This document shows positions 1-49,974 of a stretch of DNA of 49,974 nucleotides, piece after piece. The position numbers and the translations under genes are program-made. This stretch comes from Candidatus Latescibacterota bacterium (GTDB lineage: Bacteria; JAAXHH01). A model generated the notes under the pieces. That model worked only from the letters and a program-made list of their open reading frames with translations. It did not search any database and was not told where the DNA came from. Location: contig JAJECR010000159.1 in the NCBI GenBank assembly GCA_022821935.1, positions 1-49,974 of the forward strand. The letters run 5' to 3'. Position 1 is the stretch's first letter, and each line of letters starts with the position of its first letter.

Positions 1-1806
1 ACGATACTCGAAAAGACTGTCGTCGGGGAATTCAAAAACGCGGTCAGCACGCCGGTCGCGGGTGAAAGGGAGTCCCTGGAAACGCGGTTCAAGGTCGAGA
101 TACCCTTCGAAGACACGGAACTGATCGATGAACTGGTCCGGCAGAACGTAACGATTACGGCACGCCCGAAGTCGGCCCCATGGTATACCCATCTGCTGAC
201 CTTGCTGCCCCTCTTCCTCATCATCGGCCTCTGGATTCTCATCTTCCGCCAGATGCGGGGGGGACAGAAGGGACTCTTTTCCATGGGCAAGAGCCAGGCC
301 AGGCTCACCGGCGAGCGAGACGGCGTGAAGTTCAGCGAAGTGGCCGGAGTCGAAGAGGCGAAGCGCGACCTCCAGGAGGTCGTGGAATTCCTCAAGCATC
401 CCGATAAGTTCAAGCGGTTCGGAGCGCGACTGCCGAAAGGCGTGCTCCTGCTGGGTCCACCGGGTACGGGCAAGACGCTCCTGGCCCGCGCGGTCGCGGG
501 TGAAGCGGACGTACCCTTCTTCACCATGAGCGGCGCCGATTTCATGGAGATGTTCGTGGGGGTAGGGGCCTCCCGGGTCCGGGACCTGTTCAAGCAGGGC
601 AAGGAGAACGCCCCGTGCATCATTTTCATCGACGAACTGGACGCCGTGGGCCGTCACCGCGGCGCGGGCCTGGGCGGCGGACACGACGAACGGGAGCAGA
701 CGCTGAACCAGATGCTCGTGGAAATGGACGGGTTCGAGCCCAATAGCGGTGTCGTCCTCATCGCGGCCACGAACCGGCCCGACGTGCTGGATCCGGCACT
801 GCTCCGTCCAGGCAGGTTCGACCGGCACGTCACCGTGGATCGGCCGGACGTAAGAGGACGGGAGCAGATCCTGGAGATCAAGGCGGCGGACAAACCCCTG
901 GCGGAGAGCGTCGACCTGAAGACGATGGCCAGGCTCACCCCGGGCATGTCGGGCGCCGACCTGGAGAACATCGTGAACGAGGCGGCCCTGCTCGCGGCGC
1001 GGGAAGACCACAAGCGGATCACCATGACAGATCTCGAGCGGGCCAGGGACCGCATCGTCATGGGCTCGGAACACCAGTTGGTCATGTCGGATGAAGAGCG
1101 CAGGACCGTCGCGTACCACGAAAGCGGCCACGCCATGACCGCCGCCCTGATCCCTGAGATCGACTCCCCGCACAGCGTCACCATCATTCCTCGCGGACAG
1201 GCGCTGGGGCTCACCTATTCCATTCCGGAAGAAGACCAGTACCTGTATTCGGAAGCCTGGTGCCGGGGACAGATCGCCTGCCTGCTGGCCGGCCAGGTCG
1301 CGGAGCGCATCGGGACCGGCGACACGTTCAACGGGGCCGGGGACGACATCAAGCGCGCAACGGAACTGGCGCGTCACATGGTCTGCGGCTGGGGGATGGG
1401 CGAACTGGGCCCGCTGGCCCTGGGAAACCAGGAAGGGGAAGTGTTCCTCGGACGCGAACTGACCCGGAAGCGGGATTACAGCAACAAGACGGCCGTGAAA
1501 GTCGACGAAGACATGCGCAGGATCATGGAATCCTGCCGGCAGTGGGCGGAATCCATCCTCACGGAACGGGAAGAAACCTTGCACCGGATGGCCGAAGCCC
1601 TGCTCGAGCACGAGACGCTGGACAGGGATCAGATGGAACAGGTGCTTGAGGGCATACAACTGGAATCGCCGGCGAAGCACGCGGTCACGCAGGAGCAGGG
1701 CGAAGCGGATACAACCGGGCAAAAAGAAAAGACACGCGCCGACGAGGACAAAACGCCCGCTCCCGCGCCTTTCAAGGAACCTCCGCTGGCCGCCCCCGGA
1801 GTCTGA
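1..1806 (+). CDS. ftsH: ATP-dependent zinc metalloprotease FtsH (5' end outside the window)
   Basis: Frame 1 is open from base 1, giving a periplasmic segment and then the TM helix [15 protein letters not shown]. It carries Walker A GPPGTGKT, Walker B IIFIDELD, the second region of homology [20 protein letters not shown], and the zinc motif HESGHA. Confidence 0.95.
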
Positions 1807-1808
1807 TC

Positions 1809-2690
1809 GTGCGTAGTGAACTGGTCATCGAGGGCGAAGGGTTCCAGTGGGATTGCACGGAACGAACGCGGGTCATGGGCGTCCTGAACGTTACGCCGGA
1901 CTCCTTCCACGACGGCGGCCGCTACTGGGACCCCTATTCCGCCGTGCGACACGGCCAGAGGCTGGCGGACGAAGGCGCGGACATAATCGACGTGGGCGGT
2001 GAATCCACCCGGCCGGGCGCGAAACCGGTCGACCTGGAGGAGGAACTCAGGCGGGTCATCCCCGTCATAGAAAGGTTGAAGGACCGGATCGAGCAGCCGG
2101 TTTCCATCGACACGCGGAAAGCCGAAGTAGCCCACAGGGCCGTGCGCGCCGGCGCCAGGATGGTGAATGACGTCAGCGGCCTGACCGCCGATCCGGGAAT
2201 GATCGAAGCGGTTGCCTCCGCGAGGGTACCCGTGGTGATTATGCACGCCGCGGGGACTCCCGAGGATATGCAGCGGAACCCCGGCTACCGGGATACCGTC
2301 GGTGAAATCGTGGACTGGCTGGGCGCACGCATCGAACACGCCGTGGCGCACGGCGTCCGAAGATCGCAGATCATCATCGATCCGGGCATCGGTTTCGGCA
2401 AGCGGCTCAGCGACAATCTGCTCCTCATCCGGTCTCTGGCGTCCTTTAAAAAACTGAAACGACCCATACTCATCGGCCCGTCGAGAAAGTCATTCATCGG
2501 CCGCGTGCTTGACACGGAGAAAGATGACCGTATGGAGGGCACGGCGGCGGCCGTCGCGCTGAGCGTCGCCAACGGCGCCGGCATCGTCCGCGTGCACGAC
2601 GTCAGGGAAATGGGACGCGTGGTCCGCATGACCGACGCGATCTGCGGGGCGCGGCAGGAACAGACACCCGTCGAGATGCGGCAGGAATAG
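1809..2690 (+). CDS. folP: dihydropteroate synthase
   Basis: GTG start 2 nt after the ftsH stop. Motifs: GVLNVTPDSFHDGG, DVGGESTRPG, SIDT, NDVSG, GPSRKSF. ftsH-folP is a common gene pair. Confidence 0.93.
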   Translation: MRSELVIEGEGFQWDCTERTRVMGVLNVTPDSFHDGGRYWDPYSAVRHGQRLADEGADIIDVGGESTRPGAKPVDLEEELRRVIPVIERLKDRIEQPVSIDTRKAEVAHRAVRAGARMVNDVSGLTADPGMIEAVASARVPVVIMHAAGTPEDMQRNPGYRDTVGEIVDWLGARIEHAVAHGVRRSQIIIDPGIGFGKRLSDNLLLIRSLASFKKLKRPILIGPSRKSFIGRVLDTEKDDRMEGTAAAVALSVANGAGIVRVHDVREMGRVVRMTDAICGARQEQTPVEMRQE

Positions 2691-2725
2691 GCACCCACCG
2701 AATACGGACAGTCCATCTATCCACC

Positions 2726-3643
2726 ATGATCATAGACATTGTAATCCTGGGTTCCGGCGGCGCCGTACCGACCCTGACGCGCAACCTGCCGTCCGTAGCA
2801 GTCCAGTGCGACGGCCGTGTGTTCCTCTTCGACTGCGGCGAGGGCACCCAGACGCAGATGGTCCGGGCGAAACTGGCCCTGAGCAAGATCGAAGGGATCT
2901 ATATTTCCCATCTGCACGGCGACCACGTCATGGGACTGCCCGGCCTGTTGATGACCATGGGGCAGATACCCAGGGAACGGGACCTGTACATCTATGGACC
3001 GCCGGGCATCACCGACTTCGTCGAGGGCAACCGGCGCTTCCTGGGCCACCAGTGTCCCTTTCCGGTGATCGTCACGGAGCACAAGGGCGGGCTGGTTTCG
3101 GAGGACGATACGGTTTTTATCGAGGCCGTCCCCGCGGAACACAGCTGTTTCACGCTGGCCTTCTCGTTCCAGGAAAGGGAACGGCCCGGACTGTTTCTGG
3201 TCGAGGAGGCGCGGCGGCTGGGCGTACCCCCCGGTCCGCTCTACGGCCGGCTTCAGGCGGGTGAATCCGTTACGCTGAAGGATAAACGCGTGATCGAACC
3301 CCGGCAGGTGCTGGGTCCCGCCCGCAAGGGGCGCAAAATCGTGTATGCCACGGATACCCGGCCCTGCGACCAGGTGGCTTCGCTTGCCCACGAGGCGGAC
3401 GTACTGATCCATGACGGCATGTTCAGCGACGACCTCCGGGCGCAGGCCCGGCAGAAACACCACTCCACGGTCGTACAGGCCGCGCGCATCGCCCGCCGCG
3501 CGAAGGTCGGCAGCCTGGTGCTGACCCATATCAGCTCCCGCTACATGCAGGACGGGCCGCTGGCCGCCGAGGCGCGCAAAATCTTCCCGGCCGTGCGGGT
3601 TGCGCGGGACCTCATGGAAATCAACGTGCCGATGTACAAGTAA
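2726..3643 (+). CDS. rnz: ribonuclease Z (tRNA 3' endonuclease, metallo-beta-lactamase fold)
   Basis: N-terminus ILGSGGAVPT, the FDCGEGTQ motif, and the HLHGDH zinc motif. About 305 aa, ending with LTHISSRY. Confidence 0.9.
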   Translation: MIIDIVILGSGGAVPTLTRNLPSVAVQCDGRVFLFDCGEGTQTQMVRAKLALSKIEGIYISHLHGDHVMGLPGLLMTMGQIPRERDLYIYGPPGITDFVEGNRRFLGHQCPFPVIVTEHKGGLVSEDDTVFIEAVPAEHSCFTLAFSFQERERPGLFLVEEARRLGVPPGPLYGRLQAGESVTLKDKRVIEPRQVLGPARKGRKIVYATDTRPCDQVASLAHEADVLIHDGMFSDDLRAQARQKHHSTVVQAARIARRAKVGSLVLTHISSRYMQDGPLAAEARKIFPAVRVARDLMEINVPMYK

Positions 3644-3727
3644 GCCAGGCCCGGATTATCGCGTCCGCGGAAAATCCCGCCCCACCGCTGACCGGAGGGG
3701 TCCTGGCCGTCCGGTGCCTTCCGCCCG

Positions 3728-5125
3728 TCAGTGCGCGGATTCCCGCCGGACGGCTTCCCAGGCCGACAACCCCCCGACCAGGTCCATGACGTCGTCGATG
3801 CCGTGCCGCTTCAGGATGCTGGCCGCCATGGCGGAGCGGTATCCGCCGGCGCACTGGACGATCACCGTCGCGTCTCCGGGAATCTCTTCCAGGCGTTGCT
3901 CCAGGTGATTCAACGGTACGTGGAGACTCCCCGGGATATGTTTTTCCGTCCGTTCGCTCCCGGAACGGATATCGAGGATCACCGGTGGAGGGTCATCCCT
4001 GTCCAGCCTGTCCTCAAGCGTGGCCGCGGTGATGCGGTCGGTCCGGCCCACCAGGTCCGGCCGGTCCGCCAGCGCGTGCATGCCCCCATCGAGGTATCCG
4101 GCGATGTGGTCGAATCCGATGCGGCCGAGGCGCAGGGCGGATTCCTCTTCGGCACCCGATTCCGTAACCAGCACGATCGGCCTGTCCCTCCGCAGCAGGG
4201 TACCGGCCCAACTGGCGTATTGTCCCCCGAGCCCGATGTTGATACTGCCCTTCAGGTGCGCGCCTTCGTATTCGGCGGCGTCCCGTGTGTCGAGCACCTG
4301 GCCGCCGGCGCCCGCCCTGTTCAATACCTCGTCCAGCGAGAGCGGGTTCAGGTTCCGCTTCAGCAGATGGTCCAGCGTATCGTGCTCTTTCGCGTTGAAC
4401 ACGGCGTCGTACGTGAAGTACGCCGGCGCCTCCGGCTGGTCCGTCGTGATCAGGCGGGTGAAGGTATCCCTGTCCATGGGCTGCAGGGCGTAGTTGAACT
4501 TCTCCTGCTCGCCCATGGTGGAGACTGTGTCCGTGCTCAGGTTCTTTCCGCACAACGAACCGGCGCCGTGGGCGGGGTAGACGAGGGTTTCATCGACGGT
4601 AGCCGGAAGCAGTTTCCCGTGAAGGGAGTCGTAGAGCAGGTCGGCGAGGTCGGCGGCTTTCCAGCCGAGGGCGGCTCTCAGGTCCGGACGGCCCACGTCG
4701 CCGATGAACAGGGTGTCCCCGGTCAGCGCGGCGTAAGGCGCGGCCTCCTTCTCGGGGTCAAAGACCAGGATGCAGACGGATTCGGGAGAGTGTCCGGGCG
4801 TCTCGATGAATTGCAACCGGATCGCGCCCAGGTTCATGCTGCCGCCATCCCTCATACGCTCGAAGGCGTAGTCCGCCTCGGCCCGCGCGCCCAGGTGGAT
4901 CACGGCGCCGGTACGGTCCCTCAGCTCCAGGTGGCCCGCGGCGAAATCCGCGTGGAAGTGGGTCAGGAAGACATGGCCGATGGCCATGTTGCGGGTTTTG
5001 GCCTCTTCGATGTACTGGTCGATGTCGCGCTGCGGATCCACCACGGCCGCGGCCCCCGATGCCTCGTCCCCGATGAAATAGGACGCGTGGGCCAGGCATC
5101 CCAGGTAATACTGTTTGAGTATCAT
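3728..5125 (-). CDS. MBL-fold persulfide dioxygenase fused to two rhodanese domains
   Basis: Start chosen at the internal ATG (MILKQYY), which is preceded by AGGAGG. The MBL motif is THFHADFAAGH. The C-terminal rhodanese has the active-site loop CAGGYRS; the middle rhodanese-like domain lacks a catalytic Cys. Confidence 0.8.
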   Translation of the reverse strand: MILKQYYLGCLAHASYFIGDEASGAAAVVDPQRDIDQYIEEAKTRNMAIGHVFLTHFHADFAAGHLELRDRTGAVIHLGARAEADYAFERMRDGGSMNLGAIRLQFIETPGHSPESVCILVFDPEKEAAPYAALTGDTLFIGDVGRPDLRAALGWKAADLADLLYDSLHGKLLPATVDETLVYPAHGAGSLCGKNLSTDTVSTMGEQEKFNYALQPMDRDTFTRLITTDQPEAPAYFTYDAVFNAKEHDTLDHLLKRNLNPLSLDEVLNRAGAGGQVLDTRDAAEYEGAHLKGSINIGLGGQYASWAGTLLRRDRPIVLVTESGAEEESALRLGRIGFDHIAGYLDGGMHALADRPDLVGRTDRITAATLEDRLDRDDPPPVILDIRSGSERTEKHIPGSLHVPLNHLEQRLEEIPGDATVIVQCAGGYRSAMAASILKRHGIDDVMDLVGGLSAWEAVRRESAH

Positions 5126-5195
5126 GATCGCCTCCTGAAACCGCTCCCTGCTACGGTTCGCTGTCTGTCCGTGCTTCGTGCCTCCACACTCGCCA

Positions 5196-6932
5196 TTACC
5201 GCCCTGGAAGGGCCAATTCCGGTTCGTCTCCCCCAATGTACAGGGTGATCGAAGAACTCATCACCTGGTCCCCCCGCCATGTCCGGAACCCTGACGCGTT
5301 CGGTTCCAGCGCCGAGCCTTTCAGATAGGGCTTCCAGACCTGCGCCCGCTGCCTGTGCCACAGAAACACGCCGGCCACGTCCTCCACCAGGAGCCGTTCG
5401 GCCTCCCTGTACAGGGCAATGCGGCGATCCGGGTCCCTGACCTCGGCGTCGGCCGCCGTCATCAGGGCGTCGAAGGCGGCATTGTTCCAGTTGTGCCGGC
5501 CGTTGGACCGCCAGAGCCCGAGGAGGTTGCTCGGATCCACGAAGTCGAATTCGTAGGGCACCAGCCCGAAGGCCAGCGTATGGTTGTTCAGGCCGTCCAT
5601 GAAGACCTTGTTCTCCACGTTGCGCACTTCGACCTTCATGTCGAGGTTGCGCTGCAGCATCGCCTGCAGGCCCTCGGCCGCGTCGCGGTGCATGGCGATC
5701 TCGTTGCGCAGCCACATGTCCAGCTCGGGCAACCCGCGTCCATCCGGGTAGCCGGCCTCCGCCAGGAGTTGCCTGGCACGCTCCGGATCGTATCGCTGGC
5801 TCTCCTCGTACACGTTACCGGAGAAGGCCGGGAATCCGGGCGGCAGCATGGCATAGCCGGGTATGGCGAATCCCTTCAGCGCGGAACGGCATATGGCGGC
5901 CCGGTCGATGGCGAGACTCATGGCCAGACGCACTCTGCGGTCGTTGAACGGTGGTTTCGTGACGTCGAAAAACAAGTAGTGGGTCCAGAAATTGGGCCAG
6001 GTATGCACCTGGCCGCTCAGGTTGTCATCGGAAAGCAGCCGGGCCAGTTCCGCCTGGTTCTCCACGTCGGTGAAATCGATCTCGCCGGCCTCGTATGCCG
6101 GCAGCCGCGGAGGCGGCGTGGTCAGGTTGAACATCTTGTGGACCAGTTTCTCCAGGTAGGGTCTGTCGGCCCCGCGGTACATGGGATTGGCCTCGTAGAC
6201 CATCCGTTCGCCCTTGATCCATTCCACCATGACGAAGGGACCCGATGAAATGCAGGTCTCGGGACGGGTGGACCAGGTGTCGCCGTATTTACGTACCGCG
6301 TGCTCGGGCGACACCCATGAATAGGTGAGCAGCAGGGGCAGATGGGGCGTGGGGTCTTCAGTGGCGACATGGAGCGTAAGGTCGTCGGTTGCCCACACCC
6401 CGAGGGAGTCCACGGGCACCTTACGGGCGACGACGTCCCGCCAGTTCCGGATCGGCTGGTAGTACCACCCGAAGTCGTAAGCGTTTTCCGGGTCGGCGCC
6501 CCGGCGGAGGGAAAAGACGTAGTCACGGGCCGTCAGCGGCTTGCCGTCGCTCCACTGCAGCCCCGGCCGAAGGTGGAAAGTCCATACCAGTCCGTCATCG
6601 GACATCTCCCACCGTTCCGCGGCGCCGCCTCGCAACACGAAATTCCGGTTGGTGCGCGTAAGCGGCTCGGCGATGATGTACTTGCCCGCGGCGCCCTTGT
6701 ATACCGTACGGAACCACTCGTTGTAGGGCCGGGATTCGGAGAATACGCGAAGGACCTGTTGTTCCGGGGGCAGGGCGTCATCGGGCAGCGGCACCCCGAT
6801 GGAGTTGACGTAACGCGGTCCGTTTGCGGGAAGGAGGGTATCGACCAGGCCATAGGCCGAACAGGCTATACCCGCGGCGAGAAAGAGGCAGAAAGTAGGC
6901 CGAAGAACCGATGTGCCGGTCTGTTTTCGCAT
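5196..6932 (-). CDS. ABC transporter substrate-binding protein, peptide/nickel/opine family 5, probable lipoprotein
   Basis: Start at MRKQTG, followed by a signal/lipobox-like LAAGIACS. The size (~578 aa) and overall sequence pattern fit SBP family 5. The longer track ORF (to 7790) is a frame run-on across the upstream permease gene. Confidence 0.85.
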   Translation of the reverse strand: MRKQTGTSVLRPTFCLFLAAGIACSAYGLVDTLLPANGPRYVNSIGVPLPDDALPPEQQVLRVFSESRPYNEWFRTVYKGAAGKYIIAEPLTRTNRNFVLRGGAAERWEMSDDGLVWTFHLRPGLQWSDGKPLTARDYVFSLRRGADPENAYDFGWYYQPIRNWRDVVARKVPVDSLGVWATDDLTLHVATEDPTPHLPLLLTYSWVSPEHAVRKYGDTWSTRPETCISSGPFVMVEWIKGERMVYEANPMYRGADRPYLEKLVHKMFNLTTPPPRLPAYEAGEIDFTDVENQAELARLLSDDNLSGQVHTWPNFWTHYLFFDVTKPPFNDRRVRLAMSLAIDRAAICRSALKGFAIPGYAMLPPGFPAFSGNVYEESQRYDPERARQLLAEAGYPDGRGLPELDMWLRNEIAMHRDAAEGLQAMLQRNLDMKVEVRNVENKVFMDGLNNHTLAFGLVPYEFDFVDPSNLLGLWRSNGRHNWNNAAFDALMTAADAEVRDPDRRIALYREAERLLVEDVAGVFLWHRQRAQVWKPYLKGSALEPNASGFRTWRGDQVMSSSITLYIGGDEPELALPGR

Positions 6933-6958
6933 GCTGCACCTGCCATGGGGCGGGACCC

Positions 6959-7822
6959 CTACTCGTTCATCCTCGGGTCGAGGGCGTCTCGGAGGCCGTC
7001 GCCGATGAGCGAAAAACCGAGCATGACCAGGGCGATCATGAAAACCGGAAAGAGGGCGAGGTGCCAGTAGTAGATCACGTTGGGCAGATGGCTGCTGACC
7101 ATCTGGCCCCAACTCGGCGTGGGCGGATTGATGCCCAGTCCGAGGAAGCTCAATCCCGCCTCGGCGAAGATGGCCTGGGGAATGCCCATGGCCAGGCCGA
7201 CGATGATGGGGCTGAGGGCGTTGGGCAGCATGTGGCGGACGATGGTGTGCACGTTGGAGGCGCCCATGGACCGGGCGGCCCGGACGAAGTCGGACGCGCG
7301 GAGCGACAGGAACTGCGCGCGGACGAGGCGGCATACGCCCACCCAGCCGGTCACGCCGATGGCGAACAGCACGTTGCTCAGTCCGCTTCCCAGCCAGGCC
7401 ATGATCAGTATGGCGAACAGCAGGCTGGGAAACACCGACATGACGTCCACCAGGCGCATGACGATGTAATCGGCCTTGCCTCCCTTGAATCCGGCAATAG
7501 CCCCGAGGGGCACCCCGATCAGCAGGGAGATCATCTGCGCGACGAATCCCACGATGAGCGAGATCCGGGCGCCGTATACGATCCGGCTGAAGTAATCCCG
7601 GCCGATGCTGTCCGTGCCCATGGGGTGGGTCCAGGACGGAAACTGCCACGCAGCGTCGAAATTGGCCTCGGAATAATGGGACGGCGAGACCCATGGCGCG
7701 AAGATGGCCATGAACGAGATGACGATGATGATGATCCCCGCGGCGACGGACAGCTTGTTCTTCATGTACCGGCGAAGGGCGTCGCGCCACAGGCCGCCGG
7801 TGGATGGGGTGATTTCCGTCAT
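6959..7822 (-). CDS. ABC transporter permease, DppC/OppC type
   Basis: Six-TM pattern and the characteristic segment AARSMGASNVHTIVRHMLPNALSPIIV. Confidence 0.9.
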   Translation of the reverse strand: MTEITPSTGGLWRDALRRYMKNKLSVAAGIIIIVISFMAIFAPWVSPSHYSEANFDAAWQFPSWTHPMGTDSIGRDYFSRIVYGARISLIVGFVAQMISLLIGVPLGAIAGFKGGKADYIVMRLVDVMSVFPSLLFAILIMAWLGSGLSNVLFAIGVTGWVGVCRLVRAQFLSLRASDFVRAARSMGASNVHTIVRHMLPNALSPIIVGLAMGIPQAIFAEAGLSFLGLGINPPTPSWGQMVSSHLPNVIYYWHLALFPVFMIALVMLGFSLIGDGLRDALDPRMNE

Positions 7823-7841
7823 GGTGCCGGCTTTCCGTTAG

Positions 7842-8795
7842 CTAGTCTTCCGTTTTTTCTGTGGAGCGTCTCGTCGCGAGATGCTCGATGACCAGTACGA
7901 TCGCGCAGCCCGCGATGCCCAGGGTAATGGCCAGCAGGACTTCTTCCGACACGGCCGCGGGCAGGACGTTCTGCTCGATCAGGGGTTTCACCACGCCCTG
8001 GCTGTTCGTGAACGTTTCCACCGTTTCCTTCCACGGCCAGATCTTACGTAGTGAGCCGGCCATGAGGCCGATGAGGGCCGCCACGGTCACGTCGTGGTAG
8101 CGGCGTAACAGCCATCTGAGCACCCGCGCGAAGAAAACCAGCCCCAGGATGCCTCCGCACCCGAAGATCAGAATGGGCAGGAAATCGCGCTGGACCACGG
8201 CGTTGAGCATGTACTCGTACTTCCCCAGAATGACCAGGATGAAAGAACCCGAGATGCCGGGCAGGATCATCGCGCAGATCGCGATGGCTCCGCTCAGGAA
8301 CACGAACCACGCGGCGGAGGTCGTCTCGACCGGGACGGCGCCCACCAGTACGAAGGCCGCCGCTGCCGCCAGCAGCAACGCGAGCACCTCCGTCGCGGTC
8401 CAGGCGGATACCTTGCCCCGGACGGTGATGATCGACGCGAGCACCAGTCCGAAGAAAAAGGCCCAGACCAGGACGGGATGGTGGGCGAGCGCCCAGGCGA
8501 AAAACCGGGCCAGGCTGAAAATCGCCACCATGATCCCGGTTACGAGGGCGATCAGGAAAGGATAGGGGAAATCGGCGAGCGCCTCACGCAACCTAAAGGT
8601 AGCCAGCGACCGAAGAAACCTTACGTTGACCGAATGCACGGCGTCCAGCAGCTCTTCGTACACGCCGAGGATGAAGGCCATCGTGCCCCCGGAAACCCCA
8701 GGTACCACATCGGCGACGCCCATGCAGAATCCACGGACGGAGATGCCCAGGTAATCCAGGAATGTACGTCCCGAACGTGAAGACTCGTTGGCCAT
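7842..8795 (-). CDS. DUF368 family membrane protein (PopT-type candidate polyprenyl-phosphate translocase)
   Basis: Start at MANESS. It has two internal repeats, each with the DUF368 hallmark: VPGVSGGTMAFILGVYEEL and LPGISGSFILVILGKYEYM. Its ATG overlaps the TAA of the upstream permease (TAATG). Confidence 0.8.
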   Translation of the reverse strand: MANESSRSGRTFLDYLGISVRGFCMGVADVVPGVSGGTMAFILGVYEELLDAVHSVNVRFLRSLATFRLREALADFPYPFLIALVTGIMVAIFSLARFFAWALAHHPVLVWAFFFGLVLASIITVRGKVSAWTATEVLALLLAAAAAFVLVGAVPVETTSAAWFVFLSGAIAICAMILPGISGSFILVILGKYEYMLNAVVQRDFLPILIFGCGGILGLVFFARVLRWLLRRYHDVTVAALIGLMAGSLRKIWPWKETVETFTNSQGVVKPLIEQNVLPAAVSEEVLLAITLGIAGCAIVLVIEHLATRRSTEKTED

Positions 8796-9727
8796 TACTT
8801 GCTCCCGCGAACGTATCTGACCCTGGGATCCACAAGCGCGTAGAGAATATCGGTGATAAGGTAGACGATGCCGATCAGCACCGCGACGAGCAGCGTCAGC
8901 GCCATGATCATGGGATAATCCCGTTCGAAGATGCTGGTGACGAAGAACTGTCCCAGGCCCGGTATGCGGAAAATGCCTTCCACGAAGAGCGATCCGGTCA
9001 TCACGCCGGGCAGCATCGGCCCCATGATGGTCAGCAGGGGGATCAGGGAGTTCTTCAGCACGTGGATGAACAGGACGCTCCGCTCCTTGAGCCCCTTGGC
9101 CCGCGCCGTGCGCACGTAGTCCATGCGCAGGTTCTCGAGCACGCTCGAACGGGTATACCGGGCGATGATGGCCATGGGTCCCAGGGCGTATACGATCACC
9201 GGCATGATCCAGGTCTCGGGTCCGCCCCAGCCGCCCGTGGGCAGGACCCGCCATATGGTCGCGAAGAGGACGATGAACAGGATGGAAATGGCGAAACTGG
9301 GCACAGTAATCCCCAGGGTCGCGAGCACAGTGGTCCCGTAGTCCATCCAGGTGTTCTGTTTTATGGCGGACAGGATGCCCAGGAGGATGCCGAAGGAAAA
9401 GGCCACGGCGAGGCCCATGCCACCCAGCTGCATGCTGATGGGCCAGGTGCGCGCAATGAGGTCCGTTACCGTCTCGCCCGGACTCTGGAAGGGAATGCCG
9501 AAATCGAATTGCAGCGCGTTCCACATGTACCGTCCGTACTGCTCGTACAGGGGCCGGTCCAGGCCGTATTTGCGCAGGATATTGGCCTTGGCCTCGGCCG
9601 ACAGGGGCATCTTCTCTTCGTCGAACGGGCCGCCCGGTACCGCATGCATCAGGCTGAAGGTAATGATCGTGACCAGGAACAGCACGCCGACCAGGCCCAC
9701 GATGCGGTATATGATGTATCGGATCAT
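8795..9727 (-). CDS. ABC transporter permease, DppB/OppB type
   Basis: Start chosen at [11 protein letters not shown], the typical DppB N-terminus. Characteristic segment [26 protein letters not shown]. Confidence 0.9.
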
Positions 9728-9959
9728 AGGGTCAGGTTTTCTGATGCACCACGATGAAACAGGGGGATTCCGCCGGTTCGTGAAACGAGCGGGCATACCG
9801 GCGGTTCAGCCTCAATAGTGCAAGCAGGCGCGCCGGGGTGTCAAGGTTTATTTCCCGGGTCCGGGCCGTACCGGAACGTGTATTCAACCACGGAAAATCC
9901 GATGTCGAAGCGCGGAATTCATGGACCGTGCATCGCCTCCGGTTCGGGGGCATCTCCCC

Positions 9960-9988
9960 TTGACACCCCCCACGTCGTTTCACAAATT
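9960..9988 (+). promoter_or_regulatory. promoter candidate: TTGACA-N17-CAAATT upstream of the dehydratase cluster
   Basis: A perfect -35 and a weak -10, read directly in the divergent intergenic region. Confidence 0.3.
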
Positions 9989-10037
9989 ACCGGCGTGATT
10001 CCACGGTGCCGGATTGATGGAAATGGAGGACGCGAGC

Positions 10038-11153
10038 GTGCGGATCGTCGAGGTTTCTGCGCTGGTTTTGCGGCTGCCGGAAATTACGGAAGCCTGTGAC
10101 GGAACGCAGGATACCTGCCTGGTAAAAATCGAAACGGACGAAGGCGTAACGGGCTGGGGCGAAGTCGATTCGTGTCCCACCGTGGTAAAGGCCGTCATCG
10201 ACGCGCCCCTGTCCCACCAGATCTGCAACGGCCTGGCCAACGCGCTGTCCGGCGCCGATCCCCTGGATATCGACGCGTGCACGGACCGGATGATGGACGC
10301 GGCAAATTACTATGGCCGGGTCGGCGCAGGCCGGCACGCCATGGCGGGCGTCAACCTGGCGCTCTGGGACATCGCCGGGAAGGCGAGCGGGCAGCCCGTC
10401 TACCAGCTCCTGGGCGGCGCGCGCAGGCTCAGGTTCCGGGCCTATGCTTCCGTCCTGTTCGGCGACACGCCCGCGGCGACCCGGACCATCGGCCGGAAGT
10501 TCGCCGACCAGGGATTCACTGCGGTCAAGTTCGGCTGGGGCCCCATGGGCAAGGACGAGAAGCAGGACGTCGCACTGGTGCGGGAAGCCCGGCGGGGAAC
10601 AGGTGACGACGTGGACGTACTCATCGACGCGGGGCAGGTGTGGGACTGGGAGACCGCGCTAACCCGGTCGCGGCAGTTTGCCGAATACCGGCCCTTCTGG
10701 ATCGAAGAACCGCTGCACCCGGACGATATCGAAGGGTACGCCGCGCTGACCGCGGAGAGCCCGGTTCCCATTGCCACCGGAGAAGCCGAATCCCGTCTCG
10801 AGGATTTCGAACGCCTGATCACCGAGGGTGGACTGGACTGGATTCAACCCGACCCGGGCCGTTGCGGCATCTCGACGATGACGGCGGCGGGGCGGACTGC
10901 CCACGGCCACGGTCGCAAGGTCGTCAACCACAGTTACAAGAGCGGCATCACCATGGCGGCGTCGCTCCACGCGCTGGCTTCCCTGCCCAACGCGTCCGTC
11001 TTCGAATTCTGCATGTCGGATTCGCCGCTTCGGCACGAACTGACCCACGAGCGGTTTACTCTCGATGACGACGGATTCGTGGCGGTCCCCGACGGACCCG
11101 GACTGGGCGTCACGGTGAACGAGGAAACCATAGCCCGGTACCGTGTCGCGTGA
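10038..11153 (+). CDS. enolase-superfamily (mandelate racemase/muconate lactonizing enzyme family) sugar-acid dehydratase candidate
   Basis: Metal-ligand pattern LIDAG ... WIEEP ... IATGE, with the capping-domain motif GWGE near the N-terminus. The GTG at 10038 has GGAGGA 7 nt upstream; the ORF is open from 10014, so the start is uncertain. Confidence 0.85.
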   Translation: MRIVEVSALVLRLPEITEACDGTQDTCLVKIETDEGVTGWGEVDSCPTVVKAVIDAPLSHQICNGLANALSGADPLDIDACTDRMMDAANYYGRVGAGRHAMAGVNLALWDIAGKASGQPVYQLLGGARRLRFRAYASVLFGDTPAATRTIGRKFADQGFTAVKFGWGPMGKDEKQDVALVREARRGTGDDVDVLIDAGQVWDWETALTRSRQFAEYRPFWIEEPLHPDDIEGYAALTAESPVPIATGEAESRLEDFERLITEGGLDWIQPDPGRCGISTMTAAGRTAHGHGRKVVNHSYKSGITMAASLHALASLPNASVFEFCMSDSPLRHELTHERFTLDDDGFVAVPDGPGLGVTVNEETIARYRVA

Positions 11154-11225
11154 CGACCGCAACGATTTCACGCGGAAATGCCGCACGGTCCACATTCCTA
11201 CGATCCAATCTCAAGGAGTTCCACG

Positions 11226-11627
11226 ATGGCCCCACCGAACCCAGTCATGCATGCCGCGCTAAACAGGATCAATATCGATGAGATCAAGGAACGGATCGGT
11301 CCCCCGCCCGCCTCCTGCGCCGTCGTAGCCGCGGACCACGTGACGGCAGCGTTCATCTGGCAGGAATCAGGTACGATCAACGACAACCACTGCCACGACT
11401 ACGACGAATGGTGGCTGGTGCTGGAGGGAGAGATCGACTGGGTGATCGAGGGCCGAGACGAAACCGTCCACGCGAAGGCGGGCGATTTCATCTACGTGCC
11501 GGCCCTGACTTTCCATCATATATTCCCCGTGGGCGGCAAGCCATCGATCCGTCTCGGCGTCGCCCTGACGGGGCACGGGCACCTGCACGAGCGTCCGGAG
11601 CGCAAGGTGAAAGTCACGTTGGAGTAG
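11226..11627 (+). CDS. cupin domain protein
   Basis: Cupin motifs HCHDYDEWWLVLEGE and GDFIYVPALTFHH. The ATG at 11226 is preceded by AAGGAG. Confidence 0.7.
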   Translation: MAPPNPVMHAALNRINIDEIKERIGPPPASCAVVAADHVTAAFIWQESGTINDNHCHDYDEWWLVLEGEIDWVIEGRDETVHAKAGDFIYVPALTFHHIFPVGGKPSIRLGVALTGHGHLHERPERKVKVTLE

Positions 11628-11647
11628 AACCGCAACGGAGTGGATCC

Positions 11648-12307
11648 ATGTCTACGAGAGCTGAAAACCTAGCAAGCATCAAGGCCGGGGGCGTGGTCGC
11701 GGTGCTCCGGGCCGACAGCCCCGACAATCTGGTCCATGTCGCCCAGGCCATTGGCAGGGGCGGTATCGGGGCCGTCGAGATCACCATGACGACGCCCGGC
11801 GCCCTTGATGTCATCGGCGCATGCGCGGACCGGCTGGAGGGCGAGCTCCTCCTCGGCGCGGGCACCGTGCTGGACCCCGAGACAGCCCGTGCCGCGATAC
11901 TGGCCGGGGCCGAGTATATCGTTACGCCGACGCTGAACCCGGACGTCATCACCCTCTGCCGGCGGTACGACAAGATCGTCATTCCCGGCGCGTTGACGCC
12001 GACGGAGATCCTGACGGCCTGGGAGTGCGGGGCGGACATCGTGAAGGTGTTTCCCGCAACGGCGGTCGGACCCCGGTATTTCAAGGACGTCAGGGCGCCG
12101 CTTCCCCAGGTCGATCTCATGCCGACGGGCGGGGTGGACCTGGATAACGCGGGCGACTTCATCCGGGCGGGCGCCTGCGCCATCGCTGTGGGCGGGAACC
12201 TGGTCGACAAGGCCGCCGTGGCCGCGGGCGAATGGCACGTGCTCACCGATACGGCCCGAAAATACGTGGAAACGGTCCGCAACGCGCGGCGGGACGGTGG
12301 TGGATGA
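11648..12307 (+). CDS. eda: 2-dehydro-3-deoxyphosphogluconate / 4-hydroxy-2-oxoglutarate aldolase
   Basis: VAVLRA ... AVEITMTTPGALDVI ... GAGTVLD ... PGALTPTEI ... VKVFPA (Schiff-base Lys context). About 219 aa. Confidence 0.85.
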   Translation: MSTRAENLASIKAGGVVAVLRADSPDNLVHVAQAIGRGGIGAVEITMTTPGALDVIGACADRLEGELLLGAGTVLDPETARAAILAGAEYIVTPTLNPDVITLCRRYDKIVIPGALTPTEILTAWECGADIVKVFPATAVGPRYFKDVRAPLPQVDLMPTGGVDLDNAGDFIRAGACAIAVGGNLVDKAAVAAGEWHVLTDTARKYVETVRNARRDGGG

Positions 12308-13194
12308 TCCGCAAGGCCGTGGTGCCCGTCGCGGGCCTGGGCACGCGGATGCTTCCGCTTACGCTATCCGTTCCCAAGGAAATGCTGCCCCTGGGCCGCA
12401 AACCTGCGATACACCGCGTCGTGGATGAACTGGCGGCCGCGGGGATCGAACGCATCCTCTTCGTGACGTCCAGCCGCAAACAAGCGATCGAGGAATACTT
12501 CGAACCCGGCGGGCGGGCAGACTTGCAGGGGCCCCGCGCACACCGTGAACACCCTGGTCGGGATCAGTCGGATCAGACCGGACCGCCCGCGCTTGACTAT
12601 TCATTCGTCCGACAGGACGTCCCGGCCGGCAACGGAGATGCCGTACGGCTGGCCGCGTCCTTCGCGGGATCGGACTCCTTCGTCGTGGCCTGGGGTGACG
12701 CCGTCATCCGGTCGGAGGAGGAAGGCGACGTCGTGCGGCACATGATGGAGACCCACGCGAAGGAGGACGCCGCGTGTACCATCGCGGTGGAATACGTACC
12801 CGAAGAGATGGTGTCGAGGTACGGTATCGTACGGCCCAGGTACGAATCCGGCACGGCATTTCCCATCGATGATATCGTGGAGAAGCCGTCCGTGGAAAAT
12901 GCGCCCAGCCGATACGCCGTGTCGGCCCGGTACATATGCGGCCCGGGCATCTTCCCGGCGCTGGAGGCGACGCCGCGGGGAAGTAAGGGCGAACTGTGGC
13001 TTGCCGACGCGATCCGCTACCTGCTCCGGGCGGGCGGAACGGTATGGTGCGTTCCCCTCGAAACTGGCAACAGGCGCTACGACATCGGCACGCCCCTGAC
13101 CTACTGGGAAGCCTTTGCCGACTACGCCCTGGCAGATGAGACGGACGGAACGGCCTTTCGGGATCGCCTGAAAGGGCGGTTGAACGAGTCATGA
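12304..13194 (+). CDS. sugar-1-phosphate nucleotidyltransferase, GalU-like
   Basis: The N-terminus KAVVPVAGLGTRMLPLTLSVPKEMLPL matches the GalU signature. The start overlaps the eda stop (ATGA). Confidence 0.8.
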   Translation: MIRKAVVPVAGLGTRMLPLTLSVPKEMLPLGRKPAIHRVVDELAAAGIERILFVTSSRKQAIEEYFEPGGRADLQGPRAHREHPGRDQSDQTGPPALDYSFVRQDVPAGNGDAVRLAASFAGSDSFVVAWGDAVIRSEEEGDVVRHMMETHAKEDAACTIAVEYVPEEMVSRYGIVRPRYESGTAFPIDDIVEKPSVENAPSRYAVSARYICGPGIFPALEATPRGSKGELWLADAIRYLLRAGGTVWCVPLETGNRRYDIGTPLTYWEAFADYALADETDGTAFRDRLKGRLNES

Positions 13195-13274
13195 TCAGCG
13201 TGCGCATACCGCATGCCAGGTGCGTTTCGGCGCGCATACCGTCTTGAACAACTCGTGCCAGTCGGCGCGCGCCA

Positions 13275-14270
13275 ATGGGAGTCCAGGTGAACGGAACCGT
13301 TACCGCATCCGCGCCCGGCCGCGTCGGCATTGTAGGCAATCCGACCGACATGTACGGCGGCAGCGTGATCTCGTGCTCGACGAAGGAAAGGGCAAGCGTC
13401 GTGATTCGGCCGGCGGACCGCCTGATCCTGGACGCCGGCGCCGAACAGCGGGTCATCGCGTCGCCGGACGACCTGGCCACAAGGGAAGACATTTTCGATA
13501 TCGCCCGGGTCGCGCTGGCCGGTACCGAATCGTCGGACCTGCGCGTCAGGATCTCGTGGTCGACCGATATCCCCTTCCGCGCCGGCCTGTCGGGGTCTAC
13601 CGCACTGCTCGTATCCATGGTCGCCGGCCTGCTCGCCTACCGCGGCATCCGCCACAGTCCGTACCACCTGGCGGAACTCGTCCGCCGGATCGAGTACCAG
13701 AACCTGACTTTCTGCGGGTACCAGGACGCCTACATGTGTACCTTCGGCGGGTTGCATTATATGGATTTCAGGGGAAAGGAATTCCACCTGGAATACGGGA
13801 CCGATCCTTTTGCCACTATGGAGCCGATGACCTCCGTCGTGACGCTGCCGGTCGTCGTGGTCATCACGGGGGGACAGCGCGTATCCGGGGGCGTGCATAC
13901 GCCGCTTAGAGAACGGTGGCTCGCCGGAGAAACCGAAGTGGTCGAAGCCTACGATGCCATCGCGGCCCTGGCCCGGGACGGCAAGAAAGCGATGCTTGAA
14001 AACCGGCTCGACACACTGGGAAAGCTGATGAACGAAAACCAGGCATTGACGCAGTCACTCGGCGGATCCAACCCGGAGGACGACCGGTTCATCGAACTCG
14101 CCCGGCAGGCGGGCGCGTCCGGCGCCAAGCTCGCGGGCAGCAGCGGCGCCATCGTCGCGCTTCACGAATCACCCCACGAACTGATCCGGACCATGACGGA
14201 GGCCGGCGCCGCGGGCATACTCGAACCCGTGCCGGGACCGGGGCTCACCATCGAACGAAAAGACGCTTAA
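13275..14270 (+). CDS. GHMP-family sugar/sugar-acid kinase (from memory, the N-terminus resembles glucuronokinase-type kinases)
   Basis: GRVGIVGNPTDMYGG at the N-terminus, and the GHMP motif II PFRAGLSGSTALLVSMV. Confidence 0.8.
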   Translation: MGVQVNGTVTASAPGRVGIVGNPTDMYGGSVISCSTKERASVVIRPADRLILDAGAEQRVIASPDDLATREDIFDIARVALAGTESSDLRVRISWSTDIPFRAGLSGSTALLVSMVAGLLAYRGIRHSPYHLAELVRRIEYQNLTFCGYQDAYMCTFGGLHYMDFRGKEFHLEYGTDPFATMEPMTSVVTLPVVVVITGGQRVSGGVHTPLRERWLAGETEVVEAYDAIAALARDGKKAMLENRLDTLGKLMNENQALTQSLGGSNPEDDRFIELARQAGASGAKLAGSSGAIVALHESPHELIRTMTEAGAAGILEPVPGPGLTIERKDA

Positions 14271-14279
14271 GGAGCCGTC

Positions 14280-15572
14280 GTGAACATCACGCTTGACTAC
14301 CATAAGACTGGGCTCGAAGTGACTGTGCCTGACGAGCATCTCGTGGCGGTCCTTAACATGCGGGAGACGCCGCCGCTGGATGACCCCGTGGCCGAGACCT
14401 GGGAGGCGCTGCGCCGGCCCGTGGCGGGCCCGCCGCTCGCGGAACTCGCCCGGGGACGCCGGAACGCCTGCGTGGTCGTCTCCGACATTACCCGGCCCGT
14501 GCCCCACGACATCATCCTGCAACCCCTCCTGGAATGCCTGGAGCGAAGCGGGATCAGGCCGGAGGACATCACCCTCCTGGTCGCCACGGGTCTGCACGCC
14601 CCCATGGACGAAGCCCAGCTCCGCGAGATCCTGACCGACGCCGTGGTCGACCGCTATCCCGTCGTAAACCATATCGCGCGCAACGGAGACGAACAGGCCC
14701 ATCTGGGCGCCACGAGCACCGGGATACCGATCCACGTGGACCGCAGGTACGTGGAGAGCGATCTCAAGGTGCTTACCGGTCTGATCGAAGCCCATTTCAT
14801 GGCCGGGTATTCGGGTGGACGCAAGCTGGTCGCGCCGGGACTCGTCGGCGTGGAGACGATCGAGCACCTGCATGGTCCGGATATCCTCGAACACCCCCGC
14901 GCCACGACGGGCGTGCTGGACGGCAACCCGCTCCACGAAGCAGCTCTCGAGATCGCCCGGCGGGCCGGGGTCGATTTCATTCTCAATGTCGCCATGGACG
15001 AGGACCGCCGCGTCACCGGGGTGTTTGCCGGCGAACTCGATCAGGCGCACCGCCACGGTGTAGGCCACGTGGACGGCATGGTCATGGCTACCGTCGAGGA
15101 ACCGGTGGACATCGTAGTCACCTCGTCGGCCGGCTATCCCCTGGACACCACCTTCTACCAGGCCGTGAAGGGCATGGTCGGCGTGCTGGACATCCTCCGG
15201 GAAGGCGGATCCATCGTCATCGCCGCCGGATGCGCCGACGGGATCGGCAGCGCGGAGTTCGAGGGGCTGCTGCGGAAGACGACGGATATCGACGCCTTTA
15301 TCGAATGGATCCGGCAGCCGGGCGTGTTCACCATCGACCAGTGGGAGATCGAGGAATTGGTCAAGGCGTTGAAGAAAGGCAAGATATACCTGTACACGGA
15401 AGGATTGAGTGACGACGACGCGCGGGCCTGCCTGGTCGAGCCCGTCCCGTCCGTCGAGGCCGGCATAGCGCGGGCCATCGGGCGCCACGGAGCCGACGCC
15501 ACCATAGCGGTCGTCCCGCGAGGGCCTTATGTCATTCCCCGGGTGCGCCGGGGACAGGACGCAGCGGGGTAG
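14280..15572 (+). CDS. LarA-like nickel-pincer-dependent 2-hydroxyacid racemase/epimerase homologue (DUF2088 N-terminal domain)
   Basis: GTG start with AAGGAG upstream. VVVSDITRPVP, and HFMAGYSGGRK (the LarA Lys that tethers the nickel-pincer cofactor lies in a GGRK context). About 430 aa, as for LarA. Confidence 0.85.
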   Translation: MNITLDYHKTGLEVTVPDEHLVAVLNMRETPPLDDPVAETWEALRRPVAGPPLAELARGRRNACVVVSDITRPVPHDIILQPLLECLERSGIRPEDITLLVATGLHAPMDEAQLREILTDAVVDRYPVVNHIARNGDEQAHLGATSTGIPIHVDRRYVESDLKVLTGLIEAHFMAGYSGGRKLVAPGLVGVETIEHLHGPDILEHPRATTGVLDGNPLHEAALEIARRAGVDFILNVAMDEDRRVTGVFAGELDQAHRHGVGHVDGMVMATVEEPVDIVVTSSAGYPLDTTFYQAVKGMVGVLDILREGGSIVIAAGCADGIGSAEFEGLLRKTTDIDAFIEWIRQPGVFTIDQWEIEELVKALKKGKIYLYTEGLSDDDARACLVEPVPSVEAGIARAIGRHGADATIAVVPRGPYVIPRVRRGQDAAG

Positions 15573-15712
15573 TGCGCTGGCGTGAACGCGCCTGGAATCA
15601 GACCGCCGGACCGGTTTGCCGCCGTATCCTGCGGACAGCATACCGCAGGAAGGTTTGCCGCCGCGGCCGGAAGACCGCGGATTTCGAAACCGCGGCCCGA
15701 AAAGAGTCTCCC

Positions 15713-16240
15713 ATGACCTCCAACAGGTATGTCCACCAGACTCCCCGTATCCATCCCTCCGCCTTCGTGGCGGAAAGCGCGGACCTGATCGGGGCGGTCG
15801 ATATCGGCAGGGACGCGAGCGTGTGGTACCAGGTGGTGATCCGGGCCGACGACGAGCCGGTTTCCATCGGCGAGGGGACCAACGTACAGGACGGCAGCGT
15901 ACTCCACATCGACGCCGGAATGCCCACCGTGCTTGGGAAGGGCGTGACCGTGGGACACCGCGCCATCGTACACGGCGCGGTAGTGGAAGACCACGTGCTG
16001 ATCTCCATGGGCGCCGTGATCCTCAGCGGCGCGCGCATAGGCAGGCACAGCATCATCGGCGCCGGCGCGCTGGTACTGGAGCACATGGAGGTGCCGTCGG
16101 GAACCCTTGTGGTAGGCGTTCCCGGACGCGTAGTACGTTCCGTCACGGACGAGCAGATCAAGCGCATTCACCGGACCGCGGAAGGGTACGTCGAACGAAG
16201 TAAAGTCTATCATGAACGGCGCGCTCGTAAAAACGCGTGA
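15713..16240 (+). CDS. gamma-carbonic-anhydrase-like / hexapeptide-repeat (left-handed beta-helix) protein
   Basis: Start at MTSNRY. Repeated hexapeptide pattern (IHPSAFV, IGAVDIG, IGEGTNV, VGHRAIVHG), as in the YrdA/PaaY family. Confidence 0.85.
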   Translation: MTSNRYVHQTPRIHPSAFVAESADLIGAVDIGRDASVWYQVVIRADDEPVSIGEGTNVQDGSVLHIDAGMPTVLGKGVTVGHRAIVHGAVVEDHVLISMGAVILSGARIGRHSIIGAGALVLEHMEVPSGTLVVGVPGRVVRSVTDEQIKRIHRTAEGYVERSKVYHERRARKNA

Positions 16241-16289
16241 CCTCTCCAATTTCGACGTTCCATGCACCGTGTCCGACGTCAAAATCAAC

Positions 16290-16318
16290 TTGACTTTTTC
16301 GGTCCCGAACCGTAATTT
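16290..16318 (+). promoter_or_regulatory. sigma70-like promoter candidate: TTGACT-N17-TAATTT
   Basis: The -35 and -10 hexamers were read directly. The -10 ends 26 nt before the tRNA-Arg 5' end. Confidence 0.45.
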
Positions 16319-16344
16319 CTGGTGCTCTGATTTGCTGACCCTGA

Positions 16345-16418
16345 GCGCCTGTAGCTCAATTGGATAGAGCACCTGACTACGGATCAGGAGGTTGGGGGTT
16401 CGACTCCCTCCGGGCGTA
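16345..16418 (+). tRNA. tRNA-Arg (anticodon ACG)
   Basis: Cloverleaf folded by hand: acceptor GCGCCTG/CGGGCGT, D arm GCTC..GAGC, anticodon stem CCTGA/TCAGG with loop CTACGGA, T arm GGGGG-TTCGACT-CCCTC. Confidence 0.9.
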
Positions 16419-16439
16419 TATTTAACGGGACGCGGAAGC

Positions 16440-16973
16440 ATGAGTTGCGACCACGGTGAACACGAAGGATGGCTTCGGCTGGCGCTTGAAGAAGCCAGGT
16501 CGGCCGAGGCCGCTGGCGATGTGCCTGTAGGGGCCGTGATCGTACACGACGGCGTGGTCATCGGACGGGGTCAGAATCGCGTGGAGCGTTTACGCGACCC
16601 TACGGCCCATGCTGAAATGCTCGCGATCCGCGAGGCCTGCGCCGCGCTGGGGTATGAACGGCTGGATGGCGCCACGCTCTACGTTACGCTGGAACCCTGT
16701 GCCATGTGCGCGGGAGCGATCGTGCTGGCCCGCTTGCATAGCCTGGTGTACGGTGCGGCCGATCCCAAGACCGGGGCCTGTGGTTCCCTTCGCGATATCG
16801 TGCGGGACAACCGGCTGAATCACCAGGTGGAGGTAACTGGAGGTGTTCTGTCGGAATCCTGCTCCGAACTGCTGAAGGATTTCTTCCGGGAGAAACGGAG
16901 CGCGAGCGGACCAGGCGGAGCGAGCAGCCCGGCTGTCGAACCGAGGTTACCGGAGAGGTGCGAGAGTGGTTGA
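16440..16973 (+). CDS. tadA: tRNA adenosine(34) deaminase
   Basis: CDA-fold zinc motifs HAEMLAIREA and LEPCAMCAGAI. The ATG lies 21 nt after the tRNA-Arg. The C-terminal ~7 codons run into the next tRNA gene. Confidence 0.9.
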   Translation: MSCDHGEHEGWLRLALEEARSAEAAGDVPVGAVIVHDGVVIGRGQNRVERLRDPTAHAEMLAIREACAALGYERLDGATLYVTLEPCAMCAGAIVLARLHSLVYGAADPKTGACGSLRDIVRDNRLNHQVEVTGGVLSESCSELLKDFFREKRSASGPGGASSPAVEPRLPERCESG

Positions 16974-17036
16974 ATCGGACGGTCTCGAAAACCGTTGTGC
17001 CTCCGGGCACCGTGGGTTCGAATCCCACCCTCTCCG
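16952..17036 (+). tRNA. tRNA-Ser (anticodon CGA), class II with long variable arm
   Basis: Acceptor GGAGAGG/CCTCTCC, anticodon stem ACGGT/ACCGT with loop CTCGAAA, long variable arm, T arm GTGGG-TTCGAAT-CCCAC. Confidence 0.9.
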
Positions 17037-17152
17037 TTTGTATATCCCATTGCGTTGACGTCCTTGTTGAACACCTGCGCTGACATTCACAGCTTACCCC
17101 TCTTTGCACATTCCTCGTTGTACCATTTTGATCTGCCACAATAAGCGACGGG

Positions 17153-20100
17153 CTAGATATTACAGGGTTCTGAAAGTTCTCTGACCGGCACGCCCCTCAA
17201 CCAAGTCTGGAATTCGGCATCGGCAGGTATGCAGATCGATGTTCCCAGGGTAAGTAGATGGGTGAGACTGAGCGAGGTTATTTGCCGCGGAAGCCTGCCA
17301 GACATATCCATGTTATGCCTTATGTCGAATTCTTTCAGGTTCGTCAGTCGGGCGATTTCCGTTGAGACGGATCCCGACAGACGGTTGATAGAAAGTCTCA
17401 GTCCCTCCAGTTTGTCGAGGCGCCAGATTTCCCTTGGAATGACTCCCGTCAGCAGACCCTCTGAAAGATCCAGAAGGGTAAGGTTCTTAAGTTGTCCAAT
17501 CTCCTCAGGTATATGCCCCGATAGTCGGTTGGTTCCCAGGATTAGCGTGGTTAGACTTGTAAGTTCCCCGATTTCGTCTGGGATGTCGCCCTCCAGATCG
17601 TTATCATCCAGCCTCAATATCTCCAGGTTAGATAGCTGTCCTATCTCTGGTGGAATCGTACCCGTCAATGCGTTTTCCTGAAGCAGCAAAGTAGTGAGGT
17701 TCCCGAGTTGTCCGATTTCCGGTGGTATGGTACCGGAGATGTCGTTGTACGCTAAATAAAGTGTCTCGAGATGCTGGAGTTTACCGATCTCGGCGGGAAT
17801 ACTCTCGGAAATACTGTTCCTCTCGAGGTATAGTCGCTTCAATTTGGAGAGTTCTTCGATCTCAGGTGGAATCTCTCCTGTCAGGTCGTTGGCAAACATG
17901 TTTATTTCAGCCACTCTGTCCTCTTCGTCAACCACAATACCATACCAGGTTTCTATCGGACTCTGACTCAACCAGTTGTTCTTGTCCTTCCATCCGGGTC
18001 CGTTCGTAGCATTGAAAAACGCGGTGAGCGCATCCAGGTCGGGATGTGGGTTAATGACGCCACAGGTCTCGTAACTGACGTGTTCGACCGTACTGAGCCA
18101 GTCTTGAAACTCGTCGTCTTCGGAGAAGCAGAACTGGGTGCCGGTCAGTAGAAGCGTATCCAGATCGAGACGCGTGATCTCTGGAGGCAGTGGCCCGCCA
18201 ATATTTGGATTGTCGGAGAGATCAAGATGTGTAAGGAATCTTAAAAGGTATATTTCCGAAGGCAACCTTCCCTGCAAGTTGTTCTCAGCGAGTTGCAGGC
18301 CGGTTACGCGTCCGTCTTCATTCGTGGTCACACCGTGCCAGGTGCCTACGTATTCGTTACTTCCCCAGCCGTCGTTGTCGGTCCAGTTGCGACCTCGGGT
18401 ACGATTATACAGTGCATCCAGTGCGATTCGATCGAACCTGAGATCATCGCAGTTGGTGATGCGTCTATCCGGAATCCCCTCCAGCCATGCTTCAATATCG
18501 CTTGCGTTTTGCGCACATATCTGCGTGCCGTATAATATCAAATGCTCCAGATTGTGAAGTTTTGTGTATTCGTGTGGAAGATAACCGGTTAGACCGATAT
18601 TGTTCTGAAGTTGCAGATTAACGAGGTTCCCCAACTCGCCCATTGTGGGAGGAAGAGGTCCCGTCAGAAGATTGCCGGAAAGATCCAGAATCTCCAGTTC
18701 AGTCAACTTCCCCAACTCATAAGGTATGTCCCCCGAAATCATGTTATCTGGAAGTGAGATTGATCGCACTTGCCCATTCGTATTGGTCTCGACTCCGAAC
18801 CATTCGCCGATTGGCCGGTCTGTGAGCCAGTTCTGCCGTTCTGTCCAGTTTCCTCCTCCCATCTCATTGTACATAACGGCCAGGACATCGCGGTCCGAAC
18901 CTGTAAACTCACACGAGGCAATGCGATCTGAAGATTGGATTTCCAACAACCAGTCATAGAACTCGGCATCTAGGGGTGCGCACAGCGCTGTGTTTTGCGC
19001 ATACAGCCTGACCTGACCGATGTTGAGAAACTCTCTGGGCAGTGGTCCGGAAAGGTCGGGGTTGTCATTGAGGAAGAGTGCTTCCAGTCGATGTAGCTGT
19101 CCCATCTCTGGAGGAAGGGGTCCCGACAGTTGATTATGGGACAGCACCAGAGTTGTAAGGTGTGTAAGCTGTCCCAGTTCCGCGGGTATTGACCCAGTCA
19201 ACTGGTTACCGTTTAAAAACACCTCCACGACATTTGCGAGTTGCCCCGTTTCCGGTGGTATAGATCCTGTCAGTCTGTTTTCGTGGAGAAACAGCGCCTC
19301 TAACTGGCTCAGTTGCCCAATCTCCCGCGGTATGCTACCTGTCAACTGAGAATTGTTCAGTACGAGCTGTTCGAGTTTCGCCAGGCGACCTAACTCAGGT
19401 GGAATGGAACCTTCTAGTTCATTATCTGACAAGTCCAGTTTCTCGAGATGGGACAACTGCCCGAATTCACCGGGAATCCGACCTTTTAGGTTGTTCGAAC
19501 GAAGCCATAATTCCCTGACATTGCCCTGGCTATCCACAGTAACGTTTGCCCACTCACTCACTGGTTTCTCGCTCAGCCAGTTAGAAGATCTGTTCCAGTT
19601 TGCTCCATCAGTCTGGTTGTAAAGTAAGACCAGGATCTCCCTGTCAGGACTTCGTACCGAAACTGTAACCGGAACTTCGATTCTAAGCCCTCTGTGTCTC
19701 GCAACGATTACTGTGCTGCCGTTACCAACTGCGGTTACCAACCCCTGGTTGTTGACGGTTGCGATATCCGTTTCGTAGCTCAACCACGTCACGCTGGCCT
19801 GCGGTATCGGATTCTCATTCGAATCCTGTATGATTGCTGTTAGTTGAACCGTCTCTCCGACAGCCGATAACATGACAATCGAAGGCTCGACGACAAACTT
19901 GTCTAATTCTTGTGACACCCGAACCTCGACACTTGCCGTCACACTCCCTGATCTCGCCGTGATATTCACAGTTCCGACACCGACTGCAGTTACCAGGCCC
20001 TGAGCGTTGACCGTCGCTACACCTGAGTTGCTGCTCGACCAAGCCACCTGAGCGTCGTTTATCGTCCTGTTGTTTTGAGCCAAGACCTGGGCTGTAAGTT

Positions 20101-20314
20101 GAACCGTCAGACCCAGTGCCTTCAATGTGAATACAGACATGGATGGCGAAATCCGGACTGTGGAAGGTACTAGTGAAGGTGGCGGTGGTGGAGTCGGAGT
20201 TGTTGGTGGAGGAGTCGGCGCCGGGGGAGCGGGCGTCGTGGTGCTGTCTTTACCACAGGTTGCGCAAGCCAGTATCACTCCCATGAACAATACCTGGTAT
20301 ATAAAGCGGGACAT
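17153..20314 (-). CDS. large lipoprotein: Pro/Thr linker, two Big_2 Ig-like domains, four capped cassettes of plant-type leucine-rich repeats
   Basis: Signal plus lipobox (VILAC), then PAPPAPTPPPTTPTPPPPP. Big_2 signature W.SSN..VATV...GLVTAV appears twice. Many 24-residue repeats of the form LxxLxxLxLxxNxLxGxIPxE(I/L)GxL. The gene is visibly lower in GC than its flanks. Confidence 0.85.
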   Translation of the reverse strand: MSRFIYQVLFMGVILACATCGKDSTTTPAPPAPTPPPTTPTPPPPPSLVPSTVRISPSMSVFTLKALGLTVQLTAQVLAQNNRTINDAQVAWSSSNSGVATVNAQGLVTAVGVGTVNITARSGSVTASVEVRVSQELDKFVVEPSIVMLSAVGETVQLTAIIQDSNENPIPQASVTWLSYETDIATVNNQGLVTAVGNGSTVIVARHRGLRIEVPVTVSVRSPDREILVLLYNQTDGANWNRSSNWLSEKPVSEWANVTVDSQGNVRELWLRSNNLKGRIPGEFGQLSHLEKLDLSDNELEGSIPPELGRLAKLEQLVLNNSQLTGSIPREIGQLSQLEALFLHENRLTGSIPPETGQLANVVEVFLNGNQLTGSIPAELGQLTHLTTLVLSHNQLSGPLPPEMGQLHRLEALFLNDNPDLSGPLPREFLNIGQVRLYAQNTALCAPLDAEFYDWLLEIQSSDRIASCEFTGSDRDVLAVMYNEMGGGNWTERQNWLTDRPIGEWFGVETNTNGQVRSISLPDNMISGDIPYELGKLTELEILDLSGNLLTGPLPPTMGELGNLVNLQLQNNIGLTGYLPHEYTKLHNLEHLILYGTQICAQNASDIEAWLEGIPDRRITNCDDLRFDRIALDALYNRTRGRNWTDNDGWGSNEYVGTWHGVTTNEDGRVTGLQLAENNLQGRLPSEIYLLRFLTHLDLSDNPNIGGPLPPEITRLDLDTLLLTGTQFCFSEDDEFQDWLSTVEHVSYETCGVINPHPDLDALTAFFNATNGPGWKDKNNWLSQSPIETWYGIVVDEEDRVAEINMFANDLTGEIPPEIEELSKLKRLYLERNSISESIPAEIGKLQHLETLYLAYNDISGTIPPEIGQLGNLTTLLLQENALTGTIPPEIGQLSNLEILRLDDNDLEGDIPDEIGELTSLTTLILGTNRLSGHIPEEIGQLKNLTLLDLSEGLLTGVIPREIWRLDKLEGLRLSINRLSGSVSTEIARLTNLKEFDIRHNMDMSGRLPRQITSLSLTHLLTLGTSICIPADAEFQTWLRGVPVRELSEPCNI

Positions 20315-20460
20315 CTGATTTCTTCCTTATGGGTGGTGGCCGCCTGTGGATACCGAAGGTTAAGATCTAATTACTTTTCGATCTGGCCTTTCGAAATATC
20401 TACCGTTCAGTTTTGATGTCTAAAACATCTTAATGAATTCAACCTAATGAATTTGATCAT

Positions 20461-20817
20461 ATGTCAGAATGCGAAAATTCAATTGTAATTACACAGATGT
20501 TTAAAACAACATCGAATCTCATTGACCGGATCGTGCGAAGGCTACTAGTGCCCTTGCGGCCCCGAACCTATAGCAATGATGACGAGCGGTTGTCCCGACT
20601 GTGTGTGGCACGTCATTGGGTTCCCGAATGTTTTGAACGGTGTCTGGCCGCACTCATCGTTGAGATAATCGTTGAGATATTAGAAATTGGCTCTTTCATG
20701 AAATGGCAACCCACAACAACTGAATTTGATTTTGTTCAGAAACCTGAGACTTACGTGCGTTGCCGGACCGTTAGAAGGCGAAGTGTATTCATTCGATTCC
20801 TGCCAATGGGGCCATAA
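20461..20817 (+). CDS. hypothetical ORF in the AT-rich spacer (may be non-coding)
   Basis: An ORF only, with no recognisable motif. It contains a 12-nt tandem duplication (IVEIIVEIL). Confidence 0.15.
   Translation: MSECENSIVITQMFKTTSNLIDRIVRRLLVPLRPRTYSNDDERLSRLCVARHWVPECFERCLAALIVEIIVEILEIGSFMKWQPTTTEFDFVQKPETYVRCRTVRRRSVFIRFLPMGP
20657..20680. repeat. 12-nt tandem duplication (tcgttgagataa / tcgttgagatat)
   Basis: Read directly; 11 of 12 positions are identical. Confidence 0.8.
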
Positions 20818-21065
20818 AGGTGAATTTACTGTTGTTTCTACTCGTCATTTTCGTTAAATTTGCCTATCTGATTCCACGTTTGGGCAAAGCGATTTGCTTT
20901 GGGTGGAAATCCGCGTAGTAGATGGATTTACAGCTCGGTTCCCGCTCAGGGATTCGGCGTTCGTTTAGTGACTGAGGTTCAAACAGTTCATTTGGAACAT
21001 CTAGAGAATTCGTAATCCGGGCAAGGCGGGAATCCGGTCTGGACTACAGAGGGCAGAAACACCTG

Positions 21066-21151
21066 GGAGAGGTGCGAGAGCGGTTGAATCGGCACGCCTG
21101 GAGAGCGTGTGTTCACCATGTGGACCGTGGGTTCGAATCCCACCCTCTCCG
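21066..21151 (+). tRNA. tRNA-Ser (anticodon GGA), class II
   Basis: Its acceptor, D-arm region and T arm are nearly identical to tRNA-Ser(CGA) at 16952. Anticodon stem CACGC/GCGTG with loop CTGGAGA. Confidence 0.9.
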
Positions 21152-21262
21152 TTGATCGCCGGGGGAAACCCGGACCTGGAACGAAGGGTGGTGGCGCGCA
21201 TGGGTGCGCATGGTCCCGCCCGAAACTTTGCCTTCGCAAGGCCCTCGTTCCACGACAGTTTT

Positions 21263-21335
21263 GGGGCAGTAGCTCAGTTGGGAGAGCGCCAGAATCGCAA
21301 TCTGGAGGTCGGCGGTTCGATTCCGCTCTGCTCCA
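21263..21335 (+). tRNA. tRNA-Ala (anticodon CGC)
   Basis: Acceptor GGGGCAG/CTGCTCC with the G3:U70 alanine identity pair. Anticodon loop ATCGCAA. T arm GGCGG-TTCGATT-CCGCT. Confidence 0.9.
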
Positions 21336-21402
21336 CTCGGGAGGCCGGGACGGTTTGAATCCGCGTTCCCGGTCATCCCGAAATACAGGCTTGGTTCGAT
21401 TA

Positions 21403-21676
21403 CGGTCGTGCTAGATGGGGAGTTAGCGGTGCCCTGTAACCCGCAACCCGCTACAGCGGGATCGAATTCCCATCCCGAGGATCGTCCTTGCTTCGCCGGT
21501 ATGTGTTGCATCCGGTATTGAAGGTCAGGTCCTGCGCAACGTGACAACGCCCAACCCCGTCAGGACCGGAAGGTAGCAGCGGTAAGCGCCTGAATCGTGT
21601 GCCGCGGGAGCGCCTGGCCGGAGCCGGCGGCACGGATGCCCCGAAACGAGGAGATTCGAGGGTGGGTGCACGACCG
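21403..21676 (+). ncRNA. ffs: signal recognition particle RNA, large (Bacillus-type, Alu-domain-containing) form
   Basis: Terminal helix CGGTCGTGC / GCACGACCG. The Alu-domain-like 5' part, GGGGAGTTAGCGGTGCCCTGTAACCCGCAACCCGCTACAGCGGGATCGAATTCCC, closely parallels B. subtilis scRNA as I recall it. The S-domain core GTCAGGACCGGAAGGTAGCAGCGGTAAG and its 3' partner GTGTGCCGCGGGAGCGCCTGGCC are present. It sits directly upstream of dnaX, as in Bacillus. Confidence 0.88.
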
Positions 21677-21728
21677 CTTGACAAATACCGTTCCGTTCCG
21701 CCTGCCTCTCGTCCCACGTTACCCAGGC

Positions 21729-23813
21729 ATGGAGGTTTGGGCATTGGCCTACGAAGTCACGGCCCGAAAATGGCGTCCCCAGGAATTCGACGGCGTAATC
21801 GGCCAGGAACACGTCACCACCACGCTTAAGAACGCCATTCAGGCCGGCCAGATCGCCCATGCCTACCTGTTCGCCGGTCCCCGCGGCGTGGGCAAGACGA
21901 CCACGGCCCGCATCCTGGCCAAGGCCCTGAACTGCGTCGAAGGCCCTACCGTAACGCCCTGTAATGCCTGCTCGTTCTGCCGGGAAATCTCGGAAGGACG
22001 CAGCGTCGACGTGCTGGAGATCGACGGCGCCTCCAACAACCGGGTCGAGCAGGTCCGGACGCATCTGCTCGAGAGCGTCAAGTACACGCCCAGCCAGGGC
22101 AAGCACAAGATCTACATCATCGACGAAGTGCACATGCTCACCAAGGAGGCCTTCAACGCCTTGTTGAAGACGCTCGAAGAGCCGCCTGCCCACGTGTACT
22201 TCATCTTCGCGACGACGGACCCCCGGAAGGTGATCCCCACCGTGCTTTCCCGGTGCCAGCGGTTCGACTTCCGGCGCATATCGGGACCCACCATCGCGGA
22301 TCACCTGGCCATGATCAGCGAGCAGAGCGGGTACGACATCCAGCGCGAGGCCCTCGCCCTCATCGCGCGCCGGGTGGACGGCAGCATGCGGGACGCCGAA
22401 AGCCTGCTGGACCAGGTCGTCGCCTTCGGCGGTACCGGCCTGACCGCCCGTGAAGCGGCCGAGGTCCTGGGCATCGTGGACCAGGACGTCTATTTCGAAC
22501 TGCTCGACATCGTGGCGGACCAGGACGTCCCCCGGGGGCTTGACCTGGTCGACAGCGTCTTCCGGCAGGGGCACGACCTCGAGGAGATCATCCTGGGCGT
22601 GCTGGAACACCTGCGCAACCTGCTCGTCGTCAAGGCGGCTCCCGAAGCGGACGCGCTGCTCGGCGCCGCCGCGCTGGCATTCGACCGCTACCGGGAACAG
22701 GCGGAGCGATTCGATACGGAAGATCTCCTCAGGCTGTCTCAACTGGCCACGCAGATGGAACAGTCCGTAAAGCAAAGCGCGCTTCCCCGGGTGCAGCTCG
22801 AGACGGGCATCGTCCGCATGATACGTATGGCCAAATCGGTGCAGTTGACGGACGTCATGACCCGTCTGTCCGATTTGGCCCGCCGCGTTGGATCGGGAGA
22901 AGAAGTCGACGCTCCCGATGCAGCGGTCTCCGAAGAAGCGAAACCACACGCTGGCGCGCGGGAATCAAACCATTCCGCTGCCCGTACCGTTGCGCAACCG
23001 AAATCCGGGGACGCCGCTGAATCAGGACCATCGGACGCGCCTCCCGAATCGCGGCCCGCCGGACCGGGACCATCAGCTGGCGCATCGCCAACAGCGTCTT
23101 CAGCGCCTCCAGTCACGGCGTATTCAAAATCTCCAGCCGCGGCGCCGGCCTCGTCGTCCTCCGAGGAACCGGCCGCTTCCTCTTCCCGCGCACCGGACCA
23201 GCCACAGGGCACATCGCCCGCGCCGGACGACCAGGCACCTCAGGCGCCGGACGACCTGGCGCCTCAAGACCCCGGAACCTCTGTGGAGCCCGAAACGGCC
23301 ACGGTGGCTGCCCCGGTGCCGGACATACGAAAGGTTCGCAGCCGCTGGCCTTCCATCGTGAAGGAAATCACGGCGCAGCGGAGCGCTCTGGGCAGTTTCA
23401 TGGCGGAAGCGGAAGTCTCGGCTTGCGCGCCGCCCGATGATGACCGGCCGGGCGCACCCGCCAGGATTACCCTCAGTTTCGGGGCCAGCGGGGTCTTTCA
23501 CAAGCAACAGGCGGAAAAACGTGAGAACGCGGCGCTGATTCAAAATACAATCGCCAACGTACTGGGGATTCCGGTTCGGATCGCCTGTGAAATCGCGGAC
23601 GGTCCCGTTCGGGACGAGAGCAATATCCTGGAGGAAACCCCGGCCGGGGACGCACAGGGCCCCTCACCGGGCGCTCCATCGGCCGAGAGCGCAACATCGG
23701 TTGGGAGCGTCACGTCGGCCGGGAAGGAGACAGGCGCCCGTTCCGGCGCCGCGAAAGACCCGGCCGTCATGAAGATCGTGGAGGCTTTCGACGGCCAGAT
23801 TGTAACGGAATAA
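21729..23813 (+). CDS. dnaX: DNA polymerase III subunits gamma/tau
   Basis: Start chosen downstream of the SRP RNA (MEVWALAYEVTARKWRPQEF). Walker A GPRGVGKTT, zinc module CVEGPTVTPCNACSFC, Walker B IIDEVHMLT, SRCQRFDF. A long Pro/Ala/Ser-rich linker precedes the C-terminal domain. Confidence 0.92.
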   Translation: MEVWALAYEVTARKWRPQEFDGVIGQEHVTTTLKNAIQAGQIAHAYLFAGPRGVGKTTTARILAKALNCVEGPTVTPCNACSFCREISEGRSVDVLEIDGASNNRVEQVRTHLLESVKYTPSQGKHKIYIIDEVHMLTKEAFNALLKTLEEPPAHVYFIFATTDPRKVIPTVLSRCQRFDFRRISGPTIADHLAMISEQSGYDIQREALALIARRVDGSMRDAESLLDQVVAFGGTGLTAREAAEVLGIVDQDVYFELLDIVADQDVPRGLDLVDSVFRQGHDLEEIILGVLEHLRNLLVVKAAPEADALLGAAALAFDRYREQAERFDTEDLLRLSQLATQMEQSVKQSALPRVQLETGIVRMIRMAKSVQLTDVMTRLSDLARRVGSGEEVDAPDAAVSEEAKPHAGARESNHSAARTVAQPKSGDAAESGPSDAPPESRPAGPGPSAGASPTASSAPPVTAYSKSPAAAPASSSSEEPAASSSRAPDQPQGTSPAPDDQAPQAPDDLAPQDPGTSVEPETATVAAPVPDIRKVRSRWPSIVKEITAQRSALGSFMAEAEVSACAPPDDDRPGAPARITLSFGASGVFHKQQAEKRENAALIQNTIANVLGIPVRIACEIADGPVRDESNILEETPAGDAQGPSPGAPSAESATSVGSVTSAGKETGARSGAAKDPAVMKIVEAFDGQIVTE

Positions 23814-23857
23814 ACCCGGATCGCGGCGGTCGGGAGTTAACAGGAAAGGACAGGGCA

Positions 23858-24169
23858 ATGGCCAAGGGCATGTCGGGCATGATGAAGCGCATGCAGAAGA
23901 TGCAGAAGAAGATGATGCAGCTTCAGGAAGAGATCGCCGAGCGCCGGGTCGAAGGCACGGCCGGCGGCGGCATGGTCACCGCGGTGATCGACGGCAGGCT
24001 GAACGTCGTGGAGCTCAGAATCAATCCGGCTGTGGTGGATCCTGAAGACGTGGAGATGCTCGAAGATCTCGTGCTGGCCGCCGTCAACCAGGGCCAGCAG
24101 AAGGCGCAGGAAATGATGAACCAGGAGATGGGACAGCTCACCGGCGGACTCAACATCCCCGGCCTGTAA
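23858..24169 (+). CDS. ybaB: nucleoid-associated protein YbaB/EbfC
   Basis: 103 aa with MMKRMQKMQKKMMQLQEEI. It lies in the conserved dnaX-ybaB-recR position. Confidence 0.92.
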   Translation: MAKGMSGMMKRMQKMQKKMMQLQEEIAERRVEGTAGGGMVTAVIDGRLNVVELRINPAVVDPEDVEMLEDLVLAAVNQGQQKAQEMMNQEMGQLTGGLNIPGL

Positions 24170-24236
24170 CGTCTCATCCAGCGGTGTTTCGTGGATCCGG
24201 TCCGGTTAGTCGTCGAATAGTCAAGGAACAGGACTC

Positions 24237-24839
24237 ATGGCGCGCAAGTACAGTTCCGAGGCCCTGGCCATCCTGGTGGACGAATTGAGCCGCCTGCCCA
24301 ATATCGGCAGGGTGACGGCGCAGCGGCTGGCCTTCCATATTCTTAAAGGCCCGGCCGAACGCGCCTTTTCGCTGTCTGACGCCATCCGGGCGGTGAAGGA
24401 GAAGGTCCGGTACTGTAACGTGTGCTGGAACATCACCGAGTCTGTTACCTGCGAGATCTGTCACGATGCCCGTCGAAAGCCGGATACCATCTGCGTGGTG
24501 GAGGAACCCCGGGATGTTATTACGCTTGAAACCACGGGAGAGTACCGGGGCCTGTACCACGTGCTCCACGGTGCGCTTTCGCCCCTCGACAACATCACGC
24601 CGGATGACATACGCGCCCGGGAACTCGTGCAGCGGATGAACGATTCGGTGGAAGAGGTCATCATCGCGACCAATCCCAATATCGAAGGAGAAGCCACCGC
24701 GCTCTACCTGAGCCGGCTGATCAAGCCCCTGGGCGTCCGGGTTACCCGGCTCGCCCGCGGTCTTCCCATGGGCGGCGACCTGGAATACGCCGACGAAGTG
24801 ACCCTGGCCCGCGCTCTCGAAGGCCGCACGGAGTTGTAA
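24237..24839 (+). CDS. recR: recombination protein RecR
   Basis: HhH region LPNIGRVTAQRLAFH, zinc finger CNVCWNITESVTCEIC, and Toprim VVEEPRDV. Confidence 0.95.
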   Translation: MARKYSSEALAILVDELSRLPNIGRVTAQRLAFHILKGPAERAFSLSDAIRAVKEKVRYCNVCWNITESVTCEICHDARRKPDTICVVEEPRDVITLETTGEYRGLYHVLHGALSPLDNITPDDIRARELVQRMNDSVEEVIIATNPNIEGEATALYLSRLIKPLGVRVTRLARGLPMGGDLEYADEVTLARALEGRTEL

Positions 24840-24907
24840 CGCGGAGGAGTTGTAACGCGGAGGCGTTGTAACACAGAGGCGATGTAACTCGAAACGGTAA
24901 TGCAATC
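24828..24907. repeat. 16-nt tandem array, 4 good copies plus 1 degenerate (consensus GAGGNGTTGTAACNCG); the first copy contains the recR stop
   Basis: Units start at 24828, 24844, 24860, 24876 and 24892. TAA triplets recur at 24837, 24853, 24869 and 24885. Confidence 0.85.
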
Positions 24908-24937
24908 GCCGGACCGTTCTACCGATCCCTTGTCACT

Positions 24938-25522
24938 ATGAATCTGCCAAACAAACTGACCATATTCCGCATCATCCTGAGTCCCATCTTCATGGTCTTC
25001 TTCCTGGTAGATACATTGTATACACGGTATATCGCCCTGGTGATCTTCATGATCGCTTCGCTGACCGATTTGTACGACGGTTACCTGGCCCGCAAGACCG
25101 GGGTGATCACCAGTTTCGGGAAGTTCATGGATCCCCTGGCGGACAAGATACTCACCTCCACCGCCCTGATCTGCTTCGCGTCCCTCGGCTACATCTACAC
25201 CTGGATGGTCCTGGTCATCATCGGGCGGGACTTCATCGTGACCGGCCTGCGGTGCATCGCGGCATACCGGGGGCTCCTGATCCTGCCGACCCAGGTCGCC
25301 AAGTGGAAGACGGCTTCCCAGATGGTGGTCATTGTAATTATCCTGCTCTACATCAACGTCCAGACGACCATGGTCGCCTACGGCCAGTGGAACGGGGAGT
25401 TCGACGATATCGCCTGGTGGGTGCTCAACGGAATGGTCTTCGTCTCCATGACGCTTACGGTCAGTTCCGGTCTCGACTATGTCGTCAAGAACCGGTCGAT
25501 CATCACCAGTCTGCTGAGGTAG
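24938..25522 (+). CDS. pgsA: CDP-diacylglycerol--glycerol-3-phosphate 3-phosphatidyltransferase
   Basis: CDP-alcohol phosphatidyltransferase motif DLYDGYLARKTGVITSFGKFMDPLADK. Multi-TM. Confidence 0.9.
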   Translation: MNLPNKLTIFRIILSPIFMVFFLVDTLYTRYIALVIFMIASLTDLYDGYLARKTGVITSFGKFMDPLADKILTSTALICFASLGYIYTWMVLVIIGRDFIVTGLRCIAAYRGLLILPTQVAKWKTASQMVVIVIILLYINVQTTMVAYGQWNGEFDDIAWWVLNGMVFVSMTLTVSSGLDYVVKNRSIITSLLR

Positions 25523-25524
25523 GC

Positions 25525-25992
25525 ATGCGCGCCCTGATCATTCTGCTGTCGACCGGATGTTACGTCGGCTACACGCCCCGCGCGCCCGGCACGGCAGGCA
25601 GCGTGCTGGGACTCGGACTGGCCTGGGCGCTGACAGGTCCCCTCGGCCTGTCCCTTCCTTATTATCTGTTGGTTACCGCAGCCCTGTTCCTCCTCGGCGT
25701 CTGGGTATCGGGCCGTGCGGAACCGCTGTTCGGTCACGACGGACCGGAGATCGTGATCGACGAGATTGGCGGGGTCCTGATCGTCTTCCTGATCGTCTTC
25801 TCCGGCATGCCGCTCGATCTCTTCACGGTCGTTGCCGGCTTCGTCCTTTTTCGCGTACTGGACATCTGGAAGCCCTTTCCCTGCGACCTGACGCAGCGTC
25901 TTCCCGGCGGCCTGGGGGTCATGATGGACGACGCCGTTGCCGCGGTCTATACCTATCTCCTGTTATTGCTCACGGGATGGCTTCTGTTATGA
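25525..25992 (+). CDS. pgpA: phosphatidylglycerophosphatase A
   Basis: Start at MRALII. Motifs: PGTAGS, VIDEIGG, LDIWKPFP. Confidence 0.85.
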   Translation: MRALIILLSTGCYVGYTPRAPGTAGSVLGLGLAWALTGPLGLSLPYYLLVTAALFLLGVWVSGRAEPLFGHDGPEIVIDEIGGVLIVFLIVFSGMPLDLFTVVAGFVLFRVLDIWKPFPCDLTQRLPGGLGVMMDDAVAAVYTYLLLLLTGWLLL

Positions 25993-27281
25993 AATCCGCC
26001 GCGATCATCACGATCGGCGACGAGCTGCTCTATGGTTCCGTGGTCGATACCAACGCCGCCTATATCGGCCAGCGCATGACGGAAGCCGGCATCGAACCGG
26101 TCTGTTCCATGACCGTGGGAGACGAGGGTTCCCGTATCGGCCAGGCACTCGACGTCGTGTGCCGCCAGGCGGACGTGGTACTCGTCACGGGCGGACTCGG
26201 ACCGACCCACGACGACGTGACCAAGTCCGTCATCGCGGAGGCGATCGGCCAGGACCTGGTCTTTCATCCCGATATACTGGACACGGTGGAAGCCATGTTC
26301 ACCCAACGGGGCATGGATATGCCGGAGTCGAACCGCATCCAGGCCTATATGCCCAGGGACGCGGAGGTCCTCGACAATCCCGTCGGCACGGCGCCCGGTT
26401 TCCTGGTGCGCCATCACCGCGCGGAGGTTTTCGTCATGCCGGGCGTTCCCCGCGAGATGAAAAAGATGCTGAACGAACAGGTCCTGCCCCGGCTGAAGGA
26501 GCGCGCCGCGGGCAGGGTCATCCTGCACCGGTGGGTCCGCACGACGGGGATCGGCGAATCGAGTCTTTCCCTGATCATCGGCGATGTCATTGAGGAGGCG
26601 GAGGACGTCAAGATAGCCTCCCTGCCCCAGGAAACCGGCGTCAACCTGCGTCTCACGGCCGAGGGCCGAACCGGGGAAGAAGCCTGGGCGCGTATCGAGG
26701 CCGTTGAATCCAGGATGGTTGCCCGGGCCGGCGAGCATATCTACGGCATGGACGACGATACCCTCGAAGAGGTGGTGGGACGCCTGCTCCGGGAAGCCGG
26801 CGCGACGGTGGCGGTCGCCGAATCCTGCACCGGCGGTCTCGTGGCTTCCCGCATGACCGACGTGCCGGGCAGTTCCGATTACCTTTTGGAAGGGGTCGTA
26901 TCTTATAGCAACGCCGCCAAAATGGCGCGCCTGGAGGTTCCGGTCGGGACGATCGACCGGCACGGCGCGGTCAGCGCGGAAACGGCGGCCGCCATGGCCC
27001 AGGGCGTGCGGCAAACTAGCGGCGCCACCTACGGCCTTTCCACGACTGGTGTGGCGGGGCCCGGCGGCGGGACGCCGGAAAAGCCCGTCGGCCTGGTCTA
27101 CCTGGGTCTGGCCGCGGCGGAAGGCGTCGAGACGCGGAAACTCATGCTGGGTCCGGACCGGCACGTCAACAAGACGCGCGCCGCCCTGGCCGCCCTGAAC
27201 CTGCTTCGGCTGGCGCTCACCCGCGCCGGCTGCCTTGAACCTGCTTCGGCCGGCGCTCAACCAGCACCGCCGGGGAACTGA
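25989..27281 (+). CDS. cinA: competence/damage-inducible protein CinA (MoCF-binding domain plus PncC-type NMN amidohydrolase domain)
   Basis: IITIGDELLYG, LVTGGLGPTHDD, VAESCTGG. The start overlaps the pgpA stop (ATGA). The 3' end runs into a tandem repeat array. Confidence 0.9.
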   Translation: MKSAAIITIGDELLYGSVVDTNAAYIGQRMTEAGIEPVCSMTVGDEGSRIGQALDVVCRQADVVLVTGGLGPTHDDVTKSVIAEAIGQDLVFHPDILDTVEAMFTQRGMDMPESNRIQAYMPRDAEVLDNPVGTAPGFLVRHHRAEVFVMPGVPREMKKMLNEQVLPRLKERAAGRVILHRWVRTTGIGESSLSLIIGDVIEEAEDVKIASLPQETGVNLRLTAEGRTGEEAWARIEAVESRMVARAGEHIYGMDDDTLEEVVGRLLREAGATVAVAESCTGGLVASRMTDVPGSSDYLLEGVVSYSNAAKMARLEVPVGTIDRHGAVSAETAAAMAQGVRQTSGATYGLSTTGVAGPGGGTPEKPVGLVYLGLAAAEGVETRKLMLGPDRHVNKTRAALAALNLLRLALTRAGCLEPASAGAQPAPPGN

Positions 27282-27360
27282 ATGCGCCGTTGGCGCTCAT
27301 CCGCGCCGCCGGAGTGAACTGAACGCGTCGCCGGGAAACTGAATCCCCGTTGGCGCCGTA
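27192..27360. repeat. ~40-nt tandem array (3 fuller plus 2 shorter copies) starting in the last codons of cinA and filling the spacer to thpR
   Basis: Copies begin near 27192, 27232, 27274, 27314 and 27335. The shared cores are (G/A)AAC(C)TGAA and TGGCGCTCA(C/A/T)CC. Confidence 0.8.
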
Positions 27361-27372
27361 GAAAGGCTATCG

Positions 27373-27927
27373 ATGCGCACGTTTATTGCCGTGGAAGTAC
27401 CGGACGCCATAAAGGAACGGATCGCGGAGCTGGAAAATCGATTAAAGGGGACAGGAACCGATATCAAGTGGGTCGATCCGGGCAATATCCACATTACGCT
27501 GAAGTTCCTTGGCAATGTCGAGACGCACCAGCCGGCAACGATTCGGGACGGACTGCGCGAGGCCCTGGATTCGACAGACCCCTTCGCCCTGACGCTCGGA
27601 CGCGTGGGGGCGTTCCCGGACATGAACCGGCCCCGCGTCTTCTGGGTTTCCGTCGATGCGGGCAGGGACAAACTGACCACCATGCAGCAGCGCATCGAAA
27701 GCGAAATGCACGCCCGCGGCTTCGTTCGCGAGGAGAGGCCCTTTTCGCCGCACCTGACCATCGGCAGGGTACGGTCGCCCCGGGGCCTGGCAAAGCTGAC
27801 GGAACTGGTCCAGGGCACGGAATTCGAGACCGAACCGTTCCCGGTGACGCGCGTGGCGGTGGTGAAGAGCGACCTGCAGCCGGACGGACCGGTCTACACG
27901 GTAATCGATCACGTCGAACTGGATTGA
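27373..27927 (+). CDS. thpR: RNA 2',3'-cyclic phosphodiesterase (2H family, LigT/ThpR)
   Basis: Two HxT motifs: HITLKFLG and HLTIGR. 184 aa. Confidence 0.88.
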   Translation: MRTFIAVEVPDAIKERIAELENRLKGTGTDIKWVDPGNIHITLKFLGNVETHQPATIRDGLREALDSTDPFALTLGRVGAFPDMNRPRVFWVSVDAGRDKLTTMQQRIESEMHARGFVREERPFSPHLTIGRVRSPRGLAKLTELVQGTEFETEPFPVTRVAVVKSDLQPDGPVYTVIDHVELD

Positions 27928-27929
27928 CT

Positions 27930-28580
27930 ATGCCGACCATTACGGAAATCAGCAATCCGGGAAGCGGAAGGCGGCGGGAACGCAAGGTCACGATCGACGA
28001 TGGGCGTACGTTGACCATCACGGAAGAAACCTATGTCCGATTCGGTCTGGCCGGCGGCCAGGCGATGGACGCTGAGCGGCTGCGGGAAATGGAGCTGGCC
28101 GACGGCGTAGCCCGGGCCATGATGGAAGCACACCGGCTCATCGACCACCGCATGCGCACCCGGCGCGAACTGGCCGTTAGACTCAGGTCCCGGGGCCGGC
28201 CGGAAGACGTCATTGCGGCGGTGCTGGACCGGCTCGAGAACGCGGGATTGATCGACGATGGACGCTTTGCCCGCCAGTGGATCGACGAACGCATCCGAAG
28301 CCGTCCGGTGGGCCTGTCCCTGCTGCGCCGGGAGTTGAGGCAGAAAGGGATTGACGCCGAAGTAATCGAAACCGCCCTCGAGGAAAGTGCATCCGGCGAG
28401 GAGGAAACCGGGCGGGCCTACGAGGTGCTTCGCCGGCAGATTTATCGGTACGCCCGCCTCGACCGCGACGCGGCGCACCGGCGCATGGTCGCCTTCCTGG
28501 GACGGCGGGGGTTCGGACAGGATGTCATCTACGACGTCGTCCATCGCGTGCTGGACGAGATTGAGGAGTCCGAAAATTGA
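27930..28580 (+). CDS. recX: recombination regulator RecX
   Basis: Start at MPTITE. Repeated three-helix modules: RRELAVRLRSRG..EDVIAAVLDRLENAGLIDDGRFA and LLRRELRQKGID. Confidence 0.85.
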   Translation: MPTITEISNPGSGRRRERKVTIDDGRTLTITEETYVRFGLAGGQAMDAERLREMELADGVARAMMEAHRLIDHRMRTRRELAVRLRSRGRPEDVIAAVLDRLENAGLIDDGRFARQWIDERIRSRPVGLSLLRRELRQKGIDAEVIETALEESASGEEETGRAYEVLRRQIYRYARLDRDAAHRRMVAFLGRRGFGQDVIYDVVHRVLDEIEESEN

Positions 28581-31246
28581 CCGGAGCTGAACTGCGCAGA
28601 TCGTTTACGGGTTTTTTTGCCGACCGTGACCACACCGTCGTACCAAGTGCCAGTGTGGTGCCCTGGGACGATCCGACCCTGCTGTTCACGAACGCGGGGA
28701 TGAACCAGTTCAAGGACGTTTTTCTGGGACGGAGCACCCGGGACTACGTGCGCGCAGTGGATTACCAGAAGTGTATCCGGGCCGGGGGAAAGCACAACGA
28801 CCTGGAGGACGTGGGCAGATCGCCCATTCACCAGACCTTTTTCGAAATGCTGGGGAACTGGTCCTTCGGCGACTACTACAAGGAAGAAGCCATAGTCTGG
28901 GCCTGGGAACTGTTGACCGAAGTATGGGGACTGCCCGCCGACCGGCTCTGGGCAACCGTGTTCCGGGAGGACGACGAAGCCGAACTGCTCTGGCAGCGGC
29001 ACACCGACATGCCCGCCGACCGCATACTCCGTTTCGACGAAAAGGACAACTTCTGGGAAATGGGCGAGACCGGTCCCTGCGGCCCCAACTCGGAAATCCA
29101 CTATGACCTCGGACCGGAATGGTGCGATCGGGGAGACGGCACGGACCAGATCTGCGAGGTCAACGGGGACTGCGGGCGATTCGTGGAAATCTGGAACCTG
29201 GTCTTCATTCAGTACAATCGGGGAAGCGACGGCGTGCTGACCCCCCTGCCCGCCTGCCACGTGGATACCGGGATGGGGTTGGAACGCGTGCTCAGCATCC
29301 TGCAGGGCGTGGACTCGAACTACGAGACCGACGTGTTCCAGCCGCTGATGAATCACATCGGAGAACTGTCGGAACGTCCCTACGCGGAGGGAGATACGGC
29401 CGTGGCCTATCGCGTGCTCGCCGATCACGTCCGGTCCCTGGCTTTCGCCATTGCCGACGGCGCCCTGCCCTCCAATGAAGGGCGCGGCTACGTGCTGCGC
29501 CGGATCCTTCGCCGCGCGGCGCGGTACGGCCGCACGCTCGGTCTGACCGATCCCTTCCTCTACCGGCTTGTGTCGACGCTTACCGAACAGATGGGCGAAG
29601 CCTACCCGGAACTCCTGCCTGCACAGGAGAAAGTGCAGGCCGTGGTCCGATCCGAGGAGGAAGCCTTCGGCCGTACGCTCGATCACGGGCTCGAGCTCTT
29701 CGAGGGTATGGTGGAACGGGCCGAGGCGGAAGGACGGCGCGAGATCCGGGGTGAAGAGGCCTTCAAGTTATACGATACGTACGGCTTTCCCCTGGACCTG
29801 ACGCAACTTATGGCCGGCGAACGAGACCTGACCGTGGACCTGGCCGGGTTCGAGGCGGAGATGGAGGCGCAGCGGACGCGGTCCAGGGCGGGCGGGAAGG
29901 CGGTCGATGCGAGGGGGACGGGTGCTGCCGGACGGGCGACAGGTACATCATCGGGCGCTTCGCCGGGTACTACGGCGGGAGCGGTCTCCGGACCGACCCG
30001 TTTCGTCGGCTACGAAACGCTTTCATCAGACCGAACTCCTGTGGTCGCCTGTGCTAACGGGGACGTCGTACTCGCTGAAACCCCCTTTTACGCGGAATCG
30101 GGCGGACAGGTGGGCGACACTGGTTGGCTGGAGACGGAGGCGGGCGACCGGATCGCCGTGCTGGACGCCACGCGGGACGGCGACACGGTGATTCACCAGT
30201 GTGAACCGGACGGCGCATCGGGTCTCGAACCCGGAATGGCCGTAGCCGCGCACGTCGATAAGGCGCGCAGGCAATCCATCATGCGGAACCACACGGCGAC
30301 CCACCTGCTCCACGCCGTGCTGCGGGAAACCCTGGGCGCGCACGTGGAGCAGCGAGGCTCCGTGGTCGACCCGGACCGGCTTCGATTCGACTTCGCCCAT
30401 TTCGGCGCCGTCACCCGGGACGAACTGGACGCCATCGAGCGCGGGGTCAACGAACTCATCTGGCGGAACATCGGCGTCGAGTGGTTCGAAACCGACCTGG
30501 AAGACGCCAGGAGCCGGGGCGCCATGGCGCTATTCACGGAAAAATACGACGACCGGGTGCGCGTGGTGCGCATCGGGGACGTGAGCATGGAGCTTTGCGG
30601 GGGCACGCACCTGGCCGCCACGGGCGGGATTGGTATGTTCCGGCTGGTACGCGAATCGGGCATCGCCGCCGGCGAGCGGCGCATCGAGGCGTTGACCGGT
30701 ACCGCCGCGTACGAGGCCGTCAAGCGGGACGAAGGTCTCATTGCCGAGACCGCGGAGACCCTCAAGTGCGAGCCCGATGATCTGGCCAGAAAGGCCGGAG
30801 ACCTGAACGCGCGGGTCCGGGATCTCGAACGACACGTCCGCGAGCTGAGCACGGATTCCGCGCGGAACTGGATCGACGACCTGGTCGGCGGCGCCGTGGA
30901 GGCTGGCGGCGTCTCCGTGGCCGCGGGCCGCGTGGCGTGTCCGGACATCGATACCCTGCGCGCCATGGGAGACACGGTGCGCGAACGCCTCGCCAGCGCA
31001 GCGGTGGGTGTACTCTTCGCAAGCTTCGACGAAAGGCCCGTCTGCATCGTCGTGGTCACCGATGCCGCGATCTCCGAGTACGGACTCCACGCGGGCAAAC
31101 TGGCGCGGGACGTGGCCGCCTTCATCGGCGGCGGCGGCGGCGGGAAGGCCCACATGGCGCAAGCCGGGGGGAAGGACGCGTCCCGGATCGATGAAGCGGT
31201 GGCGCAGGCGCCCGGGGTCGTTGAGAACCACCTGCAAGGCGCCTGA
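28577..31246 (+). CDS. alaS: alanine--tRNA ligase
   Basis: The TTG start overlaps the recX TGA. FTNAGMNQFK, RAGGKHNDLEDVG, FFEMLGNWSFGDYYK, editing-domain HTATHLLH and CGGTH, and the C-terminal GGGGGKAHMAQAGG. Confidence 0.95.
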   Translation: MTGAELRRSFTGFFADRDHTVVPSASVVPWDDPTLLFTNAGMNQFKDVFLGRSTRDYVRAVDYQKCIRAGGKHNDLEDVGRSPIHQTFFEMLGNWSFGDYYKEEAIVWAWELLTEVWGLPADRLWATVFREDDEAELLWQRHTDMPADRILRFDEKDNFWEMGETGPCGPNSEIHYDLGPEWCDRGDGTDQICEVNGDCGRFVEIWNLVFIQYNRGSDGVLTPLPACHVDTGMGLERVLSILQGVDSNYETDVFQPLMNHIGELSERPYAEGDTAVAYRVLADHVRSLAFAIADGALPSNEGRGYVLRRILRRAARYGRTLGLTDPFLYRLVSTLTEQMGEAYPELLPAQEKVQAVVRSEEEAFGRTLDHGLELFEGMVERAEAEGRREIRGEEAFKLYDTYGFPLDLTQLMAGERDLTVDLAGFEAEMEAQRTRSRAGGKAVDARGTGAAGRATGTSSGASPGTTAGAVSGPTRFVGYETLSSDRTPVVACANGDVVLAETPFYAESGGQVGDTGWLETEAGDRIAVLDATRDGDTVIHQCEPDGASGLEPGMAVAAHVDKARRQSIMRNHTATHLLHAVLRETLGAHVEQRGSVVDPDRLRFDFAHFGAVTRDELDAIERGVNELIWRNIGVEWFETDLEDARSRGAMALFTEKYDDRVRVVRIGDVSMELCGGTHLAATGGIGMFRLVRESGIAAGERRIEALTGTAAYEAVKRDEGLIAETAETLKCEPDDLARKAGDLNARVRDLERHVRELSTDSARNWIDDLVGGAVEAGGVSVAAGRVACPDIDTLRAMGDTVRERLASAAVGVLFASFDERPVCIVVVTDAAISEYGLHAGKLARDVAAFIGGGGGGKAHMAQAGGKDASRIDEAVAQAPGVVENHLQGA

Positions 31247-31448
31247 CCTGCCGGGAACACGAAGAGGCCGGAAGCCCAGGTTCCGAGTATACTGGCCGGC
31301 AACCTGACGAGCCGGCCGCCCTGGTCCCGGGTACACCGGGCGCAAGCGTCGACGACGACTCGGTTCCGGACACGTACCGGATAACCAGGCGCGTTTCGGG
31401 ACCTCGACTCGGTCTACTCGATCCGGGACAAGAGATCGGCACGGATTC

Positions 31449-32357
31449 ATGCGCATTCTCATAACAGGCGCTCGCGGACAACTGGGTACGGACCTGCGGC
31501 GTTCGCTGACGGAACACGAGCTCGTTCCCTGTACCCGGGATGAACTCGACGTTACCGAAAAGCACCGGGTATACGGCCTGCTGAATGACCACCGGCCCGA
31601 CGCGGTGATCAATACCGCCGCGTACCACCGGGTCGACGAATGCGAGTCGCACCCCGACTGGACATTCGCCGTCAACGCCTTCGGACCCTGGCACCTTGCC
31701 GCGGCCTGCCGCATGTACGGGGCGAAACTGGTGCATATCAGCACGAATTTCGTCTTCGACGGCGAGGCGGACCGGCCGTACACGGAAGATGACCTGCCCC
31801 TGCCCCTGAACGTGTACGGCACGTCCAAGCTGTCCGGGGAACACCTGGTGCGGTCCACCTGGGACCGTCATTTCATCATCCGGACCACCGGACTGTTCGG
31901 TTTTTCCGGCGGAGGCGGAAAGGGGTACAACTTCATCGAGGCTATGATCCGGGCGGGCATGGAAAGACGGGAGGTGGTCGTGGTGAGCGACCAGGTGATG
32001 GCGCCCACGGCGACGGCGGACCTGGCCCGGGCGCTGGCGGAACTCGTTACAACCGATACCTATGGCACATACCATGTGACCAGCGGCGGCGCGTGCTCCT
32101 ACTTCGAGTTCGCGCGGACCATCTACCGGAAGATGGGGATCGACGCGGTAGTGAAACCCACGTCCACCGAAGCCTACGGCGCGCCGGCCGCACGGCCCCC
32201 GTACACGGTGCTGGACAACAGCCGCATCCAGTCCCTGGGTATCGCGGAGATGCCCGACTGGGAAGACGCCCTCGACGGCTATTTGGCGCAAAGGTCGGCG
32301 GCCAAGGACCAGGCGGCGGTGAGAAAACGGTCGGCGGCGACAGAACGATCGGCATGA
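31449..32357 (+). CDS. rfbD: dTDP-4-dehydrorhamnose reductase family (RmlD-type) sugar-nucleotide reductase
   Basis: MRILITGARGQLG Rossmann start and the catalytic YGTSKLSGE (YxxxK). The C-terminal tail shows a repeated xRSAA pattern. Confidence 0.88.
   Translation: MRILITGARGQLGTDLRRSLTEHELVPCTRDELDVTEKHRVYGLLNDHRPDAVINTAAYHRVDECESHPDWTFAVNAFGPWHLAAACRMYGAKLVHISTNFVFDGEADRPYTEDDLPLPLNVYGTSKLSGEHLVRSTWDRHFIIRTTGLFGFSGGGGKGYNFIEAMIRAGMERREVVVVSDQVMAPTATADLARALAELVTTDTYGTYHVTSGGACSYFEFARTIYRKMGIDAVVKPTSTEAYGAPAARPPYTVLDNSRIQSLGIAEMPDWEDALDGYLAQRSAAKDQAAVRKRSAATERSA
32290..32357. repeat. three degenerate copies of AA(A/C)GGTCGGCGGC at the rfbD 3' end
   Basis: caaaggtcggcggcc, aaaacggtcggcggcg and agaacgatcggcatg. 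At the protein level these read QRSAA / KRSAA / ERSA. Confidence 0.55.
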
Positions 32358-32361
32358 ACCC

Positions 32362-33336
32362 ATGATCATAACCCAGACGCCCCTGCGTATCAGTTTCGCC
32401 GGCGGGCTCACGGATTTCGCCGATTTCTACACGCGGGAAGACGGCCTGGTCGTCAGTGCGGCCATCGACAAGTATATCTTCGTCATCATCAACGAACGGT
32501 TCGACGACCGGATCTACATCAACTATTCGAAGCGGGAGGCCGTCGATCATCCCGACGAGATAGAGCACGATTTGATCCGGGAAGCCTTGCGGCTCACCGG
32601 CGTGACCCGGGGCGTGGAAATCACGACGCTGACGGACATCCCCTCCGAAGGCTCGGGCCTGGGGTCCTCGAGCAGCATTACAGTGGGCCTGCTGAACGCC
32701 CTGTATACCTATTGCGGCAATCCCCAGCCCACGGAGAAACTGGCGCGGGACGCCTGCGAGATCGAGATCGACCGGTGCGGCCAGCCCATTGGGAAACAGG
32801 ACCAGTATATCGCGGCCTACGGCGGCCTGCGCGGGTTCACTTTCAGACCCGGCGGCGTGGAGGTGGAACGCCTCGGCCTTGCAAACGGCCACGCGGAACG
32901 GCTGAGCGACAGCCTGATGCTATTCTACACCAACAAGACGCGCAAGGCGGAAACCGTACTGCGCGAGCAGAAGGCGAATATGACCACTAAGTTCGCCCTC
33001 CTGAAAGAGATCAAGTCCGTGGCGGAAAGCACGCGGGACGCCCTCACCTCCGGCTGCGTCGACCGCATGGGCGAATTGCTGGACCGGGGCTGGACGTGGA
33101 AGTACCGGATGTCCGGACTGGTGAGCAACGCCGAGATCGACGCCATGTACCGGAAGGCTAGGGACGCCGGCGCCACGGGCGGCAAGGTATGCGGCGCGGG
33201 CGGCGGCGGCTTCCTGCTCCTGTTCTGTCCTCCCCCGTCCCGGTCGCGGGTCCGCGAAGCGCTTTCCGATTACAGGGAACTGCCCTTCAACCTGGAGCGG
33301 GACGGCACCAGGGTGATCTTCAACATGCGGAGGTAG
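32362..33336 (+). CDS. GHMP-family kinase, D-glycero-D-manno-heptose 7-phosphate kinase (HddA)-like
   Basis: TPLRISFAGGLTDF at the N-terminus, and the GHMP motif PSEGSGLGSSSSITVGLL. Confidence 0.8.
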   Translation: MIITQTPLRISFAGGLTDFADFYTREDGLVVSAAIDKYIFVIINERFDDRIYINYSKREAVDHPDEIEHDLIREALRLTGVTRGVEITTLTDIPSEGSGLGSSSSITVGLLNALYTYCGNPQPTEKLARDACEIEIDRCGQPIGKQDQYIAAYGGLRGFTFRPGGVEVERLGLANGHAERLSDSLMLFYTNKTRKAETVLREQKANMTTKFALLKEIKSVAESTRDALTSGCVDRMGELLDRGWTWKYRMSGLVSNAEIDAMYRKARDAGATGGKVCGAGGGGFLLLFCPPPSRSRVREALSDYRELPFNLERDGTRVIFNMRR

Positions 33337-33343
33337 GCACCCA

Positions 33344-33419
33344 ATGATCCGCGAATACCTCGACCGGACGCGGGAGGTCTGATGATCCGCGAATATCTCG
33401 ACTGGACGCGGGAGGTCTG
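33344..33419 (+). repeat. 38-nt tandem duplication of the first 38 nt of the following SIS-domain gene (36 of 38 identical)
   Basis: Copy 1 is 33344-33381 and copy 2 is 33382-33419. They differ only by C/T at two positions. Confidence 0.95.
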
Positions 33420-33948
33420 CGGCCGGATCGAACCCCGTGAAGTGCAGGCTCTGATCGATCTTCTGATGGAGGCGCGGCAGCACGGCAAGGGGATCTTCGT
33501 CATCGGAAACGGTGGCAGCGCGGCGACGGCCTCCCATTTGGCCGTGGACCTGGGCAAGGGCACGCTGCGCGACACGAAGGACGAACCCCGTTTCCGGGTC
33601 AACAGCCTGACGGACAACCTGCCCTACGTCACGGCCTGGGCCAACGACTTCGACTACGACCTGGTCTTCGAACAGCAACTGCGCAATCTCGGCGGGCCCG
33701 GCGACGTGGTCATCGGGATCAGCGCGTCGGGAAACAGCCCCAACGTAGTCCGCGCCATGGAATACGCCCGATCGGCCGGGATGGTTACGGCCGCGATGAC
33801 GGGATTCTCCGGCGGGAAGCTGAAGGACCTGGCCGATCATTCGGTCCATGTCCCCGTGGACGACTATGGCATGGCGGAAAACATGCACATGATCATCGTC
33901 CACATCATCATCACGCAGACAACGGCCCGCGTGGCGAACGGCGAATGA
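33382..33948 (+). CDS. SIS-domain sugar-phosphate isomerase, phosphoheptose isomerase (GmhA)-like
   Basis: FVIGNGGSAATASHLAVD and GISASGNSPNV. Confidence 0.8.
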   Translation: MIREYLDWTREVCGRIEPREVQALIDLLMEARQHGKGIFVIGNGGSAATASHLAVDLGKGTLRDTKDEPRFRVNSLTDNLPYVTAWANDFDYDLVFEQQLRNLGGPGDVVIGISASGNSPNVVRAMEYARSAGMVTAAMTGFSGGKLKDLADHSVHVPVDDYGMAENMHMIIVHIIITQTTARVANGE

Positions 33949-34868
33949 TCCTTCGTTCCTTTGCCAAGATCAACCTGAGCATCCACCTGCTCGGCAAGCG
34001 GCCCGACGGCTACCACGAAATCGTCACGATGATGGAGACCGTGGACCTGGCCGATGACGTGGCGGTGACCGGACAGGAATCGGGGACGACCGTCACGTGC
34101 TCCGACCCGGCCGTACCGGTGGACGGTCGCAACCTGGCGCACAGGGCGGCCGATCTCGTGCGGGACCGGTACGGACTCGGCGACCGGGGCGTGCGCGTCC
34201 ACATAGAGAAGCGCATCCCGGTGGCGGCCGGACTCGCCGGCGGAAGCGGCAACGCGGCCATGACGCTGCACGGGCTCAACGCCCTCTGGTCCCTGGGATT
34301 GCGGGAAGAAGCGCTGATGGACCTCGCCGCGGAGCTGGGATCGGACGTGCCCTTCTGTCTCTACGGCGGCGTGGCGGTGGCGTCGGGTCGCGGGGAGAAA
34401 GTCGTCTGGCTGAATGCGGCCGGACCGGACCACCCGGAATCAGCCGGATCGCGCCACCCGGAATCAGCCGGATCGCGCCATTACGTACTGGTCTGCCCAC
34501 CCCTCGAGGTCAGCAGCGGATGGGCCTACAGCCAGTCGAAATTGGAATTGACAAAAGACAGTTCCTGTATTAACTTAATCTCTTCTGTCATGCAGGCCGG
34601 GGATGTCGACAGACTGGCGTCCTGCCTGCATAACGATCTGGAACCGGCGGTCCGGGCGGCCTTCCCCGAAATCGACAGGGCAAGGTCCCTGCTTGCGGAC
34701 GCCGGTCTGGAGGGTATTCTGATGTCCGGCAGCGGCCCGGCGGTCTTCGGACTGGCGTCCGCCCGGGCAGCGGCGGAACGGATAGCAAGCGATCTGCGGG
34801 GACGGGTCGAACCGTCCTGGCGGGTCTTTGCGGTCTCCTCGAAATCCCGGTGGGAAGCCGGGGTTTAG
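33945..34868 (+). CDS. ispE: 4-(cytidine 5'-diphospho)-2-C-methyl-D-erythritol kinase
   Basis: AKINLSIHLLGKRPDGYHEI and the GHMP motif KRIPVAAGLAGGSGNAA. The start overlaps the upstream stop (ATGA). Confidence 0.9.
   Translation: MILRSFAKINLSIHLLGKRPDGYHEIVTMMETVDLADDVAVTGQESGTTVTCSDPAVPVDGRNLAHRAADLVRDRYGLGDRGVRVHIEKRIPVAAGLAGGSGNAAMTLHGLNALWSLGLREEALMDLAAELGSDVPFCLYGGVAVASGRGEKVVWLNAAGPDHPESAGSRHPESAGSRHYVLVCPPLEVSSGWAYSQSKLELTKDSSCINLISSVMQAGDVDRLASCLHNDLEPAVRAAFPEIDRARSLLADAGLEGILMSGSGPAVFGLASARAAAERIASDLRGRVEPSWRVFAVSSKSRWEAGV
34431..34478 (+). repeat. perfect 24-nt in-frame tandem duplication inside ispE (HPESAGSR twice)
   Basis: cacccggaatcagccggatcgcgc occurs twice, back to back. 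Confidence 0.95.
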
Positions 34869-34894
34869 TCGAGCGGGCATAGGGAGGGCGGCGC

Positions 34895-35848
34895 ATGGCG
34901 GTCGGTTTGAAGATTCTGAGTGGAAATTCAAACGCACCGCTTGCACAAGACATCTGCGAATATCTAGGCGTAGCGCTGGGCAAAGCCGCCGTTTCGCGGT
35001 TCAGCGACGACGAGATCCGTATACACATCAATGAGGATATCCGCGGGACCGACGTGTTCGTGGTCCAGTCGACCAATCCGCCGGCGGAGAACCTGGTCGA
35101 GTTGCTGTTGCTGCTGGATGCGTCCAAACGGGCTTCGGCGCGCAGGGCGACCGCGGTGATCCCCTATTACGGCTATGCCCGCCAGGACCGCAAGGCGGGA
35201 CCCCGGGTGCCTATCTCGGCCAAGGTCGTCGCGAACCTGATCGCCGCGGCCGGGGCGGACCGCGTACTGACAATGGACCTGCACGCGCCGCAGATCCAGG
35301 GTTTCTTCGACATCCCCCTGGATCACCTGTATTCCGCGCCCGTGTTTACGCGGCGTCTCAGGGAACTGGGGACATCGGACGACCTGGTGATCGCTTCCCC
35401 GGACGCGGGAGGCATGGCCATGGCCCGTTCCTACGGCAGGCGGCTGAACTGTCCCCTGGCCCTCGTGGACAAGAGAAGGCCGAGGCCGAACGTCTCCGAG
35501 GTCGTCAACGTGATCGGCGAGGTGGAAGGGAAGAACGTGATCATCCGCGACGACATGATCGACACCGGGGGGAGCCTGACCGGCGCGGCCGAGGCCTTGA
35601 AGAAGAACGGCGCCGAAACGATTTACGCGGCCTGCACCCACGCGTTGCTCTCCGGGAACGCCGTGCAGAAGGTGGAGGGTTCCGTGCTGGACAGCCTGAT
35701 CGTCTCGGACACGATACGCCTGAGCGAGGACAAGCAGAACGGCAAGCTGGAGCAGCTTTCCGTGGCTTCCCTGTTCGGCGAGGCGATCAAGCGCATACAC
35801 GAAGAGAAATCCGTCAGTTCGCTCTTTGAATCGTCGGACCAGACCTGA
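34895..35848 (+). CDS. prs: ribose-phosphate pyrophosphokinase
   Basis: DLHAPQIQGFFDIPLDH, SPDAGG, and the PRPP loop DDMIDTGGS. Confidence 0.95.
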   Translation: MAVGLKILSGNSNAPLAQDICEYLGVALGKAAVSRFSDDEIRIHINEDIRGTDVFVVQSTNPPAENLVELLLLLDASKRASARRATAVIPYYGYARQDRKAGPRVPISAKVVANLIAAAGADRVLTMDLHAPQIQGFFDIPLDHLYSAPVFTRRLRELGTSDDLVIASPDAGGMAMARSYGRRLNCPLALVDKRRPRPNVSEVVNVIGEVEGKNVIIRDDMIDTGGSLTGAAEALKKNGAETIYAACTHALLSGNAVQKVEGSVLDSLIVSDTIRLSEDKQNGKLEQLSVASLFGEAIKRIHEEKSVSSLFESSDQT

Positions 35849-35977
35849 AACGAATCATAATGCCAGTGCCGCGGGAACCGAGCGGAAACAGGCACTGATC
35901 GCAGCTGAACGCGAACCGATCGCAATTGAACAAGCAATAGAACACCGGGGATCGCACAGGAGCACAGGAGAAGGATA

Positions 35978-36643
35978 ATGAACCAGGTTTCATTAAAAGC
36001 CCGTCAACGGACGGATACCGGTAAGCAGGTCGCCAAAACGCTTCGGCGCGACGGCAGTCTGCCCGCCGTGGTCTACGGCAGCGGAGAACCCCCGACGCCG
36101 TTGACGCTCGACTACCGTGAGTTCGAAGGGTTCCTGAGGAAGACCAGGGGGGAAAGCGTCGTCATCAACCTGGAAATCGAAGGGCTGGAGGACAAGAAGG
36201 CCCTGTTGCGGGACCTGCAGCGGGACTACCTCAGAAACCAGTTGCTGCACGCCGATTTCCAGCAGATCAGGATGAGCGACCAGATCACCACGGAGGTTTC
36301 GCTCGTGATGATCGGCGAGCCCGTCGGCGTGACGAGAGACGGCGGGGTGCTGGACCAGTCCCTGCGAGTGATCGAAATAAGCTGTGTCGCTTCGGAGATT
36401 CCCGAGCACCTGGAAGTGGACATCGCAAACCTGAGCATGGGCGAGACGATCCACGTCAGTGATCTTTCCTTCGAAAACGTCGAAATCGTGACCGACGGAG
36501 AGGTCGCCGTGGTGTCTGTCCTCACGCCGATGGCCGAGGAGCCTGAGGAAGAAGAAGTAGTGGAAGAGCTGGAAGAGCCGGAAATCATCGGCCGGGCCCA
36601 GGAAGACGGCGAGGACGAGGAAGAAGAAAAGGACGAAGACTAA
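35978..36643 (+). CDS. rplY: 50S ribosomal protein L25 / general stress protein Ctc
   Basis: LKARQRTDTGKQVAKTLRRDGSLPAVVYG at the N-terminus, with an acidic C-terminal tail. It sits in the conserved prs-ctc-pth position. Confidence 0.9.
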   Translation: MNQVSLKARQRTDTGKQVAKTLRRDGSLPAVVYGSGEPPTPLTLDYREFEGFLRKTRGESVVINLEIEGLEDKKALLRDLQRDYLRNQLLHADFQQIRMSDQITTEVSLVMIGEPVGVTRDGGVLDQSLRVIEISCVASEIPEHLEVDIANLSMGETIHVSDLSFENVEIVTDGEVAVVSVLTPMAEEPEEEEVVEELEEPEIIGRAQEDGEDEEEEKDED

Positions 36644-36703
36644 GGCAGCCCGGTTATGTGTCAGCTTGCCGATTCCGGCCCCTTGCGGCCTGAAGGTTCG
36701 TCC

Positions 36704-37279
36704 ATGCACGCCTTCATCGGCCTCGGCAACCCGGGCGTGCGGTACGCGGGCACGCGCCACAACGCCGGTTTCGACGTGATCGACACCTGGCTGCTGCGGC
36801 TCGATCTCGAGCTTGCCCCGATAAGCGACCGGTTTCACGGCGCTGTCGCGACGATCGCCGGTCTGCCTGTAGCGCTGGTCAAGCCGGTGACCTTCATGAA
36901 CCGCAGCGGCTACGCGGTACGGGAGGCGGTCGAACATTACGAACTGGACGTCGATCGCATCGTGGTCGTCTGCGACGACGTCAACCTGCCCTTCGGTACG
37001 CTGCGTCTCAGGGCGAAGGGCAGTGATGGCGGCCACCGGGGACTGGAATCCATCATCGACGCGCTGGGAACGGAAGGCTTCGCCCGCCAGCGCATCGGAG
37101 TCGATCTCCCCCGGGACGCGGATACGCTGGTCGACTACGTGCTGGAGGCGTTTACCGAAGAGGAAGCAACCGATCTGCCCATCGTCCTCGACCGGGCCTG
37201 CGACCAGCTCGCGCTGTTCGTAAGCGACGGCTGCGGCGAGGCCGCGAGCAGGTACAACGGCCCGTCGTTCACGGACTGA
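36704..37279 (+). CDS. pth: peptidyl-tRNA hydrolase
   Basis: Start at MHAFIGLGNPGVRYAGTRHNAGF, the canonical Pth N-terminus. Confidence 0.92.
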   Translation: MHAFIGLGNPGVRYAGTRHNAGFDVIDTWLLRLDLELAPISDRFHGAVATIAGLPVALVKPVTFMNRSGYAVREAVEHYELDVDRIVVVCDDVNLPFGTLRLRAKGSDGGHRGLESIIDALGTEGFARQRIGVDLPRDADTLVDYVLEAFTEEEATDLPIVLDRACDQLALFVSDGCGEAASRYNGPSFTD

Positions 37280-37324
37280 AGGCAATCCGGAAAGCGAACC
37301 CGCATACAACAGGGAGGAATGCAC

Positions 37325-37672
37325 GTGCGGTCCTATGAAACAGTAGTGGTTATCGATTCCAAGCTCGAAGAAGCGCCGCTCGAGGAGGAGATCTCCGCCA
37401 TCGAGGGGCTCATTACGTCGAACCAGGGAGAGGTCGTCGATACGGAGCGCTGGGGAAGCCGGAAGCTCAGCTACGAGATCAACGACGCCCACCATGGATT
37501 TTACACACTGATCCGTTTCGATGGCGAACCGAACGTGGTCGACGAACTGGACCGGTCGTTCAAGTTGAACGATCGCGTAATCCGCCACATGACGAAACGG
37601 GTCGGGAAGCATCCGGCCCACGTATACGAAAAGGCGGAACAGGCCGAAAAGGACACAGGAGCGGAAGCATGA
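37325..37672 (+). CDS. rpsF: 30S ribosomal protein S6
   Basis: (M)[10 protein letters not shown] is a typical S6 start. The GTG at 37325 has GGAGG 7 nt upstream. The ATG at 37319 is also in frame but lies only 1 nt from the SD. Confidence 0.88.
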
Positions 37673-37908
37673 ATCAATCCAGGACGAGGATGACCAGGAC
37701 ACGTAAGCAGAAGCGCATACCGGGCCGCATCAAGAACATCGATTACAAGGACCCGAAGCAGCTCCGGCGTTTCGTCACCGAGCGAGGCAAGATCGTGCCC
37801 AGCCGCATATCCGGCGCCAGCGCGTTGTGCCAGCGGCGCCTGGCGAAGGCCGTCAAACGGGCGCGTCATATCGGCCTGCTGCCTTTCATCGAAGAAACCT
37901 ACAAGTAG
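37669..37908 (+). CDS. rpsR: 30S ribosomal protein S18
   Basis: [26 protein letters not shown]...[19 protein letters not shown]. The start overlaps the rpsF stop. Confidence 0.92.
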
Positions 37909-37922
37909 CCGAGGAGTCGGAC

Positions 37923-38366
37923 GTGAAGCTCATATTGACCGAATCTGTGCGGGACCTGGGAAACATCGGTGAGATCGTCGACGTTTCCAACGGGTACGGC
38001 AGAAACTACCTGATGCTGACGAAAAAGGCCATTCCGGCGACGCCCGGTAACCTGAAAATGCTTCAGGGCAAACTGAAGCGGCAACTGGCCCAGGAAGCCA
38101 AGACGATGGAACAGGCTTCCGAGCTCGCCGCGATGCTCGAGGAAGTCTCCCTGACCGCCGTGGTGCAGGTCGGGGAAGAAGACCGCATGTTCGGTTCCGT
38201 CACCCAGCAGCATATCGCCGACCTGATGAGAGAAAAAGGCTACGATATCGACCGGCGCAAGATCCGTATCGACGAGCCCATCAAGGCGCTGGGCATATAC
38301 ACCATACCCATTGCGCTGCATGCCCGCGTAGAGGCCAACGTGAAGCTCTGGGTGGTCAAGGAATAG
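37923..38366 (+). CDS. rplI: 50S ribosomal protein L9
   Basis: GTG start after GAGGAG. VKLILTESVRDLGNIGEIVDVSNGYGRNYL. Confidence 0.92.
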   Translation: MKLILTESVRDLGNIGEIVDVSNGYGRNYLMLTKKAIPATPGNLKMLQGKLKRQLAQEAKTMEQASELAAMLEEVSLTAVVQVGEEDRMFGSVTQQHIADLMREKGYDIDRRKIRIDEPIKALGIYTIPIALHARVEANVKLWVVKE

Positions 38367-38391
38367 GGACGGACCGCACCGAAAAACTGAC

Positions 38392-38420
38392 TTGACGCGA
38401 ACCGCCGGAATTCTTATATT
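38392..38420 (+). promoter_or_regulatory. sigma70-like promoter candidate: TTGACG-N17-TATATT
   Basis: The hexamers were read directly. It lies upstream of the small membrane ORF and the tRNA-Val/Asp pair. Confidence 0.5.
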
Positions 38421-38445
38421 GGGTCGCCCGTGGAGGTGGGGAGAA

Positions 38446-38736
38446 ATGGCGAAAAGAACGCGGTCGGAACCCGGTTCATCCCGGTCGTCAGGACGGCGTC
38501 GCGCTACGGGAACCCAGACGCATGTCCCGCCCTTTCGGGGCTCCCACTATCGTCTCCTCGGTGCGGCACTCGGCGCTATACTGCTGGGTTTTGTCGCCCT
38601 GGCGTACGAATCGATCACACTGGCGCCGCTGTTGATGGTTTCCGGCTACTGTGTGGGCATACCCCTGGTGCTGACCTGGAGAAGCAAGTCCGCAAGAACG
38701 GGTTCGGCCAACGACCGGGAATCGCGTCAACCGTAG
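38446..38736 (+). CDS. small hypothetical membrane protein (basic N-terminus, two predicted TM helices)
   Basis: ATG after GGGGAG. Hydrophobic stretches LLGAALGAILLGFVALA and LAPLLMVSGYCVGIPLVL. No family was recognised. Confidence 0.4.
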   Translation: MAKRTRSEPGSSRSSGRRRATGTQTHVPPFRGSHYRLLGAALGAILLGFVALAYESITLAPLLMVSGYCVGIPLVLTWRSKSARTGSANDRESRQP

Positions 38737-38751
38737 TGTGGACGCGCGTGC

Positions 38752-38826
38752 GGGCGATTAGCTCAGTTGGTTCAGAGCGCATGCCTTACAAGCATGAGGT
38801 CACTGGTTCGAATCCAGTATCGCCCA
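38752..38826 (+). tRNA. tRNA-Val (anticodon TAC)
   Basis: Acceptor GGGCGAT/ATCGCCC, anticodon stem CATGC/GCATG with loop CTTACAA, T arm ACTGG-TTCGAAT-CCAGT. Confidence 0.9.
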
Positions 38827-38837
38827 TGCATCATATC

Positions 38838-38912
38838 GGGGGCGTAGTTCAATCTGGTTAGAGCACTGCCCTGTCACGGCAGAAGTTGCGGGTTCGAGTC
38901 CCGTCGTCCCCG
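38838..38912 (+). tRNA. tRNA-Asp (anticodon GTC)
   Basis: Acceptor GGGGGCG/CGTCCCC, anticodon stem CTGCC/GGCAG with loop CTGTCAC, T loop TTCGAGT. Confidence 0.9.
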
Positions 38913-38926
38913 TTGGATTTCAGATC

Positions 38927-38970
38927 GATAGCCCGCCGAACGAGCATGTCTCCGGCGGGCTATCTTGATT
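38927..38970 (+). terminator. 12-bp GC-rich hairpin (GATAGCCCGCCG / CGGCGGGCTATC) followed by TTGATT
   Basis: The stem was read directly. The U-tract is weak, so this is either a terminator or a processing hairpin between tRNA-Asp and tRNA-Leu. Confidence 0.45.
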
Positions 38971-38972
38971 GT

Positions 38973-39056
38973 GCCGGAGTGGTGGAATTGGTAGACGCGA
39001 GGGACTCAAAATCCCTTGACCGCAAGGTCGTGTCGGTTCGAGTCCGACCTCCGGCA
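38973..39056 (+). tRNA. tRNA-Leu (anticodon CAA), class II
   Basis: Acceptor GCCGGAG/CTCCGGC, anticodon stem AGGGA/TCCCT with loop CTCAAAA, long variable arm, T arm GTCGG-TTCGAGT-CCGAC. Confidence 0.9.
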
Positions 39057-39100
39057 TCCTTCTAACCGAAAACAACTCCATTTGAAAGCAGGCGGCAGCC

Positions 39101-40216
39101 ATGTTCGATCCCGTTCAGGTCACCAGGGAGCTGATCGCGTTCAATTCGATCAGCGCCAACAGCAACGCGCCCGTATCCGATTACCTCCAGGACCAGCTCG
39201 ACAGGCTGGGTTTTATGGTCGAGCGTATCACCTACCAGGATGATAACGGCGTGGAGAAGGTCAACCTCGTGGGCCGCAAGGGCGAGGGGCAGGGCGGACT
39301 GGCGCTGTTGGGGCATTCCGACACCGTCCCGGTGGACGGCTGGGAGACGGACCCATTCACAGCGGAGATCCGGGACAATCGGATTTACGGCCGCGGCAGC
39401 TGCGACATGAAGGGCGCGTTGGCCACCATGCTGGCGGCCGGGGGGTCTTTCGAAGCGTCGGATCTTGCCGCGCCGATCTACCTCGTGTTCACCGCCGACG
39501 AAGAAGTCGGGTGCTGGGGCGCGGCGGAGGTCAGCGACCGGTCCGAACTGCTGGCCGACAGCGGCCTGCGCTACGGGATCATCTGCGAACCCACGCGCAT
39601 GGAGGTCGTGCGGGCCCACAAAGGCGCGGTTTTCATGCGGGGGGAGACGAAAGGCCGGGCGGCCCACAGCAGCACCGGCAGAGGCGTCAACGCCCATCTC
39701 GCCATGATCCCGTTTCTGTCGGAGATGAAGGCCATCCACGACGAGCTGCGTTCGGACCCCAGGCACCTGAACGACGAATTCGATCCGCCTTTCTCTGACT
39801 GGAACATCGGGGTCAACGACGGCGGGATCGCCCTGAACATGACGGCGCCCAAGAGCATATGCACGGTCTATTACCGGCCCATGCCCGGACAGGACCAGGA
39901 AGCCCTCCTGGACCGCACGCGGCAGGCGGCCGAACGCAGCGGTGTGGAACTGACGATCCAGAAGATCGGGGATCCTTTCAGCACCGATCCGGATTCGGAC
40001 CTGGTCCGGACGGCCCTGCGCATCACCGGAACGCAGCAGGCCCACACGGTCCCCTACGGCACCGACGGCCTGGTCTTCGGCAGGAAGATGGAGCTGATCC
40101 TGCTGGGCCCGGGGGACATCAGCCAGGCTCACACGGTGGACGAGTGGATGGACCTGGACCAGTTCGATCTGGCGATCGACGCGTACAAGGCCATGATCCG
40201 TACGTTCTGCGTGTGA
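39101..40216 (+). CDS. M20-family metallopeptidase (ArgE/DapE-type deacylase)
   Basis: LGHSDTVPVDGW, YGRGSCDMKGALA, FTADEEVGCWGA. Confidence 0.85.
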   Translation: MFDPVQVTRELIAFNSISANSNAPVSDYLQDQLDRLGFMVERITYQDDNGVEKVNLVGRKGEGQGGLALLGHSDTVPVDGWETDPFTAEIRDNRIYGRGSCDMKGALATMLAAGGSFEASDLAAPIYLVFTADEEVGCWGAAEVSDRSELLADSGLRYGIICEPTRMEVVRAHKGAVFMRGETKGRAAHSSTGRGVNAHLAMIPFLSEMKAIHDELRSDPRHLNDEFDPPFSDWNIGVNDGGIALNMTAPKSICTVYYRPMPGQDQEALLDRTRQAAERSGVELTIQKIGDPFSTDPDSDLVRTALRITGTQQAHTVPYGTDGLVFGRKMELILLGPGDISQAHTVDEWMDLDQFDLAIDAYKAMIRTFCV

Positions 40217-40231
40217 TGGGAGGACACCGAA

Positions 40232-41305
40232 TTGCAGATCGGCCTCGTCGGGCTGCCCGGATCCGGGAAGACCACGTTGTTCAACGCGCTGGTCAGGGCC
40301 AACGCGGAAACCGGCGGTTACGCCGGGCAGAACACGGCAAACCGGGGAACGATCAGGGTACCCGACGATCGCCTTACCCGCCTTTCCACCCTGTTCAATC
40401 CGCGCAAGACCACTTTCGCCACCGTTGAATACCTCGATATCGGCGGCATCACGGCCGGTTCCGGACGCCAGGAGGAGCAGCAGGACTCCGGTGGACTGGG
40501 CGACCTGCGGACCATGGACGTACTCGTACACGTCCTGCGCGGTTTTCCGGACCTGGCCGGTGCGCCTCTTACCCCGGGAGAAGATTTCGAATCGGTGGAA
40601 CTGGAACTCGCCATTGCCGATCTCGAGGTCATCGAGCGCCGGTTGACCCGTCTCTCCAAGGAGGCCCGGTCCACGAAGCAGCCGGACCTGGTGCGGGAAT
40701 GGGAACTGCTCGAACAGTGCAGGGAGGAGATCGAGGGCGGCGGGGTCATACGGAACCTCGAATTCGTTCCGGATGACGAGAAAAGGCTCAGAGGCTACCG
40801 GTTCCTGTCGCAGAAACCCGTGCTCCTCGTGTTGAATATCCCCGAGGAAGACCTGGGCTCGGAAGCGCACAGGCTGGAAGACCTGGGTGAAAGCGCCGAA
40901 GGGCTGGACACCCTGGGGCTCTGCGCGAAGGTCGAAATGGAGATCGCCCAGCTCGACGAGGACGAAGCCGGCGCCTTCCTGGACGAACTGGGCATCGGGG
41001 AATCCGCCCTGAACCGCATGATTACCGCCTCGTACCGGTTGCTTAACCTCATCTCCTTCTTTACCGTGGGCGAAAACGAAGTCAGAGCCTGGACCGTTAC
41101 GCGGGGCGTCACAGCGCCTGAAGCGGCCGGGACGGTGCACTCCGACATGGAACGGGGGTTCATCCGGGCCGAGACGCTGGACTGGCAGGCGATGCTCGAT
41201 CTAGGGGGATGGCAGGCCGCGAAGGAGCAGGGCGCCCTGCGCGTGGAAGGCAAACAATACGTCGTCATGGACGGCGACGTGATCAATGTGCGGTTCAGCG
41301 TCTGA
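40232..41305 (+). CDS. ychF: redox-regulated ribosome-binding ATPase YchF
   Basis: TTG start after GGGAGGA. G1 motif GLVGLPGSGKTTLFNAL. C-terminal TGS-like AWTVTRGVTAPEAAGTVHSDMERGFIRAE. Confidence 0.93.
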   Translation: MQIGLVGLPGSGKTTLFNALVRANAETGGYAGQNTANRGTIRVPDDRLTRLSTLFNPRKTTFATVEYLDIGGITAGSGRQEEQQDSGGLGDLRTMDVLVHVLRGFPDLAGAPLTPGEDFESVELELAIADLEVIERRLTRLSKEARSTKQPDLVREWELLEQCREEIEGGGVIRNLEFVPDDEKRLRGYRFLSQKPVLLVLNIPEEDLGSEAHRLEDLGESAEGLDTLGLCAKVEMEIAQLDEDEAGAFLDELGIGESALNRMITASYRLLNLISFFTVGENEVRAWTVTRGVTAPEAAGTVHSDMERGFIRAETLDWQAMLDLGGWQAAKEQGALRVEGKQYVVMDGDVINVRFSV

Positions 41306-41336
41306 TGGAACTGGATGCGCAAGGTGAAGATTTCGC

Positions 41337-41366
41337 TTGTCAACATGCAGGCCGTGTCGATATCAT
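41337..41366 (+). promoter_or_regulatory. promoter candidate: TTGTCA-N18-TATCAT
   Basis: The hexamers were read directly, 65 nt upstream of the ATG at 41432. Confidence 0.3.
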
Positions 41367-41431
41367 AGATTACCCTTACGGCCCGGGACGTACCGGGCTC
41401 CAACTATCACAGGAATAACGGATCTGAGATA

Positions 41432-42007
41432 ATGAAAACCCGAAACCACCTGATTACCGCACTGATCCTGGCCGGGGTCCTGTTGTTGCCTACGCAGGCC
41501 GGCGCCCAACTCGGCGCCAGCGCCGGCTTCAATCCGGAACCGCTCAGCCTTGTGGATTTCAAGAAGGCGTTCAACGGCGATACAGGAAAGGTCCGCCTCG
41601 TCGTGATGTTCTCTCCTACCTGAGGCCACTGCATAAGCGGCGCCGGGGCGGTGCAGCAAGAGATATTGAAGAAGTTTCCCTCCGACGACCTCCGGGTCTA
41701 CGTGGTCTGGCAGCGGATACTCAGGAACGATTCGGTCAATGCGGCTCGGACCGCGGCCGTCAATGTTTTCAACGACAAGCGTGTCCGCCAGACATGGGAC
41801 CCCGCGAACGCGCTGGGATTCTGGTACAAGCAGTCGGGGGACTTGGAACACAAGGACCCGATGGTCTGGGACGCCTACTTCCTCTACGGTGCGGATGCCG
41901 AGTGGAAGGACGCGCCTACGGGGCTGATCGACGCCGGTTACACCGTGTGGAATATGAAAGACAGGCTCTTGAAATCGGTGGCAACGACGATGGAGGCCGT
42001 TGACTGA
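41432..42007 (+). CDS. exported thioredoxin-fold protein with an in-frame TGA at 41621-41623, read as selenocysteine (SPT-U-GHC redox motif)
   Basis: The track ORFs 41432..41623 and 41651..42007 share one frame and are separated only by a TGA. There is no other stop between 41624 and 41651. The protein has a signal peptide MKTRNHLITALILAGVLLLPTQAGA. The TGA sits where SPTCxxC thioredoxin/glutaredoxin-like proteins have the first Cys. Confidence 0.6.
41624..41660 (+). promoter_or_regulatory. candidate bacterial SECIS hairpin just 3' of the TGA
   Basis: By-eye fold: lower stem CUGCA (41629-41633) pairs with UGCAG (41652-41656). A short GC upper stem (CGC/GCG) closes a G-rich apical loop about 22-26 nt after the UGA. 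This was not energy-minimised. Confidence 0.35.
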
Positions 42008-42060
42008 TCCCGGCAGCGGGTATCGGGATTCACTACGGCACGAAGGAAGACTATTTTAAC

Positions 42061-42092
42061 GGGGCGGTTCGTCAAGGACCGCCCCTTTTTTT
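42061..42092 (+). terminator. rho-independent terminator: GGGGCGGT-loop-ACCGCCCC followed by seven T
   Basis: A perfect 8-bp GC stem, a 9-nt loop and a T7 run, read directly. It lies between convergent genes. Confidence 0.85.
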
Positions 42093-42118
42093 ATCAGGAT
42101 GTGGTCCGCTGGGGCCGA

Positions 42119-43546
42119 TTATCCCTCGAGGCTGAGAAGGAAGGGCTCCTCGAAGGCCTGTACAAGCCACTGCATGAAGCGGGCGCCGTCCGCGCCGTCT
42201 ATGACTCTGTGATCGTAGGAGATCATCAGCGGAAGCATGAGGCGCGGCTGGAACGCGCCGTCCACGTAAACCTGTTCCATGCGGCTGCGGGCGAGGCCCA
42301 GGATGGCCACGTCCGGCGCGTTCACGATCGGCGCGAAGAAGGTCCCGCCGAACCCGCCCAGGTTCGAGATCGTGAAGGTACTCCCCTGCATATCGTCCGG
42401 TGAAAGCTTCCTGTCCCGTGCCTTTGCGGCCACCTCGGACAACTCGACGGACAACTCGACCATGTTCTTCCGGTCGACGTCCCGGATGACCGGTACGACC
42501 AGGCCCCGGTCCGTGTCGACCGCCACGCCCACGTGGTAGTATTTCTTGTAGATGATCTCGTGCCGGGCCATGTCGACGCTGGCATTGAACAGGGGAAACC
42601 GCTTGAGCGCCGCGGCCACGATTTTCAGGGCGATGGCCGTCATGGTCAGTTTGCCTCCGGCGGTTTCCGCCGCGGGGCCGAACTGCTTTCGCAGGGCTTC
42701 CATGTCAGTGACGTCGGCCTTGTCGCCATAGGTGACATGGGGGATGTTCGTCCACGCCGCGGACAGATGTTCCGCTGCGGCCCGGCGCAGGTTGCTCATG
42801 GGCTCGGTTTCCACCGGACCCCATCTCGTGAAGTCCGGCAGGGGTGCGGAAGGTACGGATGGTCCAGGTCCGGCCGCCGCGCTCCGGCCGGCGCTAAGCT
42901 CCCTGGAATGAGTCTTTACGTCTTCGACGGATATACGTCCACCTGGTCCGGTTCCGGGCACCTGGCCGATATCGAGTCCGATCTCCCGGGCGAACCGCCG
43001 CACGGACGGAGCGGCCGGCACGGGTTCCCCGCCGGTTGTAGCCGAAACAGCCGTTGGTGGCGATGACGGTGGCGCGGGCGGGGATGGCGGGGTTCCCCTG
43101 GAGGGAGAAGGGATCTCCGAACCGGTTGCCGCCTTTGAATCAGGTGCTGCAGATGCGCCTGGATCCGTCTCGCTGGAATCAGTTGCCTGGGGAGAAGGCT
43201 CCGTGACCGCCGTGTCCTGTGCCTCCGTGGTCGCTGCTCCGGTGGCCGGCGCCGCTTCGGCGGCCGGTTCTTCCGCCTCGTTGACGCCGGTTGCCGCGCC
43301 TTCTCCCGCCCCTTCTTCATACATGAGCACGGGAGCGCCCACTTCGGCGTTCGCGCCGTTCTCCACGAGGATCTCGGTGACCACGCCGTTGAATCCCGAC
43401 GGCACCTCGAGATTGGCCTTGTCGGTCTCTATTTCCAGGACGGGCTGGTTTTCTTCGACGGTATCCCCCACCGCGACCAGGATTCCCACCACGGTCCCCG
43501 CGTCCACGTTCTCGCCAAGGGCTGGAAGATTGAAAGGCGTCGCCAT
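42119..43546 (-). CDS. aceF: pyruvate dehydrogenase complex E2, dihydrolipoamide acetyltransferase
   Basis: Lipoyl domain IETDKANLEVPS, long Ala/Pro/Ser linker, an E3-binding segment, and the catalytic DHRVIDGADGARF. Confidence 0.9.
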   Translation of the reverse strand: MATPFNLPALGENVDAGTVVGILVAVGDTVEENQPVLEIETDKANLEVPSGFNGVVTEILVENGANAEVGAPVLMYEEGAGEGAATGVNEAEEPAAEAAPATGAATTEAQDTAVTEPSPQATDSSETDPGASAAPDSKAATGSEIPSPSRGTPPSPPAPPSSPPTAVSATTGGEPVPAAPSVRRFAREIGLDIGQVPGTGPGGRISVEDVKTHSRELSAGRSAAAGPGPSVPSAPLPDFTRWGPVETEPMSNLRRAAAEHLSAAWTNIPHVTYGDKADVTDMEALRKQFGPAAETAGGKLTMTAIALKIVAAALKRFPLFNASVDMARHEIIYKKYYHVGVAVDTDRGLVVPVIRDVDRKNMVELSVELSEVAAKARDRKLSPDDMQGSTFTISNLGGFGGTFFAPIVNAPDVAILGLARSRMEQVYVDGAFQPRLMLPLMISYDHRVIDGADGARFMQWLVQAFEEPFLLSLEG

Positions 43547-43565
43547 GGGTCTTGCGTCTCCAGAA

Positions 43566-45560
43566 CTACAGCATGAGCGGATTCGGCTTGTCGGCGTCGA
43601 TCTCCAGTTCGGCCATCGCCTCTTTCAGCTTCGAGGCCGGCAACTTGCCGTCGCGCATCAGCCCGTAGAGGGCGGACAGCGTGATGTAGCGGGCATCCAC
43701 TTCGAAGAAATCACGTAAGGCGCCGCGGCTGTCGCTGCGTCCGAATCCGTCGGCGCCGAGTGTGATCAAATGGCCCGGGAACCAGGCGGATACGGTGTCC
43801 GGCAGCGCTTTCACGTAGTCGCAGGCCGCCACGTAGGGACCCGGTATATCGGCCACGCAGGAGGTCACGTAGGGCACGCGGGGCGTTTCCTCGGGATGCA
43901 TGATGTTCCATCGCTCCACGTCCACCGCCTCGTTGTGCAGCGCCTTGTAGCTGGTGATGCTCCAGACGTCGGCGGCCACGCCGTACTTTTCTTCCAGGAT
44001 CCTGCCCGCTTTCAGCACCTCGTTCAGGATGGCGCCGCTGCCGAAGAGCTGGACGCGCAGGTCGCCGTCCTTCTTCTCCGATTCGCGGAAGCGGTACATC
44101 CCTTTCAGGATGCCCTCGCGGGTCGCCTCGGGATCGCCCGGCATGGGCGGCATGGCGTAGTTCTCGTTGTGGACGGTCAGGTAGTAGAACACGTCGTCCT
44201 GTTCTTCGTACATGCGCCGGATGCCTTCTTCGATGATCACGGCCAGTTCGTAGCCGTAGGCCGGGTCGTAGGCCAGCAGGTTCGGCACCGGGTAGGCGAG
44301 CAGATGGCTGTTGCCGTCCTGGTGCTGGAGTCCTTCGCCCGCCAGCGTGGTGCGGCCCGACGTGGCGCCGACCAGGAAGCCCTTGCAGCGCATGTCGCCC
44401 GCGGACCAGACCAGGTCGCCGACGCGTTGCAGGCCGAACATGGAATAATAGATGAAGAAGGGGATGGTGTTGATGTCGTAGGTGGCGTAAGCCGTGCCCG
44501 CGGCGATGAAGGACGACATGGCGCCGGCTTCCGAGATACCTTCCTCCAGCAGCTGGCCGTCCTTCGACTCGCGGTAGTACAGCAGCGTTTCGCTGTCCAC
44601 CGGGTCGTAAAGCTGGCCCACCGGGGAGTAGATGCCGGACTGCCGGAACAGGGCCTCCATGCCGAAGGTCCGCGCCTCGTCAGGCACGATGGGCACGACG
44701 AGGTCTCCGATCTCCTTGTCCCGCATCAGGTCCGACAGGATGTTGACGAAGGCCATGGTCGTCGACACCTGCCGGTCCGTCCCTTCGTAGTACTTGCTGT
44801 ACTTGTCCTGTTTCGGCGCGTGCAACGGCGTGAAGGTCGTCCGCCTGGAGGGCACGTAGCCGCCGAGGGCCCTGCGCCGCTCATGGAGGTACTGAATCTC
44901 CTCGCTGTCCTCGGGCGGCTTGTAGAAGGGCACTTCGGCCACGTCTTCGTCGGAAATCGGGATCCGGAAGCGGTCCCGGAAGGCGAGCAGGTCGCTGTCT
45001 TCCATCTTCTTGATCTGGTGCGTGCTGTTGGCCCCCTGACCGCTGTCGCCCAGTCCGTATCCCTTGATCGTCTTCATCAGAATGACCGTCGGCGCCCCCT
45101 CGGTTTCCACGGCCGCCTGGTAGGCGTGGTATACCTTGAGCGGATCGTGGCCGCCCCGCCGCAGATGCTGCAGCTGCGAATCGGACAGATGCTCCACCAT
45201 CTTCTTCAGATCGGGATGGACGCCGAAGAACTTGTTCCGGATGTACTCGCCGGATGCCATGCTGTACTTCTGGTACTGGCCGTCCACCGTCTCGTGCATG
45301 CGGTTCACGAGGAGCCCGTCGCCGTCCTTCTCCAGCAGCGGGTCCCAGTCGCTGCCCCAGATGCACTTGATGACGTTCCATCCCGCACCCCGGAAGATGG
45401 CCTCCAGCTCCTGGATGATCTTGTGGTTGCCCCGGACGGGACCGTCGAGCCGCTGCAGGTTGCAGTTGATTACGAAGATCAGGTTGTCGAGCTGCTCGAG
45501 GACCGGCACGGTGATGGCGCCGAGGGACTCGGGTTCATCCATCTCCCCGTCGCCCATCAT
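43566..45560 (-). CDS. aceE: pyruvate dehydrogenase E1 (homodimeric AceE type), C-terminal ~3/4 as called by the ORF track
   Basis: GDGEMDEPESLGAI...NLIFVINCNLQRLDGPVRGN is the ThDP-binding motif region. In this frame, homology continues upstream of the listed Met (ETERFKVWV) to about 45587. Confidence 0.88.
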   Translation of the reverse strand: MMGDGEMDEPESLGAITVPVLEQLDNLIFVINCNLQRLDGPVRGNHKIIQELEAIFRGAGWNVIKCIWGSDWDPLLEKDGDGLLVNRMHETVDGQYQKYSMASGEYIRNKFFGVHPDLKKMVEHLSDSQLQHLRRGGHDPLKVYHAYQAAVETEGAPTVILMKTIKGYGLGDSGQGANSTHQIKKMEDSDLLAFRDRFRIPISDEDVAEVPFYKPPEDSEEIQYLHERRRALGGYVPSRRTTFTPLHAPKQDKYSKYYEGTDRQVSTTMAFVNILSDLMRDKEIGDLVVPIVPDEARTFGMEALFRQSGIYSPVGQLYDPVDSETLLYYRESKDGQLLEEGISEAGAMSSFIAAGTAYATYDINTIPFFIYYSMFGLQRVGDLVWSAGDMRCKGFLVGATSGRTTLAGEGLQHQDGNSHLLAYPVPNLLAYDPAYGYELAVIIEEGIRRMYEEQDDVFYYLTVHNENYAMPPMPGDPEATREGILKGMYRFRESEKKDGDLRVQLFGSGAILNEVLKAGRILEEKYGVAADVWSITSYKALHNEAVDVERWNIMHPEETPRVPYVTSCVADIPGPYVAACDYVKALPDTVSAWFPGHLITLGADGFGRSDSRGALRDFFEVDARYITLSALYGLMRDGKLPASKLKEAMAELEIDADKPNPLML

Positions 45561-46237
45561 GACCCAGACCTTGAATCGCTCGGTTTCTTGATCCCCCGGT
45601 TCTCCAGGTATTTCATGAAACGGGCCTGGTAGATGCCGGTAATGGCGCCTAAGCCCATGGATACCGTGGGGAACTCCCAGAAGTCCGGCATCAGCCAGGG
45701 ATGGGGATAGGACGACAGGCCGGGCGGATTCACCTCGTGGCGGAAGTTCTTGAGCTGCTCCTCGGAGATCCGCCCTTCCAGGTAGGCCCGCGCGTAGATA
45801 CCCGGCGCGGCGTGTCCCTGGACGAAGAGGAGGTCGCCCTCGTGGCTGCCGTTCCGGTTGCGGAAGAAGTGGTTGAAGCCCACCTCGTAAAGCGTTGCCG
45901 AGGAAGCGAAAGTGGAGATGTGCCCGCCGATGGAGCCGTCGGCCCGGTTGGCACGGACCACCATGGCCAGCGCGTTCCAGCGCACGATGTTCTTGATGCG
46001 CCGTTCCAGGTCGCGGTCGCCGGGATAGGGTTCCTGCAGTTCGACGGGTATGGTGTTTACGTAGGGGGTGTTGGCGGAGAAGGGCAGGCGTACGCCGGAC
46101 TCGGCGGCACGGGATTCCAGGGCCGCGAGAATGCGGCGGGTCCGTTCCGGGTCGCCCTGCGAAATGACATACTCAATCGATTCGAGCCACTCGTGGAGTT
46201 CCAGCGATGCTACATCGGGTTCCACGTCCGTTGTCAT
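45557..46237 (-). CDS. aceE: pyruvate dehydrogenase E1 (AceE), N-terminal fragment ending at a frameshift-induced stop
   Basis: Start chosen at MTTDVEPD. IVRWNALAMVVRAN, HISTFASSATLYEVGFNHFF, VQGHAAPGIYARAYLEGR, PTVSMGLGAI..YQARFMKYLENRGIK, then out-of-frame residues and TGA. Confidence 0.85.
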   Translation of the reverse strand: MTTDVEPDVASLELHEWLESIEYVISQGDPERTRRILAALESRAAESGVRLPFSANTPYVNTIPVELQEPYPGDRDLERRIKNIVRWNALAMVVRANRADGSIGGHISTFASSATLYEVGFNHFFRNRNGSHEGDLLFVQGHAAPGIYARAYLEGRISEEQLKNFRHEVNPPGLSSYPHPWLMPDFWEFPTVSMGLGAITGIYQARFMKYLENRGIKKPSDSRSGS

Positions 46238-46355
46238 CAAGCTTCCCCGGGGTGCGCCGCGCGTCGGCATTCCGCTCTTTTCCCATTCGAAAACATCGAC
46301 ACAAAATAGGGCTGTGGCACCCCTTCTGTCAATCATTATATTGATTTGCGACCGC

Positions 46356-46497
46356 GTCCCGGATCCCTTTCGGTACCGTGTCCCGGCCCCTACCGGGAAG
46401 GCGTCCGGGATACCCCTGGAGAAGTGCCCGGTATACTCTTCGTGGCAGCGTCAGGAATACTCTTTGTAGAAACGCCGTGAATACTTTTGGAAGATGC
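46356..46497. repeat. six tandem 23-24-nt units, stepwise diverging, in the aceE / DapA-family divergent intergenic region
   Basis: Units start at 46356, 46380, 46403, 46426, 46450 and 46474. The last three share (G/T)(G/A)(A/T)ATACT(C/T)TT. Confidence 0.8.
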
Positions 46498-46540
46498 GCG
46501 CAGGCAGGCCTGAAGAACGATGAAAACCTGGGAGGTTGGC

Positions 46541-47449
46541 ATGAAAAGCGACGGCCGGCATGGCTGGCACGGCATATTCACCATACCGCAGACCCCCTTT
46601 ACCGGCGAGGGCGCGCTGGACGAGGAGGGGCTTAGGAGGCAGATCGATTTCTGCGTGGAGGTGGGCGCCCACGGCATCGTCTATCCCGTCATGGTGAGCG
46701 AGTTCTGGCTGCTCTCGGACGACGAGCGGAAACGGGTCGTGGACGTGGCCGTGGAGCAGTTGGACGGACGCATGCCGATGATCGCGGGTGTGGCCGGGGT
46801 GAGTACCGAGGTCGCGGTGATGTTCAGCCGCCACGCCCGCGAGGCCGGCGCCGACGGCGCGATCGCCCTGCCGCCCTACGTGCTCAAACCCGGCCTGGAT
46901 GGACTGGTGGACTACTACCGGCAGGTCGCGGAGGCCGTGGGGAACCCCGTTTTCATCCAGAACTTCGATCCGCCCCTCGGGTCCAGCCTTTCGCCGGCTT
47001 TCATCCGGCAGTTGCTGCTGGACATACCGCACGTCAAATACATCAAGGAGGAGATGATGCCCGGCGGTCATTCGGTGACGGCGTTGCTGGAGACCTGCGG
47101 GGACGAGTTGTACGGCGTCTTCACCGGGTTCGGCGGGCGCTGGTTCATCGACGAGCTCAACCGCGGCGTGAGCGGAACCATGCCGGCCTGCGAGTTCACC
47201 GACGTGCTGGTCCGGCTCTACGAACGGTTCCGGTCGGGCGACGTGGAAGGGGCGCGGGAGATTCACAACCGGCTGCTGCCCCTGATCAACATTGAGAGCC
47301 TGCACGGCGTGATCTTCTGCAAGGAGATCCTGAAACGGCGCGGGCTGATCGCGTCGACCTACACGCGGGCGCCGGGGCGGCTGGACCGCCACGACCTCGC
47401 GGAGATCGACCGGCTCCTCCGGGACGTAGAGCCATTGTATATACAGTAG
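46541..47449 (+). CDS. DapA / N-acetylneuraminate-lyase family class I aldolase
   Basis: ATG after GGGAGG. The TIM-barrel pattern is GIFTIPQTPF...GAHGIVYPVMVSEFWLLSDDERKRV...AGVAG...VKYIKEE (Schiff-base Lys context). The ORF is open from 46520. Confidence 0.82.
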   Translation: MKSDGRHGWHGIFTIPQTPFTGEGALDEEGLRRQIDFCVEVGAHGIVYPVMVSEFWLLSDDERKRVVDVAVEQLDGRMPMIAGVAGVSTEVAVMFSRHAREAGADGAIALPPYVLKPGLDGLVDYYRQVAEAVGNPVFIQNFDPPLGSSLSPAFIRQLLLDIPHVKYIKEEMMPGGHSVTALLETCGDELYGVFTGFGGRWFIDELNRGVSGTMPACEFTDVLVRLYERFRSGDVEGAREIHNRLLPLINIESLHGVIFCKEILKRRGLIASTYTRAPGRLDRHDLAEIDRLLRDVEPLYIQ

Positions 47450-47464
47450 GCGAACTAGGCGAAC
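47447..47464 (+). repeat. 9-nt tandem duplication TAGGCGAAC x2 that includes the stop codon
   Basis: Read directly. It gives two in-frame TAG codons 9 nt apart. Confidence 0.9.
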
Positions 47465-47486
47465 CGGCGCGCGCAGTGGCCTCCCG

Positions 47487-49472
47487 CTACGTCCATTCGT
47501 GCAGGGCGTGCCCCTGGCCGGGAAACCAGATCCAGTCCACGAGGAACCCTAGAAACACCCCCACACTGTATCCTACCAGCACGCCCCAGGCAAAGGGCTG
47601 GGCCCGCCGGTAGATGGTCACTCCGCCGATCCTCATCAACAGCATCTTGATCAGCCAGGCCAGGAACAGCGAGAACATGAGCAGGCGGATCACGTCGGCG
47701 AAGGCCACGGTAAAACCCACCGGGGCCAGGGGCCAGCCGGGAAAACGGTAGGTCAGCGCCGTCATGACCAGCATGATGACGCCGCCGAGAGCCATGAACA
47801 GGAACTCCGGCGGCTGCAACTGGTCGGCGTTGCGTATCCACCGCACGATATCGTCAAAGTAGGTCTCGTTGATGCCGCCGAAGGCGTCGCGCGTGCCGAA
47901 GTTGTACGCGCCGATGGTCGTGTTCCCGATGTAGATCGTGTACAGGATGGACGTCAGCAGGCTGACGACGAAGGTGACGGACATGAGGGCGAGTATGCCT
48001 CGCTTGTCCCGCAGCAGGTCGGACGTCACCTTGTCGGACTGGGCGATGGTACCGATCCCCATGCCCCGCCAGTTCCGGGCGTAGACGGACCCCAGGCCCA
48101 GGGTGGTCAGGCTCTGGGGGTCGATGTTTCCCGAGCCCACGGTCAGTATGGTGAAATGGTGGGCATTGACCGGAAGGTCCATGAAGGCCAGGCCCGTCTG
48201 GGCGATGATCCGTGCCGTGCCCAGGTACAGAATGAAGAGAAACAGCAGGTAAACGGGCAGCACCTGCCAGGAAAGGCCCGACCCCACGAGCCAGGCCACC
48301 AGGTAGACCAGGCAGCCGGCCAGTCCGAGGACGGCCACCCGGTAGGACATCAATTCCGAGGCCGGCCGCTCGCCACTGCGCAGGGCCCGCCGGAAGACGT
48401 CGGCGATCTGCGCGCGGGCCGTCCACAGGTGCCAGAAAACGAAGACGATGAACCCGCCGAAGAACTGGGCCTTCACCACGGCGTTTGCCCCCACCGGACT
48501 GCCGGAATACTGGAGGCCGACGCGGTCCAGCAGTCCGCCTTCCAGCACGCCGCAAAGGGCGAAGAACCACAGGCTGAAGGTGATCTCAAGCGGCGCCAGG
48601 AAGGCGAAGCACAGGGCATAGATGTTGACGCTGATCCTAATGGCCGTTATGCCTTCCAGCAAGGTCAGGTTTGTGTGGTAGAGCGCGCCGATGGGAATGT
48701 GCGGGATGGCGCCCCAGAACGAGGAGATGTTCCAGATCATCAGGGCAAGGGATGCGCCGAAGCCCACCTGGAACATGCGGTCGTAGACGAAGCCGGGAAA
48801 GGTCCGTTCCGTCCTTTCGTCGTGGCGGATCAGGTCGACGGCCATCCGGACGAGCGGAAAGGAAAGCCGCTCGTGGGCCACCCAGGTCCTCCGCATGATG
48901 GTGGACATGCAGGCGCCCATGAAGAACAGCACGACGAAGAAGGTCAGCCACCAGAACAGCGGCGAAAGCCAGGGCCCCCAGATGACGTCGCCGGCCCCTT
49001 CCGGGATCCCCTCGTAGAACCACACCAGCGTGTTGCCCTGTCCGCTGACCAGCAGCCAGTCCGGCAGATAGTCGAAGAACGTGGCCTCCCACTGGTTCTC
49101 CGGTCGCGCGAAATAGTAGGGCGTGGCGATGACCCCCATGAGATAGGCGACCAGGACCTTGCCCGGCACCAGGGAGGAAACGAACATCATTACGAAGACC
49201 AGGGCCAGTTCACTTCCGTTCAGCACCCAGGACGGCCGCCATGTGCGCAGGCCCGGGTTGACGATGAGCAGAAGGAAGAAGAAGGGGATCAGGACCGCGA
49301 TGGGCAGATGGGACACCGTCATGCGGGAGGAATGCACGAGGAAGGAGCCGAAGGGGACCCAGATGTTGATCAGGACGGCAAGTGCCAGACCCAGTACCAC
49401 GGCGCGGCGGGATATGCCGGCTGGTCGCAATGTTCCGGGTTGCGGGATACCAATGCGCAGTCTGGTTGCCAT
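47487..49472 (-). CDS. polytopic integral membrane protein of unknown function (~15 predicted TM helices)
   Basis: A 661-aa ORF with regularly spaced hydrophobic helices and coding-like composition. I recognised no transporter signature motif. Confidence 0.7.
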   Translation of the reverse strand: MATRLRIGIPQPGTLRPAGISRRAVVLGLALAVLINIWVPFGSFLVHSSRMTVSHLPIAVLIPFFFLLLIVNPGLRTWRPSWVLNGSELALVFVMMFVSSLVPGKVLVAYLMGVIATPYYFARPENQWEATFFDYLPDWLLVSGQGNTLVWFYEGIPEGAGDVIWGPWLSPLFWWLTFFVVLFFMGACMSTIMRRTWVAHERLSFPLVRMAVDLIRHDERTERTFPGFVYDRMFQVGFGASLALMIWNISSFWGAIPHIPIGALYHTNLTLLEGITAIRISVNIYALCFAFLAPLEITFSLWFFALCGVLEGGLLDRVGLQYSGSPVGANAVVKAQFFGGFIVFVFWHLWTARAQIADVFRRALRSGERPASELMSYRVAVLGLAGCLVYLVAWLVGSGLSWQVLPVYLLFLFILYLGTARIIAQTGLAFMDLPVNAHHFTILTVGSGNIDPQSLTTLGLGSVYARNWRGMGIGTIAQSDKVTSDLLRDKRGILALMSVTFVVSLLTSILYTIYIGNTTIGAYNFGTRDAFGGINETYFDDIVRWIRNADQLQPPEFLFMALGGVIMLVMTALTYRFPGWPLAPVGFTVAFADVIRLLMFSLFLAWLIKMLLMRIGGVTIYRRAQPFAWGVLVGYSVGVFLGFLVDWIWFPGQGHALHEWT

Positions 49473-49614
49473 GGTCTGGTACGCCGAAAGGACTAAGAAA
49501 ACCGGGTTTTAAGTGGGGTAAGATGCCGGGTCTGTACGCCATTCAATATACCCGGTTCCCGACAGACGGCACAACCCTAGATTTGGCGCGCGAAGCCGCG
49601 GCCTTGGTTTTTGC

Positions 49615-49643
49615 TTGAACCGGTGTGTCAACCTTTTTATATT
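49615..49643 (+). promoter_or_regulatory. sigma70-like promoter candidate: TTGAAC-N17-TATATT, bracketed by the inverted repeat GCTTGAAC / GTTCAAGC
   Basis: The hexamers and the 8-bp inverted repeat (49613-49620 and 49649-49656) were read directly. Confidence 0.45.
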
Positions 49644-49820
49644 GATTTGTTCAAGCATGCAACGGCTCATTACGCTCGGGATGTATGCGACCGTTCGGGC
49701 CTCGCGGCCGTTCCGGGCAATTCCCATGTTTCCCATCGATACGAAACGCGGAAGCGGCGGATTGCGCGGCTTCGAGGGTGCGAAACCGCCGGTTGCCGGA
49801 TACCTACAGGGGTAGCAAGG

Positions 49821-49974
49821 CATGTGGTCGAAGATAAAAACGGGGATCGGCATCGCCATCGCGGCACTGATGTTGTCCTCGGTCACCATCTTCCATCCCA
49901 AGGATATTACCGAAAATATCCTGATGAAGCTGATCTCCCTGCCCGAACCCCAGGAGATTCAGCCGTTCCTGGGC
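49821..49974 (+). CDS. partial ORF (3' end outside the window) with an N-terminal signal-anchor-like helix
   Basis: ATG at 49821, open to the window end. MWSKIKTGIGIAIAALMLSSV. Confidence 0.3.

What the first reader, a model, noticed from the sequence alone, without database searches (positions are those of the whole stretch)
17153..20314. 1053-aa lipoprotein built from two Big_2 domains and four self-contained plant-type LRR cassettes with conserved N- and C-caps
After a lipobox and a Pro/Thr linker come two Big_2 Ig-like domains. Four repeated cassettes follow.

Each cassette opens with a cap of the form D(R/L)xxLxx(L/M/F)YNxTxGxNWxxxxNWL(S/T)xxPxxxWxGVxxxxxGxVxxLxLxxNxLxGxIP. This resembles the N-terminal cap of plant LRR receptor ectodomains, but without its cysteines.

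Each cassette then continues with a variable run of roughly 2 to 10 repeats of 24 residues, LxxLxxLxLxxNxLxGxIPxExGxL. That is the plant-specific LRR class.

Each cassette closes with a two-Cys cap, T(A/Q/S)(L/I/F)Cx(P)xDxEFxxWLxx(I/V)xxxxxxxC: ALCAPLDAEFYDWLLEIQSSDRIASC, QICAQNASDIEAWLEGIPDRRITNC, QFCFSEDDEFQDWLSTVEHVSYETC and SICIPADAEFQTWLRGVPVRELSEPC.

I do not recognise this concatenated cap-LRR-cap module architecture on a bacterial surface lipoprotein as a described family. It suggests a multivalent surface binding or adhesion protein.
Basis: partly seen in the sequence, partly recalled or inferred. Interest (0 to 1): 0.62.

Follow-up and report, generated by a model that had tools for sequence, protein, structure and literature searches.

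The report
Lipoprotein carrying four capped plant-type LRR modules
A sponge-associated bacterium encodes a membrane-anchored protein that strings four separately capped, plant-receptor-like leucine-rich-repeat binding modules on an Ig-like stalk; this module type is abundant in public metagenomes but no domain database or paper that I could search describes it.

Summary
The ORF at 17153-20314 (-) encodes 1053 aa: signal peptide with lipobox, Pro/Thr linker, two Big_2 domains and four cap-LRR-cap cassettes (aa 223-468, 473-622, 627-751, 758-1051).

AlphaFold2 models the smallest cassette at pLDDT 95. Its best structural matches are plant SERK/BAK1 ectodomains. The N-cap aligns with the plant N-cap but has no cysteines. 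The C-cap is a helix carrying an invariant Trp, bracketed by two invariant Cys. It matches no Pfam model and no PDB sequence.

The protein is not a one-off. A profile of the C-cap/N-cap junction finds 1,180 protein clusters (50% identity) at E<=1e-30. All 28 species of this genus carry such junctions; five genomes of neighbouring genera carry none. About half of the 126 relatives examined add a C-terminal M66-like zinc protease. This protein does not.

The source is a sponge metagenome. The gene lies in a low-GC, variable-cargo site between two tRNA-Ser genes.

Most likely it is an envelope-anchored, multivalent binding protein, one of the "eukaryote-like" LRR proteins of sponge symbionts. Its ligand, its surface exposure and the disulfides are inferred, not shown.

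I rate it a new variant of a known kind, of moderate interest.

The parts
17153..20314 (-). Whole ORF, 1053 aa plus stop codon (P0001)
   Evidence: Orthologs of 58-77% identity sit at the same site in five other species of the genus.
20322..20328 (-). Shine-Dalgarno-like AAGGAAG, 7 nt before the ATG
   Evidence: Read from the sequence. Supports ATG 20314 as the start, rather than the internal Met148 used for the 906-aa record P0002.
20395..20422 (-). Promoter-like TAGACA-16-GATATT
   Evidence: A consensus match only: 1 was found against 4.0 expected from shuffles, so this is weak.
20255..20314 (-). Signal peptide with lipobox (aa 1-20). The conserved Cys is C20, in ...ATC|GKDS
   Evidence: 62 of 126 relatives share L-[ATV]-[TS]-C-G-K-D-S-P-T-[KR]-P after a hydrophobic stretch. 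The genome encodes Lgt and LspA.
20168..20254 (-). Pro/Thr-rich linker (aa 21-49)
   Evidence: Read from the sequence. pLDDT is below 50 for residues 1-27, 29-31 and 33-43 in the full-length model.
19913..20167 (-). Big_2 Ig-like domain 1 (aa 50-134)
   Evidence: Pfam Big_2, best stretch aa 65-131. All-beta in the AF2 model.
19658..19906 (-). Big_2 Ig-like domain 2 (aa 137-219)
   Evidence: Pfam Big_2 reports 2 stretches, and Big_1 gives a weak hit at aa 154-191. All-beta in the AF2 model.
18911..19648 (-). Cassette 1 (aa 223-468): N-cap, 7 LRRs, C-cap with Cys445/Cys468
   Evidence: Its concave-face positions are the most variable among orthologs (0.34 against 0.52 mean pairwise identity).
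18449..18898 (-). Cassette 2 (aa 473-622): N-cap, 3 LRRs, C-cap with Cys600/Cys622
18062..18436 (-). Cassette 3 (aa 627-751): the minimal form, with N-cap, 2 LRRs and C-cap with Cys729/Cys751
   Evidence: AF2 with a 48-sequence alignment gives pLDDT 95.0 and pTM 0.88. Foldseek best matches are SERK1/2 and BAK1, TM 0.77-0.79.
17162..18043 (-). Cassette 4 (aa 758-1051): N-cap, 9 LRRs, C-cap with Cys1028/Cys1051
   Evidence: phmmer aligns aa 757-962 with FLS2 residues 4-211, N-cap included.
16951..17037 (+). tRNA-Ser(CGA), left border of the variable-cargo site
   Evidence: In 14 of 27 congeners it lies about 65 bp from the next tRNA-Ser.
21066..21151 (+). tRNA-Ser(GGA), right border of the variable-cargo site

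Best explanation
The gene encodes an exported, lipid-anchored envelope protein of a sponge-associated bacterium. NCBI labels its close relatives Gemmatimonadetes.

Proposed sequence of events:
1. Sec export.
2. Lgt/LspA processing at the lipobox Cys.
3. A flexible Pro/Thr linker and two Big_2 Ig-like domains hold four independently folded LRR solenoids away from the membrane.

Each solenoid is a miniature plant-receptor-type ectodomain. It has an N-terminal helical cap rich in Trp and without Cys. It has 2 to 9 repeats of the 24-residue plant-specific class. It ends in a C-terminal cap in which an amphipathic helix with an invariant Trp covers the end of the hydrophobic core. That cap is probably stapled by one disulfide between the two invariant Cys.

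The four cassettes are old paralogs (about 30% identical to each other) that keep their positions in orthologs. They therefore most likely bind different ligands, or different sites on one ligand, giving multivalent binding.

The most likely role is attachment to, or capture of, extracellular host (sponge matrix or cell-surface) or other environmental macromolecules. In about half of the relatives examined the same targeting array is fused to an M66-like zinc protease; this protein is the binding-only form.

What is shown: the reading frame, the domain order, the cassette anatomy and its conservation, the confident fold, the family size and distribution, and the sponge origin.

What is inferred: lipidation, disulfide formation, surface exposure, and the nature of the ligand.
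For: - Anatomy and conservation.
- Fold: the minimal cassette has pLDDT 95 and pTM 0.88. Its nearest solved structures are the SERK1/2/BAK1, PGIP and LRR-RK ectodomains.
- Discrete modules: the full-length model has pLDDT 82 but pTM 0.41. It is unconfident only at aa 1-43, at the cassette 1/2 linker (469-471) and at one N-cap loop.
- Export and lipidation: the lipobox motif is conserved across the family. Lgt, LspA and two DsbA-family genes are present in the genome.
- Disulfide: in the orthologs the four Cys pairs are the only Cys outside the signal-peptide/lipobox region.
- Binding surface: the concave-face LRR positions vary more among 12 orthologs than the other non-scaffold positions (0.45 against 0.54, one-sided p=0.007). 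This is what a ligand-contact surface would show.
- Family context: 67 of 126 relatives carry HExGH. P0017 and the own-genome paralog on contig C153 score above the Pfam Peptidase_M66 cut-off.
- Habitat: a sponge metagenome run holds 97% of the gene's sampled words.
- Literature: LRR repeat proteins are enriched in sponge MAGs, and how they are exported was left open (PMC8163846).
Against: - There is no experimental or expression evidence. No RNA run holds the gene.
- Surface exposure of lipoproteins is not the default in diderm bacteria and is unstudied in this lineage. The protein could face the periplasm.
- I could not measure the Cys-Cys distance, because model coordinates are not exposed.
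- The lipobox is atypical: Thr at -1 for C20, and Cys at -3.
- The concave-face variability signal is modest and comes mostly from cassette 1.
- Only about 6 of 28 species of the genus keep this ortholog, and one copy is broken. It is therefore dispensable.
Confidence: 0.6

Rival explanations
1. Host mimicry or decoy. The cassettes imitate host LRR receptor ectodomains. They soak up host ligands or mask bacterial surface patterns, so that the symbiont escapes recognition or phagocytosis by sponge cells. They would not simply act as a glue.
For: - Eukaryote-like repeat proteins of sponge symbionts have been shown to interfere with phagocytosis; this was shown for ankyrin-repeat proteins (cited in PMC8163846 and PMC3909097).
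- The fold is that of eukaryotic receptor ectodomains.
- The concave face varies between species.
Against: - The similarity is to plant-type LRRs, not to known animal receptor LRRs.
- No host partner is known.
- The fusion of the same array to a protease in paralogs fits substrate targeting better than mimicry.
Confidence: 0.15
2. Partner or derivative of the protease paralogs. The protein is a protease-less version of the Big_2-LRR-M66 lipoproteins. It either recruits substrates for them, competes with them for the same substrates, or is simply on its way to being lost.
For: - The own genome holds M66-bearing paralogs on contigs C153 and C91.
- This ortholog is present in only about 6 of 28 species.
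- One copy, in G024, is fragmented.
Against: - The protein ends cleanly two residues after the last C-cap Cys in all 12 orthologs, with no protease remnant.
- Orthologs are 58-77% identical over their full length with all caps intact, which indicates purifying selection on a complete binding-only design.
Confidence: 0.12
3. A periplasm-facing lipoprotein with an envelope-internal role, for example binding peptidoglycan-associated or secreted partners. It would not be exposed on the cell surface.
For: - In most studied diderm bacteria lipoproteins face the periplasm.
- The conserved K-D after the Cys matches the Bacteroidetes surface-export signal K-(D/E)2 (PMC5080379) only in part.
Against: - A long Pro/Thr spacer plus an Ig-like stalk and about 830 residues of LRR modules is the typical build of outward-reaching proteins.
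- Relatives carry M66-like or trypsin-like protease domains, and faint SLH and LysM matches, which point outward.
Confidence: 0.1
4. Assembly or binning artefact: a eukaryotic (sponge, algal or plant) gene wrongly placed in a bacterial genome bin.
For: - Best PDB sequence matches are plant receptor kinases (E 4e-141).
- GC is 51%, against 64% for the flanks.
Against: - The same gene sits between the same bacterial tRNA, tadA and dnaX genes in a 983-kb scaffold and in several single-contig genomes.
- It has a bacterial signal peptide with lipobox, an SD sequence, Big_2 domains and no introns.
Confidence: 0.01

Closest known systems
Plant LRR receptor-kinase / co-receptor ectodomains (SERK1/2, BAK1, FLS2, PGIP)
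   Same: - The same 24-residue plant-specific LRR consensus.
- The same N-cap helix followed by W-x-G-V.
- The minimal cassette superposes on SERK ectodomains with TM 0.77-0.79.
- FLS2 aligns from its residue 4 onwards.
   Different: - No Cys pair in the N-cap.
- The Pfam LRRNT_2 model does not match.
- The C-cap is different: a Trp helix between two Cys 22-23 residues apart. From my own knowledge, the plant cap has a short Cys-Cys loop.
- No transmembrane helix and no kinase.
- Four solenoids in tandem, on a bacterial lipoprotein.
Eukaryote-like LRR proteins of sponge symbionts (described at Pfam-domain level: PMC8163846, PMC3909097)
   Same: It comes from a sponge metagenome, it consists largely of LRRs, and it carries an export signal. 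It belongs to this recognised class.
   Different: Those studies count Pfam LRR hits. I found no description of the capped cassette, the tandem arrangement, the lipobox-Big_2 stalk or the M66 fusion in the searchable literature.
Animal Slit (four tandem LRR domains, each with its own N- and C-cap) and animal LRRCT caps
   Same: Architectural analogy. There are several short solenoids in a row, each with its own caps. In the C-cap, a Cys is followed by a helix with W-L about 10 residues later and by a further Cys about 22 residues after the first. This comparison rests on my own knowledge, not on a tool result.
   Different: - No sequence relationship is detectable: no Pfam hit at E<=10 and no PDB sequence hit with the C-cap profile.
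- One disulfide instead of two.
- The repeats are of the plant class, not the typical animal class.
Leptospira LRR lipoproteins (LIC10831, LIC11098, LIC12759; LIC_11051 family)
   Same: Bacterial LRR proteins of host-associated bacteria. PDB chains 4u08, 4u06 and 4u09 match at E 1e-45 to 1e-68.
   Different: - The match lies in the repeats only.
- The NCBIfam LIC_11051 model scores 111 bits against a cut-off of 1000.
- The comparison did not show capped cassettes in these proteins.
Xanthomonas type III effectors XopAE, XopAC and XopL
   Same: They are the best NCBIfam hits, through plant-like LRRs.
   Different: - Scores of 168, 154 and 81 bits against cut-offs of 600, 450 and 500.
- Those are injected cytoplasmic effectors. 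This protein has a Sec/lipoprotein signal and probable disulfides, so it is extracytoplasmic.
StcE-type Peptidase_M66 proteins
   Same: About half of the relatives examined, and a paralog in this genome, end in an HExGH domain that passes the Pfam M66 threshold.
   Different: - This protein has no such domain.
- Even in the paralogs, only the active-site segment of the M66 profile is matched (positions 193-243 of 306 in C153; 166-251 in P0017).

Membership tests
Plant-specific (PS) LRR class | 24-residue repeat LxxLxxLxLxxNxLxGxIPxxLxx | tested here: met
   The 17 full repeats that were put in register give this consensus. Cassette lengths in 121 relatives step by 24 residues.
Plant LRRNT_2 N-cap (PF08263) | Match to the Pfam model | tested here: not met
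   No hit for the whole protein at E<=0.01, for the four isolated N-caps at E<=10, or for 52 junction sequences.
Plant LRRNT_2 N-cap (PF08263) | Conserved Cys pair around W-x-G-V | tested here: not met
   There is no Cys in any of the four N-caps. In the FLS2 alignment the plant Cys positions face a gap or Thr, and Val.
Plant LRRNT_2 N-cap (PF08263) | Helix plus short strand capping the first repeat (fold likeness) | tested here: met
   AF2 places a helix at residues 2-14 and a strand at 38-40 before the first LRR. The model superposes on SERK ectodomains.
Plant LRR receptor kinase / receptor-like protein | Transmembrane helix, with or without a kinase, after the ectodomain | tested here: not met
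   The protein ends two residues after the last C-cap Cys.
Bacterial lipoprotein | Signal peptide ending in a lipobox Cys | tested here: met
   VILAC17ATC20GKDS. The family-wide motif is L-[ATV]-[TS]-C-G-K-D-S in 62 of 126 relatives.
Bacterial lipoprotein | Lgt and signal peptidase II present in the genome | tested here: met
   PF01790 scores 189 bits and PF01252 scores 144 bits in the own genome.
Bacterial lipoprotein | Actual acylation and SPase II cleavage | not testable with these tools
   Needs palmitate labelling or a globomycin test.
Big_2 (PF02368) | Score above the Pfam gathering threshold | tested here: met
   68.5 bits against 22.8, in two stretches.
Disulfide-stapled C-cap (proposed here) | Two Cys 21-24 residues apart, with an invariant Trp 10 residues after the first | tested here: met
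   All four caps have it. So do 795 of 797 caps in the family.
Disulfide-stapled C-cap (proposed here) | The two Cys within bonding distance and oxidised | not testable with these tools
   Model coordinates are not exposed. Two DsbA-family genes are present.
Animal LRRCT (PF01463) | Match to the Pfam model | tested here: not met
   No hit at E<=10 for the four isolated C-caps or for 52 junction sequences.
Peptidase_M66 fusion proteins of the same family | C-terminal HExxH domain | tested here: not met
   Absent from P0001. Present in the paralog C153 and in 67 of 126 relatives.
XopAE / XopAC / XopL (NCBIfam) | Curated whole-protein cut-off | tested here: not met
   168 against 600, 154 against 450, and 81 against 500 bits.
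LIC_11051 fibronectin-binding family (NCBIfam) | Curated whole-protein cut-off | tested here: not met
   111 against 1000 bits.
Internalin-like (NF033190) | Curated whole-protein cut-off | tested here: not met
   36.9 against 1275 bits.
Sponge-symbiont eukaryote-like repeat proteins (LRR class) | Pfam LRR domains in a sponge-associated prokaryote | tested here: met
   LRR_1, LRR_4, LRR_8 and LRR_14 are all far above threshold. A sponge metagenome run holds 97% of the gene's sampled words.

The most novel reading that the evidence does not exclude
The capped 124-residue-plus-n-times-24 cassette is a self-folding, exchangeable binding unit. This lineage of sponge symbionts has multiplied it (up to about 50 cassette junctions per genome), resized it in whole-repeat steps and diversified it on its concave face. 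That would amount to a bacterial repertoire of variable LRR receptors. The receptors would be displayed through the lipoprotein pathway, possibly with the conserved C-G-K-D-S-P-T stretch acting as a surface-export signal outside the Bacteroidota. This would explain how sponge symbionts present eukaryote-like proteins to their host without dedicated secretion systems.
Probability: 0.15. Interest if true: 0.7.

Novelty: new variant of a known kind. Interest (0 to 1): 0.45.

Why it matters
LRR "eukaryote-like" proteins are counted in every genomic survey of sponge symbionts. Their anatomy, their export route and their targets have been left open. PMC8163846 notes that most symbionts lack the secretion systems expected to deliver them.

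This protein and its family offer a concrete, testable design:
- Sec/lipoprotein anchoring.
- An Ig-like stalk.
- A string of small, independently capped plant-type solenoids.
- In roughly half of the relatives examined, a zinc protease at the far end.

The C-cap and the Cys-free N-cap are conserved, confidently modelled domains with no Pfam model. Defining them would re-annotate thousands of "hypothetical" or "Ig-like domain-containing" proteins.

The 129-residue minimal cassette is a small, probably single-disulfide LRR scaffold. It should be easy to express, crystallise and use in ligand screens.

Tried and rejected
- Pfam on the isolated caps and on 52 junctions at E<=10: no LRRNT_2, no LRRCT, nothing meaningful.
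- C-cap profile against all PDB sequences: one spurious hit at E 0.92. The resemblance to animal LRRCT that I recalled from memory therefore stays a lead only.
- Region-restricted word search on the junction: only 12 hits, none named.
- Names for the top representative clusters: none on record.
- RNA-seq runs holding the gene: none.
- Eukaryotic contamination was considered and rejected on synteny.
- Membership in the Xop effector, LIC_11051 and internalin families was considered and rejected on curated cut-offs.
- PF26918, listed for many relatives, turned out to be an Ig-like model (Ig_Eae, a faint hit), not a cap model.
- My first register for the repeats of cassettes 2 and 3 was wrong. I corrected it.


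Full report
**Observation.**
The minus-strand ORF 17153-20314 is open for 1053 codons. An SD-like AAGGAAG lies 7 nt before the ATG at 20314. The product starts MSRFIYQVLFMGVILACATCGKDS and continues with a Pro/Thr-rich stretch.

Pfam finds two Big_2 stretches (E 5e-19) and very strong LRR_1, LRR_4, LRR_8 and LRR_14 matches. A motif scan places four N-cap cores at aa 231, 481, 635 and 766. Apart from C17 and C20 in the lipobox region, the only cysteines are the four pairs 445/468, 600/622, 729/751 and 1028/1051.

The cassettes span aa 223-468, 473-622, 627-751 and 758-1051. They hold 7, 3, 2 and 9 full repeats (24 residues; the last one before each cap has 25), plus one repeat that is part of the C-cap. 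The description is correct.

**Is it more than chance?**
I collected the 120 best relatives from a 5.8-billion-protein collection. More than 6,000 scored E<=1e-10 among the 8,000 candidates scored. I extracted 347 cassettes from them and from the query protein.
- Cassette lengths fall on a ladder of 24 residues: 124, 148, 172, 196 and so on. The 124-residue form is the commonest, with 107 copies.
- The two cap Cys are 22-23 residues apart.
- The next N-cap core begins 11-15 residues after the second Cys.
- In 48 non-redundant minimal cassettes, G17, W20, W26, G37, N54, N78, G83, C105, W115 and C127 are invariant.
- Across 261 family proteins, 795 of 797 C-caps have the second Cys.

This is a real, strongly constrained module.

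**Structure.**
AlphaFold2 was run on cassette 3 with that alignment. It gives mean pLDDT 95.0 and pTM 0.88. The model has an N-terminal helix (residues 2-14), three LRR strands, and a C-cap made of a strand ending in the first Cys, a helix (110-117) carrying the invariant Trp, and a short strand before the second Cys.

Foldseek against the PDB ranks plant SERK1/SERK2/BAK1 co-receptor ectodomains first (TM 0.77-0.79). PGIP, other receptor-kinase ectodomains and the plant two-solenoid protein 4hq1 also appear in the list. At sequence level the best PDB matches are FLS2 (4e-141), GSO1 and MIK2. The FLS2 alignment begins at its residue 4, so it includes the N-cap. The plant cap cysteines are replaced there.

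The full-length model has pLDDT 82 but pTM only 0.41. Confidence is low at aa 1-43, at 469-471 (the cassette 1/2 linker) and in one N-cap loop. Well-folded beads with an undefined mutual arrangement are what discrete capped solenoids would give.

I could not measure the Cys-Cys distance because coordinates are not exposed. The disulfide is therefore inferred from three things: invariance, the absence of other Cys outside the signal-peptide/lipobox region in the orthologs, and the presence of two DsbA-family genes.

**Known families.**
- No Pfam model matches either cap. This was tested on the whole protein, on the eight isolated caps, and on 52 C-cap/N-cap junctions at E<=10.
- A C-cap profile finds nothing in the PDB sequences.
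- NCBIfam hits (XopAE, XopAC, XopL, LIC_11051, internalin-like) are repeat-driven and far below their curated cut-offs.
- The literature I could search treats LRR proteins of sponge symbionts only as counts of Pfam domains (PMC3909097; PMC8163846). I found no description of this cassette.
- From my own knowledge, the closest architectural analogue is animal Slit, with four tandem LRR domains that are each capped. The C-cap spacing recalls animal LRRCT. The HMM searches do not support a relationship, so I treat this as analogy.

**The family.**
Of 126 relatives, 62 share a striking N-terminus: a hydrophobic stretch followed by L-[ATV]-[TS]-C-G-K-D-S-P-T-[KR]-P. This makes C20 the likely lipidated residue here. 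The genome encodes Lgt and LspA.

A typical long relative reads: lipobox, Pro-rich spacer, 2 to 10 or more Big_2 domains, 3-6 cassettes, then a roughly 480-residue domain with HExGH. That motif is present in 67 of 126. The domain passes the Pfam Peptidase_M66 threshold in P0017 (31.8 bits) and in the own-genome paralog on contig C153 (24.8 bits), although only around the active-site helix.

Other members carry Trypsin_2 plus SH3_3, Big_12, or faint SLH and LysM matches instead. A second C-cap type, G-C-I-P...L-G-L-P-F-C, also occurs. The protein studied here and about a dozen orthologs are binding-only forms that end right after the fourth cap.

**Distribution.**
A profile of the junction (C-cap plus following N-cap, 83 positions) was searched against 1.84 billion cluster representatives. 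It finds 18,494 clusters at E<=1e-3, 6,248 at E<=1e-10 and 1,180 at E<=1e-30. Most of the best 150 are matched over the whole profile, with up to 20 matched stretches in one protein.

The GTDB-based genome set places this genome in a phylum-level group of only 33 species. In that group, all 28 species of the same genus have junctions (2-53 per genome), and the five genomes of other genera have none.

Among named genomes, full junctions also occur in 'Gemmatimonadetes bacterium COS4_bin_2' and in a MAG labelled Dehalococcoidia. Chloroflexota, Cyclobacteriaceae, Thermodesulfobacteriota, Syntrophales, Halothiobacillaceae and Flavobacteriales genomes match only the N-cap half. So the N-cap is widespread in bacteria, and the complete cassette is much narrower.

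NCBI labels a 72%-identical ortholog 'Gemmatimonadetes bacterium'. A sponge metagenome run holds 97% of the gene's sampled words.

**Genomic setting.**
The gene has 51% GC and GC3 of 0.55. The flanks have 64% GC, and the genome median GC3 is 0.72. Paralogs elsewhere in the genome are closer to the genome norm, with GC3 of 0.65-0.76.

The gene lies between tRNA-Ser(CGA) and tRNA-Ser(GGA). I mapped both flanks in the 27 other species of the genus. For 26 of them both flanks lie on one contig:
- In 14 species the two tRNAs are only 57-65 bp apart.
- In five species (G021, G010, G026, G019, G012) the site holds an ortholog of this gene of 58-77% identity.
- In G024 the site holds a copy broken into pieces around inserted ORFs.
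- In six species it holds unrelated cargo of 1.2-10.4 kb, one piece of it at 45% GC.

An ortholog of 64% identity in a 983-kb scaffold shows the same synteny and the same low GC. The gene is therefore accessory cargo of a tRNA-flanked hot spot. It has been kept for a long time in part of the genus without taking on the host's base composition.

**Function.**
Nothing here tests function directly. The build argues for an outward-reaching, multivalent binding protein: an export and lipid anchor, a flexible spacer, an Ig-like stalk, and four independent solenoids with probable disulfides.

The cassettes are only about 30% identical to each other in the cap/junction regions. Each is 60-80% conserved in its own position across orthologs. 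That speaks for distinct specificities.

Among 12 orthologs, the concave-face positions 3, 5, 7 and 8 are more variable than the other non-scaffold positions (0.45 against 0.54 mean pairwise identity, one-sided Mann-Whitney p=0.007). The effect is strongest in cassette 1 (0.34 against 0.52). This is a modest hint that the concave face meets a changing partner.

The protease fusions in paralogs suggest that the arrays target extracellular macromolecules. In a sponge these would plausibly be matrix or cell-surface glycoproteins. I commit to envelope-anchored multivalent ligand capture or adhesion at confidence 0.6. Host mimicry, a partnership with the protease paralogs, and a periplasmic role are the rivals.

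The conserved K-D after the lipobox Cys resembles in part the Bacteroidetes surface-lipoprotein export signal K-(D/E)2 (PMC5080379). That is speculation.

**Verdict.**
The finding is real and accurately described. It is not a singular oddity. It is a clean representative of a large, uncharacterised family that belongs to the known class of sponge-symbiont eukaryote-like LRR proteins.

What is new is at the domain and architecture level:
- a Cys-free plant-like N-cap;
- an unmodelled single-disulfide helical C-cap;
- tandem self-contained cassettes resized in whole-repeat steps;
- display through a conserved lipoprotein leader.

I class it as a new variant of a known kind, with interest 0.45.

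Noticed in passing
window 17038-21065 (between tRNA-Ser 16951-17037 and tRNA-Ser 21066-21151): The spacer between the two tRNA-Ser genes is a variable-cargo hot spot in the genus. It is empty (57-65 bp) in 14 of 27 congeners. Five congeners hold an ortholog of this LRR gene there, and G024 holds a broken copy. Six others (G016, G014, G004, G022, G009, G028) hold unrelated inserts of 1.2-10.4 kb; in G006 the two flanks lie on different contigs.
   Followed up: yes
L022 (G024:C1:1223700-1229000): A degraded copy of the gene. LRR and cap pieces are split over ORFs of 352, 405, 202 and 152 aa. ORFs of 311 and 421 aa with higher GC (0.59-0.60) are inserted between them. They may be a mobile element; I did not identify them.
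   Followed up: partly
window 17153-20314; L001 7001-11000: The low GC (51-57% against about 65%) and low GC3 (0.55 against a genome median of 0.72) are shared by an ortholog of only 64% protein identity. The foreign composition has therefore persisted over long divergence. Paralogs elsewhere in the genome are closer to the genome norm (GC3 0.65-0.76). Unexplained.
   Followed up: partly
window 20234-20257 (aa 20-27) and the N-termini of 62 relatives: The stretch right after the lipobox Cys is almost invariant across the family: C-G-K-D-S-P-T-[KR]-P. It partly resembles the Bacteroidetes lipoprotein export signal K-(D/E)2 (PMC5080379) and could be a sorting signal.
   Followed up: partly
own genome contigs C153:2302-6471(+), C91:1-2766(-), C102:7423-10146(+), C367: These are paralogs. 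C153 (1390 aa) has a lipobox, Big_2 domains, 3 cassettes and an HELGH domain that passes the Pfam Peptidase_M66 threshold (24.8 bits). C91 is cut by the contig end and also has HExGH. The count of about 5 genes is a lower bound in this 400-contig assembly, since complete genomes of the genus have up to 53 junctions.
   Followed up: yes
proteins P0011, P0015, P0025 (relatives): A second, different two-Cys C-cap closes some plant-type LRR runs...L-T-G-C-I-P-x-x-L-x-x-V-x-x-N-D-x-x-x-L-G-L-P-F-C. P0025 combines it with Trypsin_2 and SH3_3 domains.
   Followed up: no
G041 (record of L010, 'Dehalococcoidia bacterium jk18x22bins.99'), contig C86: A 1300-aa open frame with five full C-cap/N-cap junctions (E down to 1e-30) lies in a MAG labelled as a different phylum. 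This is either inter-phylum transfer or mis-binning.
   Followed up: no
whole genome G000: The GTDB-based set places this genome in a phylum-level group of only 33 species, all in a single order and 28 of them in one genus. NCBI records label close relatives Gemmatimonadetes. I did not resolve the taxonomic placement.
   Followed up: no
protein P0002 (906 aa, 100% identical over 86% of the query): In another assembly the same gene was called from the internal Met148, which drops the signal peptide and the first Big_2 domain. Several orthologs are likewise annotated without a leader (P0003, P0009, P0012, P0014). Database records therefore under-report the lipoprotein nature of this family.
   Followed up: partly
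window 20315-21065: A 750-bp AT-richer spacer lies upstream of the gene. It holds a 118-aa plus-strand ORF (20461-20817), which is probably spurious, and the palindromic motifs that another first-stage note flagged. Only one weak promoter-like site was found.
   Followed up: no

Follow-up and report, generated by a model that had tools for sequence, protein, structure and literature searches.

We analyzed a candidate selenoprotein gene located in a stretch of 49,974 nucleotides of DNA, the whole of which is referred to as the window. Two open reading frames, 41432-41623 (63 aa) and 41651-42007 (118 aa), share one frame and are separated by a TGA (41621-41623) and the nine codons after it, none of which is a stop. 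This layout had been described in an earlier, sequence-only reading, and we obtained it again upon re-derivation: the read-through product is a protein of 191 residues that contains VRLVVMFSPT-U-GHC-ISGAGAVQQEILKK. The same single-frame layout recurs in orthologues. The following features were assigned to the locus:

41337..41366, plus strand: candidate sigma-70-like promoter TTGTCA-18-TATCAT in the spacer between ychF and the gene, a weak match to the consensus only
41432..42007, plus strand: complete gene of the putative selenoprotein, 191 codons (190 standard residues and Sec64), with ATG start and stop TGA at 42005-42007
41432..41506, plus strand: putative signal peptide, residues 1-25, with a putative AGA/Q cleavage site, assigned by inspection by eye
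41621..41623, plus strand: in-frame TGA as the putative selenocysteine codon, residue 64, assigned from aligned-codon conservation
41621..41632, plus strand: motif U-G-H-C with a predicted redox/metal-binding role; the resolving Cys67 is encoded at 41630-41632
41637..41657, plus strand: bSECIS-type stem-loop with a core 6-bp stem (41640-41645/41649-41654) and the apical loop GGG (41646-41648)
42061..42092, plus strand: intrinsic terminator 3' of the full-length ORF, a 10-pair stem (42061-42085), 8 pairs of which are G-C, followed by T7

The N-terminus, MKTRNHLITALILAGVLLLPTQAGA/QLG, resembles a Sec-type signal peptide when inspected by eye, and the orthologues L001 and L004 have an equivalent hydrophobic N-terminus with an A-x-A/Q site, in agreement with the signal peptide that had been proposed before. 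The strong terminator is likewise where it had been reported, after the full-length ORF. The candidate promoter has 10 of 12 hexamer matches, and two such sites were found where 0.4 would be expected from shuffled sequences. The neighbours of the gene in the window are an M20 peptidase gene, ychF and the genes for PDH E2/E1. We also scanned the whole window for in-frame TGA codons with a coding signal on both sides; the scan returned only 41621-41623 and one ordinary gene junction, and thus no further TGA-interrupted genes, which served as a proxy for selenocysteine use. It should be noted that the PDH E1 gene (aceE) is split in the window. We considered it as a second recoding event and rejected this, since a simple 1-nt deletion, seen against every relative, accounts for the split.

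The aligned codon was compared across 130 loci with homologous genes, which come from sponge MAGs of the Gemmatimonadota type and from Acidobacteriota, Chloroflexota and Rubrobacteraceae, with identity down to ~30%. It is TGA in 123 loci and TGC or TGT in the remaining 7 (loci with TGC or TGT by name: L042-L044, L047, L049, L053, L101, L118). The TGA is kept in orthologues with 57-94% identity and conserved synteny, of which the one on OZ241838.1 is 94% identical, and also in homologues with 29-48% identity from Chloroflexota, Acidobacteriota and Rubrobacteraceae. Like OZ241838.1, the complete chromosomes OZ241920.1, OY843748.1 and OX638340.1 have a close orthologue. Protein conservation runs across the TGA in the 123 loci: the nine codons between it and GTG 41651 are conserved as protein, including the Cys at +3, which is invariant in all aligned members. 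The Cys forms are contiguous single proteins, and full-length SPT-C-P-x-C proteins are numerous in a library of 1.84 billion proteins, in which the family comprises 1,356 representative clusters at 50% identity. The question of whether homologues extend past the TGA and have Cys or Sec in this column is thus answered in the affirmative, as TGA is found there in 123 loci and Cys in 7 loci and in many database Cys forms. The same codon recurs in genomes and metagenomes that were assembled independently of each other, in many studies and on many platforms. As had been anticipated, automated annotation misses the gene: in the databases it is either split into two fragments, which NCBI names "hypothetical protein", or translated with code 4 or 25, which places W or G at the codon.

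A hairpin in the SECIS window had also been proposed, starting a few nucleotides after the TGA. This hairpin is conserved and covarying; its position had to be corrected, as the core stem begins 16 nt after the TGA and the apical GGG loop lies at 22 nt. Single-sequence folding of the regions 41621-41690 and 41621-41662 (42-70 nt) showed no advantage over dinucleotide shuffles, with z values of +0.5 to +0.9. Therefore, single-sequence energy was dropped as evidence and covariation was used instead. In 79 non-redundant sequences, 97.3% of the hairpin cells are paired, with three compensatory pairs, the changes being located at pairs 21/33, 24/30 and 25/29. Pairing reaches 96-97% in the hairpin versus 28-56% in slid controls, and none of 500 shuffles attained the score of the hairpin. 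The consensus hairpin was predicted independently by RNAalifold, and two extra pairs, 41637-41638 with 41656-41657, are present in the clade of the window. Apical loops are always G[G/U]N, and synonymous entropy is 0.2-0.4 bits in the hairpin versus 1.5-1.9 bits elsewhere. The Cys forms are without the hairpin, retaining just 1-5 of the 6 pairs. The significance of this putative element is purely comparative.

According to published criteria, a bSECIS has a loop of 3-9 nt with G in the first two loop positions, a stem of 4-16 bp, a distance of 16-37 nt from the UGA and a minimum free energy of at most -7.5 kcal/mol (PMC13188914, section 5). The hairpin agrees with all four, having the 3-nt loop GGG, a stem of 6-8 bp, a spacing of 22 nt and a folding energy of -10.5 kcal/mol (z = -1.2 for the 21-nt hairpin). 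Its consensus, GGCGCC-NGK-NGGGTGC, is unusually conserved across phyla and fixes the encoded peptide as G-A-(G/R)-(A/W)-V: one clade has G-A-G-A-V and the other G-A-R-W-V, and a compensatory C-G/G-C swap links both. Similar to the E. coli fdhF-type SECIS and the bSECIS consensus, the stem-loop follows closely after the UGA within the ORF, and its loop starts with G followed by G/U; unlike the fdhF element, it has a compact 6-bp stem (6-8 bp), a triloop and no evident bulged U.

Taken as a whole, the explanation that we consider very probable is that of one gene for an exported thioredoxin-fold protein, ~165 residues in its mature form, in which the nucleophile would be the selenocysteine of SPT-U-G-H-C; the comparative sequence data strongly support decoding of 41621-41623 as selenocysteine. 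The readings of the TGA that compete with it can be weighed against the same data. If translation simply ended at the TGA, the locus would be either a pseudogene or a pair of small genes, coding for a secreted peptide of 63 aa and a protein of 118 aa that starts from GTG 41651. The gene callers of every database annotate it in this way, no Sec machinery was found locally, and the window has at least one frameshifted gene, aceE. However, the TGA is kept in the 123 loci, which belong to at least three phyla, while flanking codons have diverged to ~30% identity; the codons between TGA and GTG are under protein-level conservation with the invariant Cys; the Cys forms are contiguous; the predicted fold requires both halves; and a covarying hairpin would not persist in a pseudogene. 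The ordinary stop and the pseudogene appear effectively refuted by these comparisons, and we regard them as highly improbable. It is still harder to believe that the TGA is a sequencing or assembly error for TGC or TGT: the assembly does carry the 1-nt aceE deletion, but that fault is an indel and not a substitution, and the identical codon is present in independent assemblies from many studies and platforms.

A suppressor, a tRNA-Sec-like tRNA or a reassigned code might also insert one of the standard amino acids Cys, Trp or Gly at the UGA. Cys tRNAs that resemble tRNA-Sec (selC*) and possible suppressor allo-tRNAs have been described, including in Acidobacteria (PMC5389517), and some pipelines assign W or G to the codon. 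Conversely, genuine stops in the window are often TGA: this codon terminates 12 of 26 long ORFs and the selenoprotein gene itself, and therefore the alternative genetic codes 4 and 25 were rejected. Furthermore, homologues without the TGA always have Cys there, within a CxxC redox motif; the SelB-type bSECIS hairpin is tied to the TGA forms and lost in the Cys forms; and selC*-type decoding has been reported from other, anaerobic phyla. Insertion of a standard amino acid is thus an improbable alternative to selenocysteine. The earlier claim that SPT-U-GHC is a selenocysteine site in a thioredoxin fold has held up, with every refutation check that could be run favouring the selenoprotein.

No selA, selB, selD or tRNA-Sec was found in the 50-kb window or in 1.17 Mb of the window and related flanks: tblastn with E. 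coli SelA, SelB and SelD probes gave no match against 0.73 Mb and then 1.17 Mb, and ARAGORN detected no tRNA-Sec in the window and 39 loci. In the literature, SelA and SelB are present in the sponge Gemmatimonadetes bins 94 and 43 (PMC5649159, Table S4), Acidobacteriota are counted among the Sec users (PMC12013277), and there are reports of tRNA-Sec for Chloroflexi and Actinobacteria (PMC5389517). The occurrence of the family in sponge symbionts fits the reported SelA/SelB enrichment in sponge communities.

To analyze the fold, we used an AlphaFold (AF2) model of P0001, a homologue that is 57% identical to the window protein and has W at the Sec position as a result of the miscalled TGA (pLDDT 91.4, pTM 0.82). 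The model has an N-terminal helix with lower pLDDT at residues 5-27, a strand at 54-60, the Sec position at residue 64 and a helix at 65-79, so that UxxC is predicted to follow strand β1 and to lie at the N-terminal end of helix α1, the arrangement expected of a thioredoxin fold. The predicted fold spans both halves of the gene, with strand β1 encoded 5' and helix α1 encoded 3' of the TGA. Foldseek matched the model to GPx5, CcmG, ResA, DsbE/DsbF and Sco (E-values from 4e-6 to 5e-4, TM up to 0.68), with probability 1.0 to 1kng, 1su9, 3gl3, 3ios and 2p5q. Thus, structure prediction and fold search on this homologue bear out the proposed thioredoxin fold, and a fold of the CcmG/ResA/DsbE/GPx-like type is supported by the model.

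At the sequence level, the U→C protein and an L010-type member were scanned against Pfam-A (2025) and NCBIfam r20 (June 2026). Pfam gave no match to the U→C protein or to Cys-form relatives even at E-values up to 10, the sole NCBIfam match was pdi_dom (E = 0.14), and the best E-value in the PDB profile search was 0.31; no thioredoxin-superfamily sequence model matched, including Redoxin, AhpC-TSA, Thioredoxin_8 and GPx. An HMA match is also absent for the domain itself, and the fold is not that of HMA (βαββαβ) with GMTCxxC. The prokaryotic selenoproteome comprised 119 families/subfamilies in a review of May 2026 (PMC13188914, Table 1); none of them was matched via the listed Pfam, NCBIfam or TIGRFAM models, the direct scan covering families other than those defined in CDD only. 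The family has a signature of its own, RL(V/I)LL(F/L)SPT-U-xx-C…DLRVY(A/V)VW…WD(A/S)Y(F/L)LY…W…P; the 'DP' that precedes the VWDAY strand in the window clade is not conserved throughout the family. We found no description of the family in the literature on mer-associated thioredoxin-like or Sec proteins. The family is so far uncatalogued and unnamed.

Several known systems are comparable. The UxxC selenoproteins with a thioredoxin fold (Sec-thioredoxin, Prx-like thiol:disulfide oxidoreductase, thiol:disulfide interchange protein, DsbA/DsbG-like, redoxin family and SaoT; PMC13188914, Table 1) share with the window family a Sec in place of the N-terminal Cys of CxxC at the start of helix α1, the existence of Cys homologues and a bSECIS downstream in the coding region. 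The window family differs from them in its signature, in that it matches none of the scanned Pfam/NCBIfam models that define them, and in being overwhelmingly Sec, 123:7 in the sampled loci. CcmG/DsbE, ResA, TlpA and DsbF provide the closest solved folds (1kng, 1su9, 3gl3, 3ios) and, as predicted for the window family, are exported or membrane-anchored. Similar to reductases fed by CcdA/DsbD, some relatives have a DsbD_2/CcdA-like gene directly upstream or fused. The differences from the CcmG/ResA group are a sequence identity of 9-17% with no profile-level match, a predicted Sec nucleophile, the lack of a cytochrome c maturation or cytochrome oxidase context, and no ccdA neighbour in the window clade. 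Comparison to MerP/NmerA shows a subset of relatives in the merP slot (merR-merT-[gene]) or at the N-terminus of MerA, the usual place of NmerA; in both cases there is a two-ligand xCxxC-type site, and stand-alone forms have a signal peptide. Unlike MerP/NmerA, the family has a thioredoxin-like and not a ferredoxin-like HMA fold, one putative ligand is Se, and the window gene lies outside a mer operon. The family is not a member of MerP; in some relatives, its mode of working may be MerP-like.

Neighbours of the mer or ccdA type were found in none of 34 sponge-clade loci versus 6-10 of 53 informative non-sponge loci; the contigs that encode P0025, P0028 and P0029 are only 1-2 kb long and too short for context. 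In a subset of the non-sponge relatives, merR-merT or merR-merC is located directly upstream. Other neighbours of relatives are MerB, a DsbD_2/CcdA-like protein and a DF-family (seleno)protein. Fusions to MerA (TIGR02053 at 525 and 517 bits) and to HMA also occur; the relatives that are mer-linked or MerA-fused are L034, L036, L039, L041, L046, L083, L090, L120, L122, L128, L130 and P0080. Of these, L036 and L120 are acidobacterial loci with the order merR-merT-[gene], and L034 is a MerA fusion. In 10 non-sponge loci, the family member is immediately preceded by a DsbD_2-type gene, and P0119 and P0158 have it as a fusion. The window gene is without mer-operon neighbours and is not fused to MerA, and a CcdA/DsbD-type donor for its clade could be encoded elsewhere in the genome.

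Because of the CcmG/ResA/DsbE-like structure and the recurrent CcdA/DsbD-type and mer neighbours or fusions, we think that members of the family act on thiophilic substrates outside the cytoplasm, either by capturing or by reducing them. The mer-linked members most likely bind Hg(II) and pass it on, in the manner of MerP/NmerA but based on selenium. For the sponge-clade copy, we would guess at a periplasmic protein that acts as a selenol-thiol reductant or scavenges soft metals; the functional inference for the window gene itself is a weak one. A more general role, that of a Sec-containing periplasmic thiol:disulfide reductase or peroxidase of the CcmG/ResA/TlpA or GPx type, with no metal function and with the mer links as secondary recruitments, has in our estimate somewhat less than an even chance of being correct. 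It agrees with the top structural matches (GPx, CcmG, ResA, DsbE/F), with the CcdA-like partners, which relatives have at least as often as mer genes, and with the exclusively housekeeping neighbours in the window clade. However, the mer links arose repeatedly and in varied architectures (merT type, merC type, merB, MerA fusion, HMA fusion), and the conserved W/D/Y/R-rich surface and the missing Redoxin, AhpC-TSA and GPx sequence-model matches argue that the family is not simply one of those enzymes. It is conceivable, albeit rather unlikely in our judgement, that the ancestral job of the family was Sec-based extracellular capture of Hg(II) or soft metals, as a replacement for MerP/NmerA kept reduced by a dedicated CcdA-like transporter, and that the window copy is a constitutively encoded periplasmic metal scavenger.

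Representing the expression of the preferred selenoprotein as a series of steps, we propose that the UGA 41621-41623 would be recoded as Sec during translation, with the hairpin 41637-41657 recruiting SelB·GTP·Sec-tRNA(Sec) to the approaching ribosome, in the manner of bacterial SECIS elements. Translation would then run on to the TGA at 42005, and transcription would stop at the terminator 42061-42092. The signal peptide would presumably direct the protein across the inner membrane, where the selenol/thiol pair U64/C67 at the N-terminus of helix α1 may form a reduced, highly nucleophilic two-ligand centre.

These results point to a family of more than 1,300 clusters (50% identity) that is systematically split or given W/G in Gemmatimonadota-type sponge symbionts, Acidobacteriota, Chloroflexota and Actinomycetota. 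One profile, combined with the conserved SECIS (GGCGCC-NGK-NGGGTGC, 16 nt after the UGA), would mend thousands of gene calls, and the family would extend the prokaryotic selenoproteome beyond the 119 catalogued families/subfamilies. The hairpin is a clean natural case in which an RNA element determines what peptide is encoded (G-A-G-A-V versus G-A-R-W-V). The mer/CcdA associations of the relatives, including Sec-domain-MerA fusions, suggest a link between selenium and mercury in soil bacteria. If ancestral Hg(II) capture were true, part of environmental mercury resistance would hinge on selenium supply, and the splitting of the genes at the UGA would have hidden this selenium-dependent resistance from annotation.

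The region 41432-42007 (+) translates as a single frame of 191 codons whose sole internal stop is the TGA at 41621-41623, and the product of the read-through frame is MKTRNHLITALILAGVLLLPTQAGAQLG…GKVRLVVMFSPT-*-GHCISGAGAVQQEILKK…. The sequence-only reading had treated two adjacent ORFs as halves of one frame split by this TGA, with a terminator behind the full-length ORF; both proposals were borne out. It had also placed a hairpin a few nucleotides after the TGA, where a bacterial SECIS (bSECIS) would sit; a hairpin of this kind is present, although its start had been stated imprecisely. The features are:

41432-41623, + strand: ORF, first half of the frame (63 aa)
41640-41654, + strand: hairpin core with the loop GGG at 41646-41648; two extra pairs lengthen the stem to 41637-41657
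41651-42007, + strand: ORF, second half of the frame (118 aa)
42061-42085, + strand: 10-pair stem of a strong intrinsic terminator, followed by T7

A scan of the whole 50-kb window for in-frame TGA codons flanked on either side by sequence of high GC3 and low GC2 returned the site in this gene and the ordinary M20-peptidase/ychF junction, and nothing else. TGA ends 12 of the 26 clearly coding long ORFs of the window, plus the 41432-42007 gene itself; it is a normal stop elsewhere in the window. By inspection, residues 1-25 show the n-h-c arrangement of the Sec-type signal peptide that had been proposed, and the putative cleavage site, AGA|Q, is of a type kept in orthologues.

Elsewhere in the window, a full-length, large-type bacterial SRP RNA (21406-21673, +; RF01854, 172.8 bits) adjoins tRNA-Ser and tRNA-Ala genes and is the long, Alu-domain-containing form, not the short 4.5S type. 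The aceE gene (pyruvate dehydrogenase E1; 43566-46336, -) is broken into two frames by a 1-nt deletion at ~45573 (GATTC-AAGG, versus GATTCCAAGG in the related loci L012, L019 and L024); in this essential, otherwise conserved gene, the deletion marks either a pseudogene or a mistake in the assembly.

The translation with Sec written as Cys was the query of a word-indexed search against 5.8 billion proteins, which gave 24 matches. Of these, 23 are fragments of 108-129 aa that begin just past the TGA, and their source MAGs carry the label Gemmatimonadota or Zixibacteria; NCBI names the family's fragments "hypothetical protein". The sole full-length match, P0001, is 57% identical, lies on an AT-rich contig and carries W at the residue in question; table 11 does not yield the listed protein from its DNA, and direct translation gives TGA at the W position. 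In homologous loci at 73%, 48%, 36% and 29% identity, the corresponding codon is TGA throughout; the motif of the more distant among them is LLLSPT-TGA-P-x-C. Two collection scans (GTDB representative genomes and JGI metagenomes) added 119 loci. Among the 130 loci with a locatable motif, the aligned codon is TGA in 123 and TGC or TGT in seven, and the homologues continue past it, as expected for a selenoprotein. TGA occurs at this codon in sponge-type Gemmatimonadota/"Latescibacterota" MAGs, Dehalococcoidia, Anaerolineales, Vicinamibacterales, Pyrinomonadaceae, other Acidobacteriota and Rubrobacteraceae. MAGs of Thermoanaerobaculia, Holophagales and other Acidobacteriota account for five of the seven Cys forms; the remaining two are on metagenome contigs without taxonomy. 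An exhaustive HMMER profile search (E ≤ 1e-3) put the family at 1,356 representative clusters. About four-fifths of the best 150 of these are post-TGA fragments, the remainder are mostly genuine SPT-C-P-x-C proteins, and a few have W or G at the site, which is TGA translated with code 4 or 25. Automated calls do miss the gene, as had been anticipated.

It should be noted that the genomic context of the Cys forms L042, L043, L044, L047 and L049 (Thermoanaerobaculia/Holophagales MAGs) is unlike that of the Sec forms: they adjoin giant NRPS-like ORFs of up to ~3,279 aa. In L049 and L042 the Cys-form domain is the C-terminal part of a larger protein, with an α/β-hydrolase-like N-terminus in L049.

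The alignment of the family is gap-free from the TGA to +48 nt, and RNAalifold finds one hairpin in it (position 1 being the first base of the TGA), with positions 20-25 paired with 29-34 and the loop at 26-28. Among 79 non-redundant TGA-form sequences, standard pairs occupy 97.3% of cells, compared to 30-56% after a shift of the 3' partners by 1-3 columns; compensatory double changes are present at three stem pairs, and the covariation score was not reached in any of 500 shuffles. Pair 25/29 carries the deepest of these changes, which splits the two main clades: the pair is G-C in the window's clade (codons GGG GCG, Gly-Ala) and C-G in the soil clade (CGG TGG, Arg-Trp). Because this swap changes the encoded residues, the protein itself records a constraint on the RNA. 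Third-position entropy of four-fold codons within the stem is 0.44 bits (Gly+6), 0.24 (Ala+7) and 0.23 (Val+10), versus 1.5-1.9 bits in equally conserved four-fold codons outside it. In every loop the first base is G and the second is G or U (GUU 51, GGG 28, GGU 22, GGC 13, GUG 7), and TGA forms keep a mean of 5.85 of the six stem pairs, compared to 1-5 in Cys forms. The window's hairpin, at -10.5 kcal/mol and with a UGA-to-loop spacing of 22 nt, lies within every bound of the bSECIS model (loop 3-9 nt, stem 4-16 bp, G within the first two loop positions, spacing 16-37 nt, MFE -7.5 kcal/mol or lower; PMC13188914). Folded as a single sequence, the GC-rich post-TGA region is not better than its shuffles; thus, the case for the hairpin rests on the family-wide comparison.

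In L024 (10190-10237) and L026, the post-motif peptide is GAGVAQQ where others have GAGAVQQ. Codons GTG GCG replace GCG GTG, and both affected stem pairs are retained, as G-U and G-C; this swap is a small natural case of the hairpin limiting the permitted amino-acid changes.

Neither the window protein nor a soil-clade member or the Cys-form relatives had a Pfam, NCBIfam or PDB sequence match. The AlphaFold2 model of P0001, built with a 43-row family alignment (pLDDT 91.4, pTM 0.82), has the order N-terminal helix, β, α, β(54-60), [residue 64], α(65-79), β, α, β, α, β, β, α. Foldseek against the PDB places it in the thioredoxin-like superfamily (E 4e-6 to 5e-4), closest to poplar GPx5, CcmG (1kng), ResA (1su9), DsbE (3gl3, TM 0.68), DsbF (3ios) and Sco proteins. 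In this model, Sec64 would stand exactly at the position of the nucleophilic Cys in CxxC, in agreement with the earlier proposal. The conserved TGA, the Cys forms, the covarying hairpin and the fold support the selenoprotein interpretation, and 41432-42007 is very probably a selenocysteine-encoding gene.

We found no tRNA-Sec in the window or the flanks of 39 related loci, and no SelA-, SelB- or SelD-like sequences in 1.17 Mb of the window plus related flanks. The literature gives indirect support for Sec use in these lineages: Slaby et al. 2017 (PMC5649159) report SelA together with SelB in most bins of sponge symbionts, and their Table S4 gives one of each for both Gemmatimonadetes bins (94 and 43); an Acidobacteriota Sec user is listed in deep-Sep (PMC12013277), and tRNA-Sec has been reported from Chloroflexi and Actinobacteria (PMC5389517).

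Synteny is fixed across the 34 loci of the window's clade (tRNA-Val/Asp/Leu, M20 peptidase gene, ychF, Sec gene, convergent PDH E2 and E1), with no mer or ccdA genes within 4 kb of the gene; this indicates stable vertical inheritance and gives no hint on function. Outside this clade, nine loci (L036, L039, L041, L083, L090, L120, L122, L128, L130) have genes for a MerR-family regulator and a MerT-like transporter immediately upstream, MerR and MerC are upstream of L046, whose motif is U-G-H-C as in the window gene, and MerB adjoins the gene in five loci. In a Chloroflexota MAG (L034:440-2455, +) and a metagenome protein (P0080), a full MerA (TIGR02053, 525 and 517 bits versus a cutoff of 454) carries the Sec domain as an in-frame N-terminal fusion that lacks a signal peptide, in the place of the HMA-type NmerA that MerA proteins usually have. 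HMA fusions also occur (P0046, P0094). Two tandem Cys-form copies are present in each of P0046 (708 aa), P0063 (571 aa) and P0094 (621 aa). Only a minority of loci show such mer links: of 53 TGA loci outside the sponge clade that have 1.2 kb or more of upstream sequence, six have MerT or MerC and ten have any mer-like match.

A CcdA/DsbD-type membrane protein lies directly upstream in ten loci (e.g., L106:336-1112, +, with NPCG and SCxxP motifs; PF13386, 32.7 bits) and is fused at the N-termini of P0119 and P0158, an arrangement suggesting that electrons reach the protein from across the membrane by a dedicated route. In eight soil loci, the next gene downstream (e.g., L099:655-999, +, 101.8 bits) encodes a small 'YFDGCP…C' protein that matches NF049942, the DF family (seleno)protein, and a DF-like domain is fused at the C-termini of the multidomain P0046 and P0063; thus, two selenoprotein-type families travel together. 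We infer that the family provides a putative selenol-thiol centre which, in its reduced state, would act on thiophilic substrates beyond the cytoplasm, and that mer-linked members would capture Hg(II) and pass it on. Selenium-based handling of soft metals (Hg) as the core role of the family seems rather unlikely, and such a role is less likely still for the window's own copy.

Mechanistically, the gene follows the usual bacterial scheme (Sec-UGA, bSECIS inside the ORF, UxxC within a thioredoxin fold), so the kind of system is already known; the family itself appears to be undescribed. Pfam/NCBIfam scans gave no match to the models attached to the 119 prokaryotic families of the May 2026 catalogue (PMC13188914), and neither deep-Sep (PMC12013277) nor the mer-diversity survey mentions it; a catalogue entry defined solely by a CDD id, or another paper, may cover it. 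The family is notable for its size and breadth, its near-exclusive Sec usage and its unusually conserved SECIS, as well as for its associations with mer, CcdA and the DF family.
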